Shown here one piece after another: positions 1-32,000 of a stretch of 32,000 nucleotides of DNA (within the stretch, counting starts at the first letter, position 1; each line of letters opens with the position of its first letter). Position numbers and translations under genes: made by a program. The stretch is from contig CP025011.1 in NCBI GenBank assembly GCA_002952755.1, forward strand, positions 1,140,001 to 1,172,000. The letters run 5' to 3'. Source of the DNA: Candidatus Saccharimonadota bacterium (GTDB lineage Bacteria > Patescibacteriota > Saccharimonadia > Saccharimonadales > UBA4665). The notes beneath the pieces are model-generated. The model saw nothing but the letters and a program-made list of their open reading frames with translations. It made no database searches and was not told the DNA's origin.

Positions 1-66
1 TATGACATGAGCGGCAACGCCAGCCTCAGCAGCAGCGACATCACGTCCATCGCCACCAGCTTATAG
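1..66 (+). CDS. 3' end of an unidentified upstream gene (partial, enters from window edge)
   Basis: The frame is open from base 1 (..YDMSGNASLSSSDITSIATSL) and ends at TAG 64-66. It is too short to identify. Confidence 0.25.
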   Translation, partial: YDMSGNASLSSSDITSIATSL

Positions 67-120
67 CGAGTAACCTCTAGCGATCGTGTCACCTCAGTTC
101 CCCTAGAGGGCATTTTCGGC

Positions 121-126
121 TATAAT
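121..126 (+). promoter_or_regulatory. -10 hexamer TATAAT for gltX (leaderless geometry)
   Basis: A perfect TATAAT ends 7 nt before the gltX ATG at 134, with no Shine-Dalgarno sequence between them. No convincing -35 was seen. Confidence 0.45.
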
Positions 127-133
127 CACCCTC

Positions 134-1561
134 ATGAAACCAGCCCGCACCCGATTTGCTCCCAGCCCTACTGGCTACCTCCACGTTGGCGGTGTCCGAA
201 CGGCTTTATTTGCCTGGCTTTTAGCAAAACAAAGCAAAGGGCAGTTTATCTTACGGCTGGAGGATACTGATAAAGCACGCGAAGTGCAAGGTTCCGAGCG
301 GCACATTATAGATAGCCTGCATTGGCTCGGCTTGCAGTGGGACGAAGGGGTGGATATTGGTGGTCCCTATGCGCCCTACAAACAAAGTGAACGCTTATCA
401 ATATACAAGGAGTGGGGTGAAAAATTAGTGGCCAAAGGAAGGGCATATGCCGACCCCTACACTCAAGCAGAAGTCGAAACCTTTAGGCAACAGGCTAAAG
501 ATAGCAAACAACCGTTCTTGTTCCGCAACCACCGTCCAGAAAACCCACCAATATGGGACGGCACCCAGCCTTTACGCTTCAAGTCCGACCCAAAAGCCTA
601 TACCTGGCATGACGCCGTCATGGGAGAATTATCTGCAGGAGAAGAGGCGATCGACGATTTTATCCTCATAAAATCAGATGGTTACCCCACTTATAACTTT
701 TGCCACATTATTGATGATCTACTCATGAACTGCACCCATGTCATTCGTTCGCAGGAGTTCGTATCGAGTATACCGCGTTTTCTTAATCTCTACGAAGCAC
801 TTGAAATAGAGCGACCCATATTAGCCACTCTGCCTGTAGTACTGGGGCCCGACGGCAAGAAAAAATTATCCAAACGCGACGGAGCTAAAGATATCTTGGA
901 CTACGCACGTGAAGGCTATCTGCCAGAAGCGATGATGAATTTTATGGCCACTTTGGGCTGGAATGATGGAACTGAGCAAGAAATCTTTAGCGCCCAAGAG
1001 CTGATTGATACATTCCAGCTTGATCGCGTACAGCGGGGCGGTGCTAAGTTTGACGAGCAGCGCCTACTATGGATGAATGGCATGCATATGAGGGCCTTAT
1101 CGATCGATGATGTGGCCACTCGCGCCCAGACCTTTTGGCCACCAGAAGCCGCCAGTTACACCGACGACTACAAAAAACGTATCCTCAGGCTCGTTCAGGA
1201 GCGGCTAAAGTATTTTGCCGAACTACCTGCGCTCACCAGCTTCTTCTTCCAGGATTTACCAATTAATCCGAGTTTATGGACCGAGAACAAACAACTTAAA
1301 AAACTGAACGCCGGTGAATTAAAAAACCTACTTAATCTAGCCCGTAACACGCTTGCCGAATGCGACTTTTCGGTTACTTGTCTCACTAACCACTTGAACG
1401 ATTTATTGGAAAAAACACAGCAAAAGCCAGCGGTTTTGTTCAGCCTCGTCCGTATTGCCACCACCCAGGCGCCAGCTAGCCCAGCGCTAGCGGAAACGCT
1501 TGCCGTTCTTGGCAGAGAAGTTGTCCTGCGTCGTATCGACGCCATGCTACCTACATTGTAG
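134..1561 (+). CDS. gltX: glutamate--tRNA ligase (GluRS)
   Basis: 475-aa ORF. It has a class I aaRS HIGH-type motif (RFAPSPTGYLHVGG), the 'RLEDTD' motif and a KMSKS-type 'KLSKRDG'. Confidence 0.95.
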   Translation: MKPARTRFAPSPTGYLHVGGVRTALFAWLLAKQSKGQFILRLEDTDKAREVQGSERHIIDSLHWLGLQWDEGVDIGGPYAPYKQSERLSIYKEWGEKLVAKGRAYADPYTQAEVETFRQQAKDSKQPFLFRNHRPENPPIWDGTQPLRFKSDPKAYTWHDAVMGELSAGEEAIDDFILIKSDGYPTYNFCHIIDDLLMNCTHVIRSQEFVSSIPRFLNLYEALEIERPILATLPVVLGPDGKKKLSKRDGAKDILDYAREGYLPEAMMNFMATLGWNDGTEQEIFSAQELIDTFQLDRVQRGGAKFDEQRLLWMNGMHMRALSIDDVATRAQTFWPPEAASYTDDYKKRILRLVQERLKYFAELPALTSFFFQDLPINPSLWTENKQLKKLNAGELKNLLNLARNTLAECDFSVTCLTNHLNDLLEKTQQKPAVLFSLVRIATTQAPASPALAETLAVLGREVVLRRIDAMLPTL

Positions 1562-1621
1562 CCAATTGCCTCCTATCTTTCGCCATTGCCGTCATGCTGG
1601 CCCTGCATCCAGAGCTAGTTC

Positions 1622-1730
1622 TATCCTGATGGCAACCCCTCTTCAAGTAGAGCGTTTCGCGCAGGCCAGCTTACGCTGGTCTGGCTGCACTACGCTTGAC
1701 TCTACTTGAAGAGGGGTTGCCATCAGGATA
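1622..1730 (+). repeat. palindromic structured element, copy 1 (candidate ncRNA, + sense)
   Basis: 1622-1652 and 1700-1730 are perfect reverse complements (31 bp) around a 47-nt interior. The core 1647-1705 matches the reverse complement of 5000-5058. Confidence 0.6.
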
Positions 1731-1753
1731 TCAGTGTGTCTGAAAGCATAAGC

Positions 1754-1762
1754 TGATACAAT
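1754..1762 (+). promoter_or_regulatory. extended -10 (TGaTACAAT) for the DUF3048 gene
   Basis: TGATACAAT ends 7 nt before the ATG at 1770, with no SD sequence. Confidence 0.4.
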
Positions 1763-1769
1763 AAGGCTC

Positions 1770-3023
1770 ATGATTGATGGCTTTCGTAAACGCCAGCCCG
1801 GTAAGTTCGTGCATCCTGCCGCACACCACGTTGCGTCGCATGCAGTTGTAAGTGACCATTCCAAAGCTGCCATACAATCACCCCAGACCGTCAGCCATAA
1901 CGACCAAGCTGCAGAGTCGGCAAGCGTCACTCCCAAGCCAAAAAAACGTTCTTTTAAAGAATGGCTGCGAGCGCGCACCAAAAAACAATGGATTATCTTT
2001 AGTGTTGCCACAGGAGTTGTACTGATTGGAGGCGGGGTAGGAGCTTTTGCGCTTTTTCACCACAGCAAGCCAGCACCTGTCGCTGTAACCAAGCCAAAAC
2101 CAATTGTGGTTGTCAAACCCAAGCCGACAACGGCCGCAAGCAACCTTACCGGCTTGCAGGTTGACCCGGCCATCAATCAACGGCCAGTGACGGCCATCAT
2201 GATCGAAAACAGCGAGGATGCCCGGCCACAATCGGGCCTTGGCCAGGCAGGAGTGGTATTTGAAGCAGTAGCAGAGGGCGGCATCACTCGCTTCGTTGCG
2301 CTTTTTCAAGACACTGCTCCAGCATATATCGGCCCGGTACGCTCTGTCCGGCCATACTACCTGCAGTTCTTGCTTGGTTTTGATGCGCCCGTGGCACACG
2401 TTGGCGGCAGCCCGGAAGGAATCGCCGATATTGGAGCCTGGGGGGCTAAGGATCTCGATCAGTTCTACAACAGCGGGTACTACCACCGTATTTCCAGCCG
2501 CTATGCTCCACATAATGTCTACACCAGCATGGCCGAGTTAAATGACCTGGAGAATAAAAAAGGCTTCGCGACCAGCAAGTTCACGAGCCTGGCCAGAAAA
2601 GTAGAAGCGCCCGCAAAAACACCGAATGCCACGGGCATTGACTTCACCATATCCAGCGCAGACTTCAACGTTCATTACGATTACGATGCTCCTACCAATA
2701 GCTACAAGCGTAGCGAGGGTGGCGTACCGCACATGGAGCTAAACCAAGACGGATCGAAAATCCAAATCCAGCCGAAGGTAGTAGTCGCGCTCGTACTTAA
2801 CCAGGGTATCGAGGCCGACGACCTGCATACCAGCTACGACATGATCGGCTCTGGGCCTGTCTATATTTTCCAGGACGGTATTGTCGCCTCTGGGTCATGG
2901 CATAAAGCCAGCAACAACGCCAACCTGACCTTCACCGATGCCAATGGCAGCGCCCTAAAGCTAAATCCCGGACAAACCTGGTTTACCGCCGTTAACTCTA
3001 CTGGCCACGTCGCCTACAAATAA
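1770..3023 (+). CDS. membrane-anchored DUF3048 (YerB-like) domain protein
   Basis: 417-aa ORF with a single TM helix (WIIFSVATGVVLIGGGVGAFALF). Downstream segments match what I remember of DUF3048: 'VTAIMIENSEDARPQSGLGQAGVVFEAVAEGGITRFVALF' and 'VRSVRPYY'. Confidence 0.75.
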   Translation: MIDGFRKRQPGKFVHPAAHHVASHAVVSDHSKAAIQSPQTVSHNDQAAESASVTPKPKKRSFKEWLRARTKKQWIIFSVATGVVLIGGGVGAFALFHHSKPAPVAVTKPKPIVVVKPKPTTAASNLTGLQVDPAINQRPVTAIMIENSEDARPQSGLGQAGVVFEAVAEGGITRFVALFQDTAPAYIGPVRSVRPYYLQFLLGFDAPVAHVGGSPEGIADIGAWGAKDLDQFYNSGYYHRISSRYAPHNVYTSMAELNDLENKKGFATSKFTSLARKVEAPAKTPNATGIDFTISSADFNVHYDYDAPTNSYKRSEGGVPHMELNQDGSKIQIQPKVVVALVLNQGIEADDLHTSYDMIGSGPVYIFQDGIVASGSWHKASNNANLTFTDANGSALKLNPGQTWFTAVNSTGHVAYK

Positions 3024-3026
3024 TCT

Positions 3027-4568
3027 ATGGACCACTTGCAACGTTTTGTTTCCCAGTTCCGCAGCCGCGTCTTCGTAGTGTTGCTACTCGATAACGCTAT
3101 CATTTTCGGCGACTGGTGGGTAGTAGAACATGTCCTCAAATTGAACGATCTGGGCTTAGCGTTAAGCCTACTTGCCAGTTCGGTCATTGCCATTACCATT
3201 CTGCCTTGGGTAAGCGCCCGCTACCTAACGCAGCCGACGAGGCTTATCTGGCAGGCGATTCTACATATTGCGCCCGACACCACCAACGTTCCAGCGCCCG
3301 ACCTCAAGCGCCGGGGCATCGGCCACGACCTAGTGATAAATCTAGTAAGCCATGTCTATCAACTGGCTAGCGTGGTTGACTCAGTCGAAAAAACGGCCGC
3401 GATTGCCAACCGCGATTTACATAAAGATTTTGTGGCAAAAAATCTACCCCTGCCACTCATCGTGCTCGATAAAGATCAAAACATCGTCTTTGCCAACAAG
3501 GCGATGTGCGACTATTTACAGCGTACCGACGGAGAGACGTCTGGTCAGAATATCTATTCAGTGCTCGACTTATCATTCCCCTCAGAAGAAACGCTCGATA
3601 AATGGCTGCAAAACGCCACCCAAAATGCGGCGGTTACCACCAAAACCTGGGAACGGGTACGCCTCAATATTCAAGGGGGCACAACCACACGCCGGTTCGA
3701 CCTTGCGGCCTACTATAACCGCAGCAACCCCGAAGGCTTCGAGACCATGCTCGTGCTCTTTGACCACCCCAGTTACACCCAGGATGATCAGGCACTCAGC
3801 TTCGTAGCGCTCGCTGTCCACGAGTTACGCACCCCTATAACGCTCTTAAGAGGCTACATCGAGGCGCTCGAGGAAGACCTTGAAGGCAAACTTAACGAAG
3901 AAGACGCCACGTTCATGCATCGTATGAAAGCACAGGCGCAGTCGCTAACGGCTTTTATCAACAACATGCTCAACGTGGCGCGTATTGAGAGTGACCAACT
4001 CGTCCTCAAACTCCAAGAAGATACCTGGCAAGATATTGTCACTACTGCAGTCAACGATGTCTCGCTCAGAGCAAAGATCGTTGGCGTTGAATTATCGGCG
4101 GAAATCGCACCAAACTTGCCAAAGGTTGGCGTCGACCGCGTGGGTATTTACGAAGTACTGGTCAACCTCCTTGATAACGCTATTAAATACAGCGGCAAAG
4201 GCGCCGGCAAAAAAGTACTAGTACGCGCTGTCCTTAACAAGGAAGGAATGATCGAAACCACCGTACAGGACTCAGGCGCCGGTATCCCAACCAGCCTGCT
4301 GGCTAATTTATTCGAAAAATTTTACCGTTCGCACCGTTCGCGTAATCAGGTCGGCGGCACGGGGCTCGGACTCTACCTTAGCAAAACAATCGTCGATGCC
4401 CATGGCGGGCACATCTGGGTAAATAGCAAGGAAGGGGCAGGGAGCACTTTTGGCTTTACCGTGCTACCCTATGCGAAAGTTGCCGAAGAGAAAAGAAACG
4501 GCGATAATAACGGTATCAGCCGTGGCGCTCATGGCTGGATTAAAAATCATTCACTGTACAGCAGGTAA
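3027..4568 (+). CDS. sensor histidine kinase (PAS-like + HisKA + HATPase_c)
   Basis: H-box 'LAVHELRTPITLLRGYIEAL', N-box 'LVNLLDNAIKYS', and G-boxes 'DSGAGIP' and 'GGTGLGLYLSKTIV'. The N-terminus is hydrophobic. The gene starts 3 nt after the DUF3048 stop. Confidence 0.9.
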   Translation: MDHLQRFVSQFRSRVFVVLLLDNAIIFGDWWVVEHVLKLNDLGLALSLLASSVIAITILPWVSARYLTQPTRLIWQAILHIAPDTTNVPAPDLKRRGIGHDLVINLVSHVYQLASVVDSVEKTAAIANRDLHKDFVAKNLPLPLIVLDKDQNIVFANKAMCDYLQRTDGETSGQNIYSVLDLSFPSEETLDKWLQNATQNAAVTTKTWERVRLNIQGGTTTRRFDLAAYYNRSNPEGFETMLVLFDHPSYTQDDQALSFVALAVHELRTPITLLRGYIEALEEDLEGKLNEEDATFMHRMKAQAQSLTAFINNMLNVARIESDQLVLKLQEDTWQDIVTTAVNDVSLRAKIVGVELSAEIAPNLPKVGVDRVGIYEVLVNLLDNAIKYSGKGAGKKVLVRAVLNKEGMIETTVQDSGAGIPTSLLANLFEKFYRSHRSRNQVGGTGLGLYLSKTIVDAHGGHIWVNSKEGAGSTFGFTVLPYAKVAEEKRNGDNNGISRGAHGWIKNHSLYSR

Positions 4569-4575
4569 TTAATAT

Positions 4576-4965
4576 ATGGAACCCACGCAAAATCCCTCCA
4601 ACCGCCAGGTACTCGTCGTCGAAGACGAACATTTTATCAGCGAACTGTACGTTCGTGCCCTCACTCGAGCGGGCTACAGGGTCACTGTCGAAGTCGATGG
4701 GCAGCGGGGCCTGGAACTGGCCAAAACCGATCGGTTTGACATCATCCTGCTTGACCTTATGGTTCCTACTATCACCGGTATCGAAGTCCTACGCGCACTC
4801 CGTAGCCCGAATGCAAAGCCCTTAAAGGCAAAAATTGTCATCACTACCAACCTCGAACAGCGCGAAGAAATCAGAGCAGACATCGAGAAACAGGCCGACG
4901 CCTATCTTGTCAAAGCCGAGATTACCCCCCGCGAGTTAGTAGAATTCTTACATACAATCAAGTAG
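4576..4965 (+). CDS. single-domain response regulator (REC only)
   Basis: 129 aa with 'VLVVEDEHF', phospho-acceptor context 'IILLDLMVP' and 'YLVKAE'. There is no output domain. It starts 7 nt after the kinase stop. Confidence 0.9.
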   Translation: MEPTQNPSNRQVLVVEDEHFISELYVRALTRAGYRVTVEVDGQRGLELAKTDRFDIILLDLMVPTITGIEVLRALRSPNAKPLKAKIVITTNLEQREEIRADIEKQADAYLVKAEITPRELVEFLHTIK

Positions 4966-4975
4966 TTAATGCGCT

Positions 4976-5082
4976 AAGAGTAGCGGCGTCCTGTTTTCAG
5001 TAGAGTCAAGCGTAGTGCAACCAGACCGACTTTAGCCGGCCTGAGTGAAACGCTCTACTGAAAACAGTACGCCGCTACTCTT
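4976..5082 (-). repeat. palindromic structured element, copy 2 (candidate ncRNA, - sense)
   Basis: The 30-nt arms 4976-5005 and 5053-5082 pair at 29/30 positions (C4990/T5068 mismatch) around a 47-nt interior. The core is the reverse complement of copy 1's core (50/59 identical by hand count). Confidence 0.6.
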
Positions 5083-5139
5083 CTTGAACAGGAAGACTGT
5101 AATAAAAGAAGGAGAAAGAAGTTACAATAGGTCTTACTT

Positions 5140-5493
5140 ATGAATGAAGAGCAGCAACAAGATGGTGTAAGCATCCATAGCGGTTTTCCCAATCCTGCTA
5201 CCGACCGTCGTTTAACTGGGCTAGATCTTAATATGCTGCTCGTTACGCACAGTGCCAGTACCTATATGTTCCGGGTACGCGGCAATGAGTGGGAAGGTGT
5301 TGGCGTATTCGACGGTGATATTGCCATCGTCGACCGGGCGCTTGATCCACGCAAAAACGACGTTGTGCTGTGGTGGGACGAGACTCGTGGTGAGTTTATC
5401 ATTGCTCACTACCAGGATCTACCCGAGCACAGTAGCCTGTGGGGCGTAGTTAGCGCAACGATTCATGAATTCCGAAAGCGGGCTGTCCTATGA
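5140..5493 (+). CDS. UmuD-like S24-fold protein lacking the Ser/Lys catalytic dyad
   Basis: 117 aa. 'SGFPNPATD..LDLNMLLVTHSASTYMFRVRGNEW..FDGDIAIVD..GEFIIAHYQ' aligns to E. coli UmuD '[51 protein letters not shown]'. The stop overlaps the next start (ATGA). Confidence 0.75.
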   Translation: MNEEQQQDGVSIHSGFPNPATDRRLTGLDLNMLLVTHSASTYMFRVRGNEWEGVGVFDGDIAIVDRALDPRKNDVVLWWDETRGEFIIAHYQDLPEHSSLWGVVSATIHEFRKRAVL

Positions 5494-6791
5494 CTGCTCA
5501 GACTATTTTCGCGCTCATCGACTGCAATAACTTCTTTGTCAGTTGCGAGCGCTTGTTCCGTCCTGACCTGGAAAACAAACCAGTCGTGGTACTGAGCAGT
5601 AACGATGGCTGTATCGTTGCACGCAGCAACGAGGCGAAGGCGCTCGGCATACCAATGGGCGCGCCAGCGTTTCAGTGGCGTGAAACATTTAAACGGGAAC
5701 GCGTAACGACATTCTCAGCCAACTTCGAAATCTATGGCGACATCAGCAAACGGATCACGTCGCTACTCACCACCATCACGCCACGTATCGAAGTTTACTC
5801 AGTAGATGAATCATTCCTCGATCTCAGCCTACTGCACATTGACGATTATGCCGCCTGGGGTTCCATGGTAAGGGCTAGCATTCTCAAAAATATCGGCGTG
5901 CCCGTGTCAATCGGCATCGCACCCACTAAGACGTTAGCGAAACTGTCTAGCGAGCTTGCCAAACAGCATCAAGCCTTTGGCGGGGTAGTGGACTGGATAC
6001 AGGCTAGTGACGATTGGCGACGCGGTGCACTTAACAAAGTCCTCATTAAAGATGTCTGGGGAGTAGGTCGGCAGCTGGCCCCAAAACTCCGGGCCGAAGG
6101 CATAGGTACCGCGCTAGCCCTTAGCCAACTCCGGCCACAACATGCCCAGCAACTTATGGGTATTCATGGACGACAATTGGTTACCGAACTGAGCGGCACC
6201 AGCTGTTATCCGCTGGAACGCGAACACGCCGCAGCCAAAAGCATCCTACGCTCGCGTACCTTCGGTGAGGATGTAAGCCAGGCCCACGTACTAGAGTCGG
6301 CGATTGCCACCATGGGAACACAGGCGGCTTTTACGCTGAGGAGGCAAAAGCTCCTGGCCCGCCGGATCGGTTTCTTCGTTAATACCAACCGGCACAAACC
6401 AGGCTATCGCCGCTGGGTGCAGGAGATACAACTCAACCAGCCAACGAACGATACAGGACAGATTATCTCTATGCTCGCCCAAAAACTAAACGATATCTTC
6501 AGCAGCACCCAGTCTTATCATCGTCTTGGCGTATTTTTGTACGACCTCCTGTCAGAACAAGCGCTCCAAACCGACCTGCTGGGCCTGGTAAGTGCTCACG
6601 GGCACGATCGTGCAACACAGCGCATGCAGGCCGTAGATCACATCAACACCAAGCATGGGCGTGGCAAGATCTACTTCGCCGCCGAGGATCTTGGCAATAG
6701 TTGGCAGCCCAAACACCAAATCAGGTCGCCTCGATATTTGAGTAGCTGGGATGAGCTGCCAGAGGCGCACATTATGCCAAGGGCGAAGTAA
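5490..6791 (+). CDS. umuC: Y-family DNA polymerase, UmuC-like
   Basis: 433 aa. The N-terminus 'FALIDCNNFFVSCERLFRPDLENKPVVVLSSNDGCIVARSNEAKALGIPMG' and catalytic 'YSVDESFLD' closely resemble UmuC. Confidence 0.9.
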   Translation: MTAQTIFALIDCNNFFVSCERLFRPDLENKPVVVLSSNDGCIVARSNEAKALGIPMGAPAFQWRETFKRERVTTFSANFEIYGDISKRITSLLTTITPRIEVYSVDESFLDLSLLHIDDYAAWGSMVRASILKNIGVPVSIGIAPTKTLAKLSSELAKQHQAFGGVVDWIQASDDWRRGALNKVLIKDVWGVGRQLAPKLRAEGIGTALALSQLRPQHAQQLMGIHGRQLVTELSGTSCYPLEREHAAAKSILRSRTFGEDVSQAHVLESAIATMGTQAAFTLRRQKLLARRIGFFVNTNRHKPGYRRWVQEIQLNQPTNDTGQIISMLAQKLNDIFSSTQSYHRLGVFLYDLLSEQALQTDLLGLVSAHGHDRATQRMQAVDHINTKHGRGKIYFAAEDLGNSWQPKHQIRSPRYLSSWDELPEAHIMPRAK

Positions 6792-6796
6792 TTGCT

Positions 6797-7426
6797 ATGG
6801 ACCCGCTCGTCACCTCGCTCCTTCAGCGTTATCCGCTGATATCCGACCAAGTAAGCCGCGAAGACATCCAAGTAATTCTCCGTGCACTTCATCATACGCT
6901 TAGGCAGGGAATACCAGGGGCGATCGTTGAGCTTGGCTGCTATGTAGGTACCAGTAGCCTGTTCCTTCGCAGACTGCTGGATGCGCTTGGGCAGTCCAGC
7001 GCGCGCGAATTTCACGTCTACGACTCATTTGTCGGACTACCCGAAAAGGCCAGGCAAGACCAAAGTGCAGTGGGGGTAGACTTTGCCGCAGGCGAGCTCA
7101 GCGTCAGCAAAAAGGCATTCTTGCAGCAATTTAGAGCCGCCCATCTCCAGTCGCCTATAATTCACAAAGCCTGGTTCCGGGACTTATCCGATACCGACAT
7201 GCCGTCACCAATCGCTTTTGCTTTTCTTGATGGAGACTTCTATGATTCTATCCTGGACTCTCTGACGCTCGTCTGGCCACGAATGAATCCGGGAGGGATG
7301 GTACTGGTGGACGATTACAACCGCGAGGCCTTACCCGGTGTCGAACGGGCCGTCCACGACTTTTTCCCGGGGCAACGAATGCCGGAGATCCGTGTAGACC
7401 ATAACCTCGCGTCGTTCATCCGTTAG
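6797..7426 (+). CDS. class I SAM-dependent methyltransferase, TylF/Methyltransf_24-like
   Basis: 209 aa with 'IVELGCYVGTSSLF' and the TylF-type 'FLDGDFYDSILDSLTLVWPRMNPGGMVLVDDY'. Confidence 0.7.
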   Translation: MDPLVTSLLQRYPLISDQVSREDIQVILRALHHTLRQGIPGAIVELGCYVGTSSLFLRRLLDALGQSSAREFHVYDSFVGLPEKARQDQSAVGVDFAAGELSVSKKAFLQQFRAAHLQSPIIHKAWFRDLSDTDMPSPIAFAFLDGDFYDSILDSLTLVWPRMNPGGMVLVDDYNREALPGVERAVHDFFPGQRMPEIRVDHNLASFIR

Positions 7427-7481
7427 TCAAGCAGACAAGATTGCTTGCGAAAACACTCGGCTTGGCCGTACTATACCACCT

Positions 7482-7913
7482 ATGAAACTGCACATTATAA
7501 CGGTTGGCGAGCCTAAATTGCCGTATGCCAAGCTCGGCTGGCAAGAATACTACAAACGGCTTAGCCACTACCATCAACTGCGCGCCACACACATACCCGA
7601 TAAGTGGGCCTACGACACCGCTCGGCTATGGGGCGCCGCAGGCAACGCCTACAAGATTGCTTTAGCTATCGAAGGCCATCAATTAAGCAGCGCCGAATTG
7701 GCGACTTTTCTGGATAAACGGTCATTGGAAGGCAGGGAACTCTGTTTACTTGTCGGCGGGCCAGAAGGCCTGCCGGAAGCGGTTATTCAGACGAGCGATT
7801 TTGCCTGGAGTTTTTCTAAATTAACGTTTCCGCACGATCTCGCCATGCTTATATTGCTTGAGACGCTGTATCGGGCAAGCACTATATCGGCCGGGGTGCC
7901 GTATCATAAGTAG
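7482..7913 (+). CDS. rlmH: 23S rRNA (pseudouridine1915-N3)-methyltransferase RlmH
   Basis: 143 aa SPOUT-type protein with 'MKLHIITVGEPK', 'LCLLVGGPEGL' and 'SFSKLTFPHDLAMLILLETLYRA'. TACTAT at 7469-7474 lies 7 nt before the ATG. Confidence 0.9.
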   Translation: MKLHIITVGEPKLPYAKLGWQEYYKRLSHYHQLRATHIPDKWAYDTARLWGAAGNAYKIALAIEGHQLSSAELATFLDKRSLEGRELCLLVGGPEGLPEAVIQTSDFAWSFSKLTFPHDLAMLILLETLYRASTISAGVPYHK

Positions 7914-7966
7914 AAGGATATGCGGCTCGCTTACAGGTGAACCATCTATAATATTTTCCAGAACTC

Positions 7967-8425
7967 ATGAGCACGGGCGATCAATTTTTCAAAAAAGCAC
8001 TCCTGTCTAGCTTTGTCGTAATTGGATTTGTGCTCTATAGTCTCCATGCCCGGCACGAGCAGCATATTATTACTATTACCCCTCCAATTATAAGGAGACC
8101 AGCGCTATCGACACCAAGCGCCACACCGTCACCAGTTGGATATAAAGATGGAACCTATACGGGCAACCCGGCTGATGCTTTTTACGGCACCGTCCAGATA
8201 CAGGCCGTCATAAACGGCGGCAAGATAACTAGCGTGGCCTTTTTGAACTATCCGAATGACCGCAATACATCAGTTACTATTAACCGTCAGGCTATACCGT
8301 ATTTACAGCAAGAAGCCATTACGGCCCAAAGCGCCCAAGTGGACGGGGTGAGCGGAGCTACAGACACCAGCCAAGCCTTTCGAGAATCGCTCGCTTCGGC
8401 CCTCAGCAAAGCAGCGCAGCAATGA
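7967..8425 (+). CDS. membrane-anchored FMN-binding domain protein (flavinylation substrate type)
   Basis: 152 aa with an N-terminal hydrophobic anchor (ALLSSFVVIGFVLYSL). The FMN_bind-like C-terminus carries the flavinylation-type motif 'VDGVSGATDTS'. Confidence 0.8.
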   Translation: MSTGDQFFKKALLSSFVVIGFVLYSLHARHEQHIITITPPIIRRPALSTPSATPSPVGYKDGTYTGNPADAFYGTVQIQAVINGGKITSVAFLNYPNDRNTSVTINRQAIPYLQQEAITAQSAQVDGVSGATDTSQAFRESLASALSKAAQQ

Positions 8426-9162
8426 TCGAACAAACCGAGGTTATCATGGGCATGCCCGTGACTATCAAAATACCCAAAACGATCAATGCCGAGATGACTT
8501 GCGCCGAAGTGTTTGCGTATTTTCGGGCTGTCGACGACCGCTTCAGCACCTACAAGAAAGAGAGCGAGATATCGCGCGTCAATGCCGGGCTTGACGAGGC
8601 CAAATGGAGCGATGAGATGAAACTGGTACTCCAACTATGCGAGCAAACCAAACAAGCAACGAACGGCTACTTCGATATAATAAAGGATGGTCAGCGTGAC
8701 CCATCTGGCCTGGTCAAAGGGTGGGCCATCCAAAATGCCGCCAACCTCTTACTATTAAGAGGCGTTACCGACTTTTATGTGGAGGCGGGCGGCGATATTC
8801 AAACCCATGGACATAATAAACAAGGCGAACCCTGGCGGATCGGCATCCGTAATCCCTTCAAACGCGGCGAAATCATCAAAACTATTCATGTCTCAAATCA
8901 TGGTATCGCCACCTCGGGTACCTACATCCGTGGACAGCACGTGTATAACCCCAGGCGATCAAATCATCCCCCTGAGGACGTCGTTAGTCTCACCGTTATA
9001 GGGCCTACTATTTACGACGCCGACCGTTTTGCAACCGCCGCCTTTGCCATGGGCAGAAACGGCATCAACTTTATCGACAAGCTTCCAGACTTGGAAGGTT
9101 ATCTAGTCGACAATCGAGGCATAGCTACATTCACCCACGGGTTCCAGGAGTTTGTCGCATGA
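8422..9162 (+). CDS. apbE: FAD:protein FMN transferase (ApbE family)
   Basis: 246 aa with 'MGMPVTIKI', 'DPSGLVKGWA', 'VEAGGDI' and 'GIATSGTY'. Its start overlaps the previous stop (ATGA). I saw no signal peptide or lipobox. Confidence 0.85.
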   Translation: MIEQTEVIMGMPVTIKIPKTINAEMTCAEVFAYFRAVDDRFSTYKKESEISRVNAGLDEAKWSDEMKLVLQLCEQTKQATNGYFDIIKDGQRDPSGLVKGWAIQNAANLLLLRGVTDFYVEAGGDIQTHGHNKQGEPWRIGIRNPFKRGEIIKTIHVSNHGIATSGTYIRGQHVYNPRRSNHPPEDVVSLTVIGPTIYDADRFATAAFAMGRNGINFIDKLPDLEGYLVDNRGIATFTHGFQEFVA

Positions 9163-10673
9163 GATATATCGACGCACTCCTCAATAGGATCACCATGTAC
9201 CGCCTTATACTGTACTATCTGCTTTTCCTCGTAGGTGCAGCTGTTATCTTGTCGCTGTTTGGTCGTATTAGCTACAGCGCACCCGATATTATAGGTTCGT
9301 CGCTCTTTCTTGTTGCTATATGTTGGATCACCAACAAGATCTTCGCCCGAGTCTTTCATGCGCCTACCAACGTCGAATCGGTCTATATAACCGCCCTTAT
9401 CTTAGCACTCATCATTACACCGTCGCACACAGTGGAAGGCGGCACCTTCCTGGCGGCAGCCGGTGGGCTCGCGATGGCCTCCAAGTATATGCTGGCCATC
9501 AATAAGCGCCATGTGTGGAATCCTGCCGCAATAGCCGTGATGCTTACCAGTCTGGGAGCAGGCGAGAGTGCCAGCTGGTGGGTAGGGAGTCTAACGATGC
9601 TACCAGTTGTAGTACTGGGCGGCCTGCTAGTAGTCCGCAAAATTCGCCGGGGAAAAATGGTGGCCGTTTTCCTCACTATGGCATTGCTGGCCACCACCCT
9701 GTATAGCCTGCTCGGCAACGGCGCCGTTTCTTCGGTACTGCACAAAGAAATAACGAGTTCGGCGCTCTTCTTCCTAGCATTCGTCATGCTTACAGAGCCA
9801 CTCACCGCACCAACTACGCCTGGCAAGCAAATAGGGTACGCCATTTTGGTCGCGCTGCTTTTTCCGCCGCAGGTACATTTTGACAATTGGTATGGCACGC
9901 CCGAAATAGCACTGGTAGTAGGGAATATCTTTAGTTATCTTTTAGGGTCACGCGCAAAGATACTCCTCAGGCTCCGAAGTCGCACTATTTTGTCGCCAGA
10001 TATAGCCGACTTTACTTTTATCCCCGAAAAAAGTCTTACCTACCAACCCGGGCAGTACATGGAGTGTACCTTGCAGCACCCGCACACCGACTCCCGCGGT
10101 GCGCGGCGTTACTTTACACTCGCTTCATCACCGACCGAGCCAGAAATCCGGATCGGCATAAAAATGTATCAAAAGAGCAGCAGCTACAAACATGCCTTGC
10201 TCGGAATGGACAGCAATACACCATTTGTGGCTGCACAGGTTAGCGGCGATTTTACGCTTCCGAAAGACGCCCGTCAAAAAATAGCATTCATTGCCGGCGG
10301 CATCGGCATCACCCCGTATCGTAGTATGCTCAAATACCTTCTGGACAGGAACGAACCGCGGCCGATCATCATGCTCTACACGGCTACGAAGGCGGCCGAT
10401 CTCGTGTATACCGATGTTATTGAGGACGCTCGCCAGCGCCTCAAGGTCCCGACGTTCTATATAGTGAGCGAATCATCACCCCAGACTAGCAACTCTTCTG
10501 TACAAACTGGCCATATAACCTCGGAGCTTATACAACAAACGATCCCCGACTATGCCGAACGGCTCTTTTACCTCTGTGGCCCGCCTAGCATGATTCACAC
10601 AACGGAGGCCATACTGAGAAAGTTAGAAATTTCGCACCGGCACATCAAAAAAGACTTTTTCTCTGGCTACTGA
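9159..10673 (+). CDS. fusion of RnfD/NqrB-like polytopic membrane domain and FNR-like FAD/NAD(P)H oxidoreductase domain
   Basis: 504 aa. The N-terminal half is multi-TM with RnfD/NqrB-like 'VWNPAAIAVML' and 'FVMLTEPLTAPTTPGKQIGYA'. The C-terminal half has 'RRYFTLASSP' (RxY[ST]), 'AGGIGITP' and 'YLCGPPSM'. Confidence 0.75.
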   Translation: MRYIDALLNRITMYRLILYYLLFLVGAAVILSLFGRISYSAPDIIGSSLFLVAICWITNKIFARVFHAPTNVESVYITALILALIITPSHTVEGGTFLAAAGGLAMASKYMLAINKRHVWNPAAIAVMLTSLGAGESASWWVGSLTMLPVVVLGGLLVVRKIRRGKMVAVFLTMALLATTLYSLLGNGAVSSVLHKEITSSALFFLAFVMLTEPLTAPTTPGKQIGYAILVALLFPPQVHFDNWYGTPEIALVVGNIFSYLLGSRAKILLRLRSRTILSPDIADFTFIPEKSLTYQPGQYMECTLQHPHTDSRGARRYFTLASSPTEPEIRIGIKMYQKSSSYKHALLGMDSNTPFVAAQVSGDFTLPKDARQKIAFIAGGIGITPYRSMLKYLLDRNEPRPIIMLYTATKAADLVYTDVIEDARQRLKVPTFYIVSESSPQTSNSSVQTGHITSELIQQTIPDYAERLFYLCGPPSMIHTTEAILRKLEISHRHIKKDFFSGY

Positions 10674-10691
10674 TCTGCTTATATTGATCGT

Positions 10692-11192
10692 ATGAAGAAA
10701 TCCTTTACCCACGAAGATGCCGCCAAATTAGTCGATTGCGCTGTGGAACTAGCGAAAACCGTGGCCACTGACGAAAAAGGCCCGCAACCCATGGCTATCT
10801 GCTGTATGAAGGCCGACCAGGGCGTTATGGGCACGCCTACGGCTTTCCGTTGCATGGACACTGTGAAGGCTACAAGCGCCACGTTTGCTATCCACAAGGC
10901 CTACACCGTGCTGCTCTATCAGGCAGACACCAAAAAGCATGCCGACCGTATCAAGGATGGCAGCTGGAGCGAAGTCGATATGCTTTTAATGGCGCAAACT
11001 ATACCCCAATTTACTCCATGGGATGGTGGCATCCAAGTTAAGGATGATGCTGGCAAGGTTGTTTGCTCGCTCGGTGGCGCAGGACGCACGAGTGAGGGTG
11101 ATCGCCGGTTAATGGTGCTGGCCGCCCATAAAATGGGCTACGAAACTAATTTCGACGAGAGGGGCGAGCCACTCGCTCAATTAAAGCCATAA
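10692..11192 (+). CDS. GlcG/HbpS-like (DUF336) protein
   Basis: 166 aa. 'PMAICCMKADQGVMG..FRCMD', 'FAIHKAYT' and 'WDGGIQVKDDAGKVVCSLGGAGRTSEGD' fit the GlcG pattern as I remember it. TATATT lies 6 nt before the ATG. Confidence 0.6.
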   Translation: MKKSFTHEDAAKLVDCAVELAKTVATDEKGPQPMAICCMKADQGVMGTPTAFRCMDTVKATSATFAIHKAYTVLLYQADTKKHADRIKDGSWSEVDMLLMAQTIPQFTPWDGGIQVKDDAGKVVCSLGGAGRTSEGDRRLMVLAAHKMGYETNFDERGEPLAQLKP

Positions 11193-11400
11193 ACTTTCTC
11201 AAAAAAAGTGATGCGCCAAGTGCAACAGCCCTAGATAACCCTCTGAGACCTATTATGAGTTATGAAGACCTAATACTCCCAACAAGCAGCGTGCGATAGC
11301 GGCAGATGCATAAAAACGGGGAAATCTAATCATCCTAGCCTCGCTAAGCTTGATTCTTATATCACGTGCTTTTAAAATCGAAATATACTAAGATAGACCC

Positions 11401-12009
11401 ATGGTTACTGACACCGAAGCAATTGACGCAAAAAAACAATCACAAGACTACCCTAAATTGGTTCTCATTAGAGGTTTGCCAGGCAGCGGGAAATCCTACC
11501 TAGCAAATGCGATGAAGGACTCACTGGGTCCAGACAAGGTGGTGACGCTCGACCCGGATGCGACAGATTACAAAAGCCAGGAGTATGTTGATTTTTCCAA
11601 AGCGCTCGCCGCAGACGGCGTTGAGGAAAAATTCTATCCATATCGCTTCGTGCGCGCCCAAGCATACGAAGGAATTGTCAAACACAAGATCATTATCTGG
11701 AACCAGGCCTTTACTAACCTAGATGGATTTCAAAAAACAATCGCTAACCTACAGGCCTATGCCGCAGATCGTGGCACCCAGCTTCCGCTGCTCGTGGTAG
11801 AAGTTGCCGTCAACGAAAAAACCGCAAAGGCACGCGTTGCCGATCGGGCAAAGCAAGGCGGCCATAATGTTCCAGAAGAGGCTTTTGCGCGGTTCATCAA
11901 CGATTACGCAAGCTTTGCGGACCAAGGCTACAATATCGTTGGCGTGAACGGTGAGGATGACATCGCTAGCTCGGTAGCCGCTGTCACAAAAGCATTACAA
12001 AAACTATAA
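11401..12009 (+). CDS. P-loop NTPase/kinase (AAA_33 / zeta-toxin-like fold)
   Basis: 202 aa with Walker A 'IRGLPGSGKSYLA'. No other diagnostic motif was recognised. Confidence 0.65.
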   Translation: MVTDTEAIDAKKQSQDYPKLVLIRGLPGSGKSYLANAMKDSLGPDKVVTLDPDATDYKSQEYVDFSKALAADGVEEKFYPYRFVRAQAYEGIVKHKIIIWNQAFTNLDGFQKTIANLQAYAADRGTQLPLLVVEVAVNEKTAKARVADRAKQGGHNVPEEAFARFINDYASFADQGYNIVGVNGEDDIASSVAAVTKALQKL

Positions 12010-12029
12010 AAAATATTGGGAGATGGGGA

Positions 12030-12848
12030 TTAGTCCTTCAAGTTTTCGAGATCGCGAAGGGCGTGTAGATTAGCACGCACGATCGATTCTAGCTCAGGGT
12101 GGCAGGCAACAAAACTGCGTGATTCGTAAGTGTATACGTCGTCTTTGATCGGTATAATACTGCCACCGGCTTCGCGTACTAGTAAGGCGCCTGGGGCATA
12201 ATCGTGTGTATAGCCATTGCCATGGAGCTGAAAGCGAGCCGCAACCAACCCTTCGGCCACCAGGGTAAAACCGTAGCCACCGCCAGGGTCACCCGTTTCA
12301 TAGCGTATCCCTTTTGATGCAAACATGACATCCAGATCGTCCATAAAGCATGTCTTACAGAGAGCAATAGAGGGCAGGGGTATGGCCCCCAGGTCTAAGC
12401 GGGCACCATTTTTATAAGCACCACTTCCTTTTCGCGCTATGAACATATCGTTGTGAGATGGATTATAGATAACCGCGGCAGCTGCTTCACCGTCCTGGAT
12501 GAGCACTGCCATATTCGTAAAAGCGGGGATTCCTTCAATAAAGCTCTTCGTACCGTCAATAGGGTCAACCAGCCAAAAAGCTCCCGACAAATGCGCCGCA
12601 TACCCAGTCTCTTCACCAAATACCGGCACATCAGGAAAGCGTCGAGCCAGTTCGGCTTGTAGCCTGAGTTCAACTTCTATATCGGTATCAGTCACGGGTG
12701 AACCGTCCTCTTTGCTGGTATGACTAATATGGCCAGCTTGCTCCAGCAAATGCGAACGGAAGTGCCTGAATACGTCCTGAATAATTAGGACAGCGTCGTC
12801 AATCTGATCAGCCGAGAGTCGGCTGACAGGGCCGTGAGGTGGATTCAT
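12030..12848 (-). CDS. inositol monophosphatase family protein
   Basis: 272 aa with 'VFGEETG' and 'WLVDPIDGTKSF'. Confidence 0.85.
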   Translation of the reverse strand: MNPPHGPVSRLSADQIDDAVLIIQDVFRHFRSHLLEQAGHISHTSKEDGSPVTDTDIEVELRLQAELARRFPDVPVFGEETGYAAHLSGAFWLVDPIDGTKSFIEGIPAFTNMAVLIQDGEAAAAVIYNPSHNDMFIARKGSGAYKNGARLDLGAIPLPSIALCKTCFMDDLDVMFASKGIRYETGDPGGGYGFTLVAEGLVAARFQLHGNGYTHDYAPGALLVREAGGSIIPIKDDVYTYESRSFVACHPELESIVRANLHALRDLENLKD

Positions 12849-13162
12849 GGTCTAATTATATCAAATATCCGAATAGAGAGTCCCACCGATTTGTCCCAGC
12901 CCTCATGGCCAGCTGGTCACCCCACTATGCCGTTCTGTCATGGGTAGGCAATCACGCTATGGGTGCCAATGCCGTTTCAAACAATTCTGAGCAACTGGCT
13001 ACACCGCTTACTCGTGGCCTTATGGAAGCGGCGCATGTTAGGACAACCCCCACGTTTTGGGCGCAGCCTGCCGACATGCAAAAACTTCCAGCTTTCGTCT
13101 TTAGCTACATGGGCATACAGAGCCCGGCTGCCGACCTGTATCCCAGCTGGTATAAGCAATAG
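12839..13162 (+). pseudogene. probable 3' remnant of a class A penicillin-binding protein gene
   Basis: The frame encodes 'ALMASWSPHYAVLSWVGNH....QLATPLTRGLMEAAH'. This resembles the end of the PBP transpeptidase domain ('DAW..GYTP.y...vWvGn.d....aaPiw..fM'). Upstream homology is cut off by the divergent IMPase gene and its promoter. Confidence 0.4.
12855..12863 (-). promoter_or_regulatory. extended -10 (TGaTATAAT) for the IMPase-family gene
   Basis: The minus strand reads TGATATAAT, ending 6 nt before the ATG at 12848, with no SD sequence. Confidence 0.45.
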
Positions 13163-13318
13163 TCAACCGAACATTCATCTCAATAGAAAATAGCCCGCAC
13201 TACCTGCACTGTGGCAAAAGATAGTTCATTTTTCTCTAATCAAGTTACTGCATATACCGAAAATTGACGTGCTACTTGCTCGACAGTTACTATAGTCATA
13301 GATGTAAGCAAGAGCATA

Positions 13319-14464
13319 ATGAAGTCGCACAAAATCTACGCTTTTATCGGCCTCATCGTAAGTCTCCTACTCGGGCTAGTAAGCGCTCTCCTACTAAACG
13401 ACCAGACGCCAGGATTCCGCGTCACCTTGGGCATATCGTTAGTCGCGTTCTTGTACTCTGTGGCTGCGATACCATTTTTTCTCTTAAGCCTTAAGCACTT
13501 CAAAAAGGAGTTGCGCCGGGCATATCGAGTCCTGTGCTACGGCATCGGCTTCATGGGACTGGCACAAATCCAACTCCCCGTTACCACTTATTTTAATTGG
13601 ATCTTTTGGCAGGATTCCGGAGCGATTGCCATCCCTTATCTAGTGGGCATCCTCTGTATCTTCTGGGGCGTACGAATGTTTGCACGCATATTCAACATCA
13701 GAGGTTTTTGGACATCCTTTCTTTGGGCGGGGTTCCTCACCGTGATACTGTCCTTGATATCGCTCTTTCCGCCGCATGTACATCAGCCTGGAGTAGACGA
13801 GGCGACATATCATCTTTCTGTAGCCCTCACTATCCTCGATTCAGTCTATGCCACCTTTGCGGCAGTAATGATCTTCAAGATACGCCGTAAGATTGGACCA
13901 ATCTATCAACTGTCAATGACATGGCTGTGCGTGGCACAGACGACGTTTACATTTGGGGGTTGGCATTATCTCGTTAACCAACTCGCTGTGCCGCCAGGGA
14001 ATTGGTATTACGATTTTAGTATATCCTTGGTGCCGTTCGCGTTATCCGGCCTATTTTTTGTACTATCGGGGGTAGCCTTTGACAATGCTGGATCTATCCT
14101 TGTGCATGCGCCAGAAACCGAGCAACAAACTTCGCCTCGCCTGGTGCTAGACGTTGTGCTGTACTTAGCAGGCCTCGCCTCTAACCCCTCCGATATCGAC
14201 CCATTTCTCGATAACGTACGCGAAGTAACGTCAGGTTTACAACCTGGTCAGGTTTTATCTCCCCAGGATGTAAAACATCTTGCCAATACCTACAACAAAC
14301 TTGAAGGATACCTCACGCAGCATGACCCCCTGCGGGTTTTTACGGCTGCCGAGCTCCATAACAAGATTACTCAACAGTTCGCTGTCGACACTACAACCAA
14401 AGCATTATTATGGGAAGAGGGTCACGCCAGCCGTAGTGCTCATGGCAGGACGTCCAAGGGTTGA
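13319..14464 (+). CDS. hypothetical polytopic membrane protein (about 8 TM) with a ~110-aa soluble C-terminus
   Basis: 381-aa ORF with eight hydrophobic stretches visible in the translation. No family was recognised. Confidence 0.7.
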   Translation: MKSHKIYAFIGLIVSLLLGLVSALLLNDQTPGFRVTLGISLVAFLYSVAAIPFFLLSLKHFKKELRRAYRVLCYGIGFMGLAQIQLPVTTYFNWIFWQDSGAIAIPYLVGILCIFWGVRMFARIFNIRGFWTSFLWAGFLTVILSLISLFPPHVHQPGVDEATYHLSVALTILDSVYATFAAVMIFKIRRKIGPIYQLSMTWLCVAQTTFTFGGWHYLVNQLAVPPGNWYYDFSISLVPFALSGLFFVLSGVAFDNAGSILVHAPETEQQTSPRLVLDVVLYLAGLASNPSDIDPFLDNVREVTSGLQPGQVLSPQDVKHLANTYNKLEGYLTQHDPLRVFTAAELHNKITQQFAVDTTTKALLWEEGHASRSAHGRTSKG

Positions 14465-14711
14465 TGAAGAAACAATCTTCATAGAGCAACACAGAATACA
14501 GGCCAGGGGAGTCAGACACGACATCGCGACTTTGCCCACAGATGGGTATTCCCCTCAATCAGTCATGGGTATTTGGGCGACGCTCGACATCGATAAAGGC
14601 CCAGGAGCAGATCTGGGACCATTACTTGACACAAGCGGTATACGGTTAGTCGAGCAAAAACTACTTCGCGTTCTAACTGAGAGAGTCCAACTTAGTCTCC
14701 CTATGGATTGA
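14442..14711 (+). CDS. possible small hypothetical protein (89 aa from internal ATG)
   Basis: 'MAGRPRVDEETIF...' starts at ATG 14442 within ORF 14280-14711 and overlaps the previous gene's end by 23 nt. No motif was recognised. It could instead reflect a frameshifted extension of the upstream gene. Confidence 0.2.
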   Translation: MAGRPRVDEETIFIEQHRIQARGVRHDIATLPTDGYSPQSVMGIWATLDIDKGPGADLGPLLDTSGIRLVEQKLLRVLTERVQLSLPMD

Positions 14712-14784
14712 ACCTTGTAAATCAAAAGCTAGCACCAAGTATAACTAGTTCGACAGTGCATGCGTAACATCGTATAGTATACTC

Positions 14785-15438
14785 ATGAGTTCTTTATCGC
14801 GTAACACCCCTCCCGGAATATGCGATCACTATGATAATTTTGCAGATTTTAGCAAAGAATGGCTCGAAAGAGACGTCGTCCCTTGGTCCGTGGCGATGCA
14901 TTACCAGATTCATCCAAGTCAGCACTTCGGCGACAAGAGCTCCGTCGAAAAATTTTACAAGGATTTTGTAAGTAAAGGGAACCGGCGTATTGGCCACTTT
15001 CTGATGTTCTCACAGCGTGAGAACGATTCAGAGCAAAGACGACAAGTCGATGCCTTTAAAGTAGCGCGAGGAGTTGGCGAAACAGTATTCACGGCCACAC
15101 TAACTCACACTATACTTGGTAGTCTGCAACAACACGCTGGAACAAATAATCCATACCTCAATGACTGGCTCTACGATAGTGCGTTAGGACTTCCGGGGTC
15201 GTTTTTGAGCATACATCACAACTACGCCAATTACCCACACGACACTCCCGATACTGTTGTTTTCATGAGCTATAAGCGCCAGCCAACCTCTGATTCTACT
15301 GATTCAGAAGTTACACTTGATGGCTGCGATGTCTACACACCGCCTTTCCCCCCAGGTCTACACCAATATGTGAGCGCCTGGGAAAGGATATTAAGTCACA
15401 CTATCCAGCTTTCCGCCGCAGCAAATTCTACCACCTAA
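14785..15438 (+). CDS. hypothetical soluble protein
   Basis: 217-aa ORF. TATAGT at 14773-14778 lies 6 nt before the ATG. No family was recognised. Confidence 0.6.
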   Translation: MSSLSRNTPPGICDHYDNFADFSKEWLERDVVPWSVAMHYQIHPSQHFGDKSSVEKFYKDFVSKGNRRIGHFLMFSQRENDSEQRRQVDAFKVARGVGETVFTATLTHTILGSLQQHAGTNNPYLNDWLYDSALGLPGSFLSIHHNYANYPHDTPDTVVFMSYKRQPTSDSTDSEVTLDGCDVYTPPFPPGLHQYVSAWERILSHTIQLSAAANSTT

Positions 15439-15525
15439 GCTGCGAAAGCGTCACCTTTAACGCCCTTTACGAGTTAATTAGTGGCCTGTCAGTGTCAAGG
15501 GCTCAAGACAAGAAGCCCTAGATTA

Positions 15526-15807
15526 TTATACCGAGGCTACGCCGCCAACCCGCATCTTCGCAGCGGCGCGCTCAAGCACGGCGAGATTTTTCTCGATAGC
15601 CTCGAACGCCGCACACGTTTCTGGATTCCAACCTGGCACGTGGTGAATTTTACCGTCGCAGCTATTAGAATCTATCAACCGGGTGACGATCCCAACACCA
15701 GCGCGCCCTCCTAGGCTATAAACGATGACGCTGTCCAATCTCAAGTAATGATTAAATCCTAGAACTCCAGGCCATCCCTGACCAAATCTTACGATAGGAG
15801 CTGGCAC
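15526..15807 (-). pseudogene. possible degraded alpha/beta-hydrolase-like stub
   Basis: 93-aa ORF with a nucleophile-elbow-like 'VYSLGG'. This is followed too soon by a C-terminal-like 'IHHVPGWNPETCAAFEAIEKNL'. Upstream frames 15808-15890 are broken. Confidence 0.25.
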
Positions 15808-15947
15808 CAGCTGGGATAGTATCTACGAAAATCCACCACGTTTGCACAGCTATGGTAGTCTGGTTCAGCCATACGCCAGGCCAGAAGCGATCTAAAAAAT
15901 AGCGGGGTGGTTTTTACCTTTTAGACTTTGGGGTGCTAAGAGAGTAA

Positions 15948-16367
15948 TTATGTATCTGTCGTAGAGCCGGTATGTTCGTCGCTGTTAAGCCAAGCGATAG
16001 CTTCTGCCTCGTCCGAGAATCCTTTGAATGCACCACCGTCGCTCATCTTAAGCGCTGAAAGCGAGGAAAAGAAGATCCCACCCAGCTCATTGCGCTTCAG
16101 CACTACGGCTACTTTTTTAAAGACACGCAATTTCCATAGGATGCGTACACCTTTTAGCTGTACCGGAAAACTGACAGACGACTCAACTTCTTGAATGTTA
16201 TCCAGCAACCTGTCAACATGGCCCTCTTTAGCCAACGCTATGGCCGCCTCAGCCGGCTTTTCAAGGCCGTCCAGCTGCATATCACCCCATGTTTTGAGGT
16301 AAATATAGGTTCCTCTATTTTCCACCTTGAACTGATTTTTTGACACCACCCTCACCCTGTTTATCAT
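15948..16367 (-). CDS. STAS/SpoIIAA-like (DUF3478-type) small protein
   Basis: 139 aa. The overall pattern and the C-terminal 'KKVAVVL...FKGFSDEAEAIAWL' resemble SpoIIAA-like STAS/SEC14 proteins. This is a memory-based call. Confidence 0.5.
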   Translation of the reverse strand: MINRVRVVSKNQFKVENRGTYIYLKTWGDMQLDGLEKPAEAAIALAKEGHVDRLLDNIQEVESSVSFPVQLKGVRILWKLRVFKKVAVVLKRNELGGIFFSSLSALKMSDGGAFKGFSDEAEAIAWLNSDEHTGSTTDT

Positions 16368-16395
16368 CTTCAGTGTAGCAACTCGTTATGGTTTT

Positions 16396-17577
16396 ATGCA
16401 ATTGTTACGCCGCGACAGGTACAATAAAGGTGTGGAACAAACGCTGCGCAAATTACTGCGAGAAACATGGGCTTCGCCAGTCTTTGGCGACTCATTTCCA
16501 TCAGTTGTCGCGTCGCAACAAAATAGAGTAACGGAAACGGCACAGATACTGGCACAACATTTTTCTAAAGGACTATATAGCTACATTCGTCCAGTATATA
16601 CCGACAAAAGTGAAGCCGAAGTGCGGGCCATCGTATCGCAAATTGCTCCAAAAACTATCAGCTTCTGCCCAGCCTTGACCGCAGGCGAATTTGACGACCA
16701 ACAGCAGTTGTTGGCGATTTCGCTGGCTATTGGACTCATGTACTGGGGCGATCAAACTATGGATCGCGGCGACCTAGCTATGCCATACGCTATTCGGCTG
16801 CTGGTTGGCGAACATCCGGCTATTCCAAACAACCTGCGATTGACAGCGGCCCGGCAGCACAGAGCGTTGCGAGGCATCAGGGAGCAGGTTACTCGCTTTT
16901 CGCAACCCGAGGACGCCGCACTCGTGCTCGACTGCTTTGACCGGCAAGTGCTCATGAATGAAGTACGCTTAGATATGCTGAGTCGTCAGTATACCGATTG
17001 TCCTACGGACATTCGTCAAGATTTTCTGGCTACTCACGCTAGTCGCATTGCCCGCTATATGGTCGTTGACGCCGGCTTCCCCAGCGTCTCATCCTCACTC
17101 TATACTATTTACCGCCAATACGAACCTGATCTGCCACCTCTCGCAGAAATCTATGCCTCGCAAGAATTGACGCGCCTGCTGCAGATCTGTAATGCTGTCG
17201 TGCGCGTAGCCGACGAGCTGGGCGACTGGCAAATGGACAGCGGCACACATCCCGAATGGGGAAGTTTCTGCATCAACCTGTTTAATCAAGCGCACCCGGC
17301 ATTACTTGCAGCCTTCTTTACATTGGCAGATATACCCCTCAGTCTTCAACCTACACTTAGACAGGCTTTTACTGCTTTCCAGGATGATAAAACCCGTGAG
17401 GCTGCCGGCGAGACTGTGATGCATATTTTCTTCGATCACGTTAAAACAGCTATCCAGACATTACCGCTGGATGCTCAGCGCCGCTATACACGCTACATTA
17501 CACTATGCAAACGCGTGCTCGAAATCGGGTATGTCAATCGGGTAGGGGATATCACGCTCAGCGGTATATCTGAATAA
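16396..17577 (+). CDS. orphan protein with isoprenoid-synthase-fold-like Asp-rich motifs (terpene synthase / SQS-PSY-like?)
   Basis: 393-aa ORF. It has 'MYWGDQTMDRGD' (DxxxD) at about aa 116-125 and 'VVRVADELGDWQMDS' (compare 'RLANDLGTxxxE') at about aa 270-284. 'RRYTRY' sits at about aa 362-367. Confidence 0.45.
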   Translation: MQLLRRDRYNKGVEQTLRKLLRETWASPVFGDSFPSVVASQQNRVTETAQILAQHFSKGLYSYIRPVYTDKSEAEVRAIVSQIAPKTISFCPALTAGEFDDQQQLLAISLAIGLMYWGDQTMDRGDLAMPYAIRLLVGEHPAIPNNLRLTAARQHRALRGIREQVTRFSQPEDAALVLDCFDRQVLMNEVRLDMLSRQYTDCPTDIRQDFLATHASRIARYMVVDAGFPSVSSSLYTIYRQYEPDLPPLAEIYASQELTRLLQICNAVVRVADELGDWQMDSGTHPEWGSFCINLFNQAHPALLAAFFTLADIPLSLQPTLRQAFTAFQDDKTREAAGETVMHIFFDHVKTAIQTLPLDAQRRYTRYITLCKRVLEIGYVNRVGDITLSGISE

Positions 17578-17751
17578 GCCCACCTCACAGAAGAATCAAG
17601 CCACAGGATCGGTCGTGCACCTAGCCGGAATGCTTGGGGTGGCAAGGTGTATCTAGGTAACTAGGGCAGGGACAAGATGCTCTCCATTGTGCAGATGGTA
17701 GTCTAGTCCGCCCGCAGGAACGGCGAACCCAAAAATGGCAGCAATGAAAGC

Positions 17752-17790
17752 AGAAAAATAAAAGAACACACCGAGAAGGCGTGTTCTTTT
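17752..17790 (-). terminator. rho-independent terminator after the YciI-like gene
   Basis: The minus strand reads AAAAGAACACGCC-ttctc-GGTGTGTTCTTTT followed by a TTTTATTTTT-type run. The stem has one G:U only in the minus sense. It lies 21 nt past the stop at 17811. Confidence 0.6.
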
Positions 17791-17810
17791 AAGGGCAAGT
17801 GACCGGTCTA

Positions 17811-18110
17811 TTACATTTGTGTCAGTTCGTACACACGAGCTTCGCAACCGACGTTGTTAGCCATTGGGCTCTGCTTTACCATAGCCACGGCGTCGTCGAG
17901 GCTTTTTGCCTTGATGATGTAATAGCCAACCACGTTGTCATCGCTGGCATCGCTCGTATTACCTTCACGGACCACAGCTTTGGCAGCGACTGGCCTGCCA
18001 CCGTCAACGAGGGATTCGCCCACAACTTTTTTATAGTAATCACCCCATTCTTCGAGGGTTCCCGTTGCTGTAATGTCGTTGCTGTGACCAACGATAAGAT
18101 AGTTTTGCAT
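17811..18110 (-). CDS. YciI-like / dimeric alpha-beta-barrel family protein
   Basis: 99 aa. 'GYYIIKAKSLDDAVAMVKQSP' fits the YCII-related pattern. An SD (AGGAG) lies 5 nt upstream of the ATG. Confidence 0.5.
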   Translation of the reverse strand: MQNYLIVGHSNDITATGTLEEWGDYYKKVVGESLVDGGRPVAAKAVVREGNTSDASDDNVVGYYIIKAKSLDDAVAMVKQSPMANNVGCEARVYELTQM

Positions 18111-18256
18111 AATTTCTCCTTATTTTATTACTTGGATGTATTGTTTTGAAAGGACGGCCGCGAGCGCGTTTTTGCAATCGTTCAGCTTTGATTTATCACT
18201 TCATGGTCGTCCTTTCAAAGCGCAGGTATAGTTATATGAGTTGCCAATTTTCCCCC

Positions 18257-18613
18257 TCATTTATTGCTCCACTTCTTAGCAGTCAAGCCAGCAATGTAGT
18301 TCTCGAGCGTTTCGTCGTCGTGTCCATACTCCAAGTGATACGCCATAATCCAGTCCTGCGCCGCAGCGAGCGAAGCGCGCCTAATGGCCACAAAATTCAC
18401 CCGGCCAACCTTGCGCCGTTGAAGCAGTCCGGCGTCTTCGAGCGCACGGATGTGCCGATGAATCGAGGGCAGCGAAAGCCCGTGCTCTTCCGCTAACTGG
18501 CCAACCGTTGCCGGCCGATATGACAGTGTACGCAGTATCGCACGGCGTTTTTCATTGCCGAGGGCAAGAAACACCGCATCTAACACTTTGGGATCGTGGC
18601 CATCACTTAACAT
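18257..18613 (-). CDS. ArsR/SmtB family transcriptional regulator
   Basis: 118 aa with the wHTH 'LGNEKRRAILRTLSYRPATVGQLAEEHGLSLPSIHRHIRALEDAGLL'. Confidence 0.85.
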   Translation of the reverse strand: MLSDGHDPKVLDAVFLALGNEKRRAILRTLSYRPATVGQLAEEHGLSLPSIHRHIRALEDAGLLQRRKVGRVNFVAIRRASLAAAQDWIMAYHLEYGHDDETLENYIAGLTAKKWSNK

Positions 18614-18621
18614 GTACGTTA

Positions 18622-18650
18622 AGTATAATGTGGAGGTTTGCTTTTTGCAA
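18622..18650 (-). promoter_or_regulatory. arsR-family gene promoter (TTGCAA-17-TATACT)
   Basis: The minus strand has TTGCAA (18650-18645), a 17-nt spacer and TATACT (18627-18622), then 8 nt to the ATG. The -35 lies within the short inverted repeat TTGC-AAAAA-GCAA. Confidence 0.45.
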
Positions 18651-18702
18651 GTGATTTGTCGAGCGTCTCAGCAACTACTCTCGGGTGGTAATAGCCATAA
18701 GG

Positions 18703-18792
18703 TCACTCCATTGCACCGGCAGGCTCTTCTGCGATCAAGTCTTGTCTGATTGCGAGGTTTATCGCCATAACAGATGCAAGTAGTCTATAGCC
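18703..18792 (-). pseudogene. 3'-terminal remnant of an EamA/DMT transporter gene
   Basis: The minus frame encodes '..LLASVMAINLAIRQDLIAEEPAGAME*', against the intact gene's end '..VILVSVIAMNFAIRQEDRVAEEPIGATG*' (23790-23878). An in-frame stop lies just upstream at 18808-18810. Confidence 0.6.
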
Positions 18793-18888
18793 TATGCTAT
18801 GCTTGCATCAAACTAGGAAGGGCTTATTCGGTCGCACTACTGACGAGCGGAGCGTGCAGAGTCAAAAACACAAAAAAGGGAGTAAGTT

Positions 18889-19839
18889 GTGGCAAATCAT
18901 AAGCAAGATGTACTCATACCGCCAAGGCTAAAAGCCGGTGACCACGTCGTTCTCGTTTCACCCGCAAGTCCGGTATCTACACAATGGGTAGAAGGCGGCG
19001 CAAGCGTGTTGCGGAACTTAGGCTTGGTAGTTGAATATGGCGCACATGTCTATGATGTAGACCACACGCTCGATTACTTGGCAGGTAAAGATGAAGACCG
19101 ACTGGCCGACATCAATAACGCCTTACGCGACCCAGGAATCAAGGCAATTATAGCCACACGGGGCGGCAAAGGTGCCTATCGCATTGCTGACGGCCTAGAC
19201 TTCGAGGCAGCCACGAAGCGCCCCAAGCTTTTGATAGGTTTTAGTGAGATTACAATTCTGCATATGGCACTCTTAAAAAACTGTGGGCTTATCGGCATAC
19301 ACGGCGCAGCCTGGGATGAAAGTTTTGGCGCAGAAACGGCCGCATCGTTCGTAAAAGCAGTAACGACTACGAACCCGATAATCGTTCGCGCTGCAACCGA
19401 CGAACCTACTCACGTCCTAACCACCCATGGTAAGGCCCAGGGAGTACTTATAGGTGGCAATCAAGATTCAATCGCCACCGGTGCGGGGTGGGTATTACCT
19501 AGTTTTGATAAAGCGATCCTGCTCATAGAGGCCACCAACTTACGGCTTGGGCATATTGACCGGCAGCTCACCATGCTCATAAAGACTGGAATTATCCAGA
19601 ATGTTGTGGGCGTTGCTATAGGGCAATATACAGATTGCGGAAGCGCTACCGACCCCACGACCGATGTACACTGTACCGAGATTGACATTTTGCGTGACCG
19701 TTTCAGGCTGCTCGGTGTTCCAATCTTAGGCGGCTTGCCGATAGGACATGGCAAGAATCCGATTGCCGTACCTATCGGCACCGCGGCAACACTGGATGCA
19801 GATAATGGAACACTGACCGTTGCGGCAGGCGTAAAGTAA
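18889..19839 (+). CDS. S66 family LD-carboxypeptidase (LdcA/MccF-like)
   Basis: 316 aa with nucleophile motif 'GFSEITILH', 'LLIEATN' and 'GLPIGHG'. It has a GTG start with SD AAGGGAG 6 nt upstream. Confidence 0.85.
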   Translation: MANHKQDVLIPPRLKAGDHVVLVSPASPVSTQWVEGGASVLRNLGLVVEYGAHVYDVDHTLDYLAGKDEDRLADINNALRDPGIKAIIATRGGKGAYRIADGLDFEAATKRPKLLIGFSEITILHMALLKNCGLIGIHGAAWDESFGAETAASFVKAVTTTNPIIVRAATDEPTHVLTTHGKAQGVLIGGNQDSIATGAGWVLPSFDKAILLIEATNLRLGHIDRQLTMLIKTGIIQNVVGVAIGQYTDCGSATDPTTDVHCTEIDILRDRFRLLGVPILGGLPIGHGKNPIAVPIGTAATLDADNGTLTVAAGVK

Positions 19840-20057
19840 TCACTAAGAAGTACAGGGAAGCCGAACTCGAATAACAGGTATATGTAATGTCGGCCTACAG
19901 CCTAATCTACTGTAAGTGAACTGGGCTGTATATCCCTTCAGGGGATCCTCAAATCTTCCATCTTCATATGGAGGTCGGGCAGATTTCATAGAATGTCGAC
20001 TAGGAGGCTAACTATCTAAGCTAGCAATCTTCTAAGAGGGGGGCGTAGAGCAGGAAC

Positions 20058-20089
20058 TTGACGTCACTATACACTCGATGTATAGTGAC
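20058..20089 (+). promoter_or_regulatory. padR promoter (TTGACG-17-TATAGT) overlapped by an 11-bp perfect inverted repeat operator candidate
   Basis: TTGACG at 20058-20063, a 17-nt spacer and TATAGT at 20081-20086. The inverted repeat GTCACTATACA-ctcga-TGTATAGTGAC spans 20063-20089. The ATG at 20094 lies 7 nt after the -10. Confidence 0.6.
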
Positions 20090-20093
20090 AAGT

Positions 20094-20648
20094 ATGTCAA
20101 CTTCCTATGCCTTGCTTGGAATGCTCGGCGGACGGCCGAGTTATGGATACGACCTAAAGCATGCATACGATGTTTTGTATGGACGTAGTAAACCCCTCGC
20201 CTTCGGGCAAGTATACGCTACGCTTGCCAGGCTACTCCGCGACAAAAAAATAGCCGTCCACGATATGATTAGAGAAAGTGGCGGCCCAGAACGCAAACAA
20301 TATGCCATTACTCCTCTTGGGCGAGAAGATTTAGAAGCTTGGCTAACCCAGCCGGAGCATATGACATCGGATAGCCAGGCCGTTCTTTTCGCTAAAATTG
20401 TGACCGCCATACTTCTCGATAAAGAGCCTAACATCTACCTGGACACCCAACGAGCGGCTCACCTGGCGCGCATGCACGAGCTTACCGAAAAACGCCGCAC
20501 TGGAGATTTTGCCGAATCGCTTCAAGCAGATTATGTGTTATTTCACCTAGAGGCAGACTTGCGGTGGATTGATATAACTTCAGCACGTTTGCGAACATTA
20601 ACAAGGGAGATACTAGGTGAGCGGCAACGACTATATATTACAAGCTAA
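20094..20648 (+). CDS. PadR family transcriptional regulator
   Basis: 'YALLGMLGGRPSYGYDLKHAYD...FGQVYATLARL...ERKQYAITPLGREDLEAWL'. I prefer ATG 20094 over the ORF-track TTG at 20058, because that TTG is the -35 hexamer. Confidence 0.85.
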   Translation: MSTSYALLGMLGGRPSYGYDLKHAYDVLYGRSKPLAFGQVYATLARLLRDKKIAVHDMIRESGGPERKQYAITPLGREDLEAWLTQPEHMTSDSQAVLFAKIVTAILLDKEPNIYLDTQRAAHLARMHELTEKRRTGDFAESLQADYVLFHLEADLRWIDITSARLRTLTREILGERQRLYITS

Positions 20649-21318
20649 CAATGTAAAGAAAACTTTTGGGCAAACGCCAGCTTTGCAAGGCGCAGACTTA
20701 ACGATACGTAGAGGCGAAATGGTAGCCATCATGGGGCCCAGCGGCTCCGGCAAATCCACCTTATTACACTGTCTAGCTGGTATTTTTGCACCGGATAGCG
20801 GGGAAGTCTGGTTTGATGGCAAGCGCTTGGACACACTGAGCGAAACAGCACGCACGGAGTTACGGCGCACCGCATTCGGCTTTGTATTTCAATTCGGACA
20901 ATTGGTACCAGAGCTAACGGCTGCCGACAATATCGCGCTGCCTTTATTACTTGATAAAGTCCAACGCAAAGAGGCCTACAAACGAGCGGCGTCATGGCTG
21001 GAACGGCTTGGACTAGAAGGGCTGGGCAATCGGCGATCAGGGGAAATTTCGGGCGGACAAGCGCAGCGTGTTGCATTGGCTCGCGCACTCGTCATTCAGC
21101 CTAAAGTACTTTTTGCCGACGAACCTACCGGAGCACTAGACTCTCTAACCGGTGAAAAAGTTATGGACCTAATGGTAGATATAGCTCGCGAAGAAGGCAC
21201 AACGGTTGTACTCGTGACACACGACGCTCGCATAGCGTCATACGCCGAACGTGCGGTTACGGTGCGTGACGGCAAAGTTGCAACGAATACAAAACAGGTA
21301 GCCGGAGCGATCAAATAA
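20617..21318 (+). CDS. ABC transporter ATP-binding protein (MacB/LolD/FtsE type)
   Basis: Walker A 'GPSGSGKST', signature 'ISGGQAQRVALARAL' and Walker B 'LFADEPTGALD'. It has a GTG start with SD AAGGGAGA and overlaps the padR end by 32 nt. Confidence 0.95.
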   Translation: MSGNDYILQANNVKKTFGQTPALQGADLTIRRGEMVAIMGPSGSGKSTLLHCLAGIFAPDSGEVWFDGKRLDTLSETARTELRRTAFGFVFQFGQLVPELTAADNIALPLLLDKVQRKEAYKRAASWLERLGLEGLGNRRSGEISGGQAQRVALARALVIQPKVLFADEPTGALDSLTGEKVMDLMVDIAREEGTTVVLVTHDARIASYAERAVTVRDGKVATNTKQVAGAIK

Positions 21319-23639
21319 TGTTCCGCTTTGGCTTGCGCTTGACCTTACGTAGCGGTAAGGAGGCATTCGCGCGGCTGCTACTCACTATGATCGCAGTCAG
21401 TATCGGTACAGCCATATTGTTCGCTGCACTTGCAGACTTTCATGCATTTCAGGCAGCTAACAACCGTCCGGCGTGGGAGAAGACCGGGCAGGCCGCCGAT
21501 GACCAGATGTTTACCTCTAGAGCTTCGCTGCCAACGACGCAAGGCAAGCTGCTCTGGAACTATAATAATGACATTTTTAAAGGCAAGACCATTGAACGGC
21601 TGGGAGTTGCCGCGATAAGTACCAGCGCACCAGTTTTACCAGGTATTTCCCGGCTGCCGGCTGCCGGTGAATATTACGCCTCACCCGCACTTACTACGTT
21701 GTTGCACCGCACGCCTTACAATATGTTAGGGGCCCGTTTTCCCGGCAAACAAGTAGGAGTTATTGGCAAGGAGGCGCTAACGAGCCCTGACGAGCTCGTG
21801 ATCTTTATAGGCTACAATCTGGCAGAGCTGCGAGCGCTTCCTACAACCATTGGCGTAAATACTATTGCTAGCGCTCACCAAACGAACGTCTGGACGGGCT
21901 ATTTCCGCTATGCGTATATTTTTGGTACGCTAGCGCTCTTATTTCCTATACTGCTCTTAATTAACACGGCTACACGCCTCGCCGCAGCACGACGCGAAGA
22001 ACGCTTCGCAGCGCTACGCTTAGTGGGCGCAACACCACACCAGCTTAATGTTATTGCTTCAGTTGACGCATTTGTGAGCGCTCTGTTCGGTGTGTTGCTG
22101 GGCGCGGGTATTTTCCAGTTTATACAATCGTCATTAGCTAAGGCGAGTATTACGGGCGGACATTATTTTGCAAGCGATGTGACGCCTACCCTATTGGGCT
22201 ATGGCGTTACAATTCTCCTAGTCCCGATAGCATCAGCGATTGCCGCACTCATTTCGCTGCGCAGAGTCCGCATCTCACCACTTGGCGTTAGTCGCAAAAC
22301 CACCCCGCCCGCACCAAAGGCATGGCGCACCATACCACTCCTGGCTGGCATTGGGCTATTCGCACTCGGCATCGCCATGACCACCCATCAAACTATCGCT
22401 GCGCCAGTCTATGTGGGACTTATCCTTATCTTAATTGGTTTCAGCATAGGCGGCCCTTGGATGACGATGACTTCAGCGCGTGTGTTAAGTAAGTTAGTAC
22501 CAAGTGCTTCATCGCTTCTCGCAGCGCGACGTCTGGCTAATGATCCTAAAACAGCATTCCGGGCAGTAAGTGGCCTCGTACTAGCAGCCTTTCTTGGCAC
22601 AACACTTGCCGCACTATTGCCATCTATAAACTCTACTACCGCTACGCCAAGTGCTACCGCGCTACAAAATGTCTTACTGGTTAGCCTCACTCCTGGTGTG
22701 CTGTGTGGTAATGAAGTAAATTGCACTGGCGCTAATCGCCCTACGACCACTACCGACGGCGAGTTTGGACTTACGCCGCAGACCGGCGCAACACTTCTAA
22801 ACGGACTGCGAAATTTTCCAGACATTACTACCATCCCGCTGTATGCAAATCCTAAGGCAATCGATGCCGCGCAGCATATGGAAGGTGGTGCTCCCACGCC
22901 CGGGCAACAAATGCCCGGTGACAGCATCATACGCTGCAGCGACTTACAAAAGGTATCAGTGCTCGGTACATGTCCCGTGGGAGCAAAAGCGGTGGTTGCA
23001 GCGCCAGACTTTATGAGCGACAACCCAAGTTACAGCACGCAAGCTATAGCTAGCCCAGCCAGCGAAGCCGCTTCAGATAACGTTACCGGGCTGTACCTAA
23101 GCACACTGCTCATCAAAGTCAGCAACCCCAATACACTAGAAGAGGTCCGAACATTTCTGGCAACCCATACTAGCACATCGCTTTCCGGCACAGCTCCCCG
23201 GACGTTTGGCGAAGCAGTAGCAGTAAGATTATCAATTAGTGTTACTATCCAAAGGATTTTTAACGGCGCAGTAGCGCTGACCCTGTTCATAGCTGGTTGC
23301 AGCCTTGCCGTTACCGTTGGCGGCAGCATGGTAGAACGCAAGCGACCATTTAGTTTACTCCGCCTCAGCGGCGTGCCAACCTCTGTTCTATACAGGGTTG
23401 TGCTGTATGAAGCAGTTATGCCGCTCCTCGGTGCAGCCGTAGCGGCGGCAAGCATCGGCTATGGCATCGCCCTTATTACAGTCGAAAAGATTGGAGCAGC
23501 TGGCACCCGCGTCCCCACACTAGGTCACAATTATTTCATTGTGATGGGCTTTGGGCTTATTGCTTCCTTAATTGTCATCTTAATGACGCTGCCTTTACTC
23601 GGCCGCATCACCAAACCAGACGAAGTCCGCTTCGAGTAA
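21318..23639 (+). CDS. FtsX-family ABC permease with two FtsX/TM modules and two large extracytoplasmic domains
   Basis: 773 aa. The start overlaps the ATPase stop (TAATG). TM clusters fall at about aa 20-40, 200-445 and 650-760. The second loop domain carries four Cys (LCGNEVNC..RCSD..GTCP). Confidence 0.85.
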   Translation: MFRFGLRLTLRSGKEAFARLLLTMIAVSIGTAILFAALADFHAFQAANNRPAWEKTGQAADDQMFTSRASLPTTQGKLLWNYNNDIFKGKTIERLGVAAISTSAPVLPGISRLPAAGEYYASPALTTLLHRTPYNMLGARFPGKQVGVIGKEALTSPDELVIFIGYNLAELRALPTTIGVNTIASAHQTNVWTGYFRYAYIFGTLALLFPILLLINTATRLAAARREERFAALRLVGATPHQLNVIASVDAFVSALFGVLLGAGIFQFIQSSLAKASITGGHYFASDVTPTLLGYGVTILLVPIASAIAALISLRRVRISPLGVSRKTTPPAPKAWRTIPLLAGIGLFALGIAMTTHQTIAAPVYVGLILILIGFSIGGPWMTMTSARVLSKLVPSASSLLAARRLANDPKTAFRAVSGLVLAAFLGTTLAALLPSINSTTATPSATALQNVLLVSLTPGVLCGNEVNCTGANRPTTTTDGEFGLTPQTGATLLNGLRNFPDITTIPLYANPKAIDAAQHMEGGAPTPGQQMPGDSIIRCSDLQKVSVLGTCPVGAKAVVAAPDFMSDNPSYSTQAIASPASEAASDNVTGLYLSTLLIKVSNPNTLEEVRTFLATHTSTSLSGTAPRTFGEAVAVRLSISVTIQRIFNGAVALTLFIAGCSLAVTVGGSMVERKRPFSLLRLSGVPTSVLYRVVLYEAVMPLLGAAVAAASIGYGIALITVEKIGAAGTRVPTLGHNYFIVMGFGLIASLIVILMTLPLLGRITKPDEVRFE

Positions 23640-23789
23640 GATACTCGAAATTCCACACATACAAGAAAAGCAAACAGCCTACTTACAGTATACTTGGTGG
23701 AACTTTTCCGATTTGGAAAGTCGCTTGGTGGCGGGAGCTACCGCGGAGAAGTAGCCATGCCCCGTGTAGCGTGGCTGCTGCAAGGGAGG

Positions 23790-24728
23790 CTATCCTGTTG
23801 CACCGATAGGCTCTTCTGCAACTCGGTCTTCTTGCCTGATTGCAAAGTTCATCGCAATAACAGACACAAGTATTACCAGTCCACCTACCAGTTCTCGGCC
23901 ACTCAATACCTGTTGGTAAAAGGCGAAGCCGGCAAGAGGACCAAAAACCTCTTCAAGCGAAAGTATATTACCAGCAATAATGGCACTCACGTGCTCAAAG
24001 CCATAACTGATAAAGTAGTTGACCAATACACTTAATGTGCCCGCCGCTATAACCACCAGCACGAACTGCATATTCCAATGGCTAGCTGGAATCATCCAGC
24101 GATGATCAGATATAACGCTGATTACATAAGCGAACAAGCCGCTGAGCGCCATGAATGCTACGGTAATCTCCTGATTATTAAGAGTGCCATCATGCCATTT
24201 CCGAGTTACGAGCATCGCTGAGTAAAACAAGGCAGATACTAATGAAAGCACCGCTCCGGCGTTAAGGTGAGCTAACGAGTGTGTGTCCGTCACAACAACC
24301 ATCGCGGCACCCATAAACGCTACGAGAGTTATGAGGGCCTTTCGCGTCGTAAATCGCTCATGCAAAAGAACCACGCCCAAGAGGGGTATTACCGGTACGA
24401 CTTGCATAAAGCTAACAACACCGGCATCAGCTTTTTGCGATGCCAGAGTAAACAATCCTAGTCCAATGACCTGACCAACAAGCACTCGAAGAATAAGAAC
24501 TGACCACTCACGCACAGTCAGTGTGAGAAATTTTTGCAGGTTTATCTTTCGCCAAAAGACAAACAGCGCCACGATTAACCCAACAACAAAACGCAAATAC
24601 CACTGCTCGAATAAGCCCAACCCTCCTCCCAGATAACGGGCTAATACAGGCATAAGCCCGAAACCTGCAGACACCAGGGCCAAAGCAATAAGACCGTTGT
24701 TAGTATAATGTTGTTTCCGGACCTTCAT
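23790..24728 (-). CDS. EamA/DMT family transporter
   Basis: 312 aa, about 10 TM, with the typical duplicated EamA hydrophobic pattern. On the minus strand, TGGTATAAT ends 6 nt before the ATG. Confidence 0.85.
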   Translation of the reverse strand: MKVRKQHYTNNGLIALALVSAGFGLMPVLARYLGGGLGLFEQWYLRFVVGLIVALFVFWRKINLQKFLTLTVREWSVLILRVLVGQVIGLGLFTLASQKADAGVVSFMQVVPVIPLLGVVLLHERFTTRKALITLVAFMGAAMVVVTDTHSLAHLNAGAVLSLVSALFYSAMLVTRKWHDGTLNNQEITVAFMALSGLFAYVISVISDHRWMIPASHWNMQFVLVVIAAGTLSVLVNYFISYGFEHVSAIIAGNILSLEEVFGPLAGFAFYQQVLSGRELVGGLVILVSVIAMNFAIRQEDRVAEEPIGATG

Positions 24729-24734
24729 GACAGC

Positions 24735-24743
24735 ATTATACCA
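24735..24743 (-). promoter_or_regulatory. extended -10 (TGgTATAAT) for the EamA gene
   Basis: Minus-strand TGGTATAAT, then 6 nt, then the ATG at 24728, with no SD sequence. Confidence 0.45.
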
Positions 24744-24858
24744 ATTGGGGCATGAGGGGTTTACCTCTACGACAGATCCGATGGCTAAGAAAAAGAGGTG
24801 GCCTAATTGAATTGAACTAGCATCTTACCTGTATGGGAATAGAGCAGGGGGCTGTAGA

Positions 24859-25614
24859 CTACCGAACCAACGCTCCACCAAGCACTTGCAACACTTGCCC
24901 GGTAATATAACTAGCCTCTTCGCTCGCCAAAAAGAAAGCCATGCCGGCAATGTCCTGCGGTGTTCCTGGTCTCTTAAGCAGTGTCTGTGCAATGAGACTC
25001 TCGTGGCGTTCCGGCGTCAGAGTATCGCCAAAGAACTCTGTATCCGACACATAACCCGGCGCAATGACGTTGACGGTAATTTGCTTAGCGCCGAGTTCGT
25101 TCGCCAGCGCATACGAATAGCCAATGACGGCAGCTTTCGCTGCAGAGTACGCTGGACCGCCGCCCTTAAGGGCGCCTATGGAACTAAGGTTGATAACCCG
25201 ACCGTCAGGGGAGGCCAATATATCCTTGAGGGCTTCGGTTGTAAGCACCGCCGACAGAACATTAGCTTCGTAATTTTGCGTGAACTGTTCGGCTATATCC
25301 TCTAGGCTATCGCCTCGGCGCTGTATTGAGCCACCCGCGTTATTTATGAGCACATCAATGCTCTTGACGCCTTTCTCTGGAAGCGCCTGACGGAGTGCCA
25401 TTACGCCTTTGGAACTGGATAGGTCGGTCGCTACATAACCGGTCGGTGCGTCGTCCTGTTGATTTTGACTGAGCTGTTTGGTCGCTTCTTGCAGCACGGA
25501 CTCGCGTCGGCCAACAATAATAACCTGGTCGCCAGCTGTGACAAAACGCTTAGCCATTGCTAGGCCAATGCCCGTGCCACCGCCAGTTATGAGAATAGTT
25601 CGGGGATGCTTCAT
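24859..25614 (-). CDS. short-chain dehydrogenase/reductase (SDR, FabG-like)
   Basis: 251 aa with 'ITGGGTGIGLA', 'NNAG' and 'YSAAKAA'. Confidence 0.9.
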   Translation of the reverse strand: MKHPRTILITGGGTGIGLAMAKRFVTAGDQVIIVGRRESVLQEATKQLSQNQQDDAPTGYVATDLSSSKGVMALRQALPEKGVKSIDVLINNAGGSIQRRGDSLEDIAEQFTQNYEANVLSAVLTTEALKDILASPDGRVINLSSIGALKGGGPAYSAAKAAVIGYSYALANELGAKQITVNVIAPGYVSDTEFFGDTLTPERHESLIAQTLLKRPGTPQDIAGMAFFLASEEASYITGQVLQVLGGALVR

Positions 25615-25628
25615 GCACTCATCATACC

Positions 25629-26147
25629 CTAGTGAAAAGCTACAACGCCTAAGTCCCGACTAATACTAAAGCCTTCAAGCGGCCCAAAAGAGTGGTCCAC
25701 GGTATCAAAAAGCTCATCTTTAAGAACCTTTTCGAGACCAATCATCGTGCCATCGTGAGATACGATAAGGGCTCGTTCGCCATCCTTCAGCCGCTCCATT
25801 ATCTCCCTAATCATGCCTCGCATGCGCGCTCCTGCGTCACGTACATCCTGAACAAGCGAAGCGTCCTCCCATATGGCACCTATAATGCCTAAGGGATGTA
25901 CCTTTTGAGCCTCACTCAGCTTATCGAGCTTGCCATCAGGAAAAGAAGGAACATTCGCTCTAATATCGACCTTTACGGGTAGTCTGGAGACGAGTTCAGC
26001 TGTCTGTATTGTCCGGTTGCGTTCCGACGCGAACGCATAGTGAAAGCTGCCGATACGTTGTGCCTGTAAATTACACGCAGTTATGCCTTCTGGCGTTAAT
26101 TCGTCGCCATTCTTCTCGCCATGACGAATGACAATTATCTCTTTCAC
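25629..26147 (-). CDS. histidine phosphatase (phosphoglycerate mutase-like) family protein
   Basis: 'VKEIIVIRHGEK' carries the RHG motif near the N-terminus. The ORF track extends to 26207. I prefer GTG 26147 because minus-strand TGGTATAGT (26163-26155) ends 7 nt upstream of it. Confidence 0.75.
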   Translation of the reverse strand: MKEIIVIRHGEKNGDELTPEGITACNLQAQRIGSFHYAFASERNRTIQTAELVSRLPVKVDIRANVPSFPDGKLDKLSEAQKVHPLGIIGAIWEDASLVQDVRDAGARMRGMIREIMERLKDGERALIVSHDGTMIGLEKVLKDELFDTVDHSFGPLEGFSISRDLGVVAFH

Positions 26148-26222
26148 AAAACTTACTATACCAAAACAAAAAGACATCTGCTGGGGGGTCTTTAAGCATA
26201 AGCACAACGGTGAGCCGTGTGC

Positions 26223-26254
26223 AAAAAAGTTTACACCTCCTCAAGGAAGAGGTG
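26223..26254 (-). terminator. candidate rho-independent terminator after the 272-aa orphan ORF
   Basis: The minus strand reads CACCTCTT-ccttg-AGGAGGTG (8 bp including one G:U), followed by taaacTTTTTT. Confidence 0.45.
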
Positions 26255-26362
26255 ATCCGCTGGAGAGGAATCGTCGGTAGTGCCTATGAACAAAAGTGAT
26301 ACTACATTAGTAATCCGATCCCATCAGACGTACACACCCACAATAGGGGGTAGTGTAAATGG

Positions 26363-27181
26363 TTACGATTCTATCGATCCACGGGGTAGGAATACCGCCA
26401 TCGCTGGGTCTAATGCACGAGCACCCTCAGGGCTAGTCTGTTGCCATTCTTCGACCAGGATACGTATCCCAGACACATCCGTCTCTATGCCATGGGCTAG
26501 CGATAAGCTAGTCACCACAATGTTAGTTACAGCCAATGCACCAGTATATTTCTGTACGTAGTCTGCCCGTAACGCTTCGGGCGATTGATACCCAAAGTGT
26601 TTATCTGCTAGGTTACCGGCAGTTACGCGCGGCTCCGTATTATCCGTTCTTCGATTAAATGTAGCGTAACCATGAGTAGATATGGATACAGTGGGTGGTA
26701 AATAGGACGCTGCCTGATTTGGCGTCTCAATATCTACAGTCACTAACCTGTCGCTGGCCGGAAGACGCAAAGTGGGCTGCCAACTACTACCATAGTGTCG
26801 ACGCTGGTAGGTTTCAGTGGACGTTTCAGTAATCCTAGCGCCGCTCTCACCAAAAGAGACTGGACCACCCAGTAGAGCGGCAGCCCTCACTATACGTCTT
26901 CCCTTGAAGAACCGACTGTCCGAGTAAAAGCCAGTTGGCGGTATGTCCATTGGATGGTGCCCAGCAGCAGGAAGCTTGTTTAATTCTCCGTAGCCATGAC
27001 TTGCAACGCCACCAATATATACCTTTGTTTTCTTAACAAGGCCAGAGAGCTGGCGATGAGCAGCTACTAGCTCTGGCGTGCCGTAAGTCTTCATATAAAG
27101 GTATACTGTATCATATTTGATCGAGTCATACAACTTTCTTAACAGGGGTGGATTTATGATAAACAAAAAGAGGTGATACAA
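26363..27181 (-). CDS. hypothetical protein (orphan)
   Basis: 272-aa maximal ORF starting at a TTG only 33 nt from the tRNA 3' end. The first ATG (M30, 27094) is a more conventional start. No family was recognised. Confidence 0.55.
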   Translation of the reverse strand: MYHLFLFIINPPLLRKLYDSIKYDTVYLYMKTYGTPELVAAHRQLSGLVKKTKVYIGGVASHGYGELNKLPAAGHHPMDIPPTGFYSDSRFFKGRRIVRAAALLGGPVSFGESGARITETSTETYQRRHYGSSWQPTLRLPASDRLVTVDIETPNQAASYLPPTVSISTHGYATFNRRTDNTEPRVTAGNLADKHFGYQSPEALRADYVQKYTGALAVTNIVVTSLSLAHGIETDVSGIRILVEEWQQTSPEGARALDPAMAVFLPRGSIES

Positions 27182-27213
27182 ATCGTTACGTATCTACCTC
27201 TGTTATTTTCGTG

Positions 27214-27290
27214 TGGTGACCCCTGCGGGAGTCGAACCCGCGATCTTCAGGATGAGAACCTGACGTCCTGGACCACTAGACGAAGGGGCC
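27214..27290 (-). tRNA. tRNA-Glu: tRNA-Glu (anticodon CUC), CCA encoded
   Basis: The reverse complement folds by hand as a 77-nt cloverleaf. Acceptor GGCCCCT/AGGGGTC, D arm GTCT-AGTGGTCCA-GGAC, anticodon arm TCAGG-TTCTCAT-CCTGA, T arm GCGGG-TTCGACT-CCCGC, then A-CCA. Confidence 0.9.
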
Positions 27291-27417
27291 GCATGCCATT
27301 GACTATAAGTCGTTATCGGCTTCAATATCCTACCATAACAGAGACAAAGACTCAAGATTGCGTGGCCATTGCCTAGGAAAGCCATAAGCAGTAACGTATA
27401 CTTTAGGGCATACCATC

Positions 27418-29166
27418 ATGAAGGATACTGTTAGCGTCGTTGCCCAGCGTTGGTACCGCCTCTATTTTGGGCTGGTAGTGCTGCTATGCCTATTGTTAGC
27501 AATAGGCTGTTTGCTTGTCCGCTTCGTACCCAGTTTCGGCCGTCACCTAAGTAGCTTCGCCCTGGGCGATGTTACATTGCTGCTCGCAGCTATACCTCTT
27601 GCATATAGCGCTACTCTATACTGGCTTATTGCCAGAAAAAACACACCCACAGCCAGCCTTGGCTTATCGATGATGCTTTCTTTCGTACTCTTAAACGGCT
27701 TAATGCGCACTGACGGCACGGTAGGGGTGTGGCTGTATGTAAGCATTTGGCTGCTCAGTGTCGCCTTCGTAGGGATGTATGGTCTCCAATTACTGTTTGG
27801 TTCATTTCTATTAACACTTGTATACGTGTTAATCACCAGTGAATTCCGCGTGCAGGCGATCCATCTTTCTTCATGGGTACTCGTGGGGGGCACGGCAGTA
27901 CTTTCTGCAGCCACATATAGTCTGTGGCGCAAAGCGTTTGTGAACCCGGCAGACAGACAGCTGAATCAGCTGAGTGGAGCGCTCAAGAGTAACCAGGAGC
28001 AATCGTCGATCCTGATCCAATCGATTGCCGACGGCGTGATTGTCATTAACAGCGAAGGTAAGATCAGCCTTATTAACCAAGCAGCGTCGCTTATGACACA
28101 GTGGTCGGTTGCCGATGCCTTAGGCCTCGACGTACATCTTGTGGCTCAGCTGACCGATGAAAAAGGCGGAGACATCCCCCCGGACGACAACCCCTTCAAT
28201 AAAGTACTGGCGCGTAAAGAGCGGGTGAATACCAGCCTGCAGCTCTTGGGCAGGCAAGGACGTAAGCAGATCATCAGCATGGTGATTTCTCCTGTTGAGA
28301 TACCGGGCGGAGGTGTAGGCGGTGCAGTGGCAGTGATCCATGATATTAGCCAGGCGCGGGCGGCAGAGAAGCAAAGCGCCGAATTTATCAGCACCGCCTC
28401 GCACGAAATGCGTACCCCCGTAGCGGCGATCGAAGGGTATCTAGCGTTGGCCTTGAATGAAAAGGTAAGCACCATCGACAGTCGCGCGCGGGGCTATCTC
28501 GAAAAGGCACACAGCAGCACCGAACATCTCGGCCAACTTTTTCAAGACCTCTTAACAAGCGCCAAAGCGGAGGATGGACGTATTAGCAACCATCCGTCGG
28601 TTATTGATATGGGCACGTTTACTCAGCAACTTGTCGAAGATTTGCGTTTCTCGGCCGAAAAGAAGGGTCTCGCCACCGAGTACATGGTCGGCACGAGTGA
28701 TGCCATTGATGCCACCCAAGATGAAGATAGCGCTCCCAAAAAGATTATCGCGCCTATCTACTATGTGTACGCCGATCCCGACCGCTTGCGTGAAGTTATC
28801 ACCAACCTTTTCGATAACGCCGTAAAATATACCGACCAGGGCAAAATTTCGATGGGCCTTACTGGTAACCTGGAGGTCGTGCAATTTTATATTCGCGATA
28901 CCGGGCCGGGTATCCCTGCTGAGGATGTGCCGCACTTATTCCAAAAATTTTACCGGGTCGACAACTCAGCTACCCGGACGATTGGCGGCACCGGCCTAGG
29001 GCTCTTTATTTGCCGCAAGATAATTGAATTGTACCGCGGCCGCATTTGGGTCGAGAGCGAGCTCGGCAAGGGGAGTACATTCTTTATCAATCTGCCGCGC
29101 GTTGATAGCCAGAAGGCTCAAAGTTTGCAGCAAGCCGCAGCTGCTTCCACACCGCTTATAAAATAG
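27418..29166 (+). CDS. sensor histidine kinase (multi-TM N-terminus, PAS, HisKA, HATPase_c)
   Basis: 582 aa with H-box 'STASHEMRTPVAAIEGYLALAL', 'ITNLFDNAVKYT', 'DTGPGIP' and 'GGTGLGLFICRKII'. PAS-like 'SIADGVIVINSEGKISLINQAA'. Confidence 0.9.
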   Translation: MKDTVSVVAQRWYRLYFGLVVLLCLLLAIGCLLVRFVPSFGRHLSSFALGDVTLLLAAIPLAYSATLYWLIARKNTPTASLGLSMMLSFVLLNGLMRTDGTVGVWLYVSIWLLSVAFVGMYGLQLLFGSFLLTLVYVLITSEFRVQAIHLSSWVLVGGTAVLSAATYSLWRKAFVNPADRQLNQLSGALKSNQEQSSILIQSIADGVIVINSEGKISLINQAASLMTQWSVADALGLDVHLVAQLTDEKGGDIPPDDNPFNKVLARKERVNTSLQLLGRQGRKQIISMVISPVEIPGGGVGGAVAVIHDISQARAAEKQSAEFISTASHEMRTPVAAIEGYLALALNEKVSTIDSRARGYLEKAHSSTEHLGQLFQDLLTSAKAEDGRISNHPSVIDMGTFTQQLVEDLRFSAEKKGLATEYMVGTSDAIDATQDEDSAPKKIIAPIYYVYADPDRLREVITNLFDNAVKYTDQGKISMGLTGNLEVVQFYIRDTGPGIPAEDVPHLFQKFYRVDNSATRTIGGTGLGLFICRKIIELYRGRIWVESELGKGSTFFINLPRVDSQKAQSLQQAAAASTPLIK

Positions 29167-29235
29167 CCCGCTCGTATCTGGTCGTGCTACAATACAAGCA
29201 AACATAAGCTTCAGTAAAACGGCAGGGTAGCAACG

Positions 29236-30687
29236 ATGGCAAAAATTCTACTGGTGGAAGATGATAACAATTTGCGCGAGATCTATGAGGCGCGCTTGCA
29301 GGCCGAGGGCTACGAAATTGTCTCTGCCCAAGACGGCGAAGCGGCACTCGCTGTTGCCAAAAAAGAGCAGCCGGATCTGGTAATTTCCGACGTTATGATG
29401 CCCCGCATTAGCGGTTTCGAAATGCTCGACATCCTACGTAATACCGAAGGCCTCAAGGATGTGAAGGTAATTATGCTCACAGCCCTCGGCCAGGCTGAAG
29501 ACAAAACGCGAGCCGACGCTCTTGGGGCGGATCGTTACCTAGTGAAGTCGCAAGTGACTCTGGAAGACATCGTCAAAACCGCAGCCGACCTTTTAGCAGG
29601 TAGCGCGGCCGCAGCAGTTAATACGGCAGCTCCAGCTACACCCGCCGCTGCCGCAGCGCCGACTACCGTACCGCAAGTCGCAGTCACGCCCATGCCCGTT
29701 GCATCGGAGCCAACCCAGGCAGCACCCGCCGCTCCGACCGGGCCCGCTACAGCAGCGCCGCAGACGCCAGTAGCTACACCCACCGCAACACCGCAATCAG
29801 CCCCTGCTCCAGTTCCGGTCGTAACGCCTCCAGCAGTAACCCAGACGCCAGTAACTACTGCTCCCGCAGCGCCGCCAGCTGCTCCTGCCAGCACCCCAGC
29901 TCCCCAGCCAGCCGCCGCTGCCGCAGCGCCGCAGACTACTGCAAACGAACAAGCTGCCTTACAGGCACAAATTGAAGCCTTTACCAACAACAATACTCCA
30001 ACAGAAGCCACACCAACCCCTCCTGCAGCCTCGCCGCAACCACCAACGAGCAACAATGAAAGCAATCTTGCTGATGCCGTACAAGATCTTATTTCGAGCA
30101 CCATACCAGCTGCTCCCATGCCTGCCGCTCCTCCCCCAGTAGCTGCACCAGCTGCTCCTGCCATGTCTATACCGGCGACGCCTACTGTTCCTCCAACTAC
30201 AGCGATATCTCCACAACCGCCCGCAACCACGACTCCCGCAGTACCTGCGCCAAATCCTGCATTGACACCGGCTCCAGCTACTCCGGTAACTGCCGTACAA
30301 GCAACTCCCGCAGCGCCACAACCAACTCAGCAGGCAGCGCCAGCCGTTTCCACACCCCCACCAGTAGTTTCGCCAGTCACCGCAGCACCCCCAGTCCAAC
30401 CACCCGTAGAAACGCCATTGTCTTCAGCCGCCAGCGCTCCAGCTACAACCCCAAACGACGACAGCATCGCGATGTCTAAAAAGAAGATTATCTCACCAAT
30501 AACCGATGGAAATGCGGCAGCGCCGACCGATCTGAGCAGCCTATTGGCCAAAGAAGGCATTAGCAATATCGACGATCCCGCACCAGCCGGCACCGTAACC
30601 ACACCACATCCCCCTGGCCACGTCATCTCTCCTAACCCGGTAAATGCGAACGGTCAGCCAGTAGACCCCAATAGTATCGCTCTCTAG
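29236..30687 (+). CDS. response regulator: REC domain fused to a ~360-aa Pro/Ala/Thr-rich low-complexity tail
   Basis: The REC domain has 'ILLVEDDNN', 'LVISDVMMP', 'MLTALG' and 'YLVKS'. From about aa 122 onward there is no recognisable output domain, only P/A/T-rich sequence and a short non-repetitive C-terminus. Confidence 0.85.
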   Translation: MAKILLVEDDNNLREIYEARLQAEGYEIVSAQDGEAALAVAKKEQPDLVISDVMMPRISGFEMLDILRNTEGLKDVKVIMLTALGQAEDKTRADALGADRYLVKSQVTLEDIVKTAADLLAGSAAAAVNTAAPATPAAAAAPTTVPQVAVTPMPVASEPTQAAPAAPTGPATAAPQTPVATPTATPQSAPAPVPVVTPPAVTQTPVTTAPAAPPAAPASTPAPQPAAAAAAPQTTANEQAALQAQIEAFTNNNTPTEATPTPPAASPQPPTSNNESNLADAVQDLISSTIPAAPMPAAPPPVAAPAAPAMSIPATPTVPPTTAISPQPPATTTPAVPAPNPALTPAPATPVTAVQATPAAPQPTQQAAPAVSTPPPVVSPVTAAPPVQPPVETPLSSAASAPATTPNDDSIAMSKKKIISPITDGNAAAPTDLSSLLAKEGISNIDDPAPAGTVTTPHPPGHVISPNPVNANGQPVDPNSIAL

Positions 30688-30696
30688 GGGGCTCTG

Positions 30697-31368
30697 ATGA
30701 GAATCAATAAATTTGTCGCACTCCATAGTGGCTTGTCGCGCCGTGCAGCAGATGCTGTTATTGCCCAAGGGAGGGTACTGATAAACGGCAACTATGTTCA
30801 GGCAGGTCAGAATGTGAACCTAAAAGATGTAGTAACCTTGGACGGCCGAGCGCTTGCTGTTCAGCCCAAGCTACAAACCATCCTACTCAACAAACCCGAA
30901 GGATATGTGGTGAGTCGGGATGGACAGGGCAGTGCGACTATCTACAATCTATTACCCCCAGAGCTGCATAACCTTAAACCGGTGGGGCGGCTCGACAAAG
31001 ACTCTTCCGGACTGCTTCTGCTTACCAACGATGGTCAACTCGCCCAGGAGCTCACACATCCCAAGTACCAAAAAACAAAAGTGTACGAAATTTCCCTAAG
31101 CTCGCCCCTCACGTCTACTCACCAGAAACAAATTGTCGAAGGCGGCGTTCACTTGGATGATGGTATAAGTAAGCTTGGCCTGCAAAGGCTAGAGCAGCAG
31201 GATGAACGGTCGTGGCGAGTCTCCATGCACGAAGGACGCAACCGCCAGATCCGCCGCACTTTCGGCTCGCTAGGGTACCAGGTGATCCGATTGCACCGAA
31301 CTCAATTTGGCACATATCAGCTGCCGGCAAGTTTAACGCCAGGCGAGTGGATTACTATTACTCCTTAA
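30697..31368 (+). CDS. pseudouridine synthase, RsuA/RluB family (S4 domain + catalytic domain)
   Basis: 223 aa with S4-like 'MRINKFVALHSGLSRRAADAVIAQGRVLING' and catalytic 'GRLDKDSSGLLLLTNDG'. SD AGGGGG lies upstream. Confidence 0.85.
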   Translation: MRINKFVALHSGLSRRAADAVIAQGRVLINGNYVQAGQNVNLKDVVTLDGRALAVQPKLQTILLNKPEGYVVSRDGQGSATIYNLLPPELHNLKPVGRLDKDSSGLLLLTNDGQLAQELTHPKYQKTKVYEISLSSPLTSTHQKQIVEGGVHLDDGISKLGLQRLEQQDERSWRVSMHEGRNRQIRRTFGSLGYQVIRLHRTQFGTYQLPASLTPGEWITITP

Positions 31369-31439
31369 CCACAGTGCTAACATCTATGTAATAAAAACGC
31401 TATGGTTTCAAGTGGTCTTATCTGTTATACTGTGCCTAA

Positions 31440-32000
31440 ATGAGTAGTCAAAAAGTGCCGATTGTTGCTATCGTCGGGCGTGCCAATGTCGGCAAGTCCA
31501 GCCTGTTCAACACGATTTTAGAGCGTCGAGAAGCCATCGTCGCGCGCGAGGCTGGCACTACTCGCGATAGCATCATGGCGAAAGCCAGCTGGCAAGATCA
31601 GGATTTTTGGCTCGTAGACACCGCCGGCGTGAAAGATGCTGAGGACGATTTTGAGTTCACCATTCAGGAACAGATACTGCAGGCTACTGAGAGTGCTGAT
31701 GTTATTTGGGTAGTTGTCGAAGCTGACATCCCGATTACCGATGAAGACCGCCGTGTGGCTACGATGGCGCTCAAAAGCCGGAAGCCCGTATTTCTCATCG
31801 TCAACAAGGTAGACAAAGCCCGGGGACACGATCTGGATGCTTTTATGCGTCTGGGTATCAAGCCGATTATCCATACCGCTACCACCCAGCGACGGGGCAT
31901 CAGTCAGCTGCTCGATACGCTCGTAGAGGTAATCCCTAAAGCAAGTGTGCGCGAAGATGATGATCGATTACATATAGCCCTCATAGGCCGTCCTAACGTG
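31440..32000 (+). CDS. der: ribosome-associated GTPase Der/EngA (5' part; runs off window)
   Basis: Not in the ORF track because there is no stop in the window. I translated it by hand. It reads 'IVAIVGRANVGKSSLFN' (G1), 'DTAG' and 'NKVD', and the second GTPase domain begins 'IALIGRPNV'. TGTTATACT ends 8 nt before the ATG. Confidence 0.9.
   Translation, partial: MSSQKVPIVAIVGRANVGKSSLFNTILERREAIVAREAGTTRDSIMAKASWQDQDFWLVDTAGVKDAEDDFEFTIQEQILQATESADVIWVVVEADIPITDEDRRVATMALKSRKPVFLIVNKVDKARGHDLDAFMRLGIKPIIHTATTQRRGISQLLDTLVEVIPKASVREDDDRLHIALIGRPNV

Follow-up and report, generated by a model that had tools for sequence, protein, structure and literature searches.

The DNA analysed here, a stretch of 32,000 nt to which we refer as the window, comes from a Saccharimonadales (CPR) bacterium; the best relatives of its GltX protein are at most 78% identical and all belong to Candidatus Saccharimonadales/Saccharibacteria MAGs. 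Two of its intergenic regions, one between gltX and a DUF3048 gene and one between a response-regulator gene and a umuD-like gene, each contain a long inverted repeat around a related centre. We refer to these repeats as copy 1 (c1) and copy 2 (c2). The genes, repeat segments and promoter elements of the two regions are the following.

134-1561, plus strand: gltX, glutamyl-tRNA synthetase (ORF; Pfam tRNA-synt_1c)
1622-1652, plus strand: left arm of c1, 31 nt, complementary at 31/31 positions to 1700-1730
1653-1699, plus strand: conserved centre of c1, 47 nt, identical to copy 2 at 51/59 positions when GTAGAG/CTCTAC are included
1662-1683, plus strand: inner hairpin of c1, CAGGCCAGC-TTAC-GCTGGTCTG, 9 bp including G1665·T1680
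1700-1730, plus strand: right arm of c1, 31 nt
1735-1743, plus strand: 9-mer TGTGTCTGA, separated by 4 nt from the c1 right arm
1754-1762, plus strand: extended -10 box of the DUF3048 gene, TGATACAAT, read from the sequence; the DUF3048 ATG is at 1770
4576-4965, plus strand: response-regulator gene (ORF), whose stop lies 10 nt 5′ of c2
4976-5005, plus strand: left arm of c2, 30 nt, complementary at 29/30 positions to 5053-5082
5006-5052, minus strand: conserved centre of c2, 47 nt, scoring 97.9 bits with covariance model R2 on the minus strand
5053-5082, plus strand: right arm of c2, 30 nt
5123-5128, plus strand: TACAAT -10 box, 3′ of c2 and 5′ of the umuD-like gene (ATG at 5140)

The gltX stop codon (1561) is separated from c1 by 60 nt, and the extended -10 box TGATACAAT lies 23 nt downstream of c1. 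The location of this box just 7 nt before the ATG suggests a leaderless DUF3048 mRNA. The promoter block 5′ of the DUF3048 gene, AAGCATAAGCTGnTACAAT (window positions 1744-1762), is conserved across Saccharimonadales (L007, L091, L066 and L071) and is present in relatives with and without a hairpin. On the 3′ side of c2, the umuD/umuC-like pair matches Pfam Peptidase_S24 and IMS. The initial annotation had placed both copies between plus-strand transcription units, which we confirmed, each copy being located just 5′ of a TACAAT promoter. A consensus scan listed no promoter-like site within c1 or c2, and the internal TTGACT of the element has no -10 partner. No T-run or U-tract follows c1 or c2, and the terminator scan reports neither element, in agreement with the earlier view that this is not a simple terminator. 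Classical hairpins are scarce in the window, where two were found.

Elsewhere in the window, a 483-aa ORF with no recorded Pfam domain (29236-30687) has a segment, from 29627 to 30328, with imperfect direct repeats that are GC-rich and 24-61 nt long. Another ORF, at 11401-12009, encodes a zeta-toxin-like/AAA_33 kinase and has a homologue in the corresponding region of the relative L085.

The arms of c1 pair at 31/31 positions around a 47-nt interior, exactly as first described. The layout of c2 was also described correctly, with 30-nt arms and a 47-nt interior, but its arms are not perfect, since C4990·T5068 is a mismatch, the only one. The inner part of the c1 left arm, CTTCAAGTAGAG, recurs in other copies, and its outer ~14 nt are private to c1. 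The core sense strand of c1 is the plus strand, in the same direction as gltX, whereas that of c2 is the minus strand, antisense to both of its flanking genes. When positions 1647-1705 (+) are aligned with 5000-5058 (-), the two copies show the reported inverted and gapless match, with 51/59 identical positions rather than the 50/59 counted by hand. Core sub-patterns occur at two places only in the window (c1 and c2), and 0/100 shuffled sequences gave two matches; c1 scores 98.8 bits with covariance model R2. The conserved 47-nt centre is asymmetric and has its own 9-11-bp hairpin. In c1, this inner hairpin is lengthened by C1660:G1684 and G1659:C1685, beyond a bulged G1661; in c2, positions 5035-5043 pair with 5022-5030 around a loop at 5031-5034. 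The length of the whole unit is nearly constant, at 109, 107 and ~111 bp in the copies for which it can be given.

Both copies fold far better than their shuffled versions, whether treated as RNA (z = -13.9 for c1 and -12.0 for c2) or as DNA (z = -14.2 and -10.8, respectively). Comparison of c1 with c2 revealed three compensatory changes in the centre (A:U to G:C, G:C to A:U, and G:C to G:U). Each of the eight core differences either keeps the pairing or falls in an unpaired position, which indicates that some constraint or correction acts on the inner hairpin as well. The base changes that the initial annotation took as covariation of the 9-bp helix and its 2-bp extension are thus present, but two sequences carry no statistical power, the observed score having been reached by 119/500 shuffles.

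These features raise the possibility of a strand-specific structured non-coding RNA, in which the apical module would be functional and the variable stem would serve as a processing or stability helix (for instance an RNase III site) that compensatory evolution keeps paired. In the inner helix, two pairs changed by double substitution and one changed from G:C to G:U with no pair broken, and structure-neutral core differences fit selection on RNA structure equally well as they fit a mobile DNA. Additionally, the G1665·T1680 pair (G·U in RNA) is conserved in both copies and pairs solely in the core-sense strand, and this strand folds better as RNA in both of them (-80.1 vs -78.2 kcal/mol in c1 and -67.4 vs -59.5 kcal/mol in c2). 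Nevertheless, as single-stranded DNA the two strands fold about equally, and a strand-specific ssDNA intermediate is equally compatible with the conserved G1665·T1680. G:U pairs normally build up in long RNA helices that are under selection, while near-perfect Watson-Crick symmetry is expected from recent inverted copying or from DNA palindrome correction. When the arm pairs of 10 elements, including those of relatives described below, were pooled, 267/270 pairs were Watson-Crick, the three exceptions being G·T, A·C and C·T (one each). Arms so purely Watson-Crick argue for a DNA-level process rather than a selected RNA helix. Further points against an RNA are that the c2 core is antisense to two co-directional neighbours with no promoter-like site inside it in the consensus scan, that Rfam and the relatives examined yielded neither a family nor a homologue, and that the element is multi-copy, with relatives lacking it at the same sites. 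The proposal of the initial annotation, an RNA with defined polarity, does not survive these observations well, and we consider a non-coding RNA very improbable.

Copies beyond the window were read from Logan (k=31) short-read contigs of the same genome, which were available from five sequencing samples. Two were found.

Copy cD, about 0.8 kb past the end of the window, directly after the der stop codon: reads TTCAAGTAGAGCGTTACACGCAGGCCGACTAA, at a contig end
Copy cA, about 2.8 kb before the start of the window, between the convergent sortase and PEGA genes: arms on two contig ends

The contig that ends at cD finishes in ...TATTAGgcccagcaacttcctcaTTCAAGTAGAGCGTTACACGCAGGCCGACTAA. cD scores 28.7 bits with covariance model R2 (E = 3e-6), and its core sense strand runs with the flanking genes, as in c1; among co-directional transcription units, the core orientation of c1 and cD is therefore opposite to that of c2. 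For cA, the first contig ends in ...TAG-tcagacaca-CCAATACCGCCTCCGCCTCTGTTTTAGTAG and the next one starts with CTACTAAAACAGAGGCGGAGGCGGTATTGG-aa-TTA; its arms are complementary at 30/30 positions, or over ~32 bp counting the unseen AG/CT. The family data thus consist of two complete copies (c1 and c2) and two partial ones (cA and cD), and the copy number is at least four in the ~44.5 kb readable, all extragenic (~1 per 11 kb). What had been annotated as a two-copy element has at least two more copies just outside the window.

All Logan k=31 contigs examined from this genome, in five samples, break at one of these hairpins. Contig L001 begins at 1701 and contig L003 finishes at 1651, both at the arms of c1, which indicates that the perfect arms interrupt assembly at k=31. 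Contigs also break inside the cores of c2 and cD, and this breakage of the k=31 graph suggests that there may be more copies sharing 30-mers with the c2 and cD cores. No empty-site allele was seen across the five samples, all of which carry c1 and c2. In two samples, contigs also break at ~15443-15467, in the intergenic region that follows the ORF at 14785-15438. This region has no hairpin element, and the break could stem from strain heterogeneity or from a different short repeat.

Comparison of the arms revealed a gradient of conservation, for which the basis is four arms. Read toward the core, the arms of 4/4 copies finish in A followed by GTAG(AG). The 10-12 nt adjoining GTAGAG are pyrimidine-rich and alike in pairs of copies, with CCTC(A)TTCAA common to c1 and cD and CTGTTTT(C)A common to c2 and cA. 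The outer 12-15 nt differ in 4/4 copies, and only the inner ~18 bp are related. The inner inverted repeat has a pyrimidine-rich segment and then A(A)GTAGAG, with CTCTAC(T)T as the mirror image. The outer ~25 bp of the arms had been reported to show no obvious similarity between copies, which holds for the outer 12-15 bp but not for the inner 10-12 nt. Outside the arms, the reverse complement of the 9-mer TGTGTCTGA, TCAGACACA, directly adjoins the left arm of cA (L092, 8698-8706), and these are the only two occurrences of TGTGTCTGA/TCAGACACA in ~44 kb of this genome. The 9-mer could represent a tail conserved in the element, or else a motif of its target. No direct repeat of the kind left by target-site duplication was found in the flanks of c1, c2 and cA.

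All four copies are located ~2 to 85 nt from a stop codon, ahead of the next promoter or of a convergent stop. At the same sites, the gaps of related genomes are short. The convergent gap between the sortase and PEGA genes measures ~122 nt here, of which just 11 nt lie outside the hairpin, while in ~40/57 related loci it measures less than 30 nt, down to overlapping stops. The gap between the response-regulator and umuD-like genes measures 174 nt here and, in the nearest two relatives, 36 nt, or 148 nt without a hairpin. The gap between gltX and the DUF3048 gene measures 208 nt here, and most relatives have no long hairpin in it; in L066, only 39 nt, containing the promoter block, separate gltX from the start of the DUF3048 match. 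The 1.18-Mb JGI relative L091 has no such hairpin in the 18 kb examined. Short gaps without hairpins at the same sites in relatives indicate that the hairpins are insertions.

The location of the element could also reflect a role for the host, namely that of a U-tract-independent terminator or insulator hairpin that evolves in place, its core having spread by duplication or gene conversion with no transposition. Such a role would fit the position of the four copies relative to stop codons, promoters and convergent stops, as well as the rarity of classical hairpins in the window (two). The gltX-DUF3048 gap holds unrelated long hairpins in four genomes, the hairpins of three relatives sharing the gap of c1, and this could reflect a need of the host for a hairpin there. 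Moreover, the cores of L006 and L076 have a classical A-tract/T-tract terminator hairpin at the apex. However, most relatives are hairpin-free at these sites and have far shorter gaps, the U-tract is absent, and a perfect stem of 30 bp far exceeds what termination needs. One 59-nt core at four unlinked sites with different arms would still require a copying mechanism. We consider hairpins evolving in place quite unlikely.

A hairpin scan of the relatives identified elements with near-perfect arms of 20-28 bp and interiors of 28-92 nt. Such long-arm hairpins occur in L006 (two copies), L007, L009, L076, L061 and L072/L073; those of L006, L007, L009 and L076 have the same architecture as c1 and c2 and an unrelated sequence. 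L006 has its own two-copy family (1143-1274 and 11501-11627), whose 88-nt core is 89% identical between copies. The arms of the two L006 copies differ from each other and are paired at 26/26 and 27/28 positions, respectively. The L006 core holds a bidirectional terminator-like hairpin, and its 5-6-nt loop is inverted between the copies (CATCT vs AGATG). This loop inversion shows that, in these genomes, a sequence enclosed by perfect arms does flip, which would also account for the opposite core orientations of c1/cD and c2.

The nearly identical genomes L072 and L073 share a hairpin at 6012-6089, with 25-bp arms and a 28-nt loop, whose left arm contains the stop codon of the upstream gene. The two genomes differ at 3/28 positions of the loop, all transitions, at 0/50 positions of the arms and at 2/323 positions of the flanks; hypermutability of the loop or an artefact of assembly may explain this. 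Other structured sequences were also noted among the relatives. L023 contains three copies of an intergenic repeat of ~170-200 nt (3307-3468, 5385-5583 and 9744-9964). Their interior, GATTGGCGAGGACTRCCTGAACCCA..., is conserved, and the long stems around it vary between copies in a complementary manner. The repeat has no Rfam match; it may represent a structured leader unrelated to the element, or a further repeat family. In L039, a tRNA gene with a long variable arm (5161-5275), conserved across most loci and probably a tRNA-Leu, is flanked by a 22/23-bp inverted repeat that prolongs the acceptor stem through the encoded CCA into the leader and trailer.

The hairpin scan further showed that Saccharimonadales genomes have many perfect bidirectional terminator hairpins of 16-20 bp. 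Mobility could also be limited to the core, either with a ~83-nt unit entering the loop of an existing hairpin or with a palindrome extending outward by template switching, the outer arms being local in both cases. The abundance of terminator hairpins, the private outer 12-15 bp next to a shared inner arm and core, and the upstream stop codon within the left arm of L072/L073 are in line with this idea, and the one-step creation of perfect hairpins by template switching is reported in a preprint (bioRxiv 10.1101/2023.04.19.537475). Against it, three orthologous sites are hairpin-free in (most) relatives, and the window holds just two empty hairpins; on these two grounds, insertion into pre-existing terminator loops is disfavoured. 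A constant length of 107-111 bp would be unexpected from random extension, and the 9-mer outside the arms of two copies suggests that the variable arms are internal to the unit. Mobility of the core alone is, in our judgement, unlikely.

Searches for a known family gave no assignment. At the gathering threshold, the sole Rfam match in the window was the tRNA gene at 27217-27290 (-). A permissive Rfam scan at c1 returned only sub-threshold miRNA-precursor families, which match any long hairpin, and the analogous hairpins of relatives gave no Rfam match. These results are consistent with the earlier statement that the family was not recognised. A covariance model, which the initial annotation had suggested building from the copies, does find c1, c2 and cD, yet nothing in 1.25 Mb of relatives, where blastn-short with the core also gave no match. 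The exact core 20-mer had 0 matches in the genome, viral and metagenome collections scanned. The L076 and L006 cores had 0 matches in viral contigs, and the L076 core likewise had 0 in metagenome contigs. A degenerate pattern of the 5′ core had one match, which we attribute to chance, as it fell in GC-rich, coding-like viral sequence without a hairpin. The idea that the arms act as guides or spacers against phages was discarded, both variable arms having 0 matches in viral contigs. The ORFs scanned in the window had no transposase Pfam match, and neither a transposase nor a RAYT or any further candidate for mobilisation was seen there. No description of repeat or mobile-DNA families in CPR/Saccharibacteria was found in the literature searched.

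The element resembles several known systems in part. In MITEs, the terminal inverted repeats are conserved and the target site is duplicated in direct orientation. The Correia/NEMIS elements and other bacterial MITEs are non-autonomous palindromic intergenic repeats of ~100-150 bp that are co-transcribed with neighbouring genes, and Correia hairpins in mRNA are RNase III substrates that influence transcript stability. Like them, the element is a palindromic intergenic repeat on the ~100-bp scale; unlike a MITE, its outer 12-15 bp are not conserved in 4/4 copies, and c1, c2 and cA have no direct duplication. Quasipalindrome correction, template switching and hairpin-loop inversion (flip-flop) make or keep perfect inverted repeats and invert the sequence between the arms. 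The near absence of mismatches, the flipped loop of L006 and the opposite core orientations recall these processes. However, they are mutational processes and not a family, and they leave a 59-nt core at at least four unlinked sites, and its constant length, unexplained. With intrinsic terminators, the element shares a strong hairpin and the position at gene ends; it differs from them by the missing U-tract, a stem three times longer and a 47-nt interior in place of the 3-12-nt loops of classical hairpins in relatives. Integron attC sites have conserved R/L boxes at their outer ends and a uniform orientation, in a cassette array beside intI, whereas here the outer ends are unconserved, the orientation is mixed and the neighbours are housekeeping genes (gltX and der).

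The closest parallels are with REP and REPIN sequences. Most of those lie 3′ of a coding region, where the adjacent genes are co-directional or convergent (PMC3733652), and complementary changes preserve their hairpins (PMC3116915, PMC3733652). Like them, the element is short, extragenic and multi-copy, belongs to species-specific families, forms a long hairpin as ssDNA or RNA, shows complementary changes and has GTAG at the stem foot. In REPINs, the ends (the REP 16-mers) are highly conserved and the spacer is less conserved, with compensating changes (PMC3116915); here, the centre is conserved (51/59) and the outer arms are unrelated, an inverse layout. The initial annotation had already noted that a conserved centre within variable paired arms reverses the REP arrangement, and the published REPIN structure bears this out (PMC3116915). 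REPs have stems of 6-13 bp and a GTAG (or CGTC) tag that is terminal and unpaired (PMC3733652), unlike the GTAGAG described here, which in all copies is internal, paired with CTCTAC and enclosed within arms of 30-32 bp. For these reasons, the element is not filed as a REPIN. The best reading is that of a DNA-level palindromic repeat, to be classed among the palindromic intergenic repeats.

On balance, and with moderate confidence, we regard c1 and c2 as copies of a nested-palindrome DNA repeat, 107-111 bp long, multi-copy and genome-specific, which is likely a selfish, non-autonomous mobile DNA. Such a repeat would have settled where a compact genome has room for it, in the few permissive gaps that separate a stop codon from the next promoter or convergent stop. 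Fold-back synthesis or template switching, at transposition or at replication, could use one arm as the template for the other; the preprint cited above reports that template switching can make a perfect hairpin in one step (bioRxiv 10.1101/2023.04.19.537475). Regeneration of the arms at the DNA level would make them both perfect and copy-specific. The outer arms may be carried by the element or, alternatively, may derive from the target flank. A transcript reading through into the element would finish in a perfect 30-bp dsRNA hairpin, and this hairpin could cause stalling or termination, insulate the following unit or undergo cleavage by RNase III. Any such effect on transcripts would be a side effect or a co-option and not the element's reason to exist; RNase III processing or insulation would be a plausible secondary consequence of the hairpin.

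The combination of a conserved centre and variable ends contradicts the way in which known transposases recognise their elements, which is a counterpoint to a mobile repeat. An arrangement that would accommodate it is an inside-out REPIN, in which the machinery reads the conserved asymmetric centre. Each round of copying would provide new arms, made from donor or target-flank sequence by fold-back, hairpin-primed or template-switched synthesis, and the centre may flip. This version of the mobile repeat is tentative and, as we see it, rather doubtful. If true, it would represent an undescribed class of hairpin mobile elements in some Saccharimonadales (CPR) bacteria, with a mode of propagation that gives inverted and not direct duplications of the flanks.

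A conserved centre, private perfect arms and a constant length are together the opposite of what is predicted for ends recognised by a transposase. If the arms are rebuilt by fold-back copying, they would point to a propagation mechanism undescribed in bacteria. The element also has practical consequences. It breaks short-read assemblies, perfect 30-bp hairpins being expected assembly break-points, and its arm sequences could act as natural, site-specific strain markers. For the organism itself, a repeat present at ~1 per 11 kb, as in the ~44 kb read, that lies after a stop codon and ahead of the promoter that follows would affect where transcripts end throughout a small, packed genome.
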